From Candidatus Limnocylindrales bacterium (GTDB taxonomy: Bacteria; Chloroflexota; Limnocylindria; Limnocylindrales; CSP1-4): a stretch of DNA of 64,000 bases. The translations under genes were made by a program, and so were the position numbers. The notes beneath the pieces were generated by a model that searched no databases, was not told the DNA's origin, and saw only the letters and a list, made by a program, of their open reading frames with translations. Where the stretch lies: positions 2,235 to 66,234 of the forward strand of contig JBBRNM010000004.1 of NCBI GenBank assembly GCA_038230295.1, read 5' to 3'. Shown here piece by piece: positions 1 to 64,000 of this stretch. Within the stretch, counting starts at the first letter, position 1, and every line of letters starts with the position of its first letter.

Positions 1-3000
1 CTCGCAGCCGCCCGAACACGCTGCGATAGCCTTCCAGCGCGACAGCCGGCGATCCTTCGAGGGCGGCGATTCCGGCCCTTGTGCCGTCGAGCCTGGCGCT
101 CTCGTAGGGCGAGCCGCTGTCGGGCTGCTGGGCCGCACGATCCGAGGCTTGGCGCGCTCCGTTCACGTCGCCTGCCCAGAGAGCCGCGCGAGCCGCTGCC
201 TGCAAGGCCGTCAAATTTGCACGTGGGGCCAGATCGCCAGCCGCCACGTACCCGCGGTAGGCCGCCTCGAGCGCACCGCTGACGAGCGCGACGTCTGCGC
301 GGATGTACTGGGCCCACGCCGCGGCCCAGTCAGACGACGACGAGTCGGGTCCGGCCGCCACGCCAGCCGCATCGATGAGAGCCAGCAGGTCGTCGGCGGG
401 CTCGCCGCGCGCAACTCGCAGGATCGCCAACGAACCCACCACGGAGATGGGAGCGTCGCCGGATCGTTCAGCGAGCACGTCGACCCCCCACCGGATGGCC
501 TCATCCCAATCGGCGCCGATGTTCTGGGCGAGGCCCATGAGCTGCCAGACCACCCAGTCGAACGTCTGCCGGTCGCCGACGCGTTCAGCGAGGGCAAGCG
601 AGTTCCGCAGCAGCGCGAACGACCCCACCGGATCGTGGTCGGCCGTGGCGCCGGCGAGGTTCGCGCTGGCGCGAAGCTCCGCGGCGACGAACCCTCCTGC
701 GCGAGCGACGTCCGCCGCCGCGGCATGGAGGGCGAGGCCCTCGCGCGGCCGGCCGAGCTGGCTGAGGGCTGCGGCCTTGTTGTTGAAGCCGTCGGCGATC
801 ACGTCGAGGAGGCCGAGGCGCTCCGCGATCGGCAGCGCCTCGTCGGCGATCTCGACGGCCCGCGCCGGGAACAAAGAGCGGAACAGAACCCGCGACAGGT
901 TTACGAGAAGCCGAGCCCGTATGGGTTCGGGAGTGTCCGCCGAAAGGGCTGCGGCGGCCCCCTCGAGCAATCCGAGAGCCTCGACGGGCTCCTCCTTCTC
1001 GAGGTGGATCATCGCCAACTCTGCTGTCGCCAGGGTTGCACCCTCGGCGTCGCCTGCGGCGCGGAAACCGTCGATCGCATCCTTCACAAGGTCCTCTGCC
1101 TGAACCTGGTGGCCGGCGCGGGACGCGGAGATCGCCGCGGCCAACCGCGTATCCGCCGCGTCGCCCGGGTCCGTCGTGACGACGAGCGCCTGCAGGAGGT
1201 GGGTCACGGCCTGTTCATGTGCGCCCAGGGCGACCGCTCGATCCGCGGCAGCCCGGAGCGCCAGGCGGGCCTGCGTCGCGACCGCGTCGGCCTCAGGGCC
1301 TTCAGACGATGCCTGGAAGGCGGCCACGAAGTGTGCCGCCAGGGCGCCGGCGAGCTCTTCGTCGCCGATCGTCTCGAAGTAGCGAGCGACCGCGAGATGG
1401 CGTCTTCGGCGATCCCGGCGCGCGAGCGTCGCGTAGGCAACCTCGCGGATGAGCGACTGCACGAAGCGGTACTGGCCCCGCTCCGGCGAGCGCGGATCGG
1501 CTTCGATCTCGAGGAGCTGTCGCCGGACCAGCCGCCTCAGGGCGACCTCGAGGTCGGCCTCGCTCCGCCCGGAAACGGCCTCGAGCGCGGGGATCGAGAA
1601 CGATTGGCCGAGGACGCCCGCGTCCTGAATCAGTGCGCGGTCGGCGGGGTCGAGGCCGTCGAGGCGGGAGGCGATCAACGATCTGAGCGTCTCAGGGATG
1701 GCCAGTTCGGCCAAGTCGCCGACCGGCCGGTAGCCCCCATCGACCAGCTCGAGCCGTCCATCCGCGAGGAGTGCTCGGATCATCTCGACGGCGTAGAGGG
1801 GGATCCCGTCGGCACGGGAGAGAATTGCTTCCACCGCGGCCTCCGGCAGCCCCGGCGCGAGACCGGCGAGCAGCTCCCGCATCTCGTCCCCGGAGAGTGG
1901 ATCGAGGGCAACGGCCGTGAAGCCTCGACGGCCCGCGCCCCAGTCCGGTCGGCGCTCGAACAGCTCTGGCCGAGCCAGCGTGACCACCAGCAACGGGACG
2001 CCGTGCGACCACTCGACGAGATGGTCGATGAAGTCGAGCAAGCCGGCGTCGGCCCAATGGAGGTCCTCGAAGAGCAGAACTGGCGTGCCTCGGAGCGCGA
2101 TCCGCTCGAAGAGGATGCGCCACGCGGCAAACAGCTTCTCCCGACCGCCCGGCGGCGGCGGACCCAGTCCCAGGAGCGTCAGCAATGCGGGCTCGACCCA
2201 GCTCCGATCGGCAGGCTCCGGGACGAACTCCGCCACCGTCCGCGCGATGGCCGCTCGCGTCGTGGCGTCGTCGTCTCCCTCGGCGAGACCGGCGCGGCGC
2301 CGGACCATTTCCCCGAGGGCCCAGAACGCGATCCCGTCACCGTAGGCCGGCGACCGGCCGTGGTGGAAGATGGTCGGCTCCTCGAATGCCTTGAGGTGCT
2401 TCTCGAACTCGAACGCGAGCCGGGACTTGCCGATGCCAGCGGGCCCAATGATGGACACGTGCCTGGCCCGGCGGTCGCGCGTCGCAGCCAGCACGGCGTC
2501 CTTGAGCAGCCGGAGCTCGCCCGTCCGGCCGACGAACGGTGGCTCAGGCAAGCCCGAGGCCACGTGCCCGCTCGGTTGCGCCGTGACCCGAAGGGCCCGC
2601 CACGCCAGGACCGGGCTCGACTTGCCCTTCAGCACCTGTTCTCCCGCCGGCTCGAACGCAATGGCGTCGGATGCGGCCCGCTGTGTCGCGTCGCCCACCA
2701 GGACGGTCCCCGGCGCGGCCACCGATTGCAGGCGGGCCGCCGTGTTCACGAGATCGCCGGCGACCATGCCCTGATTCGTGGCTCCGAGGGTGACCGCGGC
2801 CTCGCCGGTGAGGACGCCGGCCCGAGCCTGAATCGTCGGCCCGATGGCTACGACCCCTTCAACGAGATCCAGCGCGGCCCGGACTGCCCGCTCGGCGTCG
2901 TCCTCGCGAGCAATGGGAGCTCCCCAGACTGCCATCACGGCGTCGCCGATGAACTTTTCGACCGTGCCGCCGTAGCGCTCGATCACCTCACGGGCGGTGT

Positions 3001-3337
3001 CGAAATAAAGCGACAGTGCCTCGCGAACCTCCTCGGCATCGCGATCGGCGGCGAAGGGCGTGAACCCGACAAGGTCGGCGAACAGCACGGTGACGAGGCG
3101 GCGCTCGGCGACCGGGTTGTCGGCCGGCTGACGAGCCTCGGCCGGGCCTGCGCGGGAGCCGGCGACGACGGCCGTCGGTACACCCTCGTCGAGTGGGGTC
3201 GCGCATTCCCCGCAGTACTTCGCGTCCGAAGGGTTGAGCGTGCCGCATGACGGGCAGACCGCTGCCAACCGCGACGCGCACTCCTTGCAGAACTTGCGGC
3301 CCGACTCGTTCTCGGGCCCGCAGTTGGCGCAGATCAC
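1..3337 (-). CDS. Multidomain signalling protein: double zinc ribbon + class III adenylate/guanylate cyclase + P-loop (AAA/STAND-like) ATPase, probably followed by helical/TPR-like repeats; the 3' end runs off the left edge
   Basis: Absent from the ORF track because there is no stop inside the window. Hand translation of the minus strand from GTG (complement of 3335-3337) gives VICANCGPENESGRKFCKECASRLAAVCPSCGT. Complement of ~3061-3120 reads NPVAERRLVTVLFADLVGFT (cyclase domain start). Complement of ~2420-2460 reads HVSIIGPAGIGKSR (Walker A). The C-terminal repeat region is inferred from family architecture only. Plus-strand ORF 149..3250 is its antisense shadow. Confidence 0.8.
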   Translation of the reverse strand, partial: MICANCGPENESGRKFCKECASRLAAVCPSCGTLNPSDAKYCGECATPLDEGVPTAVVAGSRAGPAEARQPADNPVAERRLVTVLFADLVGFTPFAADRDAEEVREALSLYFDTAREVIERYGGTVEKFIGDAVMAVWGAPIAREDDAERAVRAALDLVEGVVAIGPTIQARAGVLTGEAAVTLGATNQGMVAGDLVNTAARLQSVAAPGTVLVGDATQRAASDAIAFEPAGEQVLKGKSSPVLAWRALRVTAQPSGHVASGLPEPPFVGRTGELRLLKDAVLAATRDRRARHVSIIGPAGIGKSRLAFEFEKHLKAFEEPTIFHHGRSPAYGDGIAFWALGEMVRRRAGLAEGDDDATTRAAIARTVAEFVPEPADRSWVEPALLTLLGLGPPPPGGREKLFAAWRILFERIALRGTPVLLFEDLHWADAGLLDFIDHLVEWSHGVPLLVVTLARPELFERRPDWGAGRRGFTAVALDPLSGDEMRELLAGLAPGLPEAAVEAILSRADGIPLYAVEMIRALLADGRLELVDGGYRPVGDLAELAIPETLRSLIASRLDGLDPADRALIQDAGVLGQSFSIPALEAVSGRSEADLEVALRRLVRRQLLEIEADPRSPERGQYRFVQSLIREVAYATLARRDRRRRHLAVARYFETIGDEELAGALAAHFVAAFQASSEGPEADAVATQARLALRAAADRAVALGAHEQAVTHLLQALVVTTDPGDAADTRLAAAISASRAGHQVQAEDLVKDAIDGFRAAGDAEGATLATAELAMIHLEKEEPVEALGLLEGAAAALSADTPEPIRARLLVNLSRVLFRSLFPARAVEIADEALPIAERLGLLDVIADGFNNKAAALSQLGRPREGLALHAAAADVARAGGFVAAELRASANLAGATADHDPVGSFALLRNSLALAERVGDRQTFDWVVWQLMGLAQNIGADWDEAIRWGVDVLAERSGDAPISVVGSLAILRVARGEPADDLLALIDAAGVAAGPDSSSSDWAAAWAQYIRADVALVSGALEAAYRGYVAAGDLAPRANLTALQAAARAALWAGDVNGARQASDRAAQQPDSGSPYESARLDGTRAGIAALEGSPAVALEGYRSVFGRLR

Positions 3338-3696
3338 GGCCGCAGCGTAGCGGAGCCACGAGATCAAGCGGGAGCCATGAGCGCCCCGAGTCAGTCGACG
3401 TGCCTCGATCGGCACGATCAGGCCGCCAAGGCCGCCGAGGGCGAGATCCTCGAGCAGATGCATCGCCACCTCGCGCCCGTCAACGGCACGGGACGCTGAT
3501 CCCGCCAGGGCGTTAGCGCGGAGCGGTCTCGACCCTGTGCGAAATGAGCGGAGATGAGAATCGAGGAAGGTGGCACGAGGCAGGCGTGAGCGGGGGTTAG
3601 GCGAAAGGCTCGGACGGAACAACCAGAGTCCGAAGCTCTAAACTGAGCGCGGCCCCCAGCTGATCCGGCTCAGCCCACGCCGGCGGAGGTCGCTTC

Positions 3697-3756
3697 ATGT
3701 CCCGAGACTGGGTCACTTTGGTGAGAACTCACATACCCGTCTGGTGCCCGGGACAT
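3697..3756. other. About 60-nt imperfect hairpin in the cyclase/dnaG intergenic region
   Basis: ATGTCCCG-AGAC-TGGGT ... ACCCG-TCT-GGTGC-CGGGACAT. The outer 8-bp arms are ATGTCCCG (3697-3704) and CGGGACAT (3749-3756), with inner AGAC/GTCT and GGGT/ACCC pairs. A third ATGTCCGG copy lies at ~3854. Confidence 0.35.
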
Positions 3757-3770
3757 ACTCCTCCCCAGTA

Positions 3771-3789
3771 TTGACAAAGGGGTTGTCAA
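3771..3789. promoter_or_regulatory. Inverted repeat TTGACAA-N5-TTGTCAA (candidate operator overlapping the -35 box)
   Basis: Perfect 7-bp arms read directly: ttgacaa agggg ttgtcaa. Confidence 0.4.
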
Positions 3790-3812
3790 GTGGGGCCTCG
3801 AGGGTCTAAAAT
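3783..3812 (+). promoter_or_regulatory. Candidate sigma-70-type promoter for dnaG-rpoD
   Basis: -35 TTGTCA (3783-3788), 18-bp spacer, -10 TAAAAT (3807-3812). It sits in a locally lower-GC stretch, the only good -10 hexamer upstream of dnaG. Confidence 0.45.
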
Positions 3813-3827
3813 ACCCCTTGAACGGCT

Positions 3828-3842
3828 TGTCAAGACTTGACA
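3828..3842. promoter_or_regulatory. Perfect 15-bp palindrome TGTCAAG-A-CTTGACA just downstream of the predicted transcription start (candidate operator)
   Basis: Read directly from the sequence. It shares the TTGACA/TGTCAA half-site with the 3771-3789 repeat. Confidence 0.4.
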
Positions 3843-5945
3843 GGCCGACAGTCATGTCCGGCAGGTCGCGGCGGGGCGGCTGGAACGGAACCTCTCGGTG
3901 TTCTGGAGCGTAGACACCAGAGAGACAGGTATTCGGAGGCGCGGATCACGGCAGGCGGGATCGCAAGCGAAGTCAAGAGCCGGCTGAACATCGTCGACGT
4001 GGTCGGCGAGACAGTGCAGCTGAAGAAGGCGGGCACCACCTACAAGGGACTCTGCCCGTTCCACGGCGAGAAGACGCCGTCGTTCACGGTCACCCCGGGC
4101 CGGGACTCCTGGAAGTGCTTCGGCTGCGGCCTGGGCGGCGACGTCTTCAGCTTCGTCATGCAGCGCGACTCGGTGACCTTCCCTGACGCGTTGCGAACGC
4201 TCGCCGCGAAGGCCGGCGTCGAGATCGACGAGCGGACCAAACGCGAGGATGCCCATCGGGCCCGACTCCGGGATGTCTTCGAGACCGCGATCGCGTTCTA
4301 CCACCAGGTGCTGACCGCCACGACCGTCGGCGCGCCGGCCCTGGACTACCTCCGCGGCCGCGGCTTCAGCGACGCGACGATCGAGGCCTTCCAGCTCGGC
4401 TGGGCGCCGGAGGGCTGGGACGTCCTGAGTCGCAAGCTCGTCGAGAAGCGGGCGATCAAGCCCGATGAGCTCGTCGAGGTCGGCCTCGCGTCGCCCGGCC
4501 GCTCGCAATCTCGCGGGGTCGGCATCATCGACAAGTTCCGGGGCCGCGTCCTGTTCCCGATCCGGGATCAGAACGGCGCGGCGGTCGGCATGGGCGGCCG
4601 TATCCTCGGTTCCGAGTCGGAAGCGAACGAGCGCGCGGCGGCCGCCGGTCGCACCGCAGGGCCCAAGTACCTGAACTCGCCCGGGACGCCGCTCTTCGAC
4701 AAGAGCCGGACGCTGTACCTCATCGATAAGGCCAAGACCTCGATCCGGAAGTCGGGCCAGGCGGTGATCGTAGAGGGCTACACCGACGCGCTGATGGCCC
4801 ATCAGGCCGGCTTCGACAACGTCGTCGCCTCCCTCGGCACGGCGCTGACGCCGGGGCAGGTCGGCCTGCTGACGCGCTACGCGAAGCGGATCGCGCTGGC
4901 GTACGACGTCGACGCCGCGGGCCAGAAGGCCGGCACGTTCGGCGTCCAGGCCCTCCAGGGTCTGATCGGCCAGCTCGCCGCGACGGAGAGCGGCATCGAG
5001 CTCGACGAGGTCCGCGTCGTTCGTCTGCCCGACGGCAAGGATCCCGACGAGGTCCTCCGCGACTCGCCCGACCGCTGGCGCGAGGAGGTCCGGACCGCGC
5101 AGCCGATCGTCGAGTACCTCATCGATACCTACTCGAGGACGTACGACCTCAAGACGCCGGGTGGCAAGGCTCGCTTCGTCGATGCCCTGATGCCGACGAT
5201 CCGGGCCGTTCCGAACCCGGTCATGCGCGACGCCTACCTCCAGCAGGTCCGCCAGACCTCCGGCGTGGAGGAGCGGATCCTCCTCGAGGTGTTGCGGGGC
5301 ACCCGGCTGGGCGGCGCGTCCGGCCTCGCCACGATCGCGACAGGTCAAGGCGCCTCGGGCAATCGACCGGCGACCCGGGACGGCGGCTTCTCGGCCGATG
5401 CCGTCATCTCGTCCGCGGATTCGCTCCCGGTCGGCGACATCCTGCGCGGCGTCCTGCCGCAGGAGGCGGAGCTCCTTCGCCTGATCCTGCTGGTCCCCGA
5501 GATCCAGCTCAAGGTCGTCGACGAGATCGGTCCGGACCAGCTCCCGAGCACCGTCGCCCGCGAGCTCTTCAAGGCCGTGGTGTTCGCCAGGGAACCCAAC
5601 GACGAGGGCGTGCATCCGCCGTTCAGCCTGACGGGGCTCGTTCAGTCGCTCGATCCCGAGACGGCTGCCCTGGCCCAGGCCGTCCTCGCTCGCCGCGACC
5701 CGAACCCGAGGGAGCTGACACAGGCGGACCTCGCCTACGAGATCGAGCGACTCACGATCGATCTCGAGGAACGGGCTCTCGACGAACGCTCCGAATACCT
5801 GCAATCCGCCCTGGCCGAAGCCGAGCAGACCGGCGACCGAGACTCGGTCGACCGCCTCTCGCTCGAAGGCCAGGCCATGAACGACCAGCGGCGCTCGCTC
5901 CATCGACGCCGCGACCAGACCAAGCTCATCACCGCCAGGAGGTAG
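3837..5945 (+). CDS. dnaG: DNA primase DnaG
   Basis: Zinc finger [30 protein letters not shown]; TOPRIM region [17 protein letters not shown]. The ORF-track start is TTG 3837, but the homology-expected N-terminus ([20 protein letters not shown]) begins at ATC 3945, preceded by GGAGG, so the true start is uncertain. Confidence 0.9.
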
Positions 5946-5953
5946 CAACAACC

Positions 5954-7669
<1,716 letters not shown>

Positions 7670-7697
7670 CCGCTCGCGCGGCTCCCGAGAAGCAAAA

Positions 7698-7722
7698 GGC
7701 CCCCGCCGACGGCGGGGGCCTT
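7698..7722 (+). terminator. Stem-loop terminator after rpoD
   Basis: GGCCCCCGCC-GAC-GGCGGGGGCC (10-bp stem) followed by TTCTC. An A-run precedes it, so it may act on both strands. Confidence 0.6.
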
Positions 7723-7757
7723 CTCGATCTGAGGCGGCCCTCGATGGGGCCGCCGAG

Positions 7758-8111
7758 CTACATCGAGCCTTCGGTCAGCCCGATCACGTGGCCCTCGGGG
7801 TCGGCGACCATCGCGAGCGTGGCGTTTCCGGCCGTGAACTTCGGCATCACGACCGCGCCGCCGAGCGAGGCGGCCTTGGCGAGGGTCGCCTCGATGTCCG
7901 GCACCCGAACGTAGAACGTCACCCAGCCGGAGCCACCGTCGGGGCTCGGGCCGGCGCCGAAATCGGCGCCACTCCCGCCGGTCTTCTCGGCGAGTCCGTA
8001 GCCGCCGGGGAGATCGGTGTTGAGGTTCCAGTCGAAGAGATCGCCGAAGAACTTCTGGAGCTTCGGTCCGTCCTTCCCGACGACCTCGGCGTGAATGATC
8101 TCGTTTGCCAC
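7758..8111 (-). CDS. VOC/glyoxalase-fold family protein (paralogue 1)
   Basis: Starting at GTG 8111 (AGGAGG upstream) gives VANEIIHAEVVGKDGPKLQKFFGDLFDWNL..., collinear with the neighbouring paralogue. The ORF-track start at 8219 is probably an over-extension. Confidence 0.8.
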   Translation of the reverse strand: MANEIIHAEVVGKDGPKLQKFFGDLFDWNLNTDLPGGYGLAEKTGGSGADFGAGPSPDGGSGWVTFYVRVPDIEATLAKAASLGGAVVMPKFTAGNATLAMVADPEGHVIGLTEGSM

Positions 8112-8238
8112 GGCCAAACCTCCTGCGTGAGCGACCGTTCGGCCGCGTTCATGGAATGGACGAACGGTGCGCCCCGGAATCGACATCTGCGAGGCCCAAC
8201 CGGTTACTGCCTCGTTCAAGCGGCACCGTGCTGGAAGG

Positions 8239-8595
8239 CTATTCGGCGGCGGCCTGGCTGATGCCGACGACGTGACCCTCTGCGTCCGCGAGCATGGCGA
8301 GGTAGGTCTCGGGAGCGGGGCTGAACTTCGGCATCACGACACTGCCACCGAGCTCCTGGGCCTTGGCCAGCGCCGCATCGACGTCCGGCACGCTCACGTA
8401 GAACGTGACCCAGCCGTTGCCGCCGTCGGGCGACGGGCCGGTGCCGAGGACGATTCCGGATTCGGCCGGGTCGGTCATCCCGTAGCCCCCGGGCAGGTCC
8501 GTGTTCTGCTTCCAGCCGAAGAGCTCGCCCCAGAACGTGTGGAGCGCCGCGCCGTCCTTCCCCACGACCTCGACATGGACGATCTTGTTTCCCAC
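8239..8595 (-). CDS. VOC/glyoxalase-fold family protein (paralogue 2)
   Basis: MGNKIVHVEVVGKDGAALHTFWGELFGWKQNTDLPGGYG...GWVTFYVSVPDVDAALAKA. About 60% identical by eye to 7758..8111. Confidence 0.85.
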   Translation of the reverse strand: MGNKIVHVEVVGKDGAALHTFWGELFGWKQNTDLPGGYGMTDPAESGIVLGTGPSPDGGNGWVTFYVSVPDVDAALAKAQELGGSVVMPKFSPAPETYLAMLADAEGHVVGISQAAAE

Positions 8596-8780
8596 GAATC
8601 AGCGCCTCCTGGATGCGGGCCGAGTAGCTGCCGTCAGAGCTTCAGCGAACGAGATGTTCGCGAATCGACAGGCATGTGAACGTCCGATGCTTTCTCGGTC
8701 CGGATGTCGCGTCGGACGACGACCCGAGTGTGCGCGCTCGACGGATCCGACGCTCTCTCGGCGACCACGTGGAAGCCCTC

Positions 8781-9149
8781 CTACGCTGGCCGAGAGCCCG
8801 GGAACAGTTGCAGGCTAACGATCTTGTCGTCGACCACGTGATAGAGAGCGACCCACTGCATCTCGCCGTGGCTGCCATCCGGCATCAACCAGTTCGGGAC
8901 GATATCGTGCATCGCGACCCACTCGCCCGCCTCGAAGGAGGTCGGTACATCGGCGTGGACGTCGGGCATGCGCTCGAAGACGCGGCCGATGTCGGTTCGA
9001 ATGGCCTCCGCTCCGTCGGACATGGTCCTGCCATCGCCGTCGAGGATGAGGGCATCGGGGGCGAATCCCTCCATGTAGCGGTCCAGATCGTGAGCGTTGT
9101 AGGCCTCGTGCTCCTCGAGTACCACTGCCAGGCTGCCTAGGCTGGTCAC
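8781..9149 (-). CDS. NTF2/SnoaL-like fold protein
   Basis: From GTG 9149 (GGGAGGA upstream): VTSLGSLAVVLEEHEAYNAHDLDRYMEGFAPDALILDGDG...QWVALYHVVDDKIVSLQLF. This is a typical SnoaL-like pattern, but the family call is by eye only. Confidence 0.6.
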   Translation of the reverse strand: MTSLGSLAVVLEEHEAYNAHDLDRYMEGFAPDALILDGDGRTMSDGAEAIRTDIGRVFERMPDVHADVPTSFEAGEWVAMHDIVPNWLMPDGSHGEMQWVALYHVVDDKIVSLQLFPGSRPA

Positions 9150-9269
9150 TTTGGCTTTCCTCCCTGTTCGCCGCGTCTCGCCCCGTGAACGGATACTGAC
9201 AGCGACCGGAACGACTTGGGGTCGCTCACTGAGGGACTCGCGAACGGATGCCGTCAGCGGCATCTTGCT

Positions 9270-9431
9270 CTCATGTCGCCTTCGCGGCGAGCGTCTTGCT
9301 GTCGTAGGTGTCGCTCCTTCGCAGGGGGACCCATTTCGTCACCAGCACCAGAGCGGGTCGCCACCCTCGCGGAACAACGCGGCGAGCGCATCCCAGGTCT
9401 CCGCGGTCAGCGGCCGGACGACGACGGTCAC
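9270..9431 (-). pseudogene. Remnant of a GNAT acetyltransferase gene (N-terminal ~30 codons, then a stop/frameshift)
   Basis: Minus strand from GTG 9431 reads VTVVVRPLTAETWDALAALFREGGDPLWCW then TGA. Another frame continues TKWVPLRRSDTYDSKTLAAKA. It resembles the N-terminus of GNATs with a CWC motif, and no full-length ORF exists. Confidence 0.35.
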
Positions 9432-9438
9432 CGGAGGC

Positions 9439-10332
9439 TCAGCGCGGCGTGTTTGCCGGCTTCGGTGCGGCTCCCGGCTCAGCGCCGGTGGCGACGGGAT
9501 ACCCGGAGCGCGACCAGTCGCTGTAGGAGCCGACGTACAGGATCGGGTCGGGGAGGCCCGCGATGCGCATCGCGAGCGAATGATGGCTTGCCGACGTGCC
9601 GCTCCCGCACGAGGTGATCACCTCGCCCGAGCCGTCGGCGCCCAGCCGCTCGAAACGCGCCCGCAATGCCTCCGGCGCCATGAGCCGGCCGTCGGGGCCG
9701 AGGTTGCCATCGATGGGCGCGTTGACCGCGGTCGGGATGTGGCCGGCGATCGGGTCGATCGGCTCGGTCTCGCCGCGATAGCGCGGCGCCCCTCGCGCGT
9801 CGAGCAGGAGGACGCCTCCGAGCTTCGCCCGAAGGTCGTCGCGCTCAACGACGCCGGTCCACCGGTCCGTCAGCTCGAGCCGACGAGGGGATCGGTCCGG
9901 TTCGGCGCCGGAGCGCACCGGCAAGCCGGCGGCCGTCCACGCGCCGATGCCGCCGTCGAGGACCGAGACGTCCTCGAACCCGAGGTCGTCGAGCATCCAC
10001 CACAGGCGCGCGGCGACCCAGCCGCCGACGTCGTCGTAGGCGACAACCCGGGATTCGTTGCCGATCCCGCGGGCGCCCATCGCGTCCGCCCACGCCCGTG
10101 GATCGGGGAGGGGATGGCGGCCCGGGGCGCCGAGGGCGGCGGGATTTCCGAGATCCGCCAGGTCCGCGTCGAGATCGAGGTGAATCGCGCTCGCGATATG
10201 GTCCTCGAGATAGGCCGCCCGGCCTGCGCCCGGCTTGCCGAGATACCAGCGCGCATCGACGACGAAGAGGTCAGGATCCTGGAGCTCCGCGGCGAGTTCG
10301 GCCACGGAGGTCAGGGGTGAGCGGGCGGACAT
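9439..10332 (-). CDS. Two-domain rhodanese: thiosulfate/3-mercaptopyruvate sulfurtransferase
   Basis: FVVDARWYL...YLEDHIASAIHLD in the N-domain; catalytic loop ITSCGSGTSASHH in the C-domain. Confidence 0.9.
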   Translation of the reverse strand: MSARSPLTSVAELAAELQDPDLFVVDARWYLGKPGAGRAAYLEDHIASAIHLDLDADLADLGNPAALGAPGRHPLPDPRAWADAMGARGIGNESRVVAYDDVGGWVAARLWWMLDDLGFEDVSVLDGGIGAWTAAGLPVRSGAEPDRSPRRLELTDRWTGVVERDDLRAKLGGVLLLDARGAPRYRGETEPIDPIAGHIPTAVNAPIDGNLGPDGRLMAPEALRARFERLGADGSGEVITSCGSGTSASHHSLAMRIAGLPDPILYVGSYSDWSRSGYPVATGAEPGAAPKPANTPR

Positions 10333-10448
10333 GCACGAAGCCTACGGCACGAGCGCCAAAGAGGGCCTCCGCGACCGGGCCTCTGCTATCCTGCCGTGCG
10401 GCGCGGCGCCCTCGCGGCCCCGCCGACGTCGCCAGCGGCGACCTCCAC

Positions 10449-10523
10449 TCCGGCGTAGCTCAGTGGTAGAGCGGGTGACTGTTAATCACTTGGTCGTAGG
10501 TTCGAATCCTACCGCCGGAGCCA
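10449..10523 (+). tRNA. tRNA-Asn (GTT)
   Basis: Cloverleaf read by hand: acceptor TCCGGCG/CGCCGGA, D arm GCTCAGTGGTAGAGC, anticodon loop CTGTTAA, T arm GTAGGTTCGAATCCTAC, encoded CCA. Confidence 0.95.
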
Positions 10524-10570
10524 TCACCCGAGGTCATGGTGCTCCTATCGCTTTGTGAGAGGATCCGCCC

Positions 10571-10978
10571 ATGACCGATCGACCCGAGCTCGCCGAACGA
10601 CTCGCGAAGCTCAGCCCCATTCAGTACGCCGTCACGCAGGAAGCGCAGACCGAGCCCGCGTTCACTGGCGCGTACTGGGACAACCACGCCGACGGGGTCT
10701 ATCGCTGCGTGGTCTGCTCGACGCCCCTGTTCGAGTCCGGAACGAAGTTCGAGTCCGGCACGGGCTGGCCGAGCTTCTACGACGTCGTCGAGCGGGGCAA
10801 CGTCGCCACCCACGAGGACAGCCAGTTCGGGATGCGCCGCATCGAGGTGACGTGCGCGACGTGCGGCGCCCACCTCGGGCACCTCTTCCCGGATGGACCA
10901 CGGCCGACCGGGATGCGATACTGCATCAATTCGGCCGCACTCGAGTTCGATCCCGTCGCGGACTCGCCCTCGATCTGA
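10571..10978 (+). CDS. msrB: Peptide-methionine (R)-S-oxide reductase
   Basis: YRCVVCSTPLFESGTKFESGTGWPSFY ... CATCGAHLGHLFPDGPRPTGMRYCINS. Confidence 0.95.
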   Translation: MTDRPELAERLAKLSPIQYAVTQEAQTEPAFTGAYWDNHADGVYRCVVCSTPLFESGTKFESGTGWPSFYDVVERGNVATHEDSQFGMRRIEVTCATCGAHLGHLFPDGPRPTGMRYCINSAALEFDPVADSPSI

Positions 10979-11011
10979 GCGGCCCCACAGGGCCCCATTT
11001 GGCGCCCGGCG

Positions 11012-12253
11012 GTGGTGTATAAGGGCGTCGTGCCAGGCCTCGACACCGGCAACACGGCGTTCATGCTGCTGTGCGGCAGCCTCGTGATGCTCATGACGCC
11101 GGGGCTGGCGTTCTTCTACGGCGGCCTCGTCGGTCGCAAGAACGTCCTCGCGATCATGATCCAGAGCTTCGTCTCGATGGGCTGGACGACGGTCATCTGG
11201 TTCGCGGTTGGCTATTCGCTCTGTTTCTCGGGCGACACCGCGGGGATCATCGGCAATCTCGACAAGGCGTTCCTCAACGGCGTGTCGCTCTCCAGCCCGG
11301 CGGCACTGAACCCCTCGATCCCGGAGATCGTGTTCATCGCGTACCAGATGATGTTCGCGATCATCACGCCGGCCCTGATCACGGGCGCCTTCGCCAACCG
11401 CGTCACATTCAAGGCCTACATGGTCTTCCTGACGGCCTGGCTCCTCTTCGTCTATTTCCCGTTCGTCCACATGATCTGGGGCGGCGGCGTGCTCCAACGG
11501 TGGGGCGTTCTCGACTTCGCGGGCGGCATCGTCGTGCACAACATCGCGGGTCTCGCGGCGCTCGCCTCGGTGCTCTACGTGGGCAAGCGGCGCATCCGGG
11601 ACAACGGCCCCCACAGCATCCCGCTCGTCGCCCTCGGGACTGGGCTGCTCTGGTTCGGCTGGTACGGGTTCAACGCCGGCAGCGAGTTCCGGGTGGACTC
11701 GACGACCGCGATCGCGTTCCTGAATACCGACGTTGCCGCGTCCTTCGCCGCGATCTCGTGGCTCTTCACGGCCTGGTTTCTCGAGAAACGGCCGAGCTTC
11801 CTCGGGCTGCTCACCGGCGCCGTTGCGGGTCTGGCGACGGTCACGCCAGCCGCCGGGTTCGTGTCGCCACCGGCCGCCGCGCTCATTGGCCTCGTCTCCG
11901 GCGTCATCTGCTACGGCGCGGTCGCGCTCAAGAACCGCCTGGGCTGGGACGACGCCCTGGACGTCTGGGGCGTGCACGGGGTCGGTGGGTTCCTCGGGGT
12001 CGTGATGCTGGGTCTCCTGGCAAGCACGGCATTCAACCCCGCCGGAACCAACGGGCTCCTGGCCGGCAATCCCGAGTTCCTCCTCAAGGAGCTTGCGGCC
12101 GTCCTTCTGTCATCGGTCTGGGCCTTCGCGTTCACCTACGGCATGCTCTGGCTCATCGACCGAGTGACGCCCGTCCGGGTGGACGCGGACGTGGAGGACG
12201 TGGGCCTCGACACCGGGCTCCATCACGAGGAGGCCTACGTCGGCGCCATCTGA
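11012..12253 (+). CDS. amt: Ammonium transporter (Amt family)
   Basis: DTGNTAFMLLCGSLVMLMTPGLAFFYGGLV ... HNIAGLAALASVLYVGKR ... WGVHGVGGFLG. Multi-TM protein. Confidence 0.95.
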   Translation: MVYKGVVPGLDTGNTAFMLLCGSLVMLMTPGLAFFYGGLVGRKNVLAIMIQSFVSMGWTTVIWFAVGYSLCFSGDTAGIIGNLDKAFLNGVSLSSPAALNPSIPEIVFIAYQMMFAIITPALITGAFANRVTFKAYMVFLTAWLLFVYFPFVHMIWGGGVLQRWGVLDFAGGIVVHNIAGLAALASVLYVGKRRIRDNGPHSIPLVALGTGLLWFGWYGFNAGSEFRVDSTTAIAFLNTDVAASFAAISWLFTAWFLEKRPSFLGLLTGAVAGLATVTPAAGFVSPPAAALIGLVSGVICYGAVALKNRLGWDDALDVWGVHGVGGFLGVVMLGLLASTAFNPAGTNGLLAGNPEFLLKELAAVLLSSVWAFAFTYGMLWLIDRVTPVRVDADVEDVGLDTGLHHEEAYVGAI

Positions 12254-12404
12254 GCGGGAATGGCCAGGACGCGTCCGTGTTCACACGACGGGCCGCATGG
12301 CACTGGCCACCCGGGGCCATCGGGCGCAGACTGACCACATCGGAAACGGCGGACGGAGGCGTTGCAGAGATAGCGCCCGACCAGCTTCCGGAGGTATTCC
12401 CACC

Positions 12405-12614
12405 ATGAAACGACTCATCCCCTTCATGTCCGTGCTCATCGTCGCGATCGCGCTGTTCGCGTTCGCCAGTCGAACGGAGCAGGGCGCGATGATCCGCGCG
12501 GACGTCCGCAAGCGCGTCGGTCAGGCCATCGATGACGCCAAGGCGATGGCCCAGAACGGCGAGGACATCGCGGTCGACGTCGCGACGCTCGAGGTCGAGA
12601 CCGTCTCGATCTGA
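12405..12614 (+). CDS. Small membrane-anchored hypothetical protein (69 aa)
   Basis: ATG 12405 preceded by GGAGGT. MKRLIPFMSVLIVAIALFAFAS (signal/TM segment), then a hydrophilic tail. A strong terminator follows directly. Confidence 0.5.
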   Translation: MKRLIPFMSVLIVAIALFAFASRTEQGAMIRADVRKRVGQAIDDAKAMAQNGEDIAVDVATLEVETVSI

Positions 12615-12633
12615 ACCCAGCGCAACAGCAACT

Positions 12634-12664
12634 GGCCTCGGGCAACGTGCCCGAGGCCTTTTTT
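12634..12664 (+). terminator. Rho-independent terminator
   Basis: GGCCTCGGGC-AACGT-GCCCGAGGCC followed by TTTTTT. Confidence 0.8.
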
Positions 12665-12957
12665 CATGTCCGGCGGTTCCGCGTCTGCAAGAGGCGCGCG
12701 AACAGGTAGGCCCAGATCGGAAAGAGGATCTGGTCGCGAGCTCGTAGCAGCCGAGCATGATCGGCGCGATCGCGACGGTCATGACGAGGAGCAGGAGGTC
12801 GTTCAGGGTGCCAAACGGCTGCCGGTACGCAGAGAACAGCGCGAACGCGACGAGCGCCGCCGCTCCGGCGATCGCGGCGACGTAGCCTGCGAGCTGCGCG
12901 CGACGGACGCGTTCCATCGTGCTCATCGGTCCATCCTGGAGACGGAGGGAACCATCG

Positions 12958-13431
12958 ATGCGATCAAGACGTCCCGGCGCCATGAACCGCCGCTCCCTTG
13001 GTCTGTCGGCCGCCTTCGTCGCCCTGCTCATCCTCGGTGGCTGCAATCCCCGGGCGGGCGCCTCGAGCTCCCTCGCTCCGAGCCCATCGCCGGCCGTCAC
13101 CGCCACACCGTCGACCTCGAGCCTGAAGGGCAAAGCCGTCGCTGGTCCCACCTGCCCGGTCGAGCCGGCCTCGCCAAAGCCCGGCGAGTGCGCACCCCGC
13201 GTCGTGGCCGGCGCGGTCCTCGTCTTCACGGACTCTGGCGGTCATGAGGTTGCCCGAGTGACGACCGGCACCGACGGCTCGTTCGCGGTTCAGCTTCCGT
13301 CGGGCACCTACACGCTCACGCCCCAGGCGGTCCAGGGCCTCATGGGCGTTGCGCCGCCCGTCTCCGCGACGGTGCCCGCATCGGGGACAGCCGCGGATCT
13401 CATCGTGCAGTACGACACCGGCATTCGCTGA
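12958..13431 (+). CDS. Lipoprotein with a carboxypeptidase-regulatory-like beta-sandwich segment
   Basis: GGAGGG upstream of ATG 12958. Signal peptide plus lipobox: MRSRRPGAMNRRSLGLSAAFVALLILGGC. S/P/T linker, then VVAGAVLVFTDSGGHEVARVTTGTDGSFAVQLPSGTYTL. Confidence 0.7.
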   Translation: MRSRRPGAMNRRSLGLSAAFVALLILGGCNPRAGASSSLAPSPSPAVTATPSTSSLKGKAVAGPTCPVEPASPKPGECAPRVVAGAVLVFTDSGGHEVARVTTGTDGSFAVQLPSGTYTLTPQAVQGLMGVAPPVSATVPASGTAADLIVQYDTGIR

Positions 13432-13473
13432 TCTGACGAGGCGCTGGGCTGGAGATCGACATCGGGGCCGGCC

Positions 13474-14721
13474 TCAGAACCAGCTGGTGCACCAGGGTTC
13501 GTCGATCGTCTTGAACATGCGATCGGCCTCGGCCAGTGCCCCCGGGCGATTCTCCGTAGCGCCGCCAGCCCGGGTGACGTCGGCGAGGCGAGTCCCGCCA
13601 AGCGATGCCGCGCCAAGAGCCCGGGCAGTAACGGCCAGATCCGGCGTGGCGTCGGTCCGGAGGCACCTTGCGCCATCGACCCCGGCCTCGAGGCGGTAGC
13701 GTCCAGCAGCCGGTCCAGCGTTCCCGAAGAGATCATCGATCACCTCGATCACCAGGTCCGCGTCGCGCTCGTAGCGGCGCTCGCCGAGCAACCGTTCCAC
13801 GTCGTACGGCCTGACCCACAGGAACTCGGTGAGCCCGGTGACCCTCGCCGCACGGGCATCCGACACGTACCACTGGATCGGCTCGCGGGACCGGCGGGTC
13901 TCGGCCTTGATCGTCGCGACGAGGTCCGCCTGGAGGAGGTAGCGCCACAGGTCGAGCTCGGCTTCTGGTGTGGCACCATGCAGCTCATCAACGAGGATGG
14001 CGTTCTCGGGGATGCCGTCTTCCCAGTGCTCCTCGCCCTTGTATCGCACGTGGCCGTCCGTGACGCCGGCGGCATCCCGGTGGATCGCGACCTGGCCCTG
14101 CCAGCGCGGGCGACCCGGCGTCTCGACGAGGCCCAGGTCGACATCCCACCAATAGTCGAGCCGCGCGATCTCGCCCGGCTGGCCCGCGTGATATCGGCGA
14201 TAGATGTCGGGCAGTACCTCGCGCGCCGCTTTCGCGCGGACGATCTCGACGCTGCCGACCGGCTCCAAGAGGAATCGCGCCGCGCGAGTGCGGATCGTCC
14301 ACTTGGCCTGCCACGTAGCAGGGCCGTAGCCGAACCGTCCGTAGATCGGCCATTCCGACGCGATGAGGACGCTGGCGACGTCACCGCGCTGCATGCCGGC
14401 CTCGATGTCGGCGGCGATCATCCGGGACAGGATCCCGCGGCGACGATGCGTTGGCTGGACCGTTACCGCGGTCACGGCGTTGACCGGCACCTGCGCCCCG
14501 CCGGGCAGCGCCAGCTGCGTCCCAAAGGTGCGGAACGTTCCAACGATGGCCTTGCCATCGAAGGCGCCAGTCGTCCGGTCCAGCTCGAGATACTTGCCGC
14601 GGGCCTCCGCAGCGGCCTCCGGGTCGGTCGGCCAGATGAAAAAGCCCGCGCCCACGGCGGCATACCAGGCAACGATCTCGTCCTGGTCGATCGCTCGAAC
14701 GTTGATGGGCACGGCGGGCAC
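13474..14721 (-). CDS. Eis-like GNAT acetyltransferase (GNAT + SCP2-like C-terminal domain)
   Basis: From GTG 14721/14712: VPINVRAIDQDEIVAWY...VTVQPTHRRRGILSRMI...IASEWPIYGRFGYG...ending WCTSWF. The upstream 200 aa of ORF 13474..15348 overlap the phosphatase gene and are rejected. Confidence 0.8.
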   Translation of the reverse strand: MPAVPINVRAIDQDEIVAWYAAVGAGFFIWPTDPEAAAEARGKYLELDRTTGAFDGKAIVGTFRTFGTQLALPGGAQVPVNAVTAVTVQPTHRRRGILSRMIAADIEAGMQRGDVASVLIASEWPIYGRFGYGPATWQAKWTIRTRAARFLLEPVGSVEIVRAKAAREVLPDIYRRYHAGQPGEIARLDYWWDVDLGLVETPGRPRWQGQVAIHRDAAGVTDGHVRYKGEEHWEDGIPENAILVDELHGATPEAELDLWRYLLQADLVATIKAETRRSREPIQWYVSDARAARVTGLTEFLWVRPYDVERLLGERRYERDADLVIEVIDDLFGNAGPAAGRYRLEAGVDGARCLRTDATPDLAVTARALGAASLGGTRLADVTRAGGATENRPGALAEADRMFKTIDEPWCTSWF

Positions 14722-14810
14722 GATACGCGGCTCGACGACCCGGCGGCAACCGGATTCCGGACGACCGCCGTGGAATTGCGCGAGCGGCTCGCAGCCGTAA
14801 GCCAGTCCAC

Positions 14811-15458
14811 CTAGGCGCCGACGCAGGCCTCGTTCCAGCGCTGGAGGTCGGCGATCTCGCGCTCCCAGCCAAGGACCGAGAGCGTCGCGGTCGAAAGCGC
14901 GAACCGTCGGCCTTCCACCGGCAGGAGGTCGAGCCAACGGGCGGCCAGGATCCTCAGGATGTGGCCATGGGCGAAGCACAGGACATCGCCGGAGGCGGCC
15001 AGGACCCGCTGGATGACGACATCCGCGCGGGTGCTGACGTCGTCGATCGTCTCGCCGCGCCGCGGACCTTCGCCCCAGATCGACCAGCCCGGTCGTTCGG
15101 CCCGGATCTCCTCGGTGGTGCGGCCCTCGTCGGTGCCATAGTCCCACTCGCGCAGGTCGTCGACGAGCTCGACGCGCGCGCCGAACCCCGCGATCCGGCA
15201 CGTATCCAGGGCCCGCATCAGCGGGCTTGAGAGCACCTCGGCGAACGGATGCTGGCCGATCTTGCGGCCCACGGCGACCGCCTGCGAACGACCGAGATCC
15301 GTCAACGGGATGTCGGTCCGACCGGTGTGCCGGCCCCGTTTCGCCCATTCGGTCTCGCCGTGTCGAACCAGCCAGAGGCGTGGTCGCACGGGATCGACAT
15401 CAGGCACTTCCGGCAGGGTCACGCCGCGGATGCTGGGCGGTCTTTCCGGTGACGTCAA
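14811..15458 (-). CDS. Histidine phosphatase (phosphoglycerate mutase) family protein
   Basis: RLWLVRHGETEWAKRGRHTGRTDIPLTDLGRSQA (RHG motif) ... FAHGHILR. The exact start is uncertain. Confidence 0.85.
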   Translation of the reverse strand: MTSPERPPSIRGVTLPEVPDVDPVRPRLWLVRHGETEWAKRGRHTGRTDIPLTDLGRSQAVAVGRKIGQHPFAEVLSSPLMRALDTCRIAGFGARVELVDDLREWDYGTDEGRTTEEIRAERPGWSIWGEGPRRGETIDDVSTRADVVIQRVLAASGDVLCFAHGHILRILAARWLDLLPVEGRRFALSTATLSVLGWEREIADLQRWNEACVGA

Positions 15459-15498
15459 TCGCGGCGGGCCGATGTCCTCCTCGTCCTAGACTGCCCGG

Positions 15499-16401
15499 GT
15501 GACGGTGTTCGAGATCGAGCCGATGGGCCCCTTCAGCCTCGCCGCGGCCCGGGACTTCGCCGGCGGTTTCACGGCCCGAATCGGTGGTGGCGGTGTCGAG
15601 GGAACGTCGATCGTCATGTCGTTCCCACTCGAGGGCCGGAGCGCCAGCGCCGCGGTGGAGCTGCACCAGGAACCGTCCGGTCGGATCCTCGGCCTGACCG
15701 ATGCCGCGCCGGACGAGCTCTCGACCGTGATCCGGCAGGCGTCGCGTTCGCTGTCGCTCGACCACGATGGTTCTGGCTGGCCGGCGGTGGGGGAGCGGGA
15801 TCCGGTGATCGGACGCGCGCAGGAGACGTCCCACGACCTGCGGCCGGTCTGCTTCTATTCGGCCTACGAGGCGGCGACCTCGTTCGTGATCGGCCAGCGG
15901 ATCGCGATGCGCCAGAGCGCGCGGATCAAGGAATGGCTTCGCGAGTCGGCGGGCGACCGCCCGACCGTCGACGGTCGGGCCTACCCGGCGTTCCCGCGGC
16001 CCGAACAGCTCCTCGAGCTCAAGGAGATCGCCGGGGTGAGCGCCCAGAAGGTGACCTGGCTCCGCGGCATCGCCGAGGCGGCACTTGAAGGGCGTCTCGA
16101 CACGGAGCGATTACGTGCCATGCCGCGCGACGATGCCCTGGCGGCGCTCCGGGCGATCCCCGGGATCGGGCCGTGGACCGCCGAGGCGATCCGCCTGCGG
16201 GGCTGCGGCATGGCCGACGAGCTGCCGGAGAACGAGGAGGCAAGCCTCCACGCCGCGGCCGCGTTGTACGAGAGACCCTCGATTGACCGCGAGTCGTTCA
16301 CCGCGCTTGCGGACACCTGGCGACCGTATCGGATGTGGGCGGTGGTCCTGCTCCGGGTCGCCTGGAACCGATCGACGCCGGGACGCTCCTACCGAACGTG
16401 A
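15499..16401 (+). CDS. HhH-GPD DNA glycosylase (AlkA / 3-methyladenine glycosylase II-like)
   Basis: LRAIPGIGPWTAEAIRLRGCGMADELP (helix-hairpin-helix plus Gly/Pro loop and Asp). Confidence 0.8.
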   Translation: MTVFEIEPMGPFSLAAARDFAGGFTARIGGGGVEGTSIVMSFPLEGRSASAAVELHQEPSGRILGLTDAAPDELSTVIRQASRSLSLDHDGSGWPAVGERDPVIGRAQETSHDLRPVCFYSAYEAATSFVIGQRIAMRQSARIKEWLRESAGDRPTVDGRAYPAFPRPEQLLELKEIAGVSAQKVTWLRGIAEAALEGRLDTERLRAMPRDDALAALRAIPGIGPWTAEAIRLRGCGMADELPENEEASLHAAAALYERPSIDRESFTALADTWRPYRMWAVVLLRVAWNRSTPGRSYRT

Positions 16402-16432
16402 TCAGCGCCAACCGACCGCAGGGCGGCCGTCG

Positions 16433-17107
16433 CTACTCGACGTACTGGAGCGGCGTGATCGCGAAGGCGTCGGGGAGCTTCACGCCCGTCGCGTGGATCG
16501 GGCAGTAGCCGTTCGGGTTCTTGTCGAGGTATTGCTGGTGGTAGGCCTCGGCGAAATAGAACTCCGGAGCCGGCGGTCCGACGATCTCGGTCGTGATCGG
16601 TCCGAAGCCGGCCGCCGTCAGGCGCTCCTGGTACATGGCCCGTGACGCCTCGGCGATCCGGCGCTGCTCGTCGTCGTGGGCGAAGATCGCGGACCGGTAC
16701 TGGGTTCCCGTGTCGTTGCCCTGGCGCATGCCCTGGGTCGGGTCGTGGCTCTCCCAGAAGATCTTGAGCAGCCGCTCGTAGCCGACCTTCGCGGGCTCGA
16801 AGACGACGCGGACCGACTCCGCATGGCCGGTCTTGCCGCTGCAGGCCTCGCGGTAGGTCGGGTTGGGCGTGAAGCCGCCCTCGTAGCCAACCGCGGTTAC
16901 CCAGACACCCGGCACCTGCCAGAACGTCTTCTCCTCGCCCCAGAAGCAACCCAGCGCGAACTCGGCGATCTGGGAGCCGTCCGGGTAGGGACCCGCGAGG
17001 GGATGGCCGAGGATCGTGTGCAGTCCGGGTTGGACGATCGGCTCGGACCGACCCGGCAGGGCGTGCGTTGGATCCGGCATGGTCGCGGGCTTGTTGAGGA
17101 ACCACAT
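16433..17107 (-). CDS. msrA: Peptide-methionine (S)-S-oxide reductase
   Basis: From ATG 17107: MWFLNKP...[31 protein letters not shown]...[19 protein letters not shown] (GCFWG motif). The ORF-track start at 17278 is rejected. Confidence 0.95.
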
Positions 17108-17226
17108 GGCGGCGAACACTCCTTGGAAACGGGGCGAGATCAGTTTATCGCCGAGCCGGATTCGGACTGCTTCCGGGGCCGTCAGGGGCCTGCCGGCGCT
17201 CGCCACGGTGCTAGTCTCCGCCCACG

Positions 17227-18108
17227 ATGGGAGGCGGTTTAGAGAAGAACTGGCTACCCCGCGCCGACCTGTCGCCAAGGCAGCGGGCCATCCGCTACGC
17301 CATCGTCCGGAGGATCATCAGGACTGCCGCCAGGTTCCTGTTCCGGATGCGCCTCGTCGGCAGCGAGCGGATCCCCGCCGGCCCCGCCCTGTACTGCTTC
17401 AACCATCTCGGCTGGCTCGACCCCATCGCGATCATCACCACGTTCCCGTCGACGGTCCGGATCTATTTCTTCGGCCCCAAGGAGAGCGACCTCCGCCACG
17501 GCATCCGCAACCGGATCATCCTGTGGTCCGCGATCGCAGTGCCGTTCCGTCCGGAGAAGGACGACTTGCTCGCCTCCGTTCGGCGGGCCCAGGCGGTCTT
17601 CGACTCCGGCGCGATCCTCGCGATCGCCGGCGAGGGCCTGATCCACGTCCACGAGGGCGATCTGCTCCCGCTCCACGAGGGAGCGGCGTACCTCGCCCTC
17701 CGTGCGCGAGTGCCGATCGTGCCGGTCGCGATCACGGGCACCTCGCTCGTCGGCTTCCGACGGACGATTTCGGTCCGCATCGGCGAGCCGATCGCGACGG
17801 GACCACGCCCGACCAGCCAGGCAGTCGCCGACTACACCGCGATGACCTGGCACGCGATCCGGGCCATGGTCGCGGACGATCGCGATCTGCCGGTCCCAGG
17901 GCCGTTCGGGCGATGGTTCAGCGATGTCTTCAACGACTGGGGACCCGGCGGTCGCGCCGCCGCCTCGGCGAGGGTCGGCCCCGCTCCCAGCGAGGTGCCG
18001 CGACCCGTCATCGCGATCGTGAGCACCGGACCGGTCACGGGTTCGGTGGCTCTTCCGGAAGCCCTCGATCTCGGCGCCGCGAGCGCCCCGGCCAGCCCGC
18101 CCGGCTGA
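17227..18108 (+). CDS. plsC: 1-acyl-sn-glycerol-3-phosphate (lysophospholipid) acyltransferase
   Basis: HX4D motif FNHLGWLDP; AIAGEG and PIVPVAI blocks. Confidence 0.85.
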
Positions 18109-18176
18109 TCGGGAGCTCTGGCATACTCGGCCGGGATCGCCTGCTGCGCGGCGACCGGCCATTACAGGAGGCGCAC

Positions 18177-18542
18177 TTGGCCGCGACTGGCCTCTCCGTC
18201 GACCCGAAGGAATACCGCAAGCGGCTCGGGGATCAGCCCGACGAGCAGCTCGACCGCTGGGTTGCCGAGCTCCTCCGGGACGTCGTGAAGCGCCGCGGCA
18301 TCGTGAAGGTGGTCGCGGACTTCCGGAAGTCGACCGAGCTCTCTGAGGCCGAATTCGAACGCGTGTTCGCTTCAGGCGGTGGCGCGCCCTCGACGATCGG
18401 CCGCGATGCGCGCGGCGACCTGATCGTCCCAACGATCACGCTCTTCGCGCTCGTTCCGGGAATCCGCTCCCAGGTCGGCGACAGCCGGGCCCGACTGATC
18501 GACTACCTCGTCGCGAACTTCGGGGAGCTCGTGTACGTCTGA
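18177..18542 (+). CDS. Hypothetical protein (121 aa)
   Basis: TTG 18177 preceded by AGGAGG. LAATGLSVDPKEYRKRLGDQPDEQLDRWVAELLRDVVKRRG... has coding-like composition. I recognise no family. Only the 3' part of track ORF 17016..18542 is retained. Confidence 0.55.
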   Translation: MAATGLSVDPKEYRKRLGDQPDEQLDRWVAELLRDVVKRRGIVKVVADFRKSTELSEAEFERVFASGGGAPSTIGRDARGDLIVPTITLFALVPGIRSQVGDSRARLIDYLVANFGELVYV

Positions 18543-18546
18543 TCGG

Positions 18547-19392
18547 ATCGGCGGGCTCATTCGGCTCACGCATCCGTTTCCGTCGCTCCTCAATGGCGTT
18601 GCCACGGTTGCAATTGCCCTGCTCGCCGGGGGTCCGCTTACGGCGTCGATCCGACTAGGGTTGGCGATGCTCGCGTTGCAGGCCTCCATCGGGTCGCTGA
18701 ACGATCTCGTTGACGCGCCTCTCGATGCGGGGCGCAAGGCCGGCAAGCCGATCCCGATCGGCACCGCCACTCGGCGGGAGGCTCTCGCCTTTACCGTCAC
18801 TGGGTTCCTGGTCGGGGTCGCGCTGACGTGGCCTTCGGGGCCCGCCGCGACGGGCGTCGCGGTCGCCGGAGTGGGTTGCGGCTATCTGTACGACCTGCGG
18901 CTGTCGCGGACGGCCTGGTCGTGGCTCCCGTTTGCCGTCGGGTTGCCGCTCGTTCCGATCTACGCCTGGCTCGGCGCAACGGGCAGCCTGCCGGCCTCGC
19001 TCCTCCCGCTCCTTCCCATCGGGGTCCTCGCGGGCGCCGGTCTCGCCCTCGCCAATGGGCTGGCGGACCTCGAACGCGATGTCGCCGGCGGCATCGGGAC
19101 GGCGGCCGTCCGGCTGGGTCGGGCACGGACCTGGGCCCTCCATGCCGGCCTTCTTCTGGCCGCTGTCGGACTGGCCCTCGTCTCACTGGCTGGTGGGCCG
19201 GGCGGAGGCGGCGGATCGGGTCGGATCGCGCTCATCGCCGGGCTCGCCGTCGGCAGTGGGCTGATCGCCGTGGGTCTCGTCCTTGGGCGGGGTGGGGGAC
19301 CCGGACGTCGGGAGCGGGCGTGGGAGCTCGAGGCGCTTGGGGTCGCCGTGTTCGGCGCCGGCTGGGTGGCGGTGGTGGCCGGTTTGGGCTAA
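18547..19392 (+). CDS. UbiA-family aromatic prenyltransferase
   Basis: NDLVDAPLD Asp-rich motif and multi-TM profile. The conserved first helix (LIRLTHPFPSLLNGVATVAIALLAGG, 18553-18650) lies upstream of the first canonical start (TTG 18661), so the 5' end is set provisionally at ATC 18547. Confidence 0.75.
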   Translation: MGGLIRLTHPFPSLLNGVATVAIALLAGGPLTASIRLGLAMLALQASIGSLNDLVDAPLDAGRKAGKPIPIGTATRREALAFTVTGFLVGVALTWPSGPAATGVAVAGVGCGYLYDLRLSRTAWSWLPFAVGLPLVPIYAWLGATGSLPASLLPLLPIGVLAGAGLALANGLADLERDVAGGIGTAAVRLGRARTWALHAGLLLAAVGLALVSLAGGPGGGGGSGRIALIAGLAVGSGLIAVGLVLGRGGGPGRRERAWELEALGVAVFGAGWVAVVAGLG

Positions 19393-19514
19393 GCCGAACG
19401 GTACGAATAGGTCAGCGCGGGGACGCACCGGAGAACCTTTGGACCCCTAACAAGGGCGGATGCCTGCCGTTATTGTCGATAGATCCCAAGCGATAGACCT
19501 AGGAGCAAGTCCTC

Positions 19515-19979
19515 ATGATGTCCGTTCTCCTCCGCCACTCCCGTGGACTCTTCGTCGCCCTTCTGGCGCTCGGCCTCTCGGCAAGCCTGGCCTTGGCCGG
19601 TCAACCCGCTACATCGACGCACGGGCTCCAGTCATCGGCAGGCCAGACCGACGCGAGCGAGGCCCCGGACGCGAGTGAAGCTCCGGAAGCCACCGAGGCC
19701 CCCGACGCGAGCGAAACGCCCGACGCCAGCGAGACGACGAACGCGAACGGCTCGACGACCACCAGCGACAACTGCACCACCGATCCCGCGACCCTGACGC
19801 CGGAGCAGCTCGCCGCCGCGAGCCATGGCTCGATCGTCTGCTGGGCAGCCCAGCAGCCCACGCCGGGTAGCTACGCCAACCACGGCGCGTGGGTGCGGCA
19901 CTGGGCCCAGATGAAGTTCGATGCGAACGGCCTCCCGATCCTCAAGGCTACGCACGGCAAGTCCGCCCACAACAACTAG
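19515..19979 (+). CDS. Secreted hypothetical protein with acidic hexapeptide repeats
   Basis: Signal peptide MMSVLLRHSRGLFVALLALGLSASLALA. Five DASEAP-like repeats. C-terminal Cys/Trp/His-containing domain CTTDPATL...IVCWAAQQ...HGAWVRHWAQ. Confidence 0.7.
   Translation: MMSVLLRHSRGLFVALLALGLSASLALAGQPATSTHGLQSSAGQTDASEAPDASEAPEATEAPDASETPDASETTNANGSTTTSDNCTTDPATLTPEQLAAASHGSIVCWAAQQPTPGSYANHGAWVRHWAQMKFDANGLPILKATHGKSAHNN
19650..19739 (+). repeat. 5 x 18-nt in-frame tandem repeat (DASEAP/DASETP units)
   Basis: gacgcgagcgaggccccg / gacgcgagtgaagctccg / gaagccaccgaggccccc / gacgcgagcgaaacgccc / gacgccagcgagacgacg. Confidence 0.85.
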
Positions 19980-19998
19980 GCCTCGCCGGGGAGAAACG

Positions 19999-20030
19999 AG
20001 AAGCCGGCGCCCGAGGCGCCGGCTTCTTTC
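19999..20030 (+). terminator. Stem-loop terminator between two convergent genes
   Basis: AGAAGCCGGCGCC-CGA-GGCGCCGGCTTCT (13-bp stem) followed by TTC. It lies between the secreted-protein gene and parB. Confidence 0.7.
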
Positions 20031-20086
20031 TGCCCAGAGTTGCGACGGATGGCCGTCGCGGGATCGCTGCTCGCTCGGGTGGTCGG

Positions 20087-21097
20087 TCAGGAGCCCTCGC
20101 TGCGGACCATGGCGATCGCGTTCTCGAGTCGAAGCTTCGCGATGGTCAGGTACTTCGCCAGGTTCGCCCGGTCCACGGCCCCGATCGACATCACGACATC
20201 GGGTGACCGAAGGACGTCGAGGACGGCCTCGACGCCATCCGCGAGCTGCTGCTTGGCGGTGACGAGCGAGTCGTCTCGGAGCGGTGCTGCGGCCTTGCGC
20301 CGGCCGGTCCATGCGGCGTCCGCCTCCGCCTCCGTGTCGTCGGTCGGCTCCCCGACGGCCGTGTTGTCGTTCTCGATTGCGACGACCGATCGCGGCCGGC
20401 GACCCTCGATCTTCTCGCGCAGCTTGATGAGCGTCAGCTCGCCCCGAGCCACCTGATCCGTCAGGCGCTTCCGCTTCTTCGGGTCCTCGATCTTCATCAG
20501 CTCGTAGGCGTGCGAAAGGGTGTCTTTGCGCAAGGACACCAACTCTCGAACCTCTGCAGGCGCGTCGGCGAGCCGCAGCCGGTTCTCGAGGTAGCCCTTG
20601 TCCTTGCCGAGCTTCTGAGCGAGCTTCCGCACCGAGTAGCCATGTTCGTGGACCATGCGGTCGAACATACCGGCCTCGTCGAGGGGCGAGAGATCCTCGC
20701 GCTGGAGGTTCTCGATGATCGAGATCTCGAGCGCGGTGTCGTCGTCGATGTCCTCGACGAGTGCCGGGATGGTGGCCAGGCCGGCGACCTTGGAGGCTCG
20801 CCAGCGCCGCTCGCCGGCGATGAGCTGGAACTGATTGTCGTCCAGCGGCCGGACGAGGATCGGCTGCAGAACGCCGTGCTCCCGGATGGACGCGGCAAGC
20901 TCCTCGATCGTCGATTGGTCGATGACCATCCGGGGCTGCTGCGGGTTCGGGACGATGCGATCGACGTCGATGGTTCGGACACCGCGCGACGAGCGACCCT
21001 GGCGATCGTTCGACAGGAGGCTGACGATGGCGGGAGAGAGCTCACGCTCCTCCGAGAGGCGACGCGCGGCCGCCGCGCGGAAATCAGTTCTGGCCAA
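20087..21097 (-). CDS. parB: Chromosome partitioning protein ParB (Spo0J family) with a divergent HTH and a long C-terminus
   Basis: IVPNPQQPRMVIDQSTIEELAASIREHGVLQPILVRP...LIAGERRWRASKVAG (GERR arginine patch). Start placed at TTG 21097 (GAGGTGG upstream), overlapping the parA stop by 14 nt. The track start at 21157 is less likely. Confidence 0.9.
   Translation of the reverse strand: MARTDFRAAAARRLSEERELSPAIVSLLSNDRQGRSSRGVRTIDVDRIVPNPQQPRMVIDQSTIEELAASIREHGVLQPILVRPLDDNQFQLIAGERRWRASKVAGLATIPALVEDIDDDTALEISIIENLQREDLSPLDEAGMFDRMVHEHGYSVRKLAQKLGKDKGYLENRLRLADAPAEVRELVSLRKDTLSHAYELMKIEDPKKRKRLTDQVARGELTLIKLREKIEGRRPRSVVAIENDNTAVGEPTDDTEAEADAAWTGRRKAAAPLRDDSLVTAKQQLADGVEAVLDVLRSPDVVMSIGAVDRANLAKYLTIAKLRLENAIAMVRSEGS
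20520..20539. repeat. Palindromic motif copy A: GTGTCTTTGCGCAAGGACAC (inside parB)
   Basis: Read directly. It is the exact reverse complement of copy B and encodes VSLRKDT of ParB. Confidence 0.9.
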
Positions 21098-21854
21098 GGT
21101 CGACCACCTCCCGGGCAAGCTCGCGATAGGTTCGTGCCGCCTCCGAGTGGCCGGCATAGACGGTGATGGGTCGGCCCACGAGCGGCGCCTCGCCGAGCTT
21201 TACCGTCGTGCGAACGATCGACGTGAAGACATGGTGATCGCCCACCACGCGGAGCTCTTCGAGCATGTCCCGTGCCAGGTTCGTGCGACCGTCAAAGAAC
21301 GTGGGCAGGAGGCCCAGGATCTTGAGCCGGCGGTTGAGCTTGAGGCGAATCGCGTTGATGACCTTGACGAGGTTGTTCAAGCCCTTCATCGCGTAGTACT
21401 GCGTCTGGACCGGGATGATGACGCCGTCGGCGGCGACGAGTCCGTTCACCGTGAGCAGGCCGAGGTTCGGTGGGCAATCGATGAGGGCGTAGTCGTAGCG
21501 TTTTCGCAGCCGACCATCGAGCGCGTCGCGGAGGAGTGATTCGCGACCCAGCATCGTGAACAGCTCCCCTTCCGTCGCGGCGAGGTCGATGTGCGACGGC
21601 GCGACGTCGATCCCCTCGGTCTCGGTCGCGCGGATGATCTCGTCGATCGTCGCCCGGCCCACGAGCACATCGGCCATCGACGTCTCGACCGTGTTTAGAT
21701 TGATGCCGAGTCCTGCGGTGAGGTTCGCCTGCGGATCCATGTCGATGCACAGGATGCGAAGGCCGTCTTCCGCGAGCGCCCCCGCCAGGTTGATCGTCGT
21801 TGTCGTTTTGCCGACCCCGCCCTTTTGATTGGCGATTGCGATCACGTTGGTCAC
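21084..21854 (-). CDS. parA: Chromosome partitioning ATPase ParA/Soj
   Basis: Deviant Walker [24 protein letters not shown] start with GAGGTGAG upstream. Confidence 0.95.
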
Positions 21855-21972
21855 CGGAGACTCACCTCTGCTTCGGGGCTGCCCTCGCGGCGGCGGGGGA
21901 TTGCGGGCGCTGATTCGAGCGGCGGCCGGGGCGTCGATCGTACCTCACGGAGCATCGAGCGGAGGCAACGAC

Positions 21973-21981
21973 TTATCCACA
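21973..21981 (+). promoter_or_regulatory. DnaA box, perfect consensus TTATCCACA
   Basis: Read directly in the parA/pccB divergent intergenic region, 119 nt upstream of the parA start. Confidence 0.6.
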
Positions 21982-22005
21982 GGATGGCCGAGTTGTGCAC
22001 CGAAG

Positions 22006-22014
22006 TGTGGATAG
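22006..22014 (-). promoter_or_regulatory. DnaA box in inverted orientation (TGTGGATAG = CTATCCACA, 8/9)
   Basis: Read directly, 24 nt from the first box, so the two boxes face each other. Confidence 0.55.
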
Positions 22015-22100
22015 TCAGGCTGCCCGTCGATATGCCGAAACGACGCTCGGACGCGTCACACGCGCGGACTATCATGGCGCCACATCCGCTGCCGATGCGG

Positions 22101-22120
22101 GTGTCCTTGCGCAAAGACAC
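22101..22120. repeat. Palindromic motif copy B: GTGTCCTTGCGCAAAGACAC (pccB leader or first codons)
   Basis: Read directly; 20/20 reverse complement of copy A. Confidence 0.9.
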
Positions 22121-22142
22121 GCGACCCGACGGAGCAGACGCC

Positions 22143-23696
22143 GTGCCGACGAATGATGAACGACTCGCGCGGCTGGATGAGATGCGCGCCGAATCGCTGC
22201 TCGGTGGCGGTCCGGCGCGAGTCGAGCGCCAGCACGCAGCCGGGAAGCTCACGGCGCGGGAGCGAATCGAGCTCCTGCTCGACCCGGATTCATTCGTCGA
22301 ACTGGACGCCTTCGTCACCCATCGCTCGACGGACTTCGGACTGGCCGATCAGCGTCCGCTCGGCGATGGGGTCGTCACCGGACACGGCGCAATCGATGGT
22401 CGCTCGGTCTTCGTCTTCAGCCAGGACTTCACGGTGTTCGGTGGTTCCCTCTCGGAGGCATACGCCGAGAAGATCTGCAAGGTCGTCGACCTCGCGATGA
22501 AGGTCGGCGCGCCAATCGTTGGACTCAACGATTCCGGAGGCGCCCGAATCCAGGAAGGCGTCGCGTCGCTCGGCGGCTACGCGGAGATCTTCCTGCGCAA
22601 CGTGCTGGCGTCAGGCGTGATTCCGCAGATCTCCGTCGTCCTCGGGCCGTGCGCCGGCGGGGCCGTCTATTCGCCGGCGATGACCGACTTCACCGTGATG
22701 GTCGAAGGGACGAGCTACATGTTCGTGACCGGTCCCAACGTTGTCCGCACCGTGACCCACGAGGAGGTCGACTCCGAATTTCTCGGAGGCGCGATGACCC
22801 ATACGACGAGGAGCGGCGTCGCGCATCTGGCCGCGGCCGACGAAGCCGAAGCGCTCGCCGCCGCGCGACGACTCCTTGGCTTCTTGCCATCGAACAATCT
22901 CGAGCGACCACCGATCGTCGAGACACAGGATCCGCGTGATCGGATGGATGCTGCGCTCGACGCAGTCGTTCCCGACGACGCCGCAACGCCCTACGACATG
23001 CACGAGGTCATCCGGCGCGTCGTCGACGACGGATCGTTCTTCGAGATCCAGCCGGGCTGGGCCGGCAACATCCTGATCGGCTTTGCGCGACTGGGCGGTC
23101 GAGCCATCGGGATCGTCGCGCAGCAGCCGGCCGTCCTTGCTGGGGCGCTGGATATTGATGCATCCGTGAAGGCCGCCCGGTTCGTCCGAACGTGCGATGC
23201 ATTCAACGTCCCGATCGTGTCGTTCGTCGACGTGCCGGGATTCCTGCCCGGCGTCGGGCAGGAGCACGGCGGCATCATCCGCCACGGGGCGAAGCTGCTC
23301 TACGCGTACTGCGAGGCAACGGTTCCCAAGCTGACCGTGATCACCCGTAAGGCTTATGGCGGCGCCTACGACGTCATGAGCAGCAAGCACATTCGCGGCG
23401 ACATGAATTTCGCCTGGCCGAGCGCGGAGATCGCCGTCATGGGCGCCGACGGCGCCGTCGCGATCATCTTCAAAAATGAGATCGCGGCCGCCACGGATCC
23501 TGAGGCGGAGCGGCGGCGCCTCGTCGTGGATTACGAGCGGCAGTTTGCGAACCCCTACATTGCGGCGGCCCGCGGTTACGTGGATGCGGTGATCAAGCCG
23601 TCGGAGACCCGGCCGCGGCTCATCGCCGCCCTGGAGATGCTCGCCGACAAGCGGGACGCCAACCCCAGGAAGAAGCATGGCAACATCCCGCTGTAG
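22143..23696 (+). CDS. pccB: Propionyl-/acyl-CoA carboxylase carboxyltransferase (beta) subunit
   Basis: [50 protein letters not shown]...[11 protein letters not shown]. Start set at GTG 22143 by homology; ATG 22095 or ATG 22074 are possible. The track ORF start at 21825 is rejected. Confidence 0.9.
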
Positions 23697-23697
23697 G

Positions 23698-23717
23698 CCG
23701 TCTTTGCGCAAAGACGG
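23698..23717. repeat. Palindromic motif copy C: CCGTCTTTGCGCAAAGACGG (perfect 20-bp palindrome)
   Basis: Read directly. It starts 2 nt after the pccB stop codon. Confidence 0.9.
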
Positions 23718-23760
23718 TGGCGGCAGGTGACGGTGGCGGCAGGTGACGGTGGCTGCGCCT
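23713..23760. repeat. 16-nt tandem repeat, about 3 units (GACGGTGGCGGCAGGT x2 + GACGGTGGCTGCGCCT)
   Basis: Read directly. The first unit overlaps the right arm of palindrome copy C. Confidence 0.85.
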
Positions 23761-23782
23761 ACGTCACGGGCGCGGCGCCTTC

Positions 23783-25375
23783 GTGAGGGGAGGCGCCCCG
23801 TTCCGTCGCGTCCTCATCGCGAATCGCGGCGAGATCGCGGTTCGCGTGATCCGCGCCTGCCGTGAGCTGGGCATCGAAACCGTCGCGGTCTACAGCGACG
23901 CCGACGCCGGCGCCGCACACGTGTACATGGCGGACCACGCCGTTCGCGTCGGGCCCGCCAATCCGGCCGAGAGCTATCTCCGGATCGACGCGATCGTCGA
24001 CGCCGTCACGGCTTCGGGCGCGGATGCCGTTCATCCGGGGTACGGCTTCCTGTCCGAGCGGGCCGCGTTCGCGCGTGCCGTGGAGGCGGCCGGCGCCGTC
24101 TTCATTGGGCCAAGCCCCGACGTCATCGATGCGCTCGGCGACAAGCTGCACGCGCGCCGGATCGCCCGCGAAGTCGGGGTCCCGTGCGTGCCGGGCTCGC
24201 TCGAGCCGGCCGCAGTCGATCGACCCGACGCGGTCGAGGGCATCCTCGCGCTCGCCACGGAGATCGGCTTCCCATTGCTCGTGAAGGCCGCCGCGGGTGG
24301 CGGCGGCCGGGGGATGCGGCGCGTCGAGGCACCCGAGGCGCTCCCGGCAGCGCTCGCGGCAGGTTCGCATGAGGCTCTGAATGCCTTCGGCGACGGGTCC
24401 GTATACCTGGAACGGGAGCTCCTGCCGGCGCGCCACATCGAGGTCCAGCTCCTGGGCGACTCAACGGGTCGGGTGATCGCCGTGGGGGAACGTGACTGCT
24501 CCCTGCAGCGTCGGCACCAGAAGCTCGTCGAGGAGGCGCCGGCTCCTGGGCTGAGCCCCACCGCTCGCTCGGCCCTCCATGCGCTGGCCGTCCGGGTTGC
24601 GACGGCCGCTGGGCTCACGAACGCGGCGACCTGCGAGTTCCTCCGGACCGAGGACGGCGCGTTCCATTTCCTCGAGGTGAACACCCGACTCCAGGTCGAG
24701 CACGGCGCGACGGAGCTCGTCACCGGGGTCGACATCGTCCAGGAGCAGCTCTTCCTCGCGGCCGGCCGGCCCCTGTCCGAGGCGGCCCTGGCGGCAGCGC
24801 GCGCCGCCGCCGAGCCGGCGTCGCATGCCATCGAGGTCCGGATCTCCGCGGAGGATCCAGGCCACGACTTCTCGCCGACGCCGGGCCGCATCAGCCACTG
24901 GCAGATGCCCGCAGGCCCGGGCGTTCGCGTCGACACAGCGGTTCGGGTGGGGGATCGGGTGCCCCCCGAGTACGACAACTTGATTGCCAAGGTCATGGTG
25001 GTCGCACCGGATCGAGACCACGCCATTGACCGGCTGGGCCGAGCCCTCGACGAGGTCGAGGTCGGCGGGATCCAGACCACGCTCCCGTTCGACCGCTTCG
25101 TCGCTCGCGATGCCTCCTTCCGGGCTGGCCGGCTGAGCACGGGCTGGGTCGAAGAGCACTGGCGAGGCGGTGCCGAGTTCGAGCGCGCGGAACGGCTCGC
25201 GAGGTTCGCGGCCGGCCTCGCCCAGATGTCCGAGGCCGCGGCAATGAGCAAGATGCCGGCCACGGTCACAACCGGGGTGACGAACAGGCCCTCAAGCGGT
25301 TCGCCCGACCCACGTCGTCCCTCCGGCTGGGCGCAGGCCGGCGTCGAGGCGGGCGTGGACCGCTGGCCGGGATGA
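23783..25375 (+). CDS. Biotin carboxylase subunit of acyl-CoA carboxylase (BC domain only, no BCCP)
   Basis: [32 protein letters not shown]...[12 protein letters not shown]...[10 protein letters not shown]. Confidence 0.95.
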
Positions 25376-26061
25376 GCCGCTCGACGGAATCGAGGAGCGG
25401 CGGGGCAGGCCCGACGATCGCCCCGACGAACGGCGCCGAGCCCGCCGAGGTCCAACGCGTGCCCGGGGAGGCCGGCCGCTCGAAGCCCGGTGGCGCCGCC
25501 GTTCGGGTCACCCTCGCGCCGGAGCACGGACCTGCCGCGGTGATGACCGTCGAGTGGGGCCGAGCCTCGATGGAAGGCGAGACCCTCTCCGCCGAGCTCC
25601 GCTGGGTCGCCGACGATCGGGCGCGCCTCGAGCCGGATGGCGTCGAGGTGCAATTCATCGAGCCGGCTGATCCTGCCCGCCTGCCGCCCGGCGTGGTTCG
25701 TCGAGAGGTGCTCGTGGGAGGCTGGCGGGTCGTGGTCGACATCGAGTCGGCGACGCGAGCGGAGCTCCGGGAGCGCGCCGGCCGTGCCGACCGCGCCGGG
25801 ATTCGCGGCGTGGCGAGCGAGATGCATGCCATGATCCCCGGGCGCGTGCTGTCGATCGCGGTCGCCGCCGGCGACATCGTCGAGGCCGGTCAGGCGGTCA
25901 TGATCATCGAGGCGATGAAGATGCAGAACGAGCTCCGGGTCCCGCGCGCCGGCGTCGTCAGCCGGATCGCGGTGGCGCCCGGCGGGAGAGTCGAGCTCGG
26001 CGACCTCCTGATCGCGCTCGAAGCACCGTCGGCCGACGCGCCGGGCCCGGCCGCCTCGTGA
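25372..26061 (+). CDS. Biotin carboxyl carrier protein with an N-terminal extension (BT-like region?)
   Basis: C-terminal biotinyl domain [28 protein letters not shown] overlap with the preceding gene. Confidence 0.85.
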
Positions 26062-27716
26062 CGGAGGATCCCGGACGGGAGCGATGGCGGAAGACGACGC
26101 AGGCCCGAGCGCTCGAGTCGGCGCCGGAGCGCAAGGAGCGCTTCGAGACGTCCTCGGGCATCGAGATCCGCGACCTCTACACGCCTGCCGAGACCGCCGG
26201 CCTCGACGAGGATCGCGATCTCGGACGCCCCGGGGAGATGCCATACACCCGCGGCGTCCAGGCCACGATGTACCGGAGCCGCCTCTGGACGATGCGCCAG
26301 TACGCCGGCTTCGCCAGCGCCGAGGAGACGAACCGCCGCTTCCGCTATCTCCTCGAGCAGGGCCAGACTGGCCTGTCCGTGGCCTTCGACCTGCCGACCC
26401 AGATGGGCTTCGACTCGGACGCCCCCGAGGCCGAGGGTGAGGTCGGGCGGGTGGGGGTGCCGATCTCGAGCCTGGCGGACATGGAGGTCCTCTTCGACTC
26501 GATCCCGTTGGGGGTCGTCTCCACCTCGATGACGATCAACTCCACGGCGGCGATTCTGGTCGCGCTCTACGTCAGCGCGGCGGAGCGCCAGGGCGTCGCC
26601 CGGGCGGACGTCTCCGGCACGGTCCAGAACGACATCCTGAAGGAGTACATCGCGCGCGGGACCTGGATCTACCCTCCGGCGCCCTCGATGCGTCTCGTGA
26701 CCGACATCTTCGAGTTCGGCGCCCGCGAGCTGCCCCGCTGGAACACGATCTCGATCTCCGGCTACCACATGCGCGAGGCCGGGGCCACCGCCGCCCAGGA
26801 GCTCGCCTTCACGCTCGCCGACGGGATCGCCTACGTCGAAGCCGCCCTGGAGCGGGGCCTCGACATCGACGCCTTCGCGCCGCGGCTGTCCTTCTTCTTC
26901 GCGGCCTGGTCCGAGCTGTTCGAAGAGGTCGCGAAGTTCCGTGCCGCCCGGCGGATGTGGGCCCGGATCGTGAAGGACCGGTTCGGGTCGTCGAACGTCC
27001 GTTCGATGGCCTGTCGGTTCCACGTCCAGACGGCCGGCTCGTCGCTCACGGCGCAGTCCGTGGACAACAACGTCGTCCGGACCACGCTCCAGGCGCTCGC
27101 GGCGGTGCTCGGCGGGGCCCAGAGCCTCCACACGAACTCCCGCGACGAGGCACTCGCGCTGCCGACCGAGAGCAGCGTCCTCCTCGCCCTGCGGACCCAG
27201 CAGATTCTCGCCTACGAGGCGGGGGTGACCGAGACCCCCGATCCGCTCGGCGGGTCGTACTTCGTCGAGTCGCTGACCGACGAGCTCGAGGCTGCCGCGC
27301 TCGAGTACCTCCGCGAGATCGATGCCGCCGGCGGCACCCTCAAGGCGCTCGACGCGGGGTTCCAGCAGCGGGCGATCCAGGAGGCGGCCTATCGGACACA
27401 GCTGGCGGTGGACCGCGGCGATCAGGTGGTCGTGGGCGTGAATCGCTTCCGGGACGAGGAGACGCACACCCCGGCGATCCAGCGGATCGACCCGGACGGG
27501 GAGCGGCGCCAGGTCGAACGCGTCCGGCGTGTCCGGGCCGATCGCGACCCGGCAGCCTGGGCCGCGACGATCCGACGCCTCGAGGACGCGGCCCGCGGGA
27601 CCGAGAATCTCCTGCCGCCGATCATCGAGGCCGTCCAGGCGTACGCGACCGTGGGCGAGATCTCCGATCGCCTTCGGGCGGCCTGGGGCGTCCATCGCGA
27701 GCTGATCACGATCTGA
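26058..27716 (+). CDS. Methylmalonyl-CoA mutase, catalytic (TIM-barrel) subunit without a B12-binding domain
   Basis: [56 protein letters not shown]. At 552 aa it ends before any cobalamin-binding domain. GTGA overlap with the BCCP gene. Confidence 0.95.
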
Positions 27717-27719
27717 CCG

Positions 27720-28214
27720 ATGCCGATCACCCCACCCGGCAGGGTCCACCACGTCGCCCTGATCGTCCGCTCGATCGAGGCCAGCCTGAGGCTGTACCGG
27801 GACATGCTCGGGATGCCGGTCGAGGCCGTGACCGACATCCCCTCCGACCGCGTCCGGATCGCCTTCCTCGGCATCGGCGAGTCGAAGGTCGAGCTCGTCG
27901 AGCCCACGGATGACACCACGGGCGTTGCCCGCTTCCTGGCCAAGCAGGGTGAGGGCTTCCACCACGTGTGCTTCGAGGTGGCGAACCTGTCGGAGGAGCT
28001 GACTCGCCTCGCGATCGAGGGGATCGAGCTCATCGACAGCGCCCCGCGGCGAGGTGCCGAAGGACCCGTGGCCTTCCTGCACCCGCGGTCGTGCCACGGC
28101 GTGCTGGTGGAGCTGATCGAGGCCCCAGGCGGGCCATCCTGGCGAGCCCTCGGCTACGCGCCGGGCTATAGATCCCAGGGCGGTCTTTGGGCCGTCATCA
28201 GAAACAGCGGGTAG
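27720..28214 (+). CDS. mce: Methylmalonyl-CoA epimerase (VOC fold)
   Basis: VHHVALIVRSIEASLRLYRDMLGM...GEGFHHVCFEV...HGVLVELIE. Confidence 0.9.
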   Translation: MPITPPGRVHHVALIVRSIEASLRLYRDMLGMPVEAVTDIPSDRVRIAFLGIGESKVELVEPTDDTTGVARFLAKQGEGFHHVCFEVANLSEELTRLAIEGIELIDSAPRRGAEGPVAFLHPRSCHGVLVELIEAPGGPSWRALGYAPGYRSQGGLWAVIRNSG

Positions 28215-28798
28215 AGCCGACCTTCGCGCTCGATCTCCGTCGCGCGCTTGAAAGAAACGGGTCCAAATCCGCCATCGCTCGCCAACTTTCGCAAGGCATC
28301 ACGGTCGAAACCGCGGTGGTGGATCCCTCCAGCTCCTGCGTCGTGGAATGACCCATCTTCCGGGTCGAGATCGGCCAGCGCGATCCACCCGCCAGGGCGA
28401 AGGAGATCGTGCGCGGCCCGAAACACGGAGGCGCTGTCCTTGATGTGGTGAAGCATGAGAAGGGACAGCACCAGGTCAAACGTTCCAAGGTTCGACGTCC
28501 GATCAGCGACGACCTCGAATTGGACGGTCCGGACGCTCGACAGATGGCGTCGTTCGACCTTCTCGGCTGCGACCTCGATCATTCCAGCGGATGGATCGGT
28601 CAGCACGAGCTCGGTGAGGCCGTACGGCAGGGCGTCGATGAGCGCCAGGCCGAGGAGACCTGTCCCGGCACCAAGCTCGACCGCACGGGTCGAGCGCCGG
28701 ATCGGGACCGTGGATCGGATGACCTTCGCCACGGCTATGGCCCGGGCGATGTGCTCCTCGGTATCCCACTCGCGAGCCCGCTCGTCGAAGGACGTCAC
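28166..28798 (-). CDS. Class I SAM-dependent methyltransferase
   Basis: Motif I VELGAGTGLLGLAL...DPSAGMIEVA. Converges on mce with a 49-nt overlap. Confidence 0.8.
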   Translation of the reverse strand: MTSFDERAREWDTEEHIARAIAVAKVIRSTVPIRRSTRAVELGAGTGLLGLALIDALPYGLTELVLTDPSAGMIEVAAEKVERRHLSSVRTVQFEVVADRTSNLGTFDLVLSLLMLHHIKDSASVFRAAHDLLRPGGWIALADLDPEDGSFHDAGAGGIHHRGFDRDALRKLASDGGFGPVSFKRATEIEREGRLYPLFLMTAQRPPWDL

Positions 28799-28822
28799 GC
28801 AACGGCCATCACGCGAGGGACG

Positions 28823-29296
28823 TCACGCCAGGGACCACGCGAGCAGGACATCGGTCGACCGATCGGCACGCCGGGCGAACTCGACGATCTCCGCGGCGAG
28901 GTTGCGGATCCAGGGCTTTTCCTCGCGTGGGAGCTCGCCGATCTCCTCCTCGACGAGGTCGATCCAGCGACCGGCGATCGCGTCGATCTGGGCGTCGTCG
29001 GTCCGGGCGATCGCGGTGATCCAGGCCGGATCGATCCGTTCGATCGTCGTGCCGGCCTCGTCGGCCGGCCCATCGAGCTCGGTCCGGGCATCGATGAAGT
29101 CCCGGGGCTGGGCGCGCCCGGTGACGGCTCGGATCGCCTCGCTGTAGAGATCGAGCCAGGTGGGGTCGAGGACGCCACCGAGCGAAAGATGCGCCGGAAA
29201 TCGAGCCCGGTCGTCGAGCCCAGCGCGATCATCGACGGCGATCGCGACCAGGATGTCGCGGCTATCGCCGGCCACGAGCTCCATCCGGAACGGCAT
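28823..29296 (-). CDS. Hypothetical protein (157 aa, acidic)
   Basis: Coding-like composition: MPFRMELVAGDSRDILVAIAVDD...WIDLVEEEIGELPREEKPWIRNLAAEIVEFARRA. No family recognised. Confidence 0.55.
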   Translation of the reverse strand: MPFRMELVAGDSRDILVAIAVDDRAGLDDRARFPAHLSLGGVLDPTWLDLYSEAIRAVTGRAQPRDFIDARTELDGPADEAGTTIERIDPAWITAIARTDDAQIDAIAGRWIDLVEEEIGELPREEKPWIRNLAAEIVEFARRADRSTDVLLAWSLA

Positions 29297-29787
29297 CAGA
29301 CGGCCGTCTTGCGGGCCTGGACGAGCCCTTCGGCGAAGTCGAACATGTCGATGTCGCCGGGCGACCGCCCGCCTTCCGTGAGAAGCGCGGCGGCCTCACT
29401 TCGATGCTGGGTCCCATGGTTCACGACATGGGTGAGGAGCTGCCACATCGGGATCTCATCGAATCGCGACAGGAGCGCTTCGTCGTCGATGGCCCCGAGC
29501 CACGCGTCCCAGCCGGTCCACTCGACCTCCCACGCCGCGATGAGCGCCGTAGGCGACGGCAGCGCCTCTCGCTCCGGCCGAGGCACGTCGCCGGGAGCCA
29601 ACGACAGGCCGTGCCGCCAGCGCTGCGTCGCGCCAAGGTGATGGACGAGAATCCGACCGAGCCCGCGGTCGCCGATCGCGTTCGGCGTCGACCACAGCCC
29701 GTCGTCGAGCCCGTCGAGCGAGGCCAGGATCCGGCGCGTCGCCCAGCGGTCGAACTCGACGAGGAACCGGATGTCGTCGATGCGCAT
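29296..29787 (-). CDS. DinB-family (four-helix-bundle metalloenzyme-like) protein
   Basis: From ATG 29787 (AGGAGG upstream): MRIDDIRFLVEFDRWATRRIL...ILVHHLGATQRW...LLTHVVNHGTQHRSEAA. Confidence 0.8.
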   Translation of the reverse strand: MRIDDIRFLVEFDRWATRRILASLDGLDDGLWSTPNAIGDRGLGRILVHHLGATQRWRHGLSLAPGDVPRPEREALPSPTALIAAWEVEWTGWDAWLGAIDDEALLSRFDEIPMWQLLTHVVNHGTQHRSEAAALLTEGGRSPGDIDMFDFAEGLVQARKTAV

Positions 29788-29798
29788 CCCCGGGCCTC

Positions 29799-30683
29799 CT
29801 AGCCGCGATGGCCGGCGGCGCGAAGGAGGGCTGGAATCTCGGTGGGCGAGCCGGCGACGGCGAAGCCCGCGGCTTCGAGCGCAGCGACCTTCGAGGCCGC
29901 CGTCCCGGCGCCGCCCGAGATGATCGCGCCGGCGTGGCCCATCCGCTTGCCCTCGGGCGCCGTCCGGCCGGCGATGAACGCCGCCTTCGGGATATCGCGG
30001 AGGTGCTCGGCGGCCCACGCCGCGGCCTCCTCCTCGGCCGCGCCGCCGATCTCGCCGATCAGCACGATCGCGTCCGTCTCCGGGTCGGCGGCGAACAGCT
30101 GGAGGACGTCGAGGAACGTGGTCCCGATGACCGGATCGCCGCCGATCCCGATGCAGGTCGACTGGCCGACGCCCGCGTCGGACATCGCCTGGACGGCCTC
30201 GTAGGTGAGCGTCCCCGATCGCGAGACGACGCCGACCGAGCCCTCCCGATGGACGGATCCCGGGATGATGCCGACCTTCGCCCGGCCGGGCGACGTGGCG
30301 CCCGGGCAGTTCGGGCCGATCAGGCGGGCGCCGGCGCGCCGGACCGCTTCGACGACCGGGACCATGTCGAGGGTCGGGATGCCCTCGGTGATGCAGAAGA
30401 TCGTGCCGATCCCGGCGGCGACCGCCTCGAGGATCGCGTCCGGCGCGCCCGGCCCCGGGACGAAGATGCAGGAGGCGTTCGCGCCGGTTTCGGCGACCGC
30501 TTCGGCGACGGTGTTGAAGACCGGCACGTTGCCATCGAGCGCCCGCTGGCCGCCCTTGCCGGGCGTCATGCCCGCGACGATCCGGGTGCCGTATTCCTGC
30601 ATCGCCCGGGCGTGGAAATCGCCTTCGCGGCCGGTGATGCCCTGGACGAGGAGCCGCGTTTCGCGGTCGACGAGGATGCTCAC
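29799..30683 (-). CDS. sucD: Succinyl-CoA synthetase alpha subunit
   Basis: From GTG 30683: [24 protein letters not shown]...[11 protein letters not shown]...[15 protein letters not shown] overlap with sucC. The rest of track ORF 29799..33023 is rejected. Confidence 0.95.
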
Positions 30684-31843
30684 CGGCGGGACGCAGCCAC
30701 GGCGAGCTCGGCGGCCTCGTCGAGGGAGCTCGCGGTCTTGAAGTGGGCGGCCTCGAGGAGCGTCGCCGCCTCCGCCGCGTTGGTGCCGACGATCCGGACG
30801 ACCATCGGGACGTCGCGCTCCTGCTGGGCGCGGGCCTCGATGAGCCCGTGCGCCACCTCGTCGCCGCGGGTGATGCCGCCGAAGATGTTCACGAGGATCG
30901 CGTTGACCTTCTGGTCGGCCAGGATCAGGCGCATCGCCGCCGCGACCTTGTCGGCCTTGGCGCCCCCCCCGATGTCGAGGAAGTTCGCCGGCTCGCCGCC
31001 GGCCCGCTTCACGAGGTCCATCGTCGTCATCGCCAGGCCCGCGCCGTTGACCATGCAGCCGATCGTCCCGTCGAGCCGGATGAAGCTGATCCCGGCCCGC
31101 CGGGCTTCGGCGTCGGCCGGATCCTCCTCGTCCGGATCGCGCAGCGTCTCCAGGTCCGGGTGGCGATACAGCGCCGAGTCGTCGAGGGTCACCTTGGCGT
31201 CGAGGCAGACGAGGCGTTCCGTGACGTTGCCGTCGGCACCGGGTTCGCGAACGATCGCGAGGGGGTTGATCTCGACCAGATCTGCGTCGTTGGCGAGCAT
31301 CGTGGCGACCAGGCCCTTCGCGATCGCCACCGTCTCCCTGAGGTGACGGCCGAGGCCCATCCGGAACGCGAGGTCTCGGGCCTGCCAATCCTGGAGGCCG
31401 AGGAGGGGATCGGCGTGGATCGAGAGGATGGCCTCGGGCCGCTCCGCGGCGACCTGCTCGATCTCGACCCCGCCCTCGGACGAGCCCATGAGCAGGATCC
31501 GGCGAGCGGCGCGATCGAGGACGGCCGCGAGGTAGAACTCCTTGACGATGTCCGCCGCGGCCGCGACAAGGACCTTGCGGACGACGATGCCCTTGATGGA
31601 CATCCCGAGGATCCCGGCCGCGACCGCTTCCGCCTCCTCCGGCGAGTCCGCGAGCTTCACGCCACCGGCCTTGCCTCGACCGCCGACGAGCACCTGGGCC
31701 TTGATGACGACCTTGGCGGCACTCGCAAGCATCCGTTCCGCGGCTGCACGCACCTCCGGAACGGTCCGGGCGACCTCCCACGGCGGAACCGGCAGGCCCT
31801 CGGCCAGCAGGAGCTTCTTCGCGTCGGCTTCCTGGATCTTCAC
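30680..31843 (-). CDS. sucC: Succinyl-CoA synthetase beta subunit
   Basis: From GTG 31843: [20 protein letters not shown]...[18 protein letters not shown]...NFLDIGGGA. Confidence 0.95.
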
Positions 31844-31934
31844 GGGGCGGGCCGGAACCTCGGGCGGCAAGCGGGCCCCGAATGGTAGCGCCGGCCGGCC
31901 CGAGCGGACCGGGGCTCGCCGCTAGAATGGCCCC

Positions 31935-32984
31935 ATGACCCATCGAGTCACCCTGATCCCCGGCGACGGCATCGGGCCGGAGCTGGCGGAGGCGACACGG
32001 CGCGTGCTGGATGTCTCCGGCGTGGCCTTCGAATGGGAGGTCGTCGAGGCCGGCGAGGCGACGATCGCCGAGTACGGGACACCCCTCCCGGAGCACGTCC
32101 TCGACTCCATCCGCCGGAACAAGGTCGCGCTCAAGGGCCCGATCACGACCCCGGTCGGCGAGGGCTTCCGGAGTGTGAACGTGACGCTCCGTCAGACCCT
32201 CAACCTGTACGCCAACCTGCGCCCGGCCCGATCCATCAAGGGCCTCCAGACCCGCTACGACGACGTCGACCTGGTCATCGTCCGCGAGAACACCGAGGAC
32301 CTCTACGGCGGCATCGAGCACATGGTCGGCCCCGATGCGGCGGAGAGCATCAAGATCATCACCCGCGTTGCCTCGGAGCGGATCGCCCGATTTGCGTTCG
32401 ACTATGCCGTCGCCAACGGCCGCCGAAAGGTCACGGCGGTCCACAAGGCGAACATCATGAAGCTGTCGGACGGGCTCTTCCTCGAGTCCTGCCGGACGAT
32501 CGCTGCCGCCTACGCCGGCCGGATCGAGTTCGAGGACCGGATCGTCGACAACATGTGCATGCAGCTCGTGCAGAAGCCGGACCAGTACGACGTCCTGGTG
32601 CTGCCGAACCTGTACGGCGATATCGTGAGCGACCTCTGCGCCGGCCTCGTGGGTGGGCTCGGGGTCGCGCCCGGGGCGAATATCGGCGAGGACGGCGCGG
32701 TGTTCGAAGCGGTCCATGGCTCGGCCCCGAAGTACGCCGGCCAGAACAGGGCCAACCCGACCGCGCTCATGCTCTCCGGCGTGCTCATGCTCCGGCACCT
32801 CGGCTACCCGGCGGTCGCCGATCGCGTGGAGACGGCCATTCGCGATGTCATCGCCGAGGGTCGGGCAACCACCTACGACCTCGGCGGGACCACCGGCACG
32901 AGCGAGTTTGCCGACGCCGTCATCGAGCGGCTTGCCGCGCACCCCGCCGAATCCCCGGCGAGCCAGGCCGTGGCGGCCCGATGA
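31935..32984 (+). CDS. Isocitrate/isopropylmalate dehydrogenase family; probable NAD-dependent isocitrate dehydrogenase given the TCA context
   Basis: [13 protein letters not shown]...NLYANLRPA...[16 protein letters not shown]...[10 protein letters not shown]. Confidence 0.85.
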
Positions 32985-33790
32985 CCGGACGCGAGGCGAC
33001 GCTCGAGGTCCCGGCCAAGCCACGAGGGACAGCGCCGCGCCGGATCTTCGCCACGAATCGCCGCGACGCCTGGGGGCTCGCGCCGGCCGTCCAGGGGACG
33101 CTGTTCACGATCTGCGCCACGTACCTGTTCTTCAGCGGGATCATCTGGACGCCGGTGTTCGGGACCGGTTACGAGGTCAATGGCTACCTTTCGCCGCTGT
33201 TCTCGCCGCTCATCACGGGCCCGTGGCTGCCGAGCTGGATCAGCCCGGGATTGCTGATCCTGTGGATCCCGCTCGGGTTCCGGGCGACCTGTTACTACTA
33301 CCGCAAGGCCTATTACCGCTTCTACTTCGCGGACCCCCCCGGCTGCGCGGTCGGGGAGCCGACGATCCATCGACGCTACGCGCTCGAGACGGCCTTCCCG
33401 TTCATCCTCCAGAACATCCACCGCTACTTCCTGTACCTCGCATTCTTCCCGCTGTTCTTCCTGTGGGTCGACGCGTTCCAGGCGTTCGTCCCGGCAGGCG
33501 GGCCGGCGCGGATCGGCCTCGGCGGCGTGGTGTTCCTCGTCAACGTCACCCTCCTGACCGGGTACTCCCTGTCGTGCCACTCCCTGCGCCACATCGTCGG
33601 CGGGCGCCTCGACTGCTTCTCGTGCACCCGTGCCCAGCGGGTGCGATACGGGCTCTGGCAGCGCCTCACCGGCCTGAACCGGCATCACATGGCCTGGGCC
33701 TGGGCGAGCCTGATCACGGTGACCCTCGCCGACGTCTACGTCCGGGCCATGGCCCTGGGGCTCTTCGTCGACCCGGCCATCAGGCTGTAA
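32981..33790 (+). CDS. Putative succinate dehydrogenase/fumarate reductase membrane anchor (multi-TM, His/Cys-containing)
   Basis: ATGA overlap with the icd-like gene, and it directly precedes sdhA/sdhB. Hydrophobic segments include [42 protein letters not shown] and [15 protein letters not shown]. The call rests on position and topology. Only the 3' part of track ORF 32033..33790 is retained. Confidence 0.7.
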
Positions 33791-33809
33791 GGGGCCCAGG
33801 TCGCCGTCG

Positions 33810-35645
33810 ATGCTGCTCGCCAATCGGCCCGCAGGGCCCCTCGAGACCCACCCGGTAGACGTGCTCGTCGTCGGTGCCGGCGGCGCGGGACTTCGGGCGG
33901 CCATCGCCGCGCGCGACGCCGGCGCGAGCGTCGCACTCGTCTGCAAGTCGCTCCTCGGCAAGGCCCACACGGTGATGGCCGAAGGCGGCGTCGCCGCTGC
34001 GCTCGGCCACGTGGCCCCGGACGACACCTGGCAGATCCACTTCCGGGACACCATGGTCGGCGGCAAGCTCCTGAACAACCCGCGGATGGCCCAGCTCCAC
34101 GCGATGGAGGCGCCGGACCGGGTCCGCGAGCTCGAGAAATGGGGCGCAGTGTTCGACCGGACCGAGGACGGCCGAATCCTGCAGCGGCCGTTCGGCGGCC
34201 ACACCCATCCCCGGCTGGCCCACGTCGGCGACCGGACCGGCCTCGAGATGATCCGGACCCTCCAGGACCGGGCGGTCCGGGCCGGGATCGACGTGTACAT
34301 GGAGTGCACGATCACCCACCTGACGACCGGCCCGGAGCGGATCAGCGGCGCCTTCGGCTACTGGCGCACGACCGGCCGGCCGATCCTCTTCCCGGCCAAG
34401 GCCACGGTCCTCGCGACCGGCGGGATCGGCAAGGCCTACGAGATCACGTCGAACTCGTGGGAATACAGCGGCGACGGCCAGGCCCTGGCGTACGAGGCGG
34501 GCGCCGAGCTCATCGACATGGAGTTCGTCCAGTTCCACCCAACCGGGATGGTGTGGCCGCCGGGTGTCCGCGGGTTGCTCGTCACCGAGGCCGTCCGCGG
34601 CGAGGGCGGGATCCTCCGAAACAACGACGGCGAGCGATTCATGTGGCGGTACCTGCCGGAAGATCGCCGGGCGGAGTACGCGGCAACGGACGAGGAGGCC
34701 ACTCGCTGGGTCACCGCCCAATCCCAGGGCAAGCAGACCGACGCCCGCCGGCCGCCAGAGCTTTCGACGCGCGACAACGTCTCACGGGCGATCTACACGG
34801 AGGTCCGGGAGGGCCGCGGCTCGCCCCACGGCGGGGTCTTCCTCGACATCAGCTACCTGCCCCCGGAGCATGTCCGCCGGAAGCTGCCATCGATGTACGA
34901 GCAGTTCAAGGAGCTCGCCGACGTCGACATCACGAAGGGTCCGATGGAGGTCGGCCCAACGACCCACTACGTCATGGGCGGGATCCGTGTCGATGCGGAA
35001 ACCGGCGCCACCACGAGACCCGGCCTCTTCGCAGTCGGAGAGGCGAGCGGCGGCATGCACGGCGCGAACCGGCTCGGAGGCAACTCGCTGTCGGACCTGC
35101 TCGTATTCGGGGCTCGGACCGGCAAAGGGGCTGCGGCCTTCGCGGCGAGTCTCGACGGCGAGTCCTATGTCGATCCCGTCCAGGTCGCCGAGGCGGGCCG
35201 GGCACTGGCCGTGCCGCTGGAGCGCGACGGCGGCGAGGATCCGTATGCCCTCCAGCGTGACCTCCAGTCGATGATGCAGCGGCTCGTCGGGATCTACCGC
35301 GTCGAAGCGGACCTCGACGAGGCGATCGGCGAGCTCGAGGCGCTGCGAGCCCGCTGGGCGAACGTGGCCGTTGGTGGCGGGCGAACCTACAACCCGGGCT
35401 GGAACCTGGTGTTCGAGGTCGGCAACCTCCTGACGATCTCGGAGGCGATTGCGCGGAGTGCCCGCCATCGGACCGAGAGCCGGGGGGCCCACAGCCGCCT
35501 CGACCACCCGGAGACGGACGATGCCAACTGGGGCAATCGGAATACCGTAGTCCGGCAGGGCCGGAATCAGCGCATGGAGGTCCGCTCAACCGCGCTGCCG
35601 GCGATGCCGGCGGCGCTGCGCGAGCTCCTCGGCGCCGCGCACTGA
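33810..35645 (+). CDS. sdhA: Succinate dehydrogenase/fumarate reductase flavoprotein subunit
   Basis: VDVLVVGAGGAGLRAAIAA...FVQFHPTG...GLFAVGEASGGMHGANRLGGNSL. Confidence 0.95.
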   Translation: MLLANRPAGPLETHPVDVLVVGAGGAGLRAAIAARDAGASVALVCKSLLGKAHTVMAEGGVAAALGHVAPDDTWQIHFRDTMVGGKLLNNPRMAQLHAMEAPDRVRELEKWGAVFDRTEDGRILQRPFGGHTHPRLAHVGDRTGLEMIRTLQDRAVRAGIDVYMECTITHLTTGPERISGAFGYWRTTGRPILFPAKATVLATGGIGKAYEITSNSWEYSGDGQALAYEAGAELIDMEFVQFHPTGMVWPPGVRGLLVTEAVRGEGGILRNNDGERFMWRYLPEDRRAEYAATDEEATRWVTAQSQGKQTDARRPPELSTRDNVSRAIYTEVREGRGSPHGGVFLDISYLPPEHVRRKLPSMYEQFKELADVDITKGPMEVGPTTHYVMGGIRVDAETGATTRPGLFAVGEASGGMHGANRLGGNSLSDLLVFGARTGKGAAAFAASLDGESYVDPVQVAEAGRALAVPLERDGGEDPYALQRDLQSMMQRLVGIYRVEADLDEAIGELEALRARWANVAVGGGRTYNPGWNLVFEVGNLLTISEAIARSARHRTESRGAHSRLDHPETDDANWGNRNTVVRQGRNQRMEVRSTALPAMPAALRELLGAAH

Positions 35646-35658
35646 GACGGGGAGAACC

Positions 35659-36507
35659 ATGCCCGACGCACAGCTCCGAGTCTTCCGCGGGACGCCCGAG
35701 ACGCCGGGTCGGTTCGAGGACTACACCGTCCCGGTGGAGGAGGGGATGGTCGTCCTCGATGCCCTCCACTGGATCCAGGCCAACGAGGCCCCGGACCTCG
35801 CCGTTCGCTGGAACTGCAAGGCGGCCAAGTGTGGCTCCTGCAGCGCCGAGGTCGACGGCCGGCCGAGCCTGACCTGCAAGACCCGGCTGTCCGACTTCGA
35901 CCTGGCGGAACCGATCACGGTCGAGCCGATGCGCGCGTTCCCCCTGATCCGGGACCTCGTGACGGACGTTTCTTGGAACTACGCGGTGAACAAGACCATC
36001 GAGCCGTTCAGCCCGCCCGACGACGTTCCCCAGGAGGACTGGCGCTGGCAGCAGCGCGACATCGAGCGGGTCCAGGAGTACCGGAAGTGCATCGAGTGCT
36101 TCCTCTGTCAGGACGTCTGCCACGTCCTGCGCAACCACGAGACCGAGCGCCCGTTCATGGGGCCCCGCTACCTGGTCCGCGTTGCCGGGCTCGAGCTCCA
36201 TCCGATCGACCAGGCCGACCGGCGGTCGTACCTGAAGGACGAGGGCGGGATCGGCTACTGCAACATCACGAAGTGCTGCACCGAGGTCTGCCCGGAGCAC
36301 ATCAAGATCACCGACAACGCGATCATCCCGCTCAAGGAGCGCCTGGCCGACGAGTTCTACGACCCGCTCCAGTGGGCGTGGCGGAAGCTTCGAGGCGAGC
36401 CGGCCGAATCCGCGGCCGGGACCCCGCTCCCGGTCCTCCCGCACACGGATCTACCGCCGGCTGCCGACGGGGGTGTCGGACCCGCGGGCGACGCCGGAGG
36501 CGATTGA
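35659..36507 (+). CDS. sdhB: Succinate dehydrogenase/fumarate reductase iron-sulfur subunit
   Basis: CKAAKCGSCSAEVDG; CIECFLCQDVC; CNITKCCTEVCPEHI. Confidence 0.95.
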   Translation: MPDAQLRVFRGTPETPGRFEDYTVPVEEGMVVLDALHWIQANEAPDLAVRWNCKAAKCGSCSAEVDGRPSLTCKTRLSDFDLAEPITVEPMRAFPLIRDLVTDVSWNYAVNKTIEPFSPPDDVPQEDWRWQQRDIERVQEYRKCIECFLCQDVCHVLRNHETERPFMGPRYLVRVAGLELHPIDQADRRSYLKDEGGIGYCNITKCCTEVCPEHIKITDNAIIPLKERLADEFYDPLQWAWRKLRGEPAESAAGTPLPVLPHTDLPPAADGGVGPAGDAGGD

Positions 36508-37040
36508 CCGGCCGCACGGGCGGCGAGCCGTTGACGCTCGGGTTCGACGAGCCACACGCCGAGGCTGGAGTCGCTGCCGGGTTCGTCGTCCGGACCGACG
36601 GTGCCGCGCGTGGCAACCCGGGGCCGGCGTCGGCGGGAGCCGCGCTGATCGCGCTCGATCGGGCAGACGCCCATGACCCCGGCGCCCGCCCGGACGCGAC
36701 GATCTCCGATTACCTCGGCATCCAGACGAACAACGTCGCCGAGTACACCGGCGTCCTGCGCGCGGTCCGCCTCGCGGTGGAGCTCGGTGCCCGCCGCGTC
36801 GAGCTGCTCCTCGACTCGAACCTCATCGTCGAGCAGCTGCACGGGCGGTGGCGGGTCAAGGATGCGAAGCTCCAGCCCCTCTGGGCCGACACGCTCCGAA
36901 CGCTGCGTGGCTTCCCGGGCGGCTGGACCGCCGCGCACGTGCCTCGGGCCCAGAACTCCCTGGCCGACGCGCTGGCGAACGAGGCAATCGACCGGGTGAT
37001 GGCGGGCGGGCCTGAATCGGTGGTTCGCCGGCCGCGCTGA
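36504..37040 (+). CDS. rnhA: RNase H (type 1, RNase HI-like) family protein
   Basis: FVVRTDGAARGNPGPASAGAAL...TNNVAEYTGVLRAVRLAVELG...HVPRAQNSLADALAN. Start is TTG 36504 or TTG 36531. Only the 3' part of track ORF 35829..37040 is retained. Confidence 0.8.
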   Translation: MTGRTGGEPLTLGFDEPHAEAGVAAGFVVRTDGAARGNPGPASAGAALIALDRADAHDPGARPDATISDYLGIQTNNVAEYTGVLRAVRLAVELGARRVELLLDSNLIVEQLHGRWRVKDAKLQPLWADTLRTLRGFPGGWTAAHVPRAQNSLADALANEAIDRVMAGGPESVVRRPR

Positions 37041-37103
37041 CGGCCGGGGCCCGGCCGGGGCGGAAGGGTGGCCGAGGGCGGTCGGGTACTATTCCGCGGT
37101 CAG

Positions 37104-37461
37104 CGAGCCGGCCGGATGGCCGCGCGTCGCCGGGGCAACCCGGCGGCGTGAGGAAAGTCCGAGCTCCACAGCGCAGGGTAGCGGGCAACACCCGTCCGCC
37201 GCGAGGCGAGGACCAGCGCCACAGTGACGATGCCGGCTCGGGGCTTCGGCCCGGAGTCGGAGTGAAACGCGGCAAGCTCTACCCGGAGCAAGGCCAAATA
37301 GGAGGGCGCAACCCGGTTCGCCGGGGGAGAGGCGCGCTGCCCAGCCCTCGGGTCGGCCGCATGAGCTGTCGGGTGACCGACGGCCAACAGATGGATGGCC
37401 ATCCCTGCTCCGCGCCTTCGGGCGTGGGGCGGGACAGAACTCGGCTTACAGGCCGGCTCGT
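37104..37461 (+). ncRNA. rnpB: RNase P RNA, bacterial type A
   Basis: Universal blocks GAGGAAAGTCCGAGCTCCACAG, GGTAGCGGGCAACACCCGTCC, GTGAAACGCGGCAAGCTCTACCCGGAGCAAGGCCAAATAGG and ACAGAACTCGGCTTACAGGCCGGCT. P1 pairs CGAGCCGGCC (37104-37113) with GGCCGGCTCG (37451-37460). A TACTAT -10-like hexamer sits at 37087-37092. Confidence 0.9.
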
Positions 37462-37487
37462 TGACACCGCAGCATGAGGAGGTCGCC

Positions 37488-37694
37488 ATGATGGAGTACG
37501 AAGCGCTCCGGCTGGTACACCGCCACGGGGATGACTGGATTCCGATGGCGCCGCGGGACCTCGACGAAGTCGCTCAGCACGACATCGAGCGGTCGCTGCT
37601 CCGGGGAGCCCAGATCTACCGCTGCGCGTCCTGCGACGAGGAGGTCGCGGTCCAGATCGACCACTCGCGCCTGGCCGACAGCGAGCCACAGTGA
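37488..37694 (+). CDS. Small HxH...CxxC protein, paralogue 1 (68 aa), unknown function
   Basis: GAGGAGG at 37476-37482, then ATG 37488. MMEYEALRLVHRHGDDWIPMAPRDLDEVAQHDIERSLLRGAQIYRCASCDEEVAVQIDHSRLADSEPQ. Supported by a collinear paralogue immediately downstream. Confidence 0.6.
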   Translation: MMEYEALRLVHRHGDDWIPMAPRDLDEVAQHDIERSLLRGAQIYRCASCDEEVAVQIDHSRLADSEPQ

Positions 37695-37701
37695 GGTTGA
37701 G

Positions 37702-37908
37702 ATGCTGCAGTACGAAGCCCTGCGGCTCATGCATCGCCACGGCGATGAGGAGCTGGCGCCCATGACGGAGATCAGCGGTGGCCACCACGATTCGGCCGCC
37801 CACGACATCGAGCACGACATCAGCTGGTATCGGCGGGTCTTCCGCTGCACGACCTGTGAGGACGAGGTCGTCATCGAGGGTCCCGCGGACCCGAAGAAGC
37901 GCGGGTGA
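37702..37908 (+). CDS. Small HxH...CxxC protein, paralogue 2 (68 aa), unknown function
   Basis: GAGG upstream of ATG 37702. MLQYEALRLMHRHGDEELAPMTEISGGHHDSAAHDIEHDISWYRRVFRCTTCEDEVVIEGPADPKKRG. Shares YEALRLxHRHGD, PM, HDIE and RCxxCxxEV with paralogue 1. Confidence 0.6.
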   Translation: MLQYEALRLMHRHGDEELAPMTEISGGHHDSAAHDIEHDISWYRRVFRCTTCEDEVVIEGPADPKKRG

Positions 37909-37915
37909 TCGAGGG

Positions 37916-38161
37916 CTAATCCTCGTCCGGCCGGAAGATGTGGGCCGCTGTGCAGGCGTTGCAGACCGGCATCGCCGAATCGAGGTCGCCCAGTGGAATC
38001 GGCAGCTTCCGATCCGGGTAGAGGCACTCGACGTCGTACACGCGGTCGCCCTTCATCTCCACGCGGATGAGCCGTCGAAACGTGCAGCGCCGGATCCGAT
38101 GCGGCGCAAGATGCGACGGATCCTGAAGGGCGACGGTCTCGACGGACAGGGGCAGGGCCAT
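37916..38161 (-). CDS. Small Cys-rich hypothetical protein (81 aa)
   Basis: MALPLSVETVALQDPSHLAPHRIRRCTFRRLIRVEMKGDRVYDVECLYPDRKLPIPLGDLDSAMPVCNACTAAHIFRPDED. Coding-like composition. Converges on paralogue 2 with a 7-nt gap. The ribosome-binding site is weak. Confidence 0.45.
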   Translation of the reverse strand: MALPLSVETVALQDPSHLAPHRIRRCTFRRLIRVEMKGDRVYDVECLYPDRKLPIPLGDLDSAMPVCNACTAAHIFRPDED

Positions 38162-38307
38162 CGCTGGGGTACGCGCCTCGATCGCTGGGCCTCCCTCGAT
38201 CGGCTCGTACCGAGCGAGGACCGGCGCAGCCTAGCACCCGTCCCTTCGGCACGACTAGGAAGAAAAGGTACTAGAGTCTGCGGCCATCCGAGGGAAGTGG
38301 AGGATGC

Positions 38308-39021
38308 GTGGAGACGCCCAGCACACCGTCCGGCCGCCGGACGCTGACCCCGGCCGTGCTCCTCGCGGTCGTGTTCACGACGGCCTGCGCCCTCGCCTCG
38401 GTCGCATTCGTCGCCGCTCGCGGCGGGCTGGACCTGCCGCTCGCGATGCCCGCGCCGTCCGGTGTCGCTCGGGCGAGCATCGCGCCGACCGGGGCTACGA
38501 CGGGGTCGGCGCCGCCCCCGACGCTCGCCCCCAGCAGCGCTCCGACGAGGACGCCGACGTCGAGCCCCGCTCCATCGGTGCCACCGACGACCGGACCCAC
38601 GCCGGAGGTCACACCTGATCCCCTGACGGCCCTGGCACCTTGCCCCGGCGGTCTCTACGGCTGCTACCTGTACACCGTGCAGCGGGGCGAGACGCTGTCG
38701 ACCATCGCCGATCGGTGGCTGATCCCGATTGCGACCGTCGTGACGCTGAACCCGCAGGTCGCGGATCCGAGGATCATCGTCGTGGGCCAGACCCTGTACC
38801 TCGGCCGCACGCCCTTCGTGCGACTTTCGGAGTGCAACGACTTCTCGGGCTGCTACCGGTACGTCGTCCGTCCGGGCGACCGCCTGTCGACGATCGCGGG
38901 CCGGTATGGGGTCACCATCGCCCTGATCGTCGCAGTCAATCCCGGGATCACCAACCCGAACGCGATCTACTCGGGCCAGACGATCCACCTGCCGGGTCCG
39001 ACCTACCCCTGCTGCGGCTGA
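38308..39021 (+). CDS. Membrane-anchored protein with two LysM peptidoglycan-binding domains
   Basis: TM segment LTPAVLLAVVFTTACALASVAFVAA and a P/S/T linker. LysM repeats YTVQRGETLSTIADRWLIPIATVVTLNPQV...GQTLYL and YVVRPGDRLSTIAGRYGVTIALIVAVNPGI...GQTIHLP. Confidence 0.85.
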   Translation: METPSTPSGRRTLTPAVLLAVVFTTACALASVAFVAARGGLDLPLAMPAPSGVARASIAPTGATTGSAPPPTLAPSSAPTRTPTSSPAPSVPPTTGPTPEVTPDPLTALAPCPGGLYGCYLYTVQRGETLSTIADRWLIPIATVVTLNPQVADPRIIVVGQTLYLGRTPFVRLSECNDFSGCYRYVVRPGDRLSTIAGRYGVTIALIVAVNPGITNPNAIYSGQTIHLPGPTYPCCG

Positions 39022-39094
39022 GCTTCGCCGCCGGATCCTGAGCCCGCAAGGCAAAGCCCGGGCACCCAGTTTCCGGATTCCGTCGAAATTGGCA

Positions 39095-39122
39095 TTGACT
39101 GCTGATTCGCGGGCGCTATGAT
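39095..39122 (+). promoter_or_regulatory. Candidate dcw (Pmra-like) promoter
   Basis: -35 TTGACT (39095-39100), 16-bp spacer, -10 TATGAT (39117-39122). Confidence 0.5.
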
Positions 39123-39130
39123 GCCCGCAA

Positions 39131-39158
39131 GTGGTGAGAAGTGGGGAATAGTGGGGAG
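39131..39158 (+). promoter_or_regulatory. Three 10-bp-phased direct repeats GTGGKGAR: candidate MraZ operator
   Basis: GTGGTGAGAA GTGGGGAATA GTGGGGAG lies immediately downstream of the -10. MraZ is known to bind phased direct repeats containing TGGG in its own promoter region. Confidence 0.6.
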
Positions 39159-39242
39159 TAGCCCGAGTCCGTCGGACCCCGACCCACGATCGAGCCATCA
39201 GCGGACCTCCGGAAGGGCACTCCAGAGCTCCGCGACACCGAA

Positions 39243-39271
39243 GACGGGCCCGCGGTCCCCGCGGGCCCGTC
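39243..39271 (+). other. Perfect 13-bp GC-rich stem-loop in the mraZ leader
   Basis: GACGGGCCCGCGG-TCC-CCGCGGGCCCGTC, 19 nt upstream of the mraZ ORF. No U-tract follows. Confidence 0.5.
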
Positions 39272-39289
39272 GCAATCGCTTCAACTGGG

Positions 39290-39730
39290 GTGCATCCTCG
39301 AGTGTTCACCGGCGAGTACCGGCACACGGTGGACGACAAGGGGCGGATCGCCGTCCCGGCGCGGTTCCGCGTTCAGCTCGAGGGCGGCGCCGTCGTGTCG
39401 CGCTGGATCGACGGTTGCCTCGCGATCCATAGCCGCTCCGGCTGGGAAGCGCTCTCGACGCGGGCCGCGGGCCTGCCAATCACCGACGACGCGGCTCGAC
39501 TCTTCCAGCGCCAGATCTTCGGCGGCGCGCAGGAGGTCGAGCTCGATCGCCAGGGCCGGGTGCTCGTGCCGGCGTACCTCCGGGACGAAGCCGGTCTCGC
39601 GACCGACGCGATCGTCGTCGGCATCCGGGATCACGCCGAGATCTGGTCGCCCGACCGCTGGGCGAAGTACCGCACACGCATGGACAACGCCGGGGACTTC
39701 GCGAAGGCGATCGCCGGCCTCGGGATCTAG
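39290..39730 (+). CDS. mraZ: Transcriptional regulator MraZ
   Basis: FTGEYRHTVDDKGRIAVPARFR plus a second SpoVT/AbrB-like repeat, DRQGRVLVPAYLR. Start is GTG 39290 or GTG 39302. Confidence 0.95.
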   Translation: MHPRVFTGEYRHTVDDKGRIAVPARFRVQLEGGAVVSRWIDGCLAIHSRSGWEALSTRAAGLPITDDAARLFQRQIFGGAQEVELDRQGRVLVPAYLRDEAGLATDAIVVGIRDHAEIWSPDRWAKYRTRMDNAGDFAKAIAGLGI

Positions 39731-39786
39731 GACCACACGCGTTTCCAGGATCCATTCGGACCCGAACCGTTGACGGTGGAGGAGAG

Positions 39787-40734
39787 ATGAAGGAAGGGCA
39801 CCAGCCGGTGCTGGTCGAGGAGGTCGTGACGATGCTCGCGGCCGCCCCTGGCAGCCTTCAGATCGACGCGACCGTCGGCGGCGGTGGGCACGCCGAGCGG
39901 ATCCTGGCGGCGACCGACCCTGATGGCCGCCTCCTCGGTCTCGACGCCGATGCGGCGGCCATCGCCAGAGTCCAGGCTCGCCTCGGGCCCCGATTCGGAC
40001 AGCGCCTCGTGCTGCGGCAGGCGAACTTCCGGGAGCTCGGAACGGTCGCGCCAGGTGTGGGCTTCGGGGTCGTCGACGGTTGCCTGCTCGACCTGGGGCT
40101 CTCGAGCTTCCAGCTCTCGGACGTCGATCGTGGCTTCAGCTTTCGGGCCGATGGCCCCCTCGACATGCGCTTCGACGCCTCGAGCGGCGTCCCGGCCGCG
40201 GAGCTGCTCGAGACCCTCGACGCTGCCGAGTTGACCGCGCTCTTCCGGCGCTATGGCGAGGAGCCATTTGCCGGACGGATTGCCCGGGCCATCGTCGAGG
40301 TTCGACGCGGTTTGCCGATCCGGACCGCCCAGGAGCTCGCCTCGCTGATCGAGCGCGTCGCTCCGTCGCGGGCGCCGGGTCGGCGCCGCATCCATCCCGC
40401 GACCCGGGTCTTCCAGGCCCTCCGCATCGCGGTGAACGAGGAGCTCGAGGCCCTCCAGGGCGGGCTCGCCGCGGCTCTCGACCTGCTGCGCCCGGGCGGC
40501 CGACTGGTGGTGCTGAGCTACCACTCGCTCGAGGACCGGATTGTCAAGCGGTTCTTCCAGGCCGAACGGCGGGGCTGCTCCTGCCCGCCCGAGCTGCCCG
40601 TCTGCGTCTGCGGCCGCCTGCCGCGCCTGCGCCTCGTGACGCCGAAGGGAATCGTTCCCGCCGCCGCGGAGATCGCAGCGAACCCCCGTGCCAGGAGCGC
40701 CCGGCTCCGCGCGGCCGAGCGCCTCGCCGCCTAG
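39787..40734 (+). CDS. rsmH: 16S rRNA (cytosine1402-N4)-methyltransferase
   Basis: HQPVLVEEVV...DATVGGGGHAERIL...DLGLSSFQL...SYHSLEDRIVK. Confidence 0.95.
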   Translation: MKEGHQPVLVEEVVTMLAAAPGSLQIDATVGGGGHAERILAATDPDGRLLGLDADAAAIARVQARLGPRFGQRLVLRQANFRELGTVAPGVGFGVVDGCLLDLGLSSFQLSDVDRGFSFRADGPLDMRFDASSGVPAAELLETLDAAELTALFRRYGEEPFAGRIARAIVEVRRGLPIRTAQELASLIERVAPSRAPGRRRIHPATRVFQALRIAVNEELEALQGGLAAALDLLRPGGRLVVLSYHSLEDRIVKRFFQAERRGCSCPPELPVCVCGRLPRLRLVTPKGIVPAAAEIAANPRARSARLRAAERLAA

Positions 40735-40796
40735 CCAGCCGAGCGGATCGGCGGTCAGGAACCGTCGGACGCGCCATTCAGGGGAGGAGGAGTCCC

Positions 40797-40991
40797 GTGA
40801 GCAAGCGCCACAACACCAGCCGCCGACGGACCTACGGGCGCCGGTTGCACGAGGTCCACGAGCGCCACGATCGACGGCCCGATCGCGACCGCGCCGAGAC
40901 GGACTCGGGGTCGATGTTCGACGACGCCCCGATGGATCCGCTCTTCCTCGATGGCCGCGCGCCTCGCTCGCGGTACGGGTTCGCCGACTGA
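40797..40991 (+). CDS. Possible small Arg/His-rich protein (64 aa) between rsmH and the ftsL-like gene
   Basis: GGAGGAGG at 40783-40790, then GTG 40797. VSKRHNTSRRRTYGRRLHEVHERHDRRPDRDRAETDSGSMFDDAPMDPLFLDGRAPRSRYGFAD. Its TGA overlaps the next ATG by 1 nt. Too short for the ORF track on its own. Confidence 0.4.
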   Translation: MSKRHNTSRRRTYGRRLHEVHERHDRRPDRDRAETDSGSMFDDAPMDPLFLDGRAPRSRYGFAD

Positions 40992-41428
40992 TGGCCATCT
41001 ACGAAGGCGCCCGGCCGCGTCCCGGGATCACCCTCCCATGGCTTCGCCCGGGCCTCGGCCCGCGCCCCGATGCGGTGCCGCCCTCGCGGCGGCGTCCGGC
41101 CGCCGGGACGCGAGCCCACGGAGCTCGACGAACCTCGGCCCGGCGGGGCGTTCGGGTGGCCCAGCGACCCCGAGCCGTCGGGGCGCTGCTCGCGGCCATC
41201 GTCATCATCTTCAGCGTCGCGTTCCTCTCGTTGAGCCAGAGCGTCCGCGTTGCGGCGACGAGCTATGACATCGTCCGCCTCGTCTCGGAGGGCGATCGGC
41301 TGTCGGCCCTGAAGGTCGACCTCCGTTCCGCCGTGGAGCGACTCGGCGCCGAGCCCGCGATCCGCAAGGGGGCGCTGGACGCCGGACTTGGCCAGCTCGG
41401 CGGACCCGTCGTCCTGTCGGCGCGATAG
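40991..41428 (+). CDS. ftsL: FtsL-like bitopic cell-division protein
   Basis: Basic N-terminus, single TM (AVGALLAAIVIIFSVAFLSL), then a helical region (YDIVRLVSEGDRLSALKVDLRSAVERL). Its position between rsmH and ftsI supports the call. Confidence 0.65.
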   Translation: MAIYEGARPRPGITLPWLRPGLGPRPDAVPPSRRRPAAGTRAHGARRTSARRGVRVAQRPRAVGALLAAIVIIFSVAFLSLSQSVRVAATSYDIVRLVSEGDRLSALKVDLRSAVERLGAEPAIRKGALDAGLGQLGGPVVLSAR

Positions 41429-41440
41429 GGCCCTCCATCG

Positions 41441-43264
41441 GTGATCCCACGGACCGTTTCCGGCACCCGGCTCATCACGTTGCTGGTGGTGTTCGGGCTG
41501 CTCGGGAGCGCTCTCGTCGTCCGGCTGGGCTACTGGCAGATCTCGCAGCACGACCGGCTGGTCGATAGCGCGCATCGCCAGCTCTTCATCCGGACCGAGA
41601 TCCCGAGCCGGCGCGGCGCGATCTTTGACCGCAGCGGGACCGTGGTCCTGGCCACCAGCGTCAGCCGTGACCGGCTCGTCGTGTCCGCCGAGCGGATGAC
41701 CGAGGCGGGCAAACAGCAGATGGTCGACTTCCTGACCCAGATGCTCGGGCTCGACGAGGCCGGCGCCGCCGGGGTGAGGGCGAAGCTCGACACCGGGAAG
41801 CCGTACCTCATCCTGGCGCGCGATCTCGCGCCCGGCCAGTCCGAGGCGATCCGCTCGGCGGCGGCGAACCAGGGCATCGTCGGGATCTCGTTCGAATCGG
41901 ACTCGTTCCGTCAGTACCCCCAGGCCGGTGGTGGCGCGGGGATGTCACTCGGGGCGCAGCTCCTCGGCTTCGTCAACCAGGCCGGCGCCGGCCAGTACGG
42001 GATCGAGCAGTTCTACCAGGCACCGCTGGCCGGCAAGCCCGAGGTCGTCGAGTACGACAAGGACGCCAACGGCATGCCCCTCGCCGACACCCAGCGCGTC
42101 GTCCAGGCGGGCGCGCCCGGCGACGATCTCCAGCTGACCATCGATTCCGGGCTCCAGCTCGCGATGGAGCAGGAGGTCATGGCGGTGAAGATCGCCGATC
42201 GCGCCGCGAGCGCCTCGGCGGTCGTCCTCGACCCGTACACCGGCGAGGTCTTCGGCGAAGCGACCTATCCCGGCTACGACGGCAACAACTACGCGGCGAC
42301 GGCCACCGCCGACCCGCGGCGCTTCATCGATCCGATCATCTCGGACGTCTACGAGCCGGGCTCGGTCTTCAAGATGCTGACGGTCCTGACGGCTCTCGAG
42401 GCCGGCACGACGACCCTCGCGACGAAGTATCGGGACACGGGCGTCCTCAGGCTCGACGGTGGCCGGACGAAGATCGAGGATGCCGACCGACGCGGGATGG
42501 GCGTCATGAAGCTCGAGGACGCGATCGCCTATTCGCGGAACGTCGTGGCCGCACGGGTCGCGCTCGGGCTCGCGCCGACCGTGGCGGATGCGTCCGCGAT
42601 GCTGCACGACGTCTGGACGCAGCTCGGCTTCGGCTCGCCAACCGGGATCGATCTGTCCGGCGAGGTCGGCGGGCTCGTCAACGATCCAGCGATCAGCGCA
42701 TGGCGCCAGATCGACCTCGCCAACGGGGCCTTCGGCCAGGGCGTGGCCGTCACGCCGATCCAGCTCGCGACCGCCTACGCGGCCATGGTCAACGGCGGCA
42801 ACCTCGTGCAGCCGCACGTGGTCGCCTCGATCGGCGGGCACCCCGTGAACGCACCGTCACGCGGCTCCGTCCTGCCAGCGTCTCTCAGCCCCAAGCTGGC
42901 GGGCCTCATGCATCACGTCATCCAGATCCCCTGGTACAAGGGCTTCACGACGGTCCCGGGCTACTGGCTCGGGGCGAAGACCGGCACGGCCCAGATCTGG
43001 GATGCGGTGCACGGCCGCTGGTTCCCGAACCTCTACAACTTCACCGCGGTGGGCTTCATCGGTCGCCGGGTCGGCCATCCGGACCTCATCGTCGCCGTCC
43101 AGATCCACGGCGCCCGACCGAATCGCAACGCCGCCGGCCAGCTCAGCCTGCCGGTCGCCTCGACGGAGCTCTACCGCCGGGTCGCGACCGACGCGATCAC
43201 GATCCCCGGCCTGCTTCAGCCACTGCCAGTCGAGGAGGCACCGGTCGCCAAGGCCGGCGAATGA
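41441..43264 (+). CDS. ftsI: Penicillin-binding protein (class B transpeptidase, FtsI/PBP2-like)
   Basis: N-terminal TM; SxxK PGSVFKMLT; SxN YSRNVV; KTG GAKTGTAQ. Confidence 0.9.
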   Translation: MIPRTVSGTRLITLLVVFGLLGSALVVRLGYWQISQHDRLVDSAHRQLFIRTEIPSRRGAIFDRSGTVVLATSVSRDRLVVSAERMTEAGKQQMVDFLTQMLGLDEAGAAGVRAKLDTGKPYLILARDLAPGQSEAIRSAAANQGIVGISFESDSFRQYPQAGGGAGMSLGAQLLGFVNQAGAGQYGIEQFYQAPLAGKPEVVEYDKDANGMPLADTQRVVQAGAPGDDLQLTIDSGLQLAMEQEVMAVKIADRAASASAVVLDPYTGEVFGEATYPGYDGNNYAATATADPRRFIDPIISDVYEPGSVFKMLTVLTALEAGTTTLATKYRDTGVLRLDGGRTKIEDADRRGMGVMKLEDAIAYSRNVVAARVALGLAPTVADASAMLHDVWTQLGFGSPTGIDLSGEVGGLVNDPAISAWRQIDLANGAFGQGVAVTPIQLATAYAAMVNGGNLVQPHVVASIGGHPVNAPSRGSVLPASLSPKLAGLMHHVIQIPWYKGFTTVPGYWLGAKTGTAQIWDAVHGRWFPNLYNFTAVGFIGRRVGHPDLIVAVQIHGARPNRNAAGQLSLPVASTELYRRVATDAITIPGLLQPLPVEEAPVAKAGE

Positions 43265-43280
43265 AGCCGGGCACCAAGGA

Positions 43281-44804
43281 ATGACGCCGGGTCCCTGTGC
43301 GACACTTCCAGGCGTGACGGTCGATCGGCCCTCGTCGCCGCCAGCCGGCGCGGGTCCGTCGGGCCAGACCCCGAGCCCGGGACCCGCACCGGCCCTCACG
43401 GCCCAGGACGTGGCTCGGTTCACGGGCGGCCGTCTCCTCCTCCGATCGGATCGCCCAATCCGTGGCGCCGCCGTGGATTCGCGCCTCGTTCGGCCGGGCG
43501 AGCTCTTCGTCGCGCTGTCCGGCGAGCGGACCGACGGCCATCGCTTCCTGCGGGAGGCGGCTGCCGCGGGCGCGGCGGCCGTCGTCGTGTCCCGCGCGCC
43601 CGGCGCCGAGGAGATCGCGGCGCTGGGTGACCTCACCCTGATCCAGGTCCCCGATGCGCTCGTCGCGCTCGGAGCCATCGCGGCCGGCTGGCGTGCCAGG
43701 TTCGATCTCCTCGTCGTCGGCGTCACGGGGAGCATCGCCAAGACCTCGACGAAGGAAGCCGCGGCGGCGGTTCTCGGCGCGAGCTTCCGGACCCTCCGCA
43801 GCGAGGGCAACCAGAACAACGAGATCGGACTGCCGCTCACGCTCCTGCGCCTCGGCCCGGAGCACGGCGCCGCCATCCTCGAGATGGGGATGTACGCCGG
43901 TGGCGAGATCGCCGACCTGGCGCGGATGGCGAAGCCGCGAATCGGCGTCGTGACTGCGGTTCACGGCGTCCACCTGAGCCGGCTCGGCTCCCTCGCCGCG
44001 ATCGAGCGGGCAAAGGGCGAGCTCGTCGAGGCCCTTCCCTCGGACGGCACGGCCATCCTCAACGCCGACGATCGGCGGGTCCGGCGGATGGCGGAGCGAA
44101 CGGCCGCCCCCACGATCACGTACGGGTTCGCGGCCGACGCCGATGTCGGGGCCGATGGGATCACGTCGGCCGGCTTCGATGGGATGCGCTTCTCGCTCCG
44201 GCTCCCCGCCGCCCCGGGCACCGGCCGACCGGTCCGGCTGCCAGCCGCGATTCCGGGCCTGGGGCAGCTCTCGGTCCACAACGCTCTTGCCGGCGCCGCC
44301 GTGGGTCACGCCGCCGGCATGGCGCCACAGACGATCGTCCACGCGCTCGCCGGCGGCTGGTCCGCAGCCCATCGCGGACAGGTGATCCCGCTCGGCTCGA
44401 TCCGGGTCATCGACGACAGCTACAACGCCTCACCGCCGTCGGTCAAGGCGGCCCTCGACCTCCTGGCAGGGCTGCCGGGCCGCCGCGTCGCCGTCCTCGG
44501 CGAGATGCTCGAGCTCGGCCGCGACGCCGAATCCGGCCATCGCGAGGTCGGCGTGGCGGCCGCGACGACGGCGGACCTGCTCGTCGTGGTCGGCGCCGGG
44601 GCCGCGGGGATCGCCGCCGGCGCAAAGGGCGCGGGTCTCGATCCGACGCGGATCCTCCAGGCCCGCGATCGCGACGCCGCGGTCGACCTCCTCCAGCATC
44701 GGCTCCGGCCCGGCGACGTCGTCCTCGTCAAGGCGTCCCGCGGAGTCGAGCTGGACAAGCTCATCGACGCGCTCCGGGATGATCCCAAGGCCCTTGGCCG
44801 ATGA
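43281..44804 (+). CDS. murF: UDP-N-acetylmuramoyl-tripeptide--D-alanyl-D-alanine ligase
   Basis: VGVTGSIAKTSTKE; GNQNNEIGLPLTLLRL (MurF signature). Start at ATG 43281. The upstream part of track ORF 43002..44804 overlaps ftsI and is rejected. Confidence 0.9.
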   Translation: MTPGPCATLPGVTVDRPSSPPAGAGPSGQTPSPGPAPALTAQDVARFTGGRLLLRSDRPIRGAAVDSRLVRPGELFVALSGERTDGHRFLREAAAAGAAAVVVSRAPGAEEIAALGDLTLIQVPDALVALGAIAAGWRARFDLLVVGVTGSIAKTSTKEAAAAVLGASFRTLRSEGNQNNEIGLPLTLLRLGPEHGAAILEMGMYAGGEIADLARMAKPRIGVVTAVHGVHLSRLGSLAAIERAKGELVEALPSDGTAILNADDRRVRRMAERTAAPTITYGFAADADVGADGITSAGFDGMRFSLRLPAAPGTGRPVRLPAAIPGLGQLSVHNALAGAAVGHAAGMAPQTIVHALAGGWSAAHRGQVIPLGSIRVIDDSYNASPPSVKAALDLLAGLPGRRVAVLGEMLELGRDAESGHREVGVAAATTADLLVVVGAGAAGIAAGAKGAGLDPTRILQARDRDAAVDLLQHRLRPGDVVLVKASRGVELDKLIDALRDDPKALGR

Positions 44805-45781
44805 GCGTCGAGCTGATCCAGGCGCTCCTGCTTGCGTTCGCGGTCATCGTCATCCTGATGCCCGCCTACATCCGGTTCCTGCGGTTCATCGGCATGGGGA
44901 AGCAGATCCGGGTGGAGGGTCCCGAGACGCACCTCGCGAAGGCCGGGACCCCGACGATGGGCGGTCTGCTCCTGATCGCCGTCGTCCTCGTGCTCTTCGT
45001 CCTGCTGCGCGGCTTTCCGCAGTTCGGGATCATCGCGCCCCTCGCGACGTTGCTCCTCGTCGGCGCTCTCGGCGCGGTCGACGACTACCTGAACGCCAAG
45101 ACGGGCGAAGGGATTCATGCCCGGCAGAAGATGCTGTGGCTCGTGGTGGTCGGCGTCGTCGCCGCGTTCCAGATCCAGCGAACCTACGCGATCGACGTCA
45201 TCGCGGTCCCCTTCGTCGGCTCGGTCGCCGTCTCGCCCGCGATCTACATCGTCTTCGCCGCGTTCGCGATCATCGCCTCGGCAAACGGCGTGAACATCAC
45301 CGACGGCCTCGACGGCCTGGCCGGCGGGACCCTGGTCTTCGCGTTCGTGGCGTACCTGCTCATCGCACTCCTGAACGAGCCGACCCAGCCGAACCTCGCC
45401 TCCCTGTGCGCCCTGATCATCGGGGCGCTGCTCGGCTTCCTGTGGTTCAACGTCCACCCCGCCCAGGTGATCATGGGTGACTCGGGCTCGCTCGCCCTCG
45501 GGGCGACGCTCGCCGTCACGGCGCTCATCACCGGCCAGATCCTCGTGCTCCCGTTCATCGGCCTCGTCTTCGTCATCGAGACCGCTTCGGTGGTCCTCCA
45601 GGTCGCGTACTTCAAGATCACTGGGGGCCGGCGGATCTTCAAGATGAGCCCGCTCCACCATCACTACGAGCTGCTCGGCTGGAACGAGGAGAAGATCACC
45701 CTGCGGTTCTGGATCGTCGGGATCATCGCCGGGCTGATCGGCGTCACCCTGTTCCTCGCCTCGATCGATCGGCTCCAGTGA
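44801..45781 (+). CDS. mraY: Phospho-N-acetylmuramoyl-pentapeptide transferase
   Basis: GTPTMGGLLLI...GAVDDYLN...NGVNITDGLDGLAGG...MGDSGSLALG. ATGA overlap with murF. Confidence 0.95.
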   Translation: MSVELIQALLLAFAVIVILMPAYIRFLRFIGMGKQIRVEGPETHLAKAGTPTMGGLLLIAVVLVLFVLLRGFPQFGIIAPLATLLLVGALGAVDDYLNAKTGEGIHARQKMLWLVVVGVVAAFQIQRTYAIDVIAVPFVGSVAVSPAIYIVFAAFAIIASANGVNITDGLDGLAGGTLVFAFVAYLLIALLNEPTQPNLASLCALIIGALLGFLWFNVHPAQVIMGDSGSLALGATLAVTALITGQILVLPFIGLVFVIETASVVLQVAYFKITGGRRIFKMSPLHHHYELLGWNEEKITLRFWIVGIIAGLIGVTLFLASIDRLQ

Positions 45782-47427
45782 GCTCGATGACGATGGAGCC
45801 GACGGCCACCCGGCGACCGATCGATCCCGACCGCCTCACGATGGCTGCGATCCGCGACGGCGCCCTTCGAGGCCGAGCGGTGGCGGTTCTCGGCTTCGCG
45901 CGCAGTGGGCTGGCGCTCGCCCGGTTTCTCGTCGACGCGGGCGCCGATGTCACGATCTACGACGGCCGGCCGGCCGCGGAGCTCGGAGGCGCGATCGAGG
46001 GCCTGGACGGCCGACGGGTCCGACTCCTCCTCGGGCCGGACGTCGAGCCAGCCGAGGCTTGGCAAGACGCGGAGCTCGTCACGAGCTCGCCGTCGATCAA
46101 CCCGGACTTCCCGACGACCGAGCCACGGCTTCGCGCAGCCCTCGGCGAGCTGGTCGAGCGTCGGCGAGCCGGCGATCCGTCGGCGCCGGCCGTCATCTGG
46201 GAGCCCGACCTGTTTCTCAGGCTCTGCCCGTCGCCGACGATCGGGATCACCGGCACGAAGGGCAAGACGACCACCTCGGCGCTCACCCATGCCGTGCTCG
46301 CCGCGGACCCGACGCATCGAGCGATCCTCGGCGGCAACATGGGCCGCCCGATCGTGGAGCGTCTGCCGGAGCTCGGGCCGGATGACCGCGTGGTGTTCGA
46401 GCTCTCCGAGCTGCAGCTGCCGACACTGTCCCGCGGGACGACCGTCGCGGTCTACACGAACGTGACTGCGGACCACCTCGACCGGCATGGCGACCTCGCC
46501 GCGTACCGGCGGGTCAAGCGTCGCCTGGCGGAGCTCGTCGATCCCCACGGCGCGCTCGTCATCAACGCCGACGACCCGGTCCTCGGGGCGTATGCCGGGA
46601 CCGGCGTGGCTCGATCGGTGTCGTACCGGCTCCAGGCCCCCGAGCGTGGCGGCCTCGGCCTGGTCGACGGCTGGATCGTCGCCTCGGACGTGGAGCCGCT
46701 GGCGGCCGTCATGGGGGGCGAGCCGCGGAGCGGCACGAACCGGATCCTGCCCGTCGCGGAGCTCGCGATCCCAGGGCGGCACAACATCTCGAATGCCATG
46801 GCGGCGGTGGCCGTGGGCCTGCTCTTCGGCGTCGAGGTCGCCGCCATTCGGCGCGCCGTCGCGGCCTTCACCGGCGTCGAGCACCGCCTCGAGACGGTCG
46901 ATGTCGTCGACGGCATCCGGTACGTCAACGATTCGCAGGGCACCCAGCCAGATGCCGTCGTGGCAGCGCTGCAGGCCTTCGAGGGGCCGATCGTGCTGAT
47001 CGCCGGCGGCCGCGACAAGGGCGTCGACCTGTCGCCGCTGGCCCGGGTCGTCGCCGATCGCGCGGCGGCGGCCGTGCTGATCGGGGAGAGCGCCGCGAAG
47101 CTGGAGCGTCTTTTCGCCGGGGCCGGGCTTCGGACGATCGAGCACGCGCCGACCCTCGAAACCGCGATCGGGCGCGCGGGTGAGCTGGCGCGGGAGGCCG
47201 CCGCAGCCGACGCTGCCAACGCGGCCGCCGAGAAGCCGGCAGAACGTTTGGGCGGCGCGTCCCCCGAGCCGGCCGCGACCGTCCTCCTGAGCCCGGCTGC
47301 CGCGAGCTTTGACATGTTTCCCGATTACGAGGCCCGTGGTCGCGCGTTCAAGGTTGCCGTGGCCGCGCTCCCCGGCGAGCACGTGCTCCCCGGCGGCCAC
47401 GTGCTCCCCACCGAGCGAAAGCCCTGA
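45778..47427 (+). CDS. murD: UDP-N-acetylmuramoylalanine--D-glutamate ligase
   Basis: AVLGFARSGLALARFL...GITGTKGKTTTSAL...VNDSQGT...LLSPAAASFDMF. GTGA overlap with mraY. Long for the family (549 aa), with a duplicated GEHVLPGGHVLP tail. Confidence 0.9.
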   Translation: MSSMTMEPTATRRPIDPDRLTMAAIRDGALRGRAVAVLGFARSGLALARFLVDAGADVTIYDGRPAAELGGAIEGLDGRRVRLLLGPDVEPAEAWQDAELVTSSPSINPDFPTTEPRLRAALGELVERRRAGDPSAPAVIWEPDLFLRLCPSPTIGITGTKGKTTTSALTHAVLAADPTHRAILGGNMGRPIVERLPELGPDDRVVFELSELQLPTLSRGTTVAVYTNVTADHLDRHGDLAAYRRVKRRLAELVDPHGALVINADDPVLGAYAGTGVARSVSYRLQAPERGGLGLVDGWIVASDVEPLAAVMGGEPRSGTNRILPVAELAIPGRHNISNAMAAVAVGLLFGVEVAAIRRAVAAFTGVEHRLETVDVVDGIRYVNDSQGTQPDAVVAALQAFEGPIVLIAGGRDKGVDLSPLARVVADRAAAAVLIGESAAKLERLFAGAGLRTIEHAPTLETAIGRAGELAREAAAADAANAAAEKPAERLGGASPEPAATVLLSPAAASFDMFPDYEARGRAFKVAVAALPGEHVLPGGHVLPTERKP

Positions 47428-48833
47428 TGGGCCTCGCACGGCGCGCCCTCGACGGAAAGCCCCCCCGATCCGAGCGCTCGCTCGGCGCCGAGCGGCATCG
47501 CGGCCGAGCGGCAGCGCCGACGACCCGGCGCGGTGCGGCGGGTGCGGACGCCCGACCCGCCGCCCGCACCAAGGCCGACGTCCTCCAGCGGGAACGTCAC
47601 CAGCCGGACTACGCGATCCTCGTCGCGGTCGTGGCGCTCGCCGCGATCGGGATCCTGATGGTCTACTCGTCCTCGGCGCTGCGGTCGTACATCGAGAAGG
47701 ACGACACGCTCGCGATCGTCGGGCCGCAGATCCTGTGGGCCGGGATCGGGCTGCTGGTGCTCGTGGCCGTCATGCGGATCGACTATCGCGTCCTACGGCT
47801 CGCGTCCGTGCCGGGTTATGCGGTCGCGGTCGTCCTGCTCGTCCTCGTCTTCGTGCCGCAGTTCAATCGCGTCGTCGGCGGGTCGGCGCGCTGGCTCGTC
47901 CTCGGGCCGCTCCCGGCGATCCATCCCGCCGAGGTCGCCAAGCTGGCCCTGATCATCTATCTGGCCCACTGGCTCGCCAATCGCGGCGCTCGAGTTGGGA
48001 GCTTCCGCAGCGGAACGATTCCGTTCCTCCTGATTCTCGCTCCCGTGGCACTCCTGGTATTCCGAGAGCCGGACCTCGGGACCACCGCGGTCATCGGCAT
48101 CACGGCGTTCACGATGTTCTTCGTCGCCGGCGCGAGCCTCTGGCAGTTCGGGGCCATCGGCGCGGTCGGCGTCGTCGGCGTCCTGCTCGTCGGCCTGCGC
48201 GGCTACCAATCCGATCGGATCAGGGCCTTCCTGGATCCGTGGGCCGACCCGCTGGGAGCCGGCTTCCACACGATCCAGGGATTGCTCGCGCTCGGCCTCG
48301 GCGGGATCCTCGGCAGCGGCCTCGGGGAGAGCAAGCTCGCCGGCGGGCTGTACCTGCCCAACGCCTGGAACGACTTCATCTTCGCGATCATCGGCGAGGA
48401 GTTCGGGTTCGTCGGCGCAGCCGCGGTCATCGCTCTCTTCCTGGTCCTGGCGTGGGCGGGGATCCGGACCGCGATGCGCGCGCCCGATACCTTCGGGGCG
48501 CTGCTCGCAGCGGGCATCACGGCCTGGCTGTGCCTCCAGGCATTCATCAACATCGCGGTCGTCGTGGCGCTGCTGCCGGTCACGGGGATCACCCTTCCGT
48601 TCATCAGCGCCGGTGGCTCGTCGCTCGTCGTGAGCTTCGCCGCCGTCGGGATCCTGCTCTCGATCTCGCGCGAGACGCTTGAACCCGGAGAACGGAGAAT
48701 CGCGCAGAAGTCCAGCCAGAGAACGGAGCAGAAGATCGATGCGCCTGCTGATCGCGGGCGGGGGCACGGGGGGCCACATCTACCCGGCTCTCGCCGTCGC
48801 GAGCTCGCTTCGACGCCGCGTCCTCGCGCCTGA
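47427..48833 (+). CDS. ftsW: Peptidoglycan glycosyltransferase FtsW (SEDS family)
   Basis: Multi-TM; HPAEVAKLALIIYLAHWL...DLGTTAV...TLPFISAGGSS. Basic N-terminal extension of about 45 aa. Confidence 0.9.
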   Translation: MGLARRALDGKPPRSERSLGAERHRGRAAAPTTRRGAAGADARPAARTKADVLQRERHQPDYAILVAVVALAAIGILMVYSSSALRSYIEKDDTLAIVGPQILWAGIGLLVLVAVMRIDYRVLRLASVPGYAVAVVLLVLVFVPQFNRVVGGSARWLVLGPLPAIHPAEVAKLALIIYLAHWLANRGARVGSFRSGTIPFLLILAPVALLVFREPDLGTTAVIGITAFTMFFVAGASLWQFGAIGAVGVVGVLLVGLRGYQSDRIRAFLDPWADPLGAGFHTIQGLLALGLGGILGSGLGESKLAGGLYLPNAWNDFIFAIIGEEFGFVGAAAVIALFLVLAWAGIRTAMRAPDTFGALLAAGITAWLCLQAFINIAVVVALLPVTGITLPFISAGGSSLVVSFAAVGILLSISRETLEPGERRIAQKSSQRTEQKIDAPADRGRGHGGPHLPGSRRRELASTPRPRA

Positions 48834-49893
48834 GATCGACTGGATCGGCGGGCGCCGGGGTCTCGAGGACAAGCTCGTCCGGGAGGCGGGCTTCCCGCTG
48901 CGCCGGCTCGCCCTGCGGTCGCTGCGCTCGGTCGATCGGGACGTCCATCTCGTCCTCGACCCGCTGCGCCTGACGCTCTCCGTCCCCCAGGCGGCCGCGC
49001 TGCTCGCCGCCCACCGGCCTGCCGCCATCTTCACGACGGGCGGCTACCTCGCGATTCCGGTGATGCTGGCGGCTCGTCCCCTCGGCATCCCGGTCCTGCT
49101 CTGGGAGGGCAACGTGATCCCGGGCCGGAGCGTCCGCGCGACCGCGCGGCTCGCCGCCGCTGTAGGGGTGTCCTTCGCGGCCACCTGCGCGGCCCTCCGC
49201 GCTGCCCATTGCTACGAGACCGGTACCCCGATCCGCGAGCTCGGTTCGGTTGACCGGCTTGCCGCCCGCGAGCAGCTCGGCATCCCCGCCGAGGCCCGGG
49301 TGATCCTCGTCTTCGGCGGCTCGCAGGCGGCCGCGCGGCTCAACAGCGCCGTCATCGAGGTGCTGTCGGCGCTCACGGAGCGGTGGTTCGTGATCCACCT
49401 GACCGGCGACGCCGGGTACGCCGAAGCCCTCGCTTCGCGCCAGCGACTGCCTGACGCCATCCGAGCCCGCTATCGCCCGGAACCATTCCTGCGCGAGGGC
49501 ATGGTCACGGCCCTTGCGGCCGCCGACCTCGTGATCGGGCGGGCCGGCTCGTCGACGCTGGCCGAGGTCACCGCCTTCGGGCTGCCGATGGTCGTCGTGC
49601 CGTATCGCTTCGCGGGCGGCCACCAACACGCGAACGCCGAGGCCGTGGCAGCGGCCGGTGCCGCCCGGATCGTCGAGGACGAGGCGTTCGACGGCCCCGC
49701 GCTCCTCGCTGCCGCGACGCTCATCGACGATCCGGGGACGTACGCCGGGATGGCGACGGCCGCTCGGAGCCTCGGCCGTCCAGGTGCGGCCGACGCCGTC
49801 GCGGAGCTGCTCCTCGCGCTCGCGAAGCGGTCGCCGCTGCCCAGCCCCGACGCCATCGCGGCGATCTCCCGAGATCGGGTCGCACTCGCGTGA
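48739..49893 (+). CDS. murG: UDP-N-acetylglucosamine--N-acetylmuramyl-(pentapeptide) pyrophosphoryl-undecaprenol N-acetylglucosamine transferase
   Basis: From ATG 48739: MRLLIAGGGTGGHIYPALAVA...GRAGSSTLAEV. Confidence 0.9.
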   Translation: MRLLIAGGGTGGHIYPALAVASSLRRRVLAPEIDWIGGRRGLEDKLVREAGFPLRRLALRSLRSVDRDVHLVLDPLRLTLSVPQAAALLAAHRPAAIFTTGGYLAIPVMLAARPLGIPVLLWEGNVIPGRSVRATARLAAAVGVSFAATCAALRAAHCYETGTPIRELGSVDRLAAREQLGIPAEARVILVFGGSQAAARLNSAVIEVLSALTERWFVIHLTGDAGYAEALASRQRLPDAIRARYRPEPFLREGMVTALAAADLVIGRAGSSTLAEVTAFGLPMVVVPYRFAGGHQHANAEAVAAAGAARIVEDEAFDGPALLAAATLIDDPGTYAGMATAARSLGRPGAADAVAELLLALAKRSPLPSPDAIAAISRDRVALA

Positions 49894-50882
49894 GCACTGA
49901 ATCGCCGGACTTCGATGCGCTCCGAATCGCCGGCGACATTGCCCGCCGCGTCGGTGTCAAGGCCGAGCGCGAGTCGCCACTGGCGCGGTTCACGACGATG
50001 CGCGTCGGCGGGCGTGCCGACCTCCTGGCGACGGCCCACAACGCGTTCGAGCTCCGGGCCCTCGTCCGCTTCGCCCGGACCCGCGAGCTGCCGCTGTTCC
50101 TGCTCGGCCGGGGGAGCGACATCGTGATCTCGGATCGCGGCATCCGCGGTCTTGTCGTCCATGTGAAGGCCGAGGGCAGCCGGGTCGAGGACGACCGCTA
50201 CACCGCCGAGGCGGGGGTCGCGATGGCGCGGGCCGCCACCGAGACGCAGCGGGCCGGACTGTCGGGGCTCGAGTTCGGGCTCGCGATCCCGGGCACCGTT
50301 GGCGGCTCCGTCTGGGCGAACGCCGGGGCGCATGGAGCCGACATCGCCTCGGTGATCCAGAGCGCCGACGTCCTGCTCGGCGATGGCACGGAGGCGCGGA
50401 TCGCGGTCGGCGATCTCGGCTTCGCCTACCGCGACAGCCGGTTCAAGCACTCGGCCGCCGACGGCTCCGCCGAGATCGTCATCGCCGCGACGTTCCGCCT
50501 CGAAGCGGCGCCCGCCGACACGATCAAGGAGCGGCTCGACGACATCCGACACTGGCGGCAGGCCCATCAGCCGCTCGGGATCCCGTCCGCGGGGAGCGCG
50601 TTTCGGAACCCCGCGGCGGGGCCGTCGGCGGGTGAGCTCATCGACCGGGCCGGGCTGAAGGGCCTCCGGGTCGGGGGCGCCAGCGTCTCAGAGAAGCACG
50701 CGAACTTCATCATCAACGACGGCCGCGGCACGGCTGCCGACGTCCGCCGCCTGCTGGACCGAGTCCGTGCCACCATCCTCGAGCGCGACGGCGTCGGCCT
50801 CGAGCCCGAGATCGTGTTCGTCGGCGACTGGTCGGGCTGGCCCTGGCCGGCCGAAGACGGGGAAGGGGAGGTCGGTCCGTGA
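49890..50882 (+). CDS. murB: UDP-N-acetylenolpyruvoylglucosamine reductase
   Basis: TTMRVGGRADLL...LLGRGSDIVISD...PSAGSAFRNP...GGASVSEKHANFIIN. GTGA overlap with murG. Confidence 0.9.
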   Translation: MSTESPDFDALRIAGDIARRVGVKAERESPLARFTTMRVGGRADLLATAHNAFELRALVRFARTRELPLFLLGRGSDIVISDRGIRGLVVHVKAEGSRVEDDRYTAEAGVAMARAATETQRAGLSGLEFGLAIPGTVGGSVWANAGAHGADIASVIQSADVLLGDGTEARIAVGDLGFAYRDSRFKHSAADGSAEIVIAATFRLEAAPADTIKERLDDIRHWRQAHQPLGIPSAGSAFRNPAAGPSAGELIDRAGLKGLRVGGASVSEKHANFIINDGRGTAADVRRLLDRVRATILERDGVGLEPEIVFVGDWSGWPWPAEDGEGEVGP

Positions 50883-52003
50883 CGAGCGATCGCTCAGCCT
50901 ACCCGCCGATCGTCGTGCTCCTCGGTGGCCCGTCGGTCGAGCACGATGTCTCGATCGTCTCCGGAACCGCGATCGCCGACGCCCTCCTCGGTGCCTCTGT
51001 GGATGTTCGCCAGGTCCTGATCGACCTCGAGAGCCGCTGGTGGTGGCTCCCGGCAGATCATCGCCGCGACGGTCGGCCGCAATCGGCGTACGACGATCCG
51101 GTCGCCCTCGGCGGGGACGGGCCGTACCAGACCGGGGCGGCCCTGGACGCCCTCGCGGCGCTCGAGCCGGCACCGGTCGTCTTCATCGCCCTCCACGGGC
51201 CGTTCGGCGAGGACGGCACCGTCCAGGCCCTGCTCGACGCCGCCGGGCTCGCGTATACGGGCTCCGGGGTGCTCGGGTCGGCCGTGGGCATGGACAAGGT
51301 CGTCCAGAAGCGGCTCTGGCGGGGCCTCGGCCTGCCCGTGATCGACTGGCGAGAGATTCGGGCGAGCCAGTGGCGGGCGAGTCCCGAACTGGTCCTCGGC
51401 GAGCTCGACGCCTTCTCGGGCGGTGAGGACCCGCGGCTCATGGTCAAGCCGGCGCGGCTCGGCTCGTCGGTCGGGATGACGCTCGCGCACACCGCGGCCG
51501 AGCGGACACCGGCCCTGGACCTCGCGTTCCAGTACGACACGGTGGCCGTGGTCGAACGCTACCTCGCCGATGCCCGGGACCTCGAGATCTCCGTCATCGG
51601 CAACGAGCCGCCGCTCGGCATCTACGGCCCCGGCGAGATCGTCGCCGGTCACGAGTTCTACGACTACGCCGCGAAGTACACACCCGGCCTGTCCGAGACC
51701 TCCACGCATGCCGACGTGCCCGCGTCGATGCGGCTGACGATGCAGAAGCTCGCCCGCGACGCCTACCGCTCGGTCGGCGCCGAGGGCTTTGCCCGGGTCG
51801 ACTTCCTCGTCCGCGACGAGGCGATCTACCTGTCAGAGATCAACACGATCCCGGGGTTCACGCCGATCAGCCTCTTTCCGACGCTGCCCGCCGAGGCCGA
51901 CCTCGACTTCCGGGCGGTCTGCCTTCGGGTCATCGATCTCGCGATCGAGCGCCACGCCGCGCGGCCCGTGACCCGGTTTCGACCCGAAGACCTGCCGAGG
52001 TGA
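50879..52003 (+). CDS. ddl: D-alanine--D-alanine ligase
   Basis: FIALHGPFGEDGTVQALLD...KPARLGSSVGM...YLSEINTIPGFT. GTGA overlap with murB. Confidence 0.95.
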   Translation: MTSDRSAYPPIVVLLGGPSVEHDVSIVSGTAIADALLGASVDVRQVLIDLESRWWWLPADHRRDGRPQSAYDDPVALGGDGPYQTGAALDALAALEPAPVVFIALHGPFGEDGTVQALLDAAGLAYTGSGVLGSAVGMDKVVQKRLWRGLGLPVIDWREIRASQWRASPELVLGELDAFSGGEDPRLMVKPARLGSSVGMTLAHTAAERTPALDLAFQYDTVAVVERYLADARDLEISVIGNEPPLGIYGPGEIVAGHEFYDYAAKYTPGLSETSTHADVPASMRLTMQKLARDAYRSVGAEGFARVDFLVRDEAIYLSEINTIPGFTPISLFPTLPAEADLDFRAVCLRVIDLAIERHAARPVTRFRPEDLPR

Positions 52004-52842
52004 CGGGCCGGCGCGCTCGTCGGTCGCGGGCATCCGGGACGCGACGGGCGCGTGCCGCGGGGCGGCTCGGGGGCCGCGCGCGGCTGATCAGCCCGGCCCG
52101 GGCCGCAGGGCTGCTCGGGATGCTCGTGGCCGGCGTGGCCCTCAAGCTCCTCACGGGAGCGGCAACGTTCGGCCTGACCGAGATCGACAAGCCCACGCTG
52201 CAGTGGACCGCGGCGGACACCATCCTCGCGAATGTCCAGGTTCCGCAGGGCACGAATCTCTTCCAGATCGAGACCGGCCCGATCGAGGCTCGCCTCGCGG
52301 CCCTGCCGGCGGTCGCCGCGGCGTATGTCACGGTCTCCCTGCCGCACGCCATCACGATCACGATCCGGGAGCGAGTCCCGATCCTCATCTGGCAGGTAGG
52401 CGACAACCGCTTCCTGGCCGACAGCGGCGGCGTGCTCTTCGCGGCCGTCGACGCCGTTGGGGCCGGCGACGCCCATGTCCCGACGGTCGTCGATCGGCGG
52501 GCCGGCTCGGCGGGCCTCATCGTCGCGGGCTCGACGCTGAGCTCGGACGATCTCGACGCCGCCACCCGCCTGGCCGCGCTCGTTCCAGCCGACGTCGGCA
52601 GCGCCGCGCCGGCTCTCCATGTGTGGCTCGACGACACGGACGGCTACACGATCACCGCCGGCGCCGGGACGTGGACCGCGGTGTTCGGGTTCTACAACCC
52701 CTCGGTTCGTCCCACCGACCTGATCCCGGCCCAGGTGCGCCTCCTCCAAAGCCTCCTCTTCGACCGTGAATCGTCGGTCGCCCGGATCTACGTTGCCGGC
52801 GACAAGAGCGGGACGTATCTCCCGCGAGCGACACCGAGGTGA
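52000..52842 (+). CDS. ftsQ: Cell division protein FtsQ/DivIB (POTRA-containing)
   Basis: Basic N-terminus, one TM (LLGMLVAGVALKLL), then a POTRA-like region IEARLAALPAVAAAYVTVSLPHAITITIRERVPILIWQ. Position between ddl and ftsA supports the call. Confidence 0.8.
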   Translation: MTGRRARRSRASGTRRARAAGRLGGRARLISPARAAGLLGMLVAGVALKLLTGAATFGLTEIDKPTLQWTAADTILANVQVPQGTNLFQIETGPIEARLAALPAVAAAYVTVSLPHAITITIRERVPILIWQVGDNRFLADSGGVLFAAVDAVGAGDAHVPTVVDRRAGSAGLIVAGSTLSSDDLDAATRLAALVPADVGSAAPALHVWLDDTDGYTITAGAGTWTAVFGFYNPSVRPTDLIPAQVRLLQSLLFDRESSVARIYVAGDKSGTYLPRATPR

Positions 52843-52938
52843 GCGTGGGCCACGAGCGAATCGCGTCGGCCAGGGCTACCTCGCGCCTACCGACTGGGCT
52901 ACCCTGTGCGCAAACGCACCGCAGCGAGGACGGGAAAC

Positions 52939-53262
52939 GTGTTCCTCCCCCTGGCAGGCCTGCTGGTGGGCGTCCTGCTCGGGCTTGTCCTCAACGTCAA
53001 CGTCAGCTTCGAGTTCAGCCGCTATTCGGCCGTGGCGATCCTCGCCGCGCTCGATTCGGTCCTCGGGGCGGTGCGGGCCGAGCTCGACGGCGTCTACGAC
53101 AACCGGATCTTCATCTCTGGGTTCGTGACCAACGCGATCGTGGCGGTGATCCTGACCTTCATCGGGGATCGGCTCAGCCTGGACCTGTACCTCGTCGCGC
53201 TCATCAACTTCGGGTTCCGGATCTTCAACAATGTCGCCCTGATCCGGCGGCACTTCATTTGA
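52939..53262 (+). CDS. sbp: Small basic protein Sbp (DUF1290)
   Basis: From GTG 52939: VFLPLAGLLVGVLLGLVLNV...YSAVAILAALDSVLGAVRAELDG...FVTNAIVAVILTFIG...FRIFNNVALIRRHFI. Same position as sbp in Firmicutes (between divIB and ftsA). Confidence 0.8.
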   Translation: MFLPLAGLLVGVLLGLVLNVNVSFEFSRYSAVAILAALDSVLGAVRAELDGVYDNRIFISGFVTNAIVAVILTFIGDRLSLDLYLVALINFGFRIFNNVALIRRHFI

Positions 53263-53269
53263 GGGCATC

Positions 53270-54499
53270 GTGGTAGAAGGCGTACTCGTCGGCATCGACG
53301 TCGGCACGAGCAAGGTCTGCGCGCTGATCGGTGAGATCGGCCGCGACGGCAAGTTGACCGTGATCGGTCACGGCACGGTGCCGGCCTCGGGCCTGAAGAA
53401 GGGCGCCGTCGTCAACATCGACCAGACGGTCCGGTCGATCCGGGACGCGGTCGAGCGGGCCGAGCGCCTGTCCGGCTGGAAGATCGACAAGGCCTTCGTC
53501 GGCGTCGGCGGCTCGCAGATCGAAAGCCTGAACTCGACCGGCCAGGTCGCCGTGTCGTCACACACCCGGGAGGTTTCCCGCGAGGACATCCGGCGGGCGA
53601 TCGAGGTGGCTCGGGCCGTCGCGATCCCGCCGAACCGAGACGTCCTCCACGTCGAGCGGCGAGGCTTCATCGTCGACGGCCAGGAGGGCATCAAGGACCC
53701 GCTCGGCATGAGTGCGCTCCGGCTCGAGGTCGAGACGCACATCGTCACGGCACCCCAGACCGCGGTCCAGAACCTGATGAAGTGCGTCGCCCAGGCCGGG
53801 GTCAAGATCGACGAGCTGGTCGTGAACGCCCTCGCGTCCGCGGAGGCCGTTGCAAACGAAACGGAGCGGGAGCTCGGCGTCGCGGTGGCGGACATCGGGG
53901 CCGGCACGATCGACCTCGCGATGTTCAACGAGGGCTCGCCCTTCCACACGAGCGTGCTGCCGGTCGGTGCCAACTTCGTGACGAACGACATCGCGATCGG
54001 CATCAAGACCTCGTTGCCGGTCGCCGAGGAGCTGAAGATCCAGCACGGGACGTGCGACCTCAAGGTCGTCGCCGACGACGAGGAGATCGCGGTCTCGGTC
54101 CTGGGTGAGGACGCCGGGCGGACAGTGAGCCGGCTCGAGGTCTGCCAGATCATCGAAGCCCGGATGCGCGAGACGCTCGAGCTCCTCGCAGGCGAGATGC
54201 GGTCGGCTGGCGCCGGGATGCTCCCGGCCGGCATCATCCTGACCGGTGGCGGCGCCCAGCTCGCGGGTCTGGCCGAGCTGGGCCGGGAGGTCCTCGGGAT
54301 GCCGGTCCGGGTCGTCGCTCCGTCGGGCGTCGCGGGCCTGACCGACTCGATCCTCACGCCCGCCTATTCGACGGCCATCGGCCTGCTCCAGTGGGGCTCG
54401 ACGATGCTCGACGAGGGCGAGTCGACGCGCTACGAGTCGGCCCCGGCAGCCGGCCTGCTCGGCCGGCTGCGGGATGCGATCCGGAGCATTTTCCCCTAG
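53270..54499 (+). CDS. ftsA: Cell division protein FtsA
   Basis: VGIDVGTSKVCALIGE...VADIGAGTIDLAMF...GIILTGGGAQLAGL. Confidence 0.95.
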   Translation: MVEGVLVGIDVGTSKVCALIGEIGRDGKLTVIGHGTVPASGLKKGAVVNIDQTVRSIRDAVERAERLSGWKIDKAFVGVGGSQIESLNSTGQVAVSSHTREVSREDIRRAIEVARAVAIPPNRDVLHVERRGFIVDGQEGIKDPLGMSALRLEVETHIVTAPQTAVQNLMKCVAQAGVKIDELVVNALASAEAVANETERELGVAVADIGAGTIDLAMFNEGSPFHTSVLPVGANFVTNDIAIGIKTSLPVAEELKIQHGTCDLKVVADDEEIAVSVLGEDAGRTVSRLEVCQIIEARMRETLELLAGEMRSAGAGMLPAGIILTGGGAQLAGLAELGREVLGMPVRVVAPSGVAGLTDSILTPAYSTAIGLLQWGSTMLDEGESTRYESAPAAGLLGRLRDAIRSIFP

Positions 54500-54646
54500 G
54501 AATTCCGTCGATTCGGTGAGCCGCCGGGCAGGGCCCGGTGATAGACTCCGGCGCAACCTGCGGAGGCTCGTCCGGCGAGCGAGGCATCGCGTGGGCCCTG
54601 ACCTCAGCCCCCAGACTGCGGCCCGCGGGCCGTTGGAGGAGTACCG

Positions 54647-55867
54647 ATGGCGTTGCGTTCCGATTCCGAGAACTTCGCGCTCATTCGCGTCATCGGAGTC
54701 GGCGGGGGAGGGAGCAACGCGGTCAACCGCATGATCCGGGCGGAGATGATGGGCGTCGAGTTCATCGCCCTCAATACCGACGCCCAGGCCCTCCTCCAGT
54801 CGGATGCGCCCCACAAGATCCGCATCGGCGACAAGATCACCCGCGGCCTCGGCGCCGGTGGCGATCCCTCGATCGGGGAGCGTGCCGCGGAGGAGGACAC
54901 GGAGAAGATTGCCCAGGCCCTCGAGGGCTCGGACATGGTCTTCATCACCTCGGGGCTCGGCGGCGGGACCGGGTCTGGGGCGTCGCCGGTCGTCGCGGAG
55001 ATCGCGAAGGAGGCCGGGGCCCTGACGATCGGCGTCGTCACGAAGCCCTTCAGCTTCGAGGGGGCAAAGCGGAAGCTGACCGCCGAGAAGGCGGCCGAGG
55101 CGCTGAAGGCGAAGGTCGACACGCTCATCACCATCCCGAACGATCGCCTCCGCGACGTCGTCCAGAAGAACACGTCGATCCTCGATGCCTTCCGGGTCGT
55201 CGACGACGTGCTGCGCCAGGGCGTCCAGGGGATCAGCGACATCATCACCGTCCCGGGCCTCATCAACCTGGACTTCGCGGACGTCCGCGCGATCATGAAG
55301 GACGCCGGCTCGGCGCTCATGGGGATCGGCCGCGCGTCGGGCGAGAATCGCGCGATCGAGGCGGCCCGCCAGGCCATCGCCAGCCCGCTCCTCGAGGTCA
55401 ACATCTCGGGCGCCCAGGGCATCCTCTTCAACGTGAGCGGCTCCTCGAGCCTGTCGCTCTTCGAGGTGACCGAGGCCGCCGAGGAGATCCGTGCCGCCGC
55501 CGATTCCGAGGCCAACATCATCTTCGGGACGAGCTTCAACGAGCGCCTCGGCGACGAGGTCCAGATCACGGTCATCGCGACGGGCTTCGACGGCCGCCGC
55601 CACACGGCATCGAGCCGGGCGGGCGCGGCCGCGGGCTCCGGGACCGAGGCCGGAGCGAGCCGGCCCCAGCGTGACTTCCTCGAGGAGCTCGAGCGCCAGC
55701 GGAGCCAGATGACGGACGCCGGCGTCCCCGACGCGCCGACGGCACGCACCGAAGAGACTGGCAATGGCCACGCGCCGCGGTCGGTCGGCGAGCCGGTGCC
55801 GGTCAAGAAGCCGGCGTACGACGCCGACGACCTCGAGATCCCGAGCTTCCTCCGTCGCGGCCGCTAG
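54647..55867 (+). CDS. ftsZ: Cell division GTPase FtsZ
   Basis: [15 protein letters not shown]...[20 protein letters not shown]...C-terminal [13 protein letters not shown]. Confidence 0.97.
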
Positions 55868-55886
55868 CTCAGACTCCGCCCCGTCG

Positions 55887-56564
55887 ATCGAGGCGGCCAA
55901 CGCCGCCGTCCAGTCGCGGATCGAAGCCGCTGCCCGTCGGGTCGGTCGTGATCCGAGCGAGGTCACCATCGTCGCCGTCACGAAGACCGTCCGGCCGGAG
56001 CGGATTCGCGAGGCCGTCGCCGCAGGTCTGACGACGCTCGGCGAGAACCGGGTCCAGGAGGCCGCCGAGAAGCGGCCGCTCGTGTCCGGGGCGCAGTGGC
56101 ATCTGGTCGGCCCCCTTCAGTCGAACAAGGTCCGGCGGGCCCTCGAGACATTCGATGCGATCGAGTCCGTCGACTCGCTCGACCTCGCCCGGCGGCTGTC
56201 CCGGGTCGCTGCCGAGCTCCGCCCGGGCCAGGTCGTCCCGACCCTGTTGCAGGTGAACGTCGACGCCGATCCCGCGAAGGCCGGGTTCCAGCCGGCCGAT
56301 CTCGAACGCGACCTGCGCGAGATCCTCGCGCTACCGGCGCTCCGCATCGACGGCCTCATGACGATCGGGCGCCAGGTCAGCGAACCGGCGGCGGCACGCT
56401 CGACCTTCGCGGGGCTCCGACGCCTGGCGGCTCGCCTTCGCGAGGTGAACCCGCTGCTCGGGCCGGCGTTGTCGATGGGAATGAGCGACGACTTCGAGGT
56501 CGCTGTCGAGGAAGGCGCGACGATCGTACGCGTCGGGCGCGCGATCTTCGGCGCGCGACCCTGA
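55887..56564 (+). CDS. yggS: YggS/YlmE-family pyridoxal-phosphate homeostasis protein
   Basis: VTIVAVTKTVRPERI...LGENRVQEAAEK...WHLVGPLQSNKV...LSMGMSDDFEVAVEEGATIVRVG. The 5' end is set provisionally at ATC 55887. The track start at ATG 55764 overlaps ftsZ by 104 nt and encodes Arg/Ser-rich filler. Confidence 0.85.
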   Translation: MEAANAAVQSRIEAAARRVGRDPSEVTIVAVTKTVRPERIREAVAAGLTTLGENRVQEAAEKRPLVSGAQWHLVGPLQSNKVRRALETFDAIESVDSLDLARRLSRVAAELRPGQVVPTLLQVNVDADPAKAGFQPADLERDLREILALPALRIDGLMTIGRQVSEPAAARSTFAGLRRLAARLREVNPLLGPALSMGMSDDFEVAVEEGATIVRVGRAIFGARP

Positions 56565-56615
56565 TTCGGGCCACGGCGACCCCGACCCCGATCGGCGCCC
56601 AGATCCGGCTCCGGA

Positions 56616-58085
56616 TCAGCCCGGCTGTGGTGGCACCTCGCCGGCTGGATCTGCCGGGCTGACGGTGACGCGCAAGAGCTGGCGGCGGAGGCCCCGCCAG
56701 CGACCGACAGCCCGCCGGTTCTCGCGCGCCGTGAGCGCCACCTCGCCGAAACGCGCGAGCGCGTAGTCGGCCGCGAGCAGCTCGAGCGACAGCCCGGCGT
56801 GGCCACGATCCCGCATGCGGTGAGCGTGCTCGGCGGGGGTCTCGGCGGGACTGCGTCGAACGGGTGCTTGCTGGTCCAGGTCGGTCACGAGCGCCCGATA
56901 GGCGGCAACCGCGTCCGCCGGCGCCCGCCGGATCAGGAGTCGTGGTCGGCGAGGGCGCCGGGGTTCGCCCTCGGCCCGCCGATCGATCGTCCTGACCTCG
57001 TCCACGTCGGTCGCGCTCGTGGCGCTCCGGCGCATCCACAGCCGGACGAGGAGCAGCACGCCGATGATCCCGACGATGGTGAGCAGGCCGCCTCCGACGA
57101 GGAACAGGCCCTGATCCGCGGTCGTCGTCGCCGCGGCGGCATCCGGCGCCCCCGTCCCGGTTCCTCCCGGCTGGCTCACGGCGCCCAGCTGCGGGCGCAG
57201 GGCGATGATCAGCCCGCCCGCGAGGAGCACGATCCCGACGAACCGGGCCCCCGATCGGGTCCAGCCAGCCACCAGGCCGATGATCAGGAGCGGCGCGAGG
57301 AGGATCGCGACGGCCAGGTCGATCGCCGTCGGGGCGACGGCCGCGGCGGGCAGCGCGAGCACGACCACGATCGCGACGAGCAGGATGAGGAGGCCGACCC
57401 ATGCCGGGTTCCGAGGCCAGTCGACCTGCGAATCCGGACCGACCGCGCTCTGCCGCGTCAGCGCCAGGGCGAGCATCGCTGCGGCGACGAAGACGAGGCT
57501 CGCGCCGAGGGCGTCGGACAGGTAGGTCGACCGCAGTGGCTCGGCGACGAGACCGCCGGCCGTGGCCGCGAACGCGATCGCGACGATGCCACCGCCGAAC
57601 AGGCGGCCCAGCGTGTCCTCATGCAGCGGCGATCGCGAATGGCTGAAGCCCCGGAGGACGGCCAGGCCCGCGAACAGGCCCCCCGGGTTCGCACCGATCG
57701 CCGCGCCGATGCCCTGCAGCCCGCCGAGGTCGACCGCGGCGCGGGCGGCGGGCGCGAGGAAGAGCCCGATCGCAGCAGCGGATGCGATCAGCCCGAGGCT
57801 CACGAGGGGCCACCGAAGCCCGAGGCGTCCGGCGACGGTCCGAGCCAGCACCACCCCGGCGAGCACGAACGCCGCGAATGTCGGCAGGGGAATCACAGGC
57901 TCGCGCAGTGCGTACTCCTGGAGGAGACCGGCGACGACGGCGATCCACGCCCCTTCGGCGACGACCGCGAGCAGCAGCGGCACCAGCATTGCCATCGCAC
58001 TGAGCAGCCCGGGCCCACAGTCGCCTCGCTCAACCGGCGATCCGGCTGCGGTGGTCGTGACATCCGCTGGGCTCGCAGCGCTCAC
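56616..58085 (-). CDS. Polytopic membrane protein with a C-terminal DUF4129-like domain
   Basis: From GTG 58085 (GTGA overlap with the DUF58 gene): about 10 hydrophobic segments, then ...ADAVAAYRALVTDLDQQ...ETPAEHAHRMRD...LELLAADYALARFG. The upstream 328 aa of track ORF 56616..59069 are rejected. Confidence 0.7.
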   Translation of the reverse strand: MSAASPADVTTTAAGSPVERGDCGPGLLSAMAMLVPLLLAVVAEGAWIAVVAGLLQEYALREPVIPLPTFAAFVLAGVVLARTVAGRLGLRWPLVSLGLIASAAAIGLFLAPAARAAVDLGGLQGIGAAIGANPGGLFAGLAVLRGFSHSRSPLHEDTLGRLFGGGIVAIAFAATAGGLVAEPLRSTYLSDALGASLVFVAAAMLALALTRQSAVGPDSQVDWPRNPAWVGLLILLVAIVVVLALPAAAVAPTAIDLAVAILLAPLLIIGLVAGWTRSGARFVGIVLLAGGLIIALRPQLGAVSQPGGTGTGAPDAAAATTTADQGLFLVGGGLLTIVGIIGVLLLVRLWMRRSATSATDVDEVRTIDRRAEGEPRRPRRPRLLIRRAPADAVAAYRALVTDLDQQAPVRRSPAETPAEHAHRMRDRGHAGLSLELLAADYALARFGEVALTARENRRAVGRWRGLRRQLLRVTVSPADPAGEVPPQPG

Positions 58086-59308
58086 GTGTCGACCACCAGC
58101 CGAGAGGCCGTCCGCCACGGGCCGTCGAGCGCGGCGCGGCGGGCGACGAACCCGGCCGCCCGGGCGACGGCAGTGTCGGCGGACGCCTCGGGGCCGCAGG
58201 CCAGAACGACCACGTCGAGCCCGGCGCGCCGCAGGTGTCGCAGCTCGGCGACGTACGCGCCCGGCTCGCGCGCCGTAACCACCACGACGGTCGTTCCGGT
58301 GCGGGTCGTCCGCCGGATGCGAGCGAGGAGGCGGTCGAAGTCCGCCGACGGTTGCGAGGACAGGCGCGCCAGCAGATCGAGGACCCGGTCGACCTGGCCG
58401 GGAGCGTCCGAGATCGGCAGCTCGGCGAAGCGGGCGTTCGTCCGGGTGTAGCCGGCGGCCGAGATCCCGAAGGCCGCGTGCTCCGATGCCAGCGACCGGG
58501 CCAGCGAGGCCGCGACCACGCACAGGCTCTCGACCTGCTCGGGGCTCGTTGTGGCCCAGGCCGATGCGGATTGGGTCTCGATGTCGAGCGCGATGAGGAC
58601 CTGCCGCTCCTGGGACGGCTCGAAGCGCTTCGTCATCGGTCGCCCGAGGCGGGCGCTCGTCCGGGCATGGATCCGGCGCAGCGGATCCCCCGGCGCGTAC
58701 GGCCGGACCCCGGCGAAGCGCGACGGGTCCTCGGCGAGCCCGGCCCGCGAGCGGTGCAGGTCGCCCCAGCGATCCGGCCGGGCGAGGCCGGGCGCCGCCA
58801 CGCTCCTGGGCCGCACGAGGAACCGGTCCACGGCCGATTGCTCGGCGGTTGCCGCCGGACGGGCGAAGAGGTCGCCGACAGCCAGGGCCACCGGCCCGAT
58901 CTCGAACACGCCGCGCTGGTCGGCGACGAGCCGGACATGCCGCGTGACCCGCTCGAATGGAGCCAGCGTCCACGTGTTGCGCAGGACGTCGCCGAGCTCG
59001 TCGGTCCCGACGAGATCGCGACCCCGGACGGCGACCCCGTCCGACGCCATGTCGTCGGCCCGCAGCCACGCCAGCGGCAGGCGCTTCCGGTTCCAGACCT
59101 CGATCGTCATCGGGATGTCGTCACCCCACGAGGTCCGGTTGGTCGCGAGACGCCGGACGTAGCTGACGCCGTCGAGGCCCTGCACCTGCCAGAGGTGGTG
59201 GACGAGCTCGACGATGACGACGACGAGCCCGAGGATGACCGCGACCGGGATCCGCAGCAGCCCGCCGATCAGGATCAGCCCGATCGCCCCGAGCGTGCGC
59301 GGGGTCAC
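58082..59308 (-). CDS. DUF58 (vWA-like) protein, MoxR partner
   Basis: From GTG 59308: two N-terminal TM helices, then ...FAGVRPYAPGDPLRRIHARTSARLGRPMTKRFE (DUF58 signature). Confidence 0.85.
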   Translation of the reverse strand: MTPRTLGAIGLILIGGLLRIPVAVILGLVVVIVELVHHLWQVQGLDGVSYVRRLATNRTSWGDDIPMTIEVWNRKRLPLAWLRADDMASDGVAVRGRDLVGTDELGDVLRNTWTLAPFERVTRHVRLVADQRGVFEIGPVALAVGDLFARPAATAEQSAVDRFLVRPRSVAAPGLARPDRWGDLHRSRAGLAEDPSRFAGVRPYAPGDPLRRIHARTSARLGRPMTKRFEPSQERQVLIALDIETQSASAWATTSPEQVESLCVVAASLARSLASEHAAFGISAAGYTRTNARFAELPISDAPGQVDRVLDLLARLSSQPSADFDRLLARIRRTTRTGTTVVVVTAREPGAYVAELRHLRRAGLDVVVLACGPEASADTAVARAAGFVARRAALDGPWRTASRLVVDT

Positions 59309-59309
59309 G

Positions 59310-60419
59310 CTAGCCGGCCGCGATCGGCGGGGCCGGCACCTCGCCGAGGATGCTCGCGAGCGCCCCGCCAGCCGTCGCGCCATGGATGCTGCGGTCGAGG
59401 TCGACCACGAGCCGGTGCTCCAGCACCGGGCCGGCGACGGCCTTCACGTCGTCGGGCAGGACGAAGGACCGGCCGGCGAGCACGGCCGCCGCCTGAGACG
59501 TTCGATAGAGCGCAACGGTCGCCCGGGGGCTGGCGCCGAGCTCGACATCGCGATGCTCGCGCGTGGCCCGGGTGATCGCCACGACGTACGCCTCGACCTC
59601 TTCGGCGACATGGATCTGGCGGACCGCCTCGCGGAGGGCGAGGATCCGGGCCGCGTCCGCTATCGGCTGGATGACGTCCAGGGGTTCCAGGCCGGCCTGG
59701 AAGCGGCGAGCGATCGCGCGCTCGCCGGCCTCGTCCGGGTAGCCCACGCGGGCCCGGACCAGGAATCGGTCGAGCTGCGCGTAGGGCAACGCGAACGTGC
59801 CCTCGAACTCGATCGGGTTCTGCGTCGCGAGGACCACGAACGGGCGGGGGAGCGGGCGCGTGGCGCCCTCGATCGTGACCTGGCGCTCCTGCATCGCCTC
59901 CAGGAGGGCCGCCTGGGTTCGCGGCGTCGCGCGGTTGATCTCGTCGACCAGCAGGATGTTCGTGAAGACCGGGCCCGGCGCGAACCGCAACGTCGTCCCC
60001 TCGAAGATGCTGGCTCCGGTCACATCCACGGGCAGCAGGTCTGGGGTGCCCTGGATGCGGCCCGTCTCGAGGTCCAGCGCCCGGGCCACGGCCCGGGCGA
60101 GGAGCGTCTTGCCGGTTCCGGGAACGTCCTCGATGAGGACGTGCCCGTCGGCGAGGAGGGCGAGCGCGATGAGCCGGAGCGCCGCTTCGGCGCCCACGAC
60201 GGCCCGCCCAACCTCGGTGGCGAGGTCCTGCCAGAACCGCCCGGGTCGACTCCCGGGCTCGCCGGCCGGACTCGCCTTGACGGCGGTCCCGGCCGGATCG
60301 GTCGCTGCGGTCCCTGCTGTCGTGTCCGTCGCTGCCTCCTCGGATGGTCGGTCGCTCGGTGAGAGTACGGGCGGCTGGCGCGAGGTGTTCAGCCGGACCC
60401 CCGATGTATGATCGGCCAC
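59310..60419 (-). CDS. MoxR-family AAA+ ATPase
   Basis: HVLIEDVPGTGKTLLARAVARAL (Walker A); ILLVDEINRATPRTQAALLEAMQERQVT. The N-terminal ~70 aa are low-complexity, so the start is uncertain. Confidence 0.9.
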   Translation of the reverse strand: MADHTSGVRLNTSRQPPVLSPSDRPSEEAATDTTAGTAATDPAGTAVKASPAGEPGSRPGRFWQDLATEVGRAVVGAEAALRLIALALLADGHVLIEDVPGTGKTLLARAVARALDLETGRIQGTPDLLPVDVTGASIFEGTTLRFAPGPVFTNILLVDEINRATPRTQAALLEAMQERQVTIEGATRPLPRPFVVLATQNPIEFEGTFALPYAQLDRFLVRARVGYPDEAGERAIARRFQAGLEPLDVIQPIADAARILALREAVRQIHVAEEVEAYVVAITRATREHRDVELGASPRATVALYRTSQAAAVLAGRSFVLPDDVKAVAGPVLEHRLVVDLDRSIHGATAGGALASILGEVPAPPIAAG

Positions 60420-60437
60420 TGCCTCCGGAGAGGCCCA

Positions 60438-60514
60438 GGGCGATTAGCTCAGCCGGTCAGAGCGCACGGTTCACATCCGTGAAGTCACTGGTTCGAATCC
60501 AGTATCGCCCACCA
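60438..60514 (+). tRNA. tRNA-Val (CAC)
   Basis: Cloverleaf by hand: acceptor GGGCGAT/ATCGCCC, D arm GCTCAGCCGGTCAGAGC, anticodon stem CACGG/CCGTG with loop TTCACAT, T arm ACTGGTTCGAATCCAGT, encoded CCA. Confidence 0.95.
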
Positions 60515-61966
60515 TAGTGACCTCGAGCGAGGCCGGGAGTGCGAGGACCAGGCCTCGTCTCTCGGCCTCGTCTGTTGCCTCGACGCTGACGATTCGATGG
60601 GAGCCCCGCTTTGAGCCCGACACCACGCCGAGGCGGGCGAAGGTCGCCACGGCGAGGTGACGGCGGCCTTCGTCCGAGGTCTCCCGCCAGAGCTTCTCCA
60701 GCGACGCGAGCCAGCCCAAGGCTTCGTCGGGGTCGACCTCGTCGCGCTCGGCCGGTCGGGACGTCAGTGCCTCTCGCTCGGTCCGCGCCCGCTCGATGTC
60801 CGCGACGATCTCTGCGCTGCTCCGCTGCTGGGCGCCCGTCACGATCTCGGCGGCGAGCGTCTTCAAGCGGGCCTCGAGGCGAGCCATCGCTAGCCGATCG
60901 GGCATGACGATCGTCGGCCGGAGGGCGGCCCTGATTCGCGCGGCACTGTGGCGGTTGGGTGCCACCCCGTCGAGGAGGGCGCCGACCTGTGCGTCGAGGA
61001 GTTCGCTCGGCACCTCACGCACGGGCCAGCCCGCGCAATCGGGACCATCGCGGTGGCGGTAGACCGTGATCTTCGTGCCGTTGCGTCGACCGCGGGTGTC
61101 GCCCTTGGCCGTCAAGCCGCAGGCGTCGCATACGAGCGGGCCGTTGCCCGAGAGGGGATACGTCCGGTTGCGACGGACGCGATTGCCGATCCGGGTCCGG
61201 GCGCGCCGGTACGCCTGAGCTCGCTCGATCAGGGCAGCGTCGATCGGGGCTGGAAAGCGCGTCGATCGACCGTCGCGCAGCCGTCCGGCGTAGAGGGGCG
61301 AGCGCAGGACGCCGCGGACCGACCAGAGGGTGAGCCCGGTCGTCGCAGCGATCGTGCCGTCTGCGGCGCCCTGCGCGGCGATCTCCCAGACCCGGTTCGC
61401 CGCCGGCATCGAGCCCGGGTCCGGTTCGATCAACTTGCGCTCGCCGACGCGGCGGAACCCGAGGGGGACGAGCCCGCCGCCCTGGTCTGCGTAGTCGCGG
61501 ATCTTCGCCGCATAGCCCGCGTGGACCGAGCGGGCCAGCCGGCGGCTATAGGCCTCGGCCTCGACCGTCTCGCGGGCCCAGTTCTCCCAGGCGCTCTCGT
61601 CGGAGGATAGGACTCGCTCGTCGGCGAACAGGAGCGCGGCGCCGGCCTCGTGGAGCTGGTGGCGGGCGTTCACCGCGGTTCGCAGGTCTCTGGTGAAGCG
61701 GGAGACGTAGCCGACGACGAGGATGTCGTAGTCGCGGCCGGCCCGAGCGAGCATGTCGGCGAACTGGCTCGTGCTCCCAATCGTGCGCCCGGAGTGGGCG
61801 ACCTGCCAGGCGATGCCCGTGTCGACCATGCCGAATGCGGCGATCGCCTGGGCGCGCTGCTCGCGCTGCGCCGCCGGGCCGAACCGCTCGGCCTGCCGCC
61901 CGGTCGACTCACGGCCCCAGTGGGCCGTCGACCGGCGAGGTCGTCGAGGGACTGGGGGAGCTTCAT
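60471..61966 (-). pseudogene. Large serine recombinase (phage-integrase type) with an apparent 5' frameshift
   Basis: Resolvase-core remnant DILVVGYVSRFTRD, recombinase domain, and zinc ribbon LVCDACGLTAKGD...YRHRDGPDCAGW followed by a coiled coil. The catalytic-Ser block TAHWGRESTGRQ lies upstream of the first in-frame start (61829) with no start codon. An ATG at 61966 (MKLPQSLDDLAGRR) is in another frame. The last 15 codons are antisense to tRNA-Val. Confidence 0.65.
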
Positions 61967-62379
61967 GGCCGACCGTCTACGGCCATCAGCATCGGTCGGT
62001 GACCCCGTGGGTCTCCGATCCGGGACGCCTCCTCGATCGCGAAGACCACCGCGGCCTCGAAGCGATCAAGGATCGCGGGCCGATCTGGCGCGATGAACTC
62101 CGCATGGCGACATGAACGCTCCGTCGAGCGCGAGCTGGCAAGGCCGGGCAGGAAAACGGCAGCTTTCGCAGAGGGGCGCGTGAGAGACGGCAGTGGGCGA
62201 GCGATCGAAGGGCGTCGTCCGTGGCTTCGATCAAGGAGCCCTGCCCGTCCCAATCGACCGCCGGGGGTACTCCGGGGGTGGCCCTGTGGCCCGGAATCCG
62301 CCTCGGTCTCGTCGGTGGTGTTCACGGTGAGCAGGAGTCTGGGCTGGCGGACGCCGTGCCCGATAGACCCGCCAATCAT
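61963..62379 (-). CDS. Hypothetical ORF upstream of the recombinase
   Basis: Its TGA overlaps the recombinase ATG 61966 (ATGA). Only the C-terminal part looks coding (HAEFIAPDRPAILDRFEAAVVFAIEEASRIGD), and the start is undefined. Confidence 0.3.
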   Translation of the reverse strand: MIGGSIGHGVRQPRLLLTVNTTDETEADSGPQGHPRSTPGGRLGRAGLLDRSHGRRPSIARPLPSLTRPSAKAAVFLPGLASSRSTERSCRHAEFIAPDRPAILDRFEAAVVFAIEEASRIGDPRGHRPMLMAVDGRP

Positions 62380-62400
62380 CCAGACGTTGATTGGGTCGGC

Positions 62401-63195
62401 TCAGCCCTCGCGTGCCGCCCGCCGAAGCGTCGCGACCCGCTTTCGGACGGTCGAGTAGTCGCCAGCGGCGCCGGGCGGCCAGACGCCGGAGGTGGTCGCC
62501 TCGGCGGCGATCTGCGCCGTCTTGAGCGGCAGGCCGGAGACGTCGGCCGCCCGGATCTTCGCGATCAAGGTCGCCCGCGCCGGAGAACGTGACCCGCGCT
62601 GGCGACCCGGTGTTCTGGATGCGAGGCCCAGTGCGTGTCGCTGGAATTGAACCAGCGCGGAGACCCGCGGCCAGACCGTGTGGTCGACGTCGTTCATCAG
62701 AACCCATACCTGCCCCGGCGCGAGTCTGGCCCGGAGCGCCTCGACGTCGGCCTCGTTGACGAGAGTCGCCACGACATCGCTGGGGACACCGGGCAATGCC
62801 CGGACGCGGACCTCGACGGGCGGGGCGAGCTGCTCCCCGGTGGTGACCGACAAGAGCCATGTGAGGACGAAATGCATGATCGTTCGATCTGGCACCCCGA
62901 GGCGCTTGACCACAGGCAGCTGTTGGAACCGCCGGACCAACGAACCGATCGCCTCATCCACAGGTTGGGTGTCCGTCGCGGTCATGCTCCCGTCCGCTGG
63001 CAAGGCCTGAAACCTGGCCAGCGTGTTAGTCGCGGCGCCGGCCAGCTGCGGGTCATCCCGGATCGCCTGTGCCAGCGACGCCCCGACCTCGTCGAGCGCG
63101 CGGCGCAGGTTCGGACTCGCGAGATCCTCGAGCGCCTGCCCGGTGGGTGCTGGGCGTCGGTTAGCGCGGGTTCGTTCGCCGCCTGTCGTGCTCAC
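62401..63195 (-). CDS. Hypothetical protein (264 aa) of the island
   Basis: GTG 63195. Coding-like composition throughout: ...RRFQQLPVVKRLGVPDRTIMHFVLTWLLSVTTGEQL...GQVWVLMNDVDHTVWPRV...TLIAKIRAADVSGLPLKTAQIAAE. No family recognised. Confidence 0.6.
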   Translation of the reverse strand: MSTTGGERTRANRRPAPTGQALEDLASPNLRRALDEVGASLAQAIRDDPQLAGAATNTLARFQALPADGSMTATDTQPVDEAIGSLVRRFQQLPVVKRLGVPDRTIMHFVLTWLLSVTTGEQLAPPVEVRVRALPGVPSDVVATLVNEADVEALRARLAPGQVWVLMNDVDHTVWPRVSALVQFQRHALGLASRTPGRQRGSRSPARATLIAKIRAADVSGLPLKTAQIAAEATTSGVWPPGAAGDYSTVRKRVATLRRAAREG

Positions 63196-63468
63196 GGCTG
63201 CCTCCGGCCGAACTCCTCGCGAGGACGGATCGTGGATGGGTCAGCGCGCCACCCGACGATGTGCTTCTCGCGCTGTTCAATGGTCGCAGACCTATGCGGT
63301 CCTCCCGCGGGCGGGCGGCAAGAAGATCGCACCATGCCGAGATCGTGGTGATCGAAGTGCTTGGGGCCCTTACCTCTCAGGCACGAGAACGCACCCAGTC
63401 GGCATTGGCCCCCGAAGCCTTGACTACGACGTGGCGGTGCACGAACACAGCCGCAATCGGAGCTCGGA

Positions 63469-64000
63469 CTATGGCCAACCCCGCGCCGTGAAGTTGTCGA
63501 GTCCATCGCAAAGGGTGCTGAGCATGTCAGCCACCGACTGTCGGCAGTCTCGGGTCAGATGCTCGTCGTAGTCCTTATCCCCAACATGGAAGTCGCTCAG
63601 AGTCAGTTTGTCCGGCGGAAGCGGTCCGGCCGGCGTTCCTGCCGACCGATTAACTGACCGTGCCGGCGCTGCCCGGTGGACGAGGATGTTCCTCCGATCG
63701 GTAAGGGCGACCCACCCTGGATCCTTCACGACCGACGCAAGAACCTTTGAGAAACGGTCGCCAACGTATGCGGCCTCGAAGGCGCGCAACGTCGAGGTAG
63801 GCTCACGTCCCGTTGCTGCTTACGACTGACAATCCGAAAGACCGTCGGGTCCTTCAGCGCCCCAGCCGCGAAGGCTGCGTAGAAGAACGATTCGATAGCC
63901 GAGCAGCCGTTAACGAAGGAGCCGTACAAGTCACGCTGCTGCCGATAACGGTCCCACCCGCCGACGTTCCCTCCGTGCCTCGCGAAATCGCTCCGGAACG
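63469..64000 (-). pseudogene. Split gene with a HEPN-like Rx4H motif (runs off the right edge; one frameshift near 63790-63800)
   Basis: The upstream frame is open to the window end: FRSDFARHGGNVGGWDRYRQQRDLYGSFVNGCSAIESFFYAAFAAGALKDPTVFRIVSRKQQRD. After a shift at a GGG run the downstream frame reads REPTSTLRAFEAAYVGDRFSKVLASVVKDPGWVALTDRRNILVHRAAP (RNILVH = Rx4H). This is the lowest-GC part of the window. Confidence 0.4.

Follow-up and report, generated by a model that had tools for sequence, protein, structure and literature searches.

Three copies of one palindrome lie in and around the parAB genes of the 64-kb stretch of DNA analysed here (hereafter the window), and the question they raise is whether they form a centromere for the ParB encoded beside them, serve as operators of the adjoining pcc genes, or act as RNA. 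The host lineage, Candidatus Limnocylindria (Chloroflexota), is uncultured and comes from soil and freshwater. A reading made earlier from the sequence by itself (the sequence-only reading) had called parB, parA and pccB at this locus, correctly according to Pfam, and had proposed the palindromes as candidate non-canonical parS sites. Features are collected in Table 1.

Table 1. Genes, palindromes and conserved elements of the parAB-pcc region, in positions of the window
Feature	Position	Strand	Basis or remarks
parB	20087-21097	-	Pfam; divergent ParB with N-terminal CTPase-type motifs, HTH and C-terminal domain
Palindrome copy A, GTCTTTGCGCAAGGAC	20522..20537		Inside parB; direct match
parA	21084-21854	-	Walker-type partition ATPase; Pfam AAA_31 (6e-63), CbiA, ParA, MipZ
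Candidate parA -10, TACGAT	21937..21942	-	TAGCAT in most relatives; conserved block cATgCTAc
Conserved DnaA-box cluster	21973..22014		Adjoins the palindrome system; not a palindrome copy
DnaA box TTATCCACA	21973-21981	+	In 46/47 related intergenic regions
DnaA box CTATCCACA	22006-22014	-	Inverted partner; in 40/47 related intergenic regions
Candidate pccB -10, TATCAT	22070..22075	+	TATSAT in relatives; assigned by conservation
Palindrome copy B, GTCCTTGCGCAAAGAC	22103..22118		parA/pccB divergent region
pccB	22143-23696	+	GTG start; Pfam
pccB-accC-BCCP-mcm-epimerase operon (methylmalonyl-CoA pathway)	22143..28214	+	Pfam; synteny conserved
Palindrome copy C, GTCTTTGCGCAAAGAC	23700..23715		Perfect; pccB-accC intergenic spacer
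Biotin carboxylase (accC)	23783-25375	+	Pfam

The parA gene overlaps the start of parB by 14 nt, and the two are adjacent in all relatives; the parB ORF continues to 21157, yet its homologues have 336 aa. Besides the two DnaA boxes of Table 1, the region between parA and pccB has a weaker box, TTGTGCACC, within a conserved block, GAGTTGTKCACCGAA, that is invariant in the alignment. Columns T216, A217, T218, A220 and T221 of the pccB -10 are invariant in a 15-sequence alignment; since a simple scan gave no full sigma-70 consensus at pccB, this candidate is assigned by its conservation, and the parA hexamer is likewise putative. Neither dnaA nor dnaN was found in the 64-kb window, where the GC skew is flat.

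A search for GTCYTTGCGCAARGAC at up to two mismatches returned exactly three matches in the window, in agreement with the sequence-only reading as to coordinates, sequences and the lack of any further full copy. Shuffled sequences gave a mean of 0.04 matches, and none of 100 shuffles held three. The sites lie inside 3.2 kb, one of them within parB. Copy A spans the codons Val-Ser-Leu-Arg-Lys-Asp (residues 187-192 of the 336-aa ParB) and immediately precedes the S-H-A-Y segment of the DNA-binding domain. The conserved pccB -10 precedes copy B by 28 nt, and the pccB GTG follows it after 24 nt; the copy is also 247 bp upstream of parA, but its place upstream of the pccB start weighs more than this distance. 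Copy C stands at a junction of the pccB-accC-BCCP-mcm-epimerase operon.

The 16-bp core recurs at the same three places (in parB, between the pccB -10 and start, and between pccB and accC) in at least about 70 relatives, drawn from at least about 65 Limnocylindria-type loci of a genome scan and eight fetched loci. The conserved unit is this core or an 18-bp form of it, YGTC...GACR; where relatives have the site in non-coding DNA, the outermost GT/AC of the 20-mer are variable. Copies A and B are exact reverse complements of each other across 20 bp, a match that had been judged beyond chance and put down to constraint on the DNA or to recent copying. Constraint on the nucleotides is borne out by codon usage in 46 orthologues (see below), but the identity itself is partly incidental because of the variation in those outer bases.

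In the relatives examined the motif keeps to the same parB codons, as had been suggested for comparison, at nt 561-576 of the gene; one locus, L019, is without the internal copy. Of 47 related intergenic regions, 45 have a site at the copy B position (<=2 mismatches), and the aligned order there is -10, site, SD, start. The copy C position holds the commonest class of site among the matches listed (47 sites, 34 of them perfect), and the site is the sole conserved element of an otherwise variable pccB-accC spacer. Some relatives have extra sites between accC and BCCP, upstream of mcm and after the epimerase gene. All Limnocylindria sites fall inside parB or on its pcc side, and among the 120 tiles listed from the genome scan they are strictly local to the parAB-pcc locus.

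Codon usage at the parB-internal site was compared with usage elsewhere in parB for 46 orthologues. GTG is used at the site in 46/46 (24% elsewhere), TCY in 44/44 (27%), TTG in 35/40 (6%) and AAA in 36/45 (3%), the last two being rare codons, while the flanking codons vary freely. Since rare codons are kept at the site, the DNA sequence itself is under selection. The 115 Limnocylindria sites comprise 50 that are perfect, 65 with one GTCC half and none with two, where 9.7 were expected; in other phyla, where the matches are due to chance, both halves are deviant in 20 of 55 (Fisher p = 1e-10). The absence of doubly deviant sites fits a dimeric DNA-binding protein and not an RNA hairpin.

That the palindromes are hairpins in the pcc-mcm and parB transcripts, acting in processing or stability or as sites for an RNA-binding protein, is very improbable, even though all sites are transcribed (the pccB leader, the intercistronic spacers and the parB coding sequence) and copy C folds somewhat better than its shuffles (-13 kcal/mol, z = -2.4). 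Copies A and B do not exceed their shuffles in stability (z about -1), and covariation is absent, stem and loop both being invariant. The best pair at stem position 4, C-G, occurs in 0/115 sites though each single change is common, and in its most frequent form copy B has a C·A mismatch when read on the sense strand of pccB. RNA hairpins, one of the alternatives listed in the sequence-only reading, are disfavoured by these folds and by the missing compensatory pair. Intrinsic terminators and structured RNA were rejected on the same z values (-1 to -2.4) and pair count; no T-tract or terminator-like sequence was found.

A dedicated transcription factor, encoded elsewhere, could also account for the placement, with the palindromes as pcc/mcm operators and the parB copy as an auxiliary or looping operator; the obvious candidate would be a ScfR/PccR-like regulator sensing propionyl-CoA. 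PccR reportedly activates pccB through TTTGCAAA-type boxes (a result ascribed to Carter and Alber, 2015), and the inner core of our palindrome, TTTGCGCAAA, resembles these boxes of ScfR-family regulators. Copy B does follow the conserved pccB -10 and precede the start codon, other copies stand at pcc-mcm junctions, and the extra copies of relatives are always within the operon. A pcc-specific factor would also place many sites exactly at junctions, and all of them inside parB or on its pcc side. Boxes of PrpR are quoted in PMC6765138. ScfR sites, however, are pairs of 8-bp boxes, whereas the positions here have one 16-18-bp palindrome each, with strict GTC/GAC arms. Besides ParB, neither an XRE/ScfR-type nor any other regulator-type HTH was found in the 64 kb of the window or conserved across the 21-kb loci of relatives, and on these grounds the sites do not fit a ScfR operator. 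ParB is the sole regulator-type DNA-binding protein found adjoining the sites, the only other DNA-binding folds in the window being RpoD and MraZ. Furthermore, an operator held in place by rare codons 1.6 kb off inside parB is without obvious rationale, and operators at gene 3′ ends within an operon are atypical. We consider a dedicated factor unlikely. Since parAB-pcc synteny is unbroken in the clade, the centromere and pcc-operator readings are inseparable within it, and what separates them is the outgroup.

The nearest outgroup ParBs (full-length identity to the window ParB 37-38%, against 40-52% over matched stretches) have an intermediate HTH, GKGKGYIEDRLRL...RPDTLTHAREIE, and are encoded on plasmid/ICE-like contigs with TraG, relaxase, Tn3 and Mrr genes; no pcc genes were found on these contigs. 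Four independent contigs carry a sister palindrome, GTGTCTGGACGTCCAGACAC, in and around parAB, with two copies in L129, three in L130, five in L132 and three in L137, where none was expected. It has the outer arms GTGTCT...AGACAC in common with the parB copy of the window, and one L129 copy lies at the homologous parB codons (V-S-G-R-P-D-T there, V-S-L-R-K-D-T here). No locus has both the window-type and the GTGTCTGGACGTCCAGACAC-type motif. In a third relative, L133, parAB is flanked by TGTCTGC-N4-GCAGACA, and no palindromes were seen at the orphan outgroup parB of L131. A literature search found no description of the GTGTCTGGACGTCCAGACAC-type ParB subfamily, and PLSDB held no close homologue of it.

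Because GTGTCTGGACGTCCAGACAC surrounds parAB on contigs that have no pcc, the palindromes travel with the ParB subfamily and not with pcc. We regard this outgroup evidence, which is a comparison of sequences, as decisive for linking the palindromes to ParB. Co-variation with the ParB subfamily on pcc-less mobile-element contigs makes an operator for a dimeric pcc/mcm regulator, also on the earlier list of alternatives, clearly less likely. Occurrence only at pcc/acc genes in relatives had been named as the mark of an operon signal and not of parS: the motif is indeed present at the pcc junctions, but the motif family is found without pcc as well. The clustering of sister palindromes upstream of parA on mobile elements is centromere-like, a further point against hairpins.

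The protein itself passes NCBIfam TIGR00180 (161 bits, cut-off 58) and matches Pfam ParB_N (3.3e-35), HTH_ParB (1.2e-16) and KorB (6e-5); among PDB entries it is closest to Noc, Spo0J and ParB (E = 1e-41 to 1e-34). The motifs NPQQPR, GERRWRA and ENLQREDL are present in its translation. In Caulobacter numbering it has the changes Q162V, S172D, R173K, T179R, A184D, G201S and R204Y, while G170, K171 and N178 are retained (alignment to 1vz0 and Noc); the contact-residue changes are fixed across the clade. The parS-contact residues of ParB are Q162, G170, K171, S172, R173, N178, G201 and R204, and R173 is invariant among the parS binders studied (Jalal et al. 2020, PMC7383237). Q162V, S172D, R173K, G201S and R204Y break this set, and the protein does not conform to the canonical parS-binding type. 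It was also rejected as a Noc: with 194 bits it falls short of the TIGR04285 cut-off of 315, and the residues at the four specificity positions are K, R, D and S, not Q173, K179, K184 and R201. Canonical parS, TGTTNCACGTGAAACA, is near-universal in bacteria. The sequence-only reading had found none here, and the best match in the window indeed has three mismatches, which is chance level; in 661 kb of 74 related loci, a search at <=2 mismatches gave one chance-level match only. The palindrome is not a canonical parS either, with about 3/8 of the half-site positions in common.

We put at about three in four the probability that the palindromes are centromere (parS) sites of a lineage-specific ParABS, with the divergent ParB as putative binder. 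The non-canonical parS idea is accordingly the best-supported one, resting on the sister palindrome beside outgroup ParBs and on the altered contact residues. The locus has a ParB with ParB_N and HTH domains, a co-encoded Walker-type ParA and clustered palindromes at parAB. We infer ParB as the binder, its clamp loading and spreading, a role in segregation and a repression of pccB. A ParB dimer would recognise the 16-18-bp YGTCTTTGC-GCAAAGACR via its altered helix-turn-helix, needing one perfect half-site and tolerating one GTCC half. Three to four sites about 1.6 kb apart would nucleate ParB, which, with its retained CTPase-type motifs, would close into clamps that spread across the parAB-pcc region, and the adjacent ParA would use the partition complex to segregate the chromosome. 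ParB on copy B would probably also dampen pcc-mcm transcription, because copy B follows the conserved pccB -10 and precedes the ribosome-binding site; KorB on plasmid RK2 offers the analogy, and pccB is possibly repressed in the same way.

ParB might instead bind the sites mainly as a KorB-like silencer of the metabolic operon and parAB, with segregation achieved by other means. This we judge improbable. The KorB Pfam match is marginal (23.3 bits, cut-off 22.3), copy B coincides with the predicted start of pccB transcription or follows it closely, the sites, few in number, are strictly local among the matches listed, and the closest relatives are mobile-element ParBs. Yet ParA, of the Soj type, is encoded and translationally coupled with ParB in every case, the vicinity showed neither a canonical parS nor a second ParB, a search for a KorA-like partner identified none, and chromosomal centromeres typically have clusters of three to four parS beside parAB.

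Beyond the centromere reading, we suggest only tentatively, as a rather doubtful extension, that in the whole Limnocylindria class the near-universal chromosomal ParB-parS pair was replaced by a mobile-element-type ParB and a new centromere wired into cell regulation. If so, the site in the leader of the propionyl-CoA carboxylase/methylmalonyl-CoA mutase operon would make ParB a KorB-like silencer. The conserved DnaA-box cluster stands between this leader site and parA, and a single intergenic hub of 300 bp would then tie together replication initiation, chromosome segregation and propionate/succinyl-CoA metabolism. Recognition of the outer arms (K173 with GTCT) and of the inner bases (172, 178, 201, 204) would then form a modular code, usable to design orthogonal ParB/parS pairs.

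Compared with canonical ParABS, the Limnocylindria system has the same ParB_N and HTH_ParB domains, a TIGR00180 pass, the GERRxR and ENLQRxDL motifs, an adjacent Soj-type ParA, and 16-bp palindromes with a central C-G step in a small cluster at parAB, one of them in parB. It differs in its half-site, in having sites at the predicted promoter and the junctions of a metabolic operon, and in lacking the rsmG/gidB, dnaA and rnpA neighbourhood. The parS inside B. subtilis spo0J lies, we take it, at codons other than those of copy A, and the likeness is an analogy of arrangement only. ScfR operators (PrpR/PccR/RamB) have a similar TTTGC..GCAAA core and a propionyl-CoA carboxylase operon as target; in place of two 8-bp boxes, the Limnocylindria sites are each a single long palindrome whose centre has two additional bases and whose GTC/GAC arms are conserved.

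KorB of IncP plasmid RK2 is a ParB homologue that serves as partition protein and global repressor, with the operator OB TTTAGCSGCTAAA. It too is a ParB-family protein with its own palindrome, has a TTTxGC half-site of similar flavour, and has sites at or near promoters (a predicted one at copy B) besides the centromere role (proposed here). The Limnocylindria system, by contrast, is chromosomal, conserved across the class and built on an even-length 16-bp palindrome, and the sequence similarity is weak (PDB 8qa8, E = 5e-16, N-terminal part only). In Noc, the Firmicutes ParB paralogue, changes at 173, 179, 184 and 201 re-programme specificity for a 16-bp palindrome, NBS (PMC7383237). All four positions also differ from ParB in the Limnocylindria protein, but as K, R, D and S where Noc has Q, K, K and R; moreover, ParA is present here and the sites are local, whereas Noc sites are spread over the chromosome. 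Closest is the GTGTCTGGACGTCCAGACAC system, the nearest outgroup, which has the GK-x-KGY-x-E-x-R HTH signature and K173 in common with ours, and a 20-bp palindrome with the same outer arms and copies inside parB and upstream of parA. The two differ in the inner 8 bp (GGAC-GTCC there, TTGC-GCAA in Limnocylindria), in HTH positions 172, 178, 201 and 204 (G, D/E, T and R there; D, N, S and Y here) and in setting, plasmid/ICE-like contigs without pcc in the one and sites adjoining pcc in the other.

All three palindromes of the sequence-only reading were re-found in place: copy A within parB, copy B with the end of its core 24 nt from the pccB start and copy C starting one base past the pccB stop codon. 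The statement that the stretch holds no other full copy also stands, since a search with the core GTCYTTGCGCAARGAC at up to two mismatches returned only these three sites in 64 kb, where shuffles average 0.04 matches. The inner decamer TTTGCGCAAA with one mismatch added a single, unrelated match. Canonical parS was likewise absent from the window, the best match having 3 mismatches.

The remaining window is ordinary chromosome (dnaG, rpoD, msrA/B, amtB, sucC, icd, sdhAB and the run mraZ-mraW-ftsI-mraY-ftsW-murG-murB-ddl-ftsA-ftsZ). Neither dnaA nor dnaN occurs in the 64 kb, and GC skew and gene content of the window are uninformative about the location of the origin. Several minor features are included in the table. 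The tandem repeat next to copy C was not found in the pccB|accC spacers of relatives and is therefore probably a recent local duplication. The ORF convergent with parB has no match in Pfam or NCBIfam; a similar gene of 148-164 aa is present in most relatives' loci and missing from two (L001 and L002).

Coordinates of features in the window and on compared contigs (L-numbers); GTGTCTGGACGTCCAGACAC is the palindrome of the mobile-element contigs
Feature	Position	Strand	Remark
1033-aa ORF	149-3250	+	upstream of dnaG; high GC3, no Pfam domain
154-aa ORF	19515-19979	+	convergent with parB
parB	20087-21097	-	Pfam; ORF reaches 21157, homologues are 336 aa
Core match, copy A	20522
parA	21084-21854	-	Pfam
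DnaA-box cluster	21973-22014		parA-pccB intergenic region
Core match, copy B	22103
pccB	22143 (GTG) to 23696	+	Pfam
Core match, copy C	23700
Tandem repeat ggtggcggcaggtgac x2.4	23716-23753		directly 3' of copy C, pccB|accC spacer
Biotin carboxylase	23783-25375		Pfam
BCCP	25372-26061		Pfam
Methylmalonyl-CoA mutase	26058-27716		Pfam
Epimerase	27720-28214		Pfam
Decamer match	52905		one mismatch
452-aa protein	60471-61829	-	near window end; weak N-terminal serine-recombinase (Resolvase) match
DnaA-box-like sequences	62954, 63575		one mismatch each; near the 452-aa protein
L019, variant locus	1994-2567		mcm divergent from parA
L129, GTGTCTGGACGTCCAGACAC	10553, 10777		both in parB
L130, GTGTCTGGACGTCCAGACAC	4552, 6183, 8997		48 bp upstream of parA, in parB, downstream
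L132, GTGTCTGGACGTCCAGACAC	2374, 2452, 2530, 4412, 4490		three upstream of parA at 78-bp spacing, two in parB
L132, decayed copy GTGTCCGTGCGCCCAGACGC	4210-4229		in parB
L137, GTGTCTGGACGTCCAGACAC	2761, 3509, 3665		within parA-parB
L133, third palindrome type	3622, 5849		200 bp upstream of parA, 13 bp past parB
~547-597-aa protein, L129	11046-12839
~547-597-aa protein, L130	6419-8059
~547-597-aa protein, L132	4765-6408

ParB homologues at 78-96% identity carry the names Candidatus Limnocylindrales/Limnocylindria or Chloroflexi. In all six relatives fetched by ParB, parB-parA diverges from pccB-accC-BCCP-mcm-epimerase and the core occupies the same three positions. When GTDB was scanned with a single genome for each species, at least 120 8-kb tiles matched, and about 65 of those listed are Limnocylindria-type par-pcc loci; in all of these the matches fall in parB (aa 186-192), in the parA/pccB gap or at operon junctions, which comprise pccB|accC and, elsewhere in this operon, accC|BCCP, the region preceding mcm and the one following the epimerase. 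The remaining listed tiles without a Chloroflexi label are single matches in unrelated phyla, and no contig of 1-3 Mb appears twice among the matches listed except through adjacent tiles of one locus. This sampling supports restriction of the core to the par-pcc locus among the matches listed. Four Chloroflexi-labelled tiles (L067, L070, L113 and L118) were treated as chance matches, having unrelated neighbours (TPP enzyme, methyltransferase, FmdE, protease) and no regulator. Four others, titled beta proteobacterium, Methylomirabilota, Eisenbacteria and Thermomicrobiales (L045, L050, L116 and L122), carry par-pcc loci of the usual Limnocylindria kind, whose ParA/PccB share 71-88% identity with those of the window, and their off-clade titles probably stem from mistakes in the binning or labelling of the source MAGs. 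In the variant locus L019, where mcm rather than pccB faces parA, the spacer has two perfect palindromes 125 bp apart and parB lacks the internal copy (peptide VTIRKDT, site with at least 3 mismatches).

The conserved unit is the 16-bp core, or 18 bp as YGTC...GACR, and the surrounding spacers vary freely. That the nucleotide sequence itself is constrained, as had been argued from the identity of a coding and a non-coding copy, is borne out by 46 parB orthologues, in which the motif is kept at the same codons against the gene's own usage: Val GTG in 46/46 (24% elsewhere in parB), Ser TCY in 44/44 (27%), Leu TTG in 35/40 (6%), Arg CGC in 45/46 (47%) and Lys AAA in 36/45 (3%). The Leu and Thr codons flanking the site are variable, and orthologues with Val for Leu simply have one mismatch in the site.

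Within the core, positions 4 (T/C) and 13 (A/G) vary. Of the 115 Limnocylindria sites, 50 have T..A and 65 deviate in one half; C..G is never seen, against about 10 expected with independent halves. Chance matches elsewhere are C..G in 20 of 55. A site thus needs GTCTTTGC in perfect form in one half or both, a logic that, judged from the sites, is that of a dimeric DNA-binding protein. The same count bears on the suggestion that the palindromes act as RNA hairpins, since C-G would be the best pair in an RNA stem, yet it never occurs. Hairpin C does fold better than its shuffles (z = -2.4); A and B are no more stable than theirs (z about -1), and a scan found no terminators. With fold energies, terminator scan and missing variant all against them, hairpins are very improbable.

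We aligned 15 and scanned 47 related parA-pccB spacers. Their order is the parA Shine-Dalgarno and start, a conserved -10-like block for parA (-10 assignments are by conservation only), a DnaA-box pair, an invariant TATSAT, then at a distance of 3-45 bp the palindrome, and finally, 15-25 nt past the palindrome, GGAG with the pccB start codon. A simple sigma-70 consensus scan gave no full promoter; from this layout, copy B likely overlaps or closely follows the pccB transcription start. The DnaA boxes, TTATCCACA ... TGTGGATAt, are inverted and flank the conserved GAGTTGTKCACCGAA, an invariant block that includes TTGTKCACC about 11 nt after TTATCCACA. Of the 47 spacers, 46 have the first box and 40 have both. 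Through the cluster DnaA could control parA or be titrated, or the boxes could belong to an origin; no AT-rich unwinding element lies near them. L019 also has the cluster, positioned likewise with respect to parA.

The only regulator-type DNA-binding protein adjoining the sites is ParB, and the only other DNA-binding folds found in the 64 kb are RpoD and MraZ. The locus protein is a genuine ParB, scoring above the TIGR00180 cut-off and below that of the Noc model, with Noc, Spo0J and ParB as its best PDB matches. Aligned to Thermus Spo0J and Noc (Caulobacter numbering), it keeps G170, K171 and N178 and carries Q162V, S172D, R173K, T179R, A184D, G201S and R204Y, the contact-residue substitutions being fixed in 46/46 orthologues, down to 52% identity. 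Jalal et al. 2020 (PMC7383237) report that R173 does not vary in ParBs that bind parS and that Q162, S172 and R204 are conserved DNA contacts. In 661 kb of related loci, canonical parS does not rise above chance. Together, the changed contacts and the missing site predict a specificity changed from canonical parS.

Since parAB and pcc are never apart within Limnocylindria, the comparison was taken outside the clade by searching representatives clustered at 50% identity exhaustively for related ParBs. The Limnocylindria HTH signature GKDKGYLENRLRLADAP...VSLRKDTLSHAYELMK grades through sister groups, e.g. GKGKGYIEDRLRL...RPDTLTHAREIE, to the canonical GKSRS..N.LRLL.LP...GHARALL. Three sister ParBs with a full-length identity of 37-38% to the window ParB are encoded on mobile-element-like contigs (TraG/TrwB, relaxase, Tn3 transposase, Mrr, methyltransferases) with no pcc genes. 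These contigs resemble plasmids or ICEs, and on all three a perfect 20-bp palindrome, GTGTCTGGACGTCCAGACAC, recurs in several copies where none is expected. A metagenome scan for GTGTCTGGACGTCCAGACAC added a fourth contig, L137, the sole further multi-copy example; other single exact or near-exact matches in viral and metagenome contigs are mostly without a detectable ParB. On these mobile elements the copies are arranged as in a plasmid centromere.

GTGTCTGGACGTCCAGACAC and the window parB copy GTGTCTTTGCGCAAAGACAC have identical outer arms, GTGTCT...AGACAC, and differ solely in the inner 8 bp; the two main motif types never share a locus. One L129 copy lies on the homologous parB codons (V-S-G-R-P-D-T vs V-S-L-R-K-D-T in the window), and at the homologous place L132 has a decayed copy. 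The left half of the decayed site equals the Limnocylindria variant GTCCGTGCGC, a hint, speculatively, that the centromere sequence may have arisen from coding sequence conserved in this part of ParB. On a Herpetosiphonaceae-like element (L133), TGTCTGC-N4-GCAGACA occurs upstream of parA and past parB; this third palindrome type has the GTCT/AGAC arms in common, and the element has a P22 antirepressor neighbour and a ParA with N-terminal HTH_17. Directly downstream of parB on the first three contigs is a protein of ~547-597 aa without a Pfam domain (L130 vs L132, 51% identical), which may be a third partition-module component or a replication protein. An orphan Chthonomonadales parB (L131) and an HTH-only protein beside a STAND NTPase (L134) were uninformative as outgroup loci. 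Among PLSDB plasmids there is no characterised close ParB relative (best match 52% identical over 42% of the query), and the mobile-element ParB subfamily with its own palindrome GTGTCTGGACGTCCAGACAC is apparently undescribed.

Because sister palindromes accompany sister ParBs without pcc genes, the palindrome family follows, in these comparisons, the ParB subfamily independently of pcc. This and the centromere-like layout are the main reasons for favouring parS over a dedicated pcc regulator using the palindromes as operators. Such a regulator would fit the operon-junction positions, and the core resembles the TTTGCAAA of ScfR operators; the form of the site is nonetheless unlike theirs, no ScfR/PccR-type gene lies in the 64-kb window, and the outgroup palindromes sit on contigs without pcc, so we consider it unlikely. 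The searched literature gave nothing relevant on TTGCGCAA operators, mentioned neither palindrome and contained no report of a non-canonical parS in Chloroflexi.

The proposal that the palindromes are a non-canonical parS thus becomes the favoured, predicted reading. ParB dimers would nucleate on three to four sites ~1.6 kb apart and, since the ParB motifs are conserved, would load as CTP-dependent clamps and spread over parAB-pcc; ParA would then segregate the ParB-DNA complex. ParB on copy B would probably also reduce pccB transcription, by analogy with KorB, and the neighbouring DnaA boxes suggest that initiation may be linked with expression of parA or with local loading of DnaA. A variant in which ParB has only this KorB-like regulatory role seems quite unlikely.

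Chromosomal parS is among the most conserved bacterial DNA motifs and a routine predictor of centromeres and origins. If the reading is true, parS-based prediction would fail silently in Limnocylindria, and a site in the leader of a central-metabolism operon, beside DnaA boxes, suggests unexplored coupling of segregation, replication and metabolism. The ParB/site pair could also yield orthogonal ParB/parS tools for locus labelling, and with the sister palindrome it forms a ready-made pair of related specificities whose recognition code is testable via a handful of residues. By homology with Caulobacter ParB, whose structure is known (PMC7383237), residue 173 would contact an outer base and residue 201 an inner one. 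K173 is constant across both ParB subfamilies and positions 172, 178, 201 and 204 differ, a pattern that would match outer arms that stay the same and inner bases that vary.

Centromere specificity switching is so far known, to our knowledge, from the Noc paralogue and plasmids. Here an environmentally abundant class with a different 16-bp palindrome and a re-tooled ParB would represent a natural chromosomal switch: a putative chromosomal ParABS with a new, class-conserved centromere sequence, whose nearest relatives are on mobile elements.

Follow-up and report, generated by a model that had tools for sequence, protein, structure and literature searches.

A probable second ParABS-type module with a non-canonical ParB reading head and a predicted 18-bp site in the bacterial class Limnocylindria

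ParB-parS is the textbook bacterial centromere, and on chromosomes its specificity had been regarded as nearly invariant. The genome of an uncultured soil bacterium of the class Limnocylindria contains a divergent parA-parB pair (parA2-parB2) which, together with three copies of an 18-bp palindrome, fairly likely constitutes a complete second ParABS-type module on the main chromosome, besides a canonical origin-proximal ParAB/parS system. The features lie in one stretch of DNA of 64,000 nucleotides, which we call the window (Table 1). On this reading an abundant soil and freshwater class would have retained the canonical system and added an orthogonal one whose 18-bp site, reading head, and C-terminal domain are all new, and the two ParABS systems would have to remain insulated from each other on one DNA molecule. 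ParB2 and its palindrome would then represent a third natural ParB specificity besides parS and NBS, one that sister lineages have changed again, and could supply DNA-labelling tools with a further orthogonal ParB/parS pair. A literature search, with subscription journals mostly outside its scope, found neither a description of ParB or parS in Limnocylindria nor any account of a chromosome that has two ParABS systems.

Table 1. Features of the parAB2 locus (positions are those of the window)
Feature	Position	Strand	Description
parB2	20087..21097	-	336-aa divergent ParB; Pfam domains, orthologue alignment
Site A	20521..20538		TGTCTTTGCGCAAGGACA; inside parB2, HTH region; 16-mer 20522-20537 encodes VSLRKDT
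parA2	21084..21854	-	256-aa Soj-type ParA ATPase, KGGVGKT (deviant Walker A); AAA_31 6e-63
DnaA box 1	21973..21981	+	perfect box TTATCCACA; 119 nt upstream of parA2 start codon
DnaA box 2	22006..22014	-	8/9 matches, CTATCCACA on minus strand; faces box 1 over 24 nt
Site B	22102..22119		TGTCCTTGCGCAAAGACA; parA2/pccB divergent spacer, ~25 nt upstream of probable pccB GTG start (22143)
pccB (carboxyltransferase)	22143..23696	+	context gene; sites B and C bracket it exactly
Site C	23699..23716		CGTCTTTGCGCAAAGACG; perfect palindrome; begins 3 nt past pccB stop, ends 66 nt before accC start

An earlier note on this DNA had described canonical parS as absent. For the window this holds, since none occurs in the 64 kb and none near the locus within 3 mismatches; for the genome it does not, as contig C99 has two canonical parS sites and contig C42 encodes a canonical ParA/ParB pair, its ParB carrying the motifs GERRVRA, GRARSTVANTLRLL, and GHARAL. 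Because canonical ParAB and parS are present in the same genome, the ParAB pair of the window is an additional, second system. Canonical ParA/ParB and parS were likewise found, close to dnaA, in 10 of 10 other Limnocylindria genomes examined, and nearly all genomes of the class have two ParB matches each. In six of those ten genomes (two of them single-contig assemblies) the canonical and second systems share a contig of 2.1-3.1 Mb that carries the parAB2 locus, dnaA, and canonical parS, which excludes binning contamination of the canonical loci for these six. The parS-free window, and a palindrome that is typical of the class, might suggest that the palindrome and ParB2 have supplanted the universal parS/ParB as sole chromosomal partition system, as the absence of parS had implied; the canonical loci here and in all ten other genomes refute this, and we regard it as extremely improbable. 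The parA2-parB2 pair is a second ParABS-type module, not a replacement centromere.

On the minus strand the parB2 reading frame extends over 20087..21157 if read from the first ATG, whereas an in-frame TTG gives 20087..21097; this second start, at 21097, is preferred because the orthologues are 336-340 aa long and conserved from residue 2 onward. The protein matches the Pfam families ParB_N (3.3e-35) and HTH_ParB (1.2e-16) as well as the NCBIfam model parB_part (161 bits; cut-off 58), and is 35-40% identical to solved ParBs, with N-terminal CTP-binding and HTH domains alike in order and predicted fold; its AF2 model matches the Caulobacter ParB-parS structure 6T1F with a target-normalised TM of 0.81-0.84. 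The CTP-binding domain (ParB_N) has the motifs QPR, GERRWRA, and ENLQREDL, and boxes I-III are invariant among 34 orthologues: P55 R56 (QPR), G95-A101 (GERRxRA), and E129-L136 (ENLQRE[DN]L). The arginine patch that the earlier note had called intact is present as GERRWRAS, with box II unchanged throughout these orthologues. From the integrity of the motifs, ParB2 is predicted to bind and hydrolyse CTP and to slide from its loading site. A conserved Arg-rich peptide forms the N-terminus. At the other end, the acidic linker and unusually long C-terminus of the earlier description are both borne out: a disordered acidic linker (residues 233-256) precedes an all-helical C-terminal domain (residues 277-333; three helices in the AF2 model, pLDDT 87), and with ~105 aa beyond residue 232 ParB2 exceeds the canonical paralogue of the same genome (~287 aa in total). 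This domain has no match to a Pfam C-terminal domain, nor to any PDB structure when searched alone. The C-terminal dimerisation domain of canonical ParB has a strand-plus-helix fold, which is absent from the ParB2 model; given this non-canonical fold, clamp formation by ParB2 is assumed in what follows.

The DNA-reading part of the protein departs from known ParBs as well. Jalal et al. 2020 (PMC7383237) number the four ParB/Noc specificity positions 173/179/184/201. HMMER alignments of ParB2 to the solved structures of Noc (7NG0/7NFU) and Thermus Spo0J (1VZ0) are gap-free over the HTH and give K/R/D/S at these positions, the Caulobacter numbers having been transferred to ParB2 via a Caulobacter ParB sequence; the corresponding sets are R/T/A/G in ParB and Q/K/K/R in Noc. 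The proposal of a divergent HTH with neither the parS nor the Noc set, made before by eye, is upheld by these alignments, which do not yield the canonical R/T/A/G, and by changes at further DNA-contact residues (Q162V, S172D, and R204Y). The HTH string then quoted, GKDKGYLENRLRLADAPAEVRELVSLRKDTLSHAYELMKI, is found exactly in the ParB2 translation, where the reading head runs GKDKGYLENRLRLADAP...SHAYEL. [quoted passage not shown] (PMC7383237); in ParB2 they are replaced by K and S, which are at least 90% conserved within the ParB2 family, while the canonical paralogue of the same genome retains R173 and G201. The ParB2 reading head is non-canonical, its contact residues V162, D172, K173, R179, D184, S201, and Y204 setting it apart from every canonical ParB.

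Two known protein types invite comparison. Noc (the nucleoid occlusion protein of Firmicutes; NBS site) likewise shares a chromosome with ParB, its paralogue, and is re-specified at the same four positions, and it gives ParB2 its highest sequence and HMM scores in PDB and NCBIfam (PDB matches: Noc 1e-41, Spo0J 4e-37, KorB 6e-16). Identity with Noc was rejected, as the Noc model TIGR04285 scores 194 bits, below its cut-off of 315; ParB2 differs from Noc in its residue set, in its Chloroflexota lineage, in having 2-4 clustered sites per genome rather than many dispersed NBS, and in its dedicated adjacent ParA. Canonical ParB/Spo0J (Bacillus, Caulobacter, Thermus), with the parS sequence TGTTNCACGTGAAACA, resembles ParB2 in several respects: both palindromes measure 16-18 bp and have the TT..C core in common, in register; both ParBs have their ParA encoded upstream; and in both cases one site falls within parB itself (B. 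subtilis spo0J carries a parS within the gene). It is set apart by the residues at 162, 172, 173, 201, and 204, by the all-helical C-terminal domain of ParB2, and by the location of the ParB2 locus far from dnaA rather than beside the origin, in genomes that also have the canonical copy.

The palindrome, YGTCYTTGCGCAARGACR, occurs three times in the entire 2.44-Mb assembly (at most 1 mismatch), always at the parAB locus and within 3.2 kb; this exceeds chance, the three sites in the window (6 strand matches) comparing with 0.39 expected in window shuffles. Ten other Limnocylindria genomes have 2-4 copies each, confined to the parAB2 locus, and the syntenic sites A, B, and C are kept in ~70 of 80 species-level loci. 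The conserved core of the palindrome is 18 bp with uninformative flanks; at site B the flanks are without information over 69 loci, and site B is therefore non-coding. Site A lies in coding sequence, and the peptide V-S-L-R-K-D-T that the earlier note had assigned to it is confirmed (Table 1). Here the DNA itself is kept via rare codons in ~50 species: among 53 orthologues the codons GTG, TCY, and CGC are each used in 53 of 53, the Leu codon is TTG in 39 of 45 cases of Leu (gene-wide, TTG makes up 5.8%), and the Lys codon is AAA in 40 of 53 (10% gene-wide). Such selection on synonymous positions does not suit an inert relic, that is, the decaying and now functionless leftover of a partition system from an integrated plasmid or chromid, as might be imagined from the plasmid ParB that is the closest annotated relative of ParB2 and from a location away from the origin. 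Moreover, the catalytic and DNA-binding motifs are invariant in the 34 orthologues, which are 65-92% identical to the ParB2 of the window; no stops or frameshifts occur among the ParB2 matches listed; and a ParB2-grade match is found in ~145 of 151 genomes of the class, including streamlined genomes of 1.0-1.4 Mb. We consider a relic very improbable.

Across the class, the presence of the palindrome tracks the type of ParB2 reading head. With at most 1 mismatch, and among the 151 class genomes, the palindrome was found in 44 of 44 genomes of family f1 and 43 of 50 of f4, and in 0 of 6 of f2 and 2 of 49 of f3 (87/94 for f1 and f4 together against 2/55 for f2 and f3), and a reversed control pattern in 0 of 151. 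The HTH reads VSLRKDT(L/I)SHAYEL in both f1 and f4, AERSDTISHAYEL in f2, and QRYDTLSAAYEL in f3. The co-occurrence in other genomes that the earlier note had proposed to look for is thus found, and probably reflects just two or three evolutionary events, related genomes being non-independent. Families f2, f3, and f5 keep ParA2/ParB2, which in f3 and f5 adjoin a tRNA gene without pccB. Palindrome scans for sites of the f2, f3, and f5 ParB2 variants, over ten loci with 5 kb on either side, gave nothing recurrent, and ParA2/ParB2 may have a site-independent or different role, given these families. Three candidates were discarded: GTCTTGCGCGCAAGAC, at the position of site C in two f3 loci, is scattered genome-wide and near noise, and the near-palindromes GAACCTCGCGAAGTTC and GTCGCGCAGCGCTAC inside f3 parB2 are single-copy, use preferred codons, and were treated as chance.

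The nearest annotated relative of ParB2 is a plasmid ParB from Candidatus Chlorohelix allophototropha (NZ_CP128402.1), 45% identical over the N-terminal and HTH domains, which shares the GKDK(S/G)Y(I/L)ENRL motif (GKDKSY in Chlorohelix) and a ParA encoded upstream; it has a shorter C-terminus than ParB2 and is uncharacterised. On this 241-kb plasmid GTCTGTATATACAGAC occurs exactly twice, both copies in tandem just behind parB. The 18-bp Chlorohelix palindrome has the same outer arms as that of Limnocylindria, TGTCT...AGACA (GTCT..AGAC), and differs in the central 8 bp, GTATATAC against TTGCGCAA. The suggestion that the palindrome is the cognate site of ParB2 gains support accordingly: the palindrome is very probably the cognate site because it is unique in the genome to this locus, its positions are conserved in most loci, site A is under selection at the DNA level, it co-occurs class-wide with the reading-head type, and the nearest plasmid ParB has a related palindrome behind its own gene.

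The parA2 gene overlaps the start of parB2 by 14 nt, and ParA2 shares 46% identity with ParA1, the canonical ParA that this genome also encodes. On the other side of the divergent spacer, downstream of pccB, come accC and the genes for a BCCP protein and methylmalonyl-CoA mutase, and the distance from site B to site C is 1.6-1.7 kb in f1 and f4 loci alike. It may be remarked that sites B and C, bracketing pccB with B so close to its start, also resemble an operator arrangement. One might accordingly see in ParB2, possibly with ParA2, mainly a CTP-dependent repressor of its own operon and of the propionyl-CoA carboxylase/methylmalonyl-CoA operon, with the palindromes as operators, as in the case of KorB, itself a ParB-family CTP clamp whose structures 8QA8/8QA9 are among the structural matches of the ParB2 model. 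The placement of B before pccB and of C in the pccB/accC spacer fits this reading, as do the retention of pccB synteny in two families of different orders and a borderline match to the KorB Pfam family (23.3 bits; cut-off 22.3). A promoter operator does not explain site A, however, which lies inside coding sequence and is held there by rare codons; a full ParA partner is always adjacent; f3 and f5 keep the pair without pccB; the KorB match is far weaker (6e-16) than those to ParB and Noc (1e-36 to 1e-41); and a scan of the spacer for sigma-70 hexamers found none, although such a scan is weak and uninformative for this phylum. No small KorA-like gene is present among the neighbours examined. 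We deem a mainly regulatory ParB2 unlikely, and retain the second partition module as the preferred reading.

Between site B and parA2 lies a further conserved element. Of the orthologous f1 loci that have site B, 69 of 69 carry a perfect DnaA box at the corresponding position, as do 9 of 10 f4 loci; in the remaining f4 locus the box there has one mismatch. Most f1 loci have a second box, with a start-to-start spacing of 33-35 nt. Across 810 kb of loci, 126 of 132 DnaA-box matches fall within the 300 bp adjoining site B, and the box is missing along with the palindromes in f2, f3, and f5. The whole assembly of the window's genome has only two perfect boxes, and only three places with two boxes inside 300 bp. 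These observations, and a relative distance from dnaA that is conserved among six genomes, would be in keeping with a locus whose DnaA boxes and ParB2 sites serve chiefly as a checkpoint or titration site for DnaA (compare datA/DARS, Vibrio crtS, and DnaA at the Caulobacter centromere), ParB2 and ParA2 modulating DnaA instead of moving DNA. We think this quite unlikely as the chief function: with one or two boxes, a DnaA-regulated promoter is a better fit than a titration locus, neither an AT-rich unwinding element nor an initiator gene is found nearby, and the whole conserved ParABS apparatus would be superfluous for a mere DnaA site. DnaA control can also coexist with a second ParABS rather than replace it. 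A second replication origin at the locus was considered and rejected, there being only 1-2 DnaA boxes, no AT-rich element, no initiator gene, and housekeeping genes as neighbours.

In six genomes the parAB2 locus lies 125-153 degrees from dnaA and from the canonical system. In a single-contig genome of 2.09 Mb, gene-strand bias places the terminus near 1.3 Mb, dnaA lying at 0.27 Mb and ParB2 at 1.08 Mb; the origin position derives from dnaA and a crude strand-bias sample, gene-strand bias alone giving a usable signal, as GC skew, computed for the window and for twenty 20-kb samples taken from the 2.09-Mb genome, was too weak to place origin or terminus. There is no known role for which a centromere ~140 degrees from the origin would be needed.

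For the second ParABS module we infer the following mode of action. ParB2 dimers would recognise the palindrome at A, B, and C via the re-specified helix-turn-helix, bind CTP, close into clamps, and slide across the surrounding few kilobases; ParA2 would act on the resulting nucleoprotein complex through the Arg-rich N-terminal peptide of ParB2; and the complex would position or segregate the chromosomal region at about three quarters of the origin-to-terminus distance. Through the DnaA box or boxes the replication initiator probably controls the operon or the complex. A plasmid-type partition system, fixed in the chromosome before the class diversified, is the most likely ancestor of the module. 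A tentative and rather doubtful extension is that each Limnocylindria chromosome has two orthogonal centromeres, one origin-proximal and the other a plasmid-derived ParABS at that three-quarter position, wired to DnaA via the conserved box. If true, a late-replicating part of the chromosome would be segregated or positioned separately, coupled to the state of the replication initiator by a possible DnaA link to a non-origin centromere, and the f2 and f3 reading-head variants would recognise other sites, forming a ready-made series on the evolution of ParB specificity; the ParB2 variants would be of use in studying the ways in which DNA-binding specificity diversifies.

Second partition systems with their own specificity are known from other replicons. 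Secondary-replicon ParABS (Vibrio cholerae ParAB2/parS2, the replicon-specific systems of Burkholderia, Deinococcus ParB2/ParB3) likewise comprise a second ParAB with its own parS specificity and a canonical system in the same cell, and cross-talk with replication initiation is described for those of Vibrio and Deinococcus (PMC3141006, PMC7671480); these systems serve separate replicons, whereas in Limnocylindria both are on one chromosome and no replication initiator gene is nearby. The ParAB1 and ParAB2 systems of the plasmid SCP1 of Streptomyces coelicolor also combine a small Soj-type ParA with a ParB-family protein. According to a preprint, SCP1 ParB1 and ParB2 are CTPases that spread, and in experiments each binds three inverted repeats surrounding its own operon, including one that lies in parB (10.64898/2025.12.10.693275). 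Like the Limnocylindria module they coexist with a host canonical parS, for SCP1 without cross-reaction (10.64898/2025.12.10.693275). The Limnocylindria module differs in its location on the main chromosome, its class-wide conservation, its site sequence, and the attached DnaA box. The plasmid-type ParABS layout of SCP1 is matched here by site A inside parB2 and by sites B and C.

Judged from sequence, the ParA and ParB encoded in the window (ParA2 and ParB2) represent a second partition system and not a re-specified sole centromere, since a canonical ParB and parS are found in the same genome and in ten others, and nearly all sampled genomes of the class Limnocylindria have two ParB matches. 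The earlier note had taken canonical parS to be absent, which does not hold genome-wide: contig C99 carries TGTTTCACGTGAAACG with a second near-canonical parS 148 bp away, and contig C42 carries a canonical pair (ParA1/ParB1) followed by gyrB, its ParB having the motifs GERRVRA...GRARSTVANTLRLLDL...GHARAL and the usual C-terminal motif at its end. In each of the ten other genomes, canonical ParB and its adjoining canonical parS lie 22-55 kb from dnaA. These canonical pairs also refute a replacement of parS by the palindrome of the window. Almost all of 151 sampled genomes of the class contain two ParB matches, one of them 49-100% identical to the window protein; family f2, whose genomes are just 1.0-1.4 Mb, is no exception. 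The two canonical parS are at the extreme end of C99 (C99:5384-5547) and parA1 begins 210 nt into C42 (C42:1-2000); because these positions match the spacing in other genomes, where the parS cluster is about 1.1-1.5 kb from canonical parB on the parA1 side, the two contigs are probably neighbours in the chromosome.

Features of the parAB2 locus (window coordinates)
Feature	Position	Strand	Remark
parB2 ORF	20087..21157	minus	from the first ATG
parB2 from in-frame TTG	TTG at 21097	minus	336 aa
parA2	21084..21854	minus	Soj-type ParA (Pfam); upstream of parB2
Site A	20522-37		GTCYTTGCGCAARGAC; inside parB
Site B	22103-18		GTCYTTGCGCAARGAC; parA2/pccB spacer
Site C	23700-15		GTCYTTGCGCAARGAC; pccB/accC spacer

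Translation of parB2 likely starts at the TTG, since orthologues are 336-340 aa long and conserved from residue 2 onward. Pfam identifies ParB_N (3.3e-35) and HTH_ParB (1.2e-16) in ParB2, and the motif GERRWRAS and the HTH string quoted previously are both present letter for letter. Boxes I-III of the CTP pocket show no variation in 34 orthologues, and the N-terminal peptide is strongly conserved among them (M1, R3, D5, F6, R7 and A10-E16 are invariant). In the AlphaFold model (pLDDT 78), residues 40-232 superpose on parS-bound Caulobacter ParB (target-normalised TM 0.81-0.84), a disordered acidic linker spans residues 233-256, and residues 277-333 form a confidently predicted three-helix domain, for which no structural match was found in the PDB.

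The palindrome gives six strand matches (three sites) in the window vs 0.39 expected from window shuffles, and sites A, B and C are its only copies in the whole 2.44-Mb assembly at ≤1 mismatch. Ten other Limnocylindria genomes (2.1-3.9 Mb) have two to four copies each, all at the orthologous locus (≤2 mismatches), and the three sites are retained at equivalent places in nearly all of 80 species-level orthologous loci (ParB identity 64-96%, many on contigs of 1-2.3 Mb). Sites B and C, which are non-coding, yield a logo of an 18-bp unit, YGTCYTTGCGCAARGACR, with zero information beyond it. Site A does encode VSLRKDT, as had been claimed, and its codon pattern in 53 orthologues points to selection on the DNA beyond that on the protein: Val is GTG in 53/53 (21% of the gene's Val codons), Ser is TCY in 53/53 and never TCG, the commonest Ser codon, Leu is TTG in 39/45 (5.8% gene-wide), Arg is CGC in 53/53, and Lys is AAA in 40/53 (10% gene-wide). 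We consider it very probable that the palindrome is the site of ParB2.

The array size is not fixed at three, as a fourth copy lies about 1.6-2.7 kb past site C in three genomes of genus g2 (G007, G058 and G139) and one is also found at L048:12901. Directly 3' of site C, a 16-nt tandem repeat, TGGCGGCAGGTGACGG (about 2.5 copies, window 23716-23755), starts with the palindrome's right arm; it is lineage-specific, since the flanks of site C are uninformative across 70 orthologous loci. Three ParB2 loci (L023, L034 and L074; 67-75% identity) with at least one palindrome copy each, and three in L034, are on 4-9 kb contigs binned as Eisenbacteria, Verrucomicrobiia and Methylomirabilota MAGs, and are most likely Limnocylindria DNA contaminating those bins.

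HMMER aligns ParB2 to Geobacillus Noc (7NG0, 1.7e-41) and Thermus Spo0J (1VZ0) with a gap-free HTH, and Caulobacter ParB (6T1F) is a further match. The numbering of specificity positions 173, 179, 184 and 201 was transferred onto ParB2 by way of the Caulobacter ParB sequence; the residues are K/R/D/S, so the earlier by-eye assignment agrees with the alignments to solved structures. These positions, numbered after Jalal et al. 2020 (PMC7383237), are R/T/A/G in ParB and Q/K/K/R in Noc. Contacts common to ParB and Noc include Q162, G170, K171, S172, N178 and R204 (PMC7383237), of which G170, K171 and N178 are retained in ParB2 and the others changed (Q162 to V, S172 to D, R204 to Y); the divergence thus extends beyond the four specificity positions. 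In the inferred register, with dyad centres aligned, the half-sites of parS (TGTTTCAC), NBS (TATTTCCC) and the Limnocylindria site (GTCTTTGC) have TT at positions 3-4 and C at position 7 in common. Positions 1 and 6, which set parS apart from NBS and are recognised by residues 173 and 201 (PMC7383237), carry a third base in the Limnocylindria site (T, G); at 173 and 201, ParB2 has a third residue (K, S).

The co-occurrence survey that had been proposed was run on the 151 genomes (≤1 mismatch), the reversed pattern serving as control and matching in 0/151. Among families f1-f5 of the class, the palindrome is present in 44/44 genomes of f1, 43/50 of f4 (two of the seven without it also have no ParB2 match), 0/6 of f2, 2/49 of f3 (single matches, at chance level) and 1/1 of f5 (a single match). 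In the fetched loci the reading head is LA(D/E)AP...VSLRKDT(L/I)SHAYEL or close variants in f1 and f4, L(M/I)HAP...VAERSDTISHAYEL in f2, and LAxAP...QRYDTLSAAYEL or close variants in f3 and f5; since the head differs in step with palindrome presence, the palindrome tracks one head type, that of f1 and f4. The surveyed genomes are related and not independent; probably two or three evolutionary events underlie this co-occurrence. Palindrome scans for sites of the f2, f3 and f5 types (ten loci, ±5 kb) found none.

Among 1.84 billion representative proteins the ParB2 family is sharply bounded: its members have GKDKGY(L/I/V)ENRLRLA(D/G)AP...SHAYEL in common, a wider clade around them has GK(G/S)KGY..(N/D)RLRL and RPDTLxH, and outside that clade are canonical ParBs with GKSR...GHARAL. 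No plasmid record aligns over 80% of ParB2. The best plasmid match (45% identity) is a ParB from the 241-kb plasmid of Ca. Chlorohelix allophototropha (NZ_CP128402.1), with GKDKSYIENRL where the ParB2 family has GKDKGY(L/I/V)ENRL; GTCTGTATATACAGAC has exactly two copies in this plasmid, at 37 and 121 nt behind parB. Between the plasmid and Limnocylindria sites the outer arms TGTCT...AGACA agree, whereas the central 8 bp differ. As a plasmid ParB relative with a similar palindrome behind its parB, this single case supports the pairing of protein and site as well as an ancestry of plasmid type. These two copies, 84 bp apart at L090:3793-3812 and 3877-3896 of the plasmid, are perfect palindromes in the longer form TGTCTGTATATACAGACA, absent elsewhere in its 241 kb, and are a likely parS of a Chloroflexota plasmid partition system not yet characterised. 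ParB1 and ParB2 of Streptomyces SCP1 each bind a set of three inverted repeats surrounding the respective operon, one of them inside parB, and experiments identify them as spreading CTPases that do not cross-react with chromosomal parS (preprint 10.64898/2025.12.10.693275). That experimentally shown site architecture is the same as the one read here from the parAB2 sequence.

In six genomes, including the single-contig assemblies G154 (3.1 Mb) and G095 (2.09 Mb), ParAB2 and the canonical system share one contig, and ParAB2 is 0.77-1.32 Mb from dnaA, or 125-153 degrees of the circle. Genes of G095, sampled in twenty 20-kb stretches, show plus-strand bias at about 0.62-1.25 Mb and minus-strand bias at 1.35-1.98 Mb; from this switch the terminus is placed at about 1.3 Mb, opposite the origin position inferred at dnaA (0.27 Mb), and ParB2, at 1.08 Mb, is about 77% along one replichore. 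GC skew was uninformative for origin or terminus in the window and the G095 samples. As the likeliest mechanism, ParB2 would load at the three palindromes, clamp with CTP and spread over a few kilobases, and ParA2 would act on this complex via the conserved N-terminal peptide of ParB2, the outcome being positioning or segregation of a chromosomal region far from the origin; as a whole, this statement seems to us moderately probable.

The parAB2 neighbours are housekeeping genes (msrA, an acyltransferase gene, a UbiA-family gene, pccB, accC, a BCCP gene and methylmalonyl-CoA mutase), and the bracketing of pccB by sites B and C would suit the main rival explanation, a KorB-like regulatory role of ParB2; yet the site inside parB2 is under selection, a ParA partner is present, and f3 retains ParA2/ParB2 without pccB. 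The conservation contradicts reading the module as an inert relic. The module's neighbourhood differs in f3 and f5 (L106, L108, L109, L110), as a conserved GGGCCCGTAGCTCA, which resembles the 5' end of a tRNA gene, is found upstream of parA2, about 1.4 kb upstream of the parB2 GKDK codons, where f1 and f4 carry pccB.

A perfect DnaA box, TTATCCACA, lies 119 nt upstream of parA2, faced across 24 nt by a box matching at 8/9 positions. With two perfect boxes in the genome vs 2.5 expected from composition, one box in a single genome is unremarkable; its conservation is remarkable. A perfect box is present in 69/69 loci having site B, and of 132 box matches across 810 kb of locus sequence, 126 are within the 300 bp adjoining site B. 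Ten f4 loci have the box at 34-35 nt from site B, perfect in nine of them and with one mismatch in the other; near parAB2 in f2, f3 and f5 loci the box is absent, as are the palindromes. In our reading, DnaA putatively controls the parAB2 promoter or is part of the complex; a DnaA-centred control role, second in weight among the rivals after the KorB-like one, is possible and would be compatible with partition by ParAB2. The locus was rejected as a replication origin, having too few DnaA boxes and neither an unwinding element nor an initiator gene. Only three places in the genome have two DnaA boxes inside 300 bp. On contig C36 of the same genome, outside the window, four GTGGAT-type DnaA-box-like elements, namely TTATCCACG, CGTGGATAA and CGTGGATGA twice, are clustered in about 110 bp (C36:12290-12400). 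The first two of them face each other at 32 nt start to start, vs 33 nt for the parA2-upstream pair, and the cluster may represent the origin or a different DnaA-regulated promoter.
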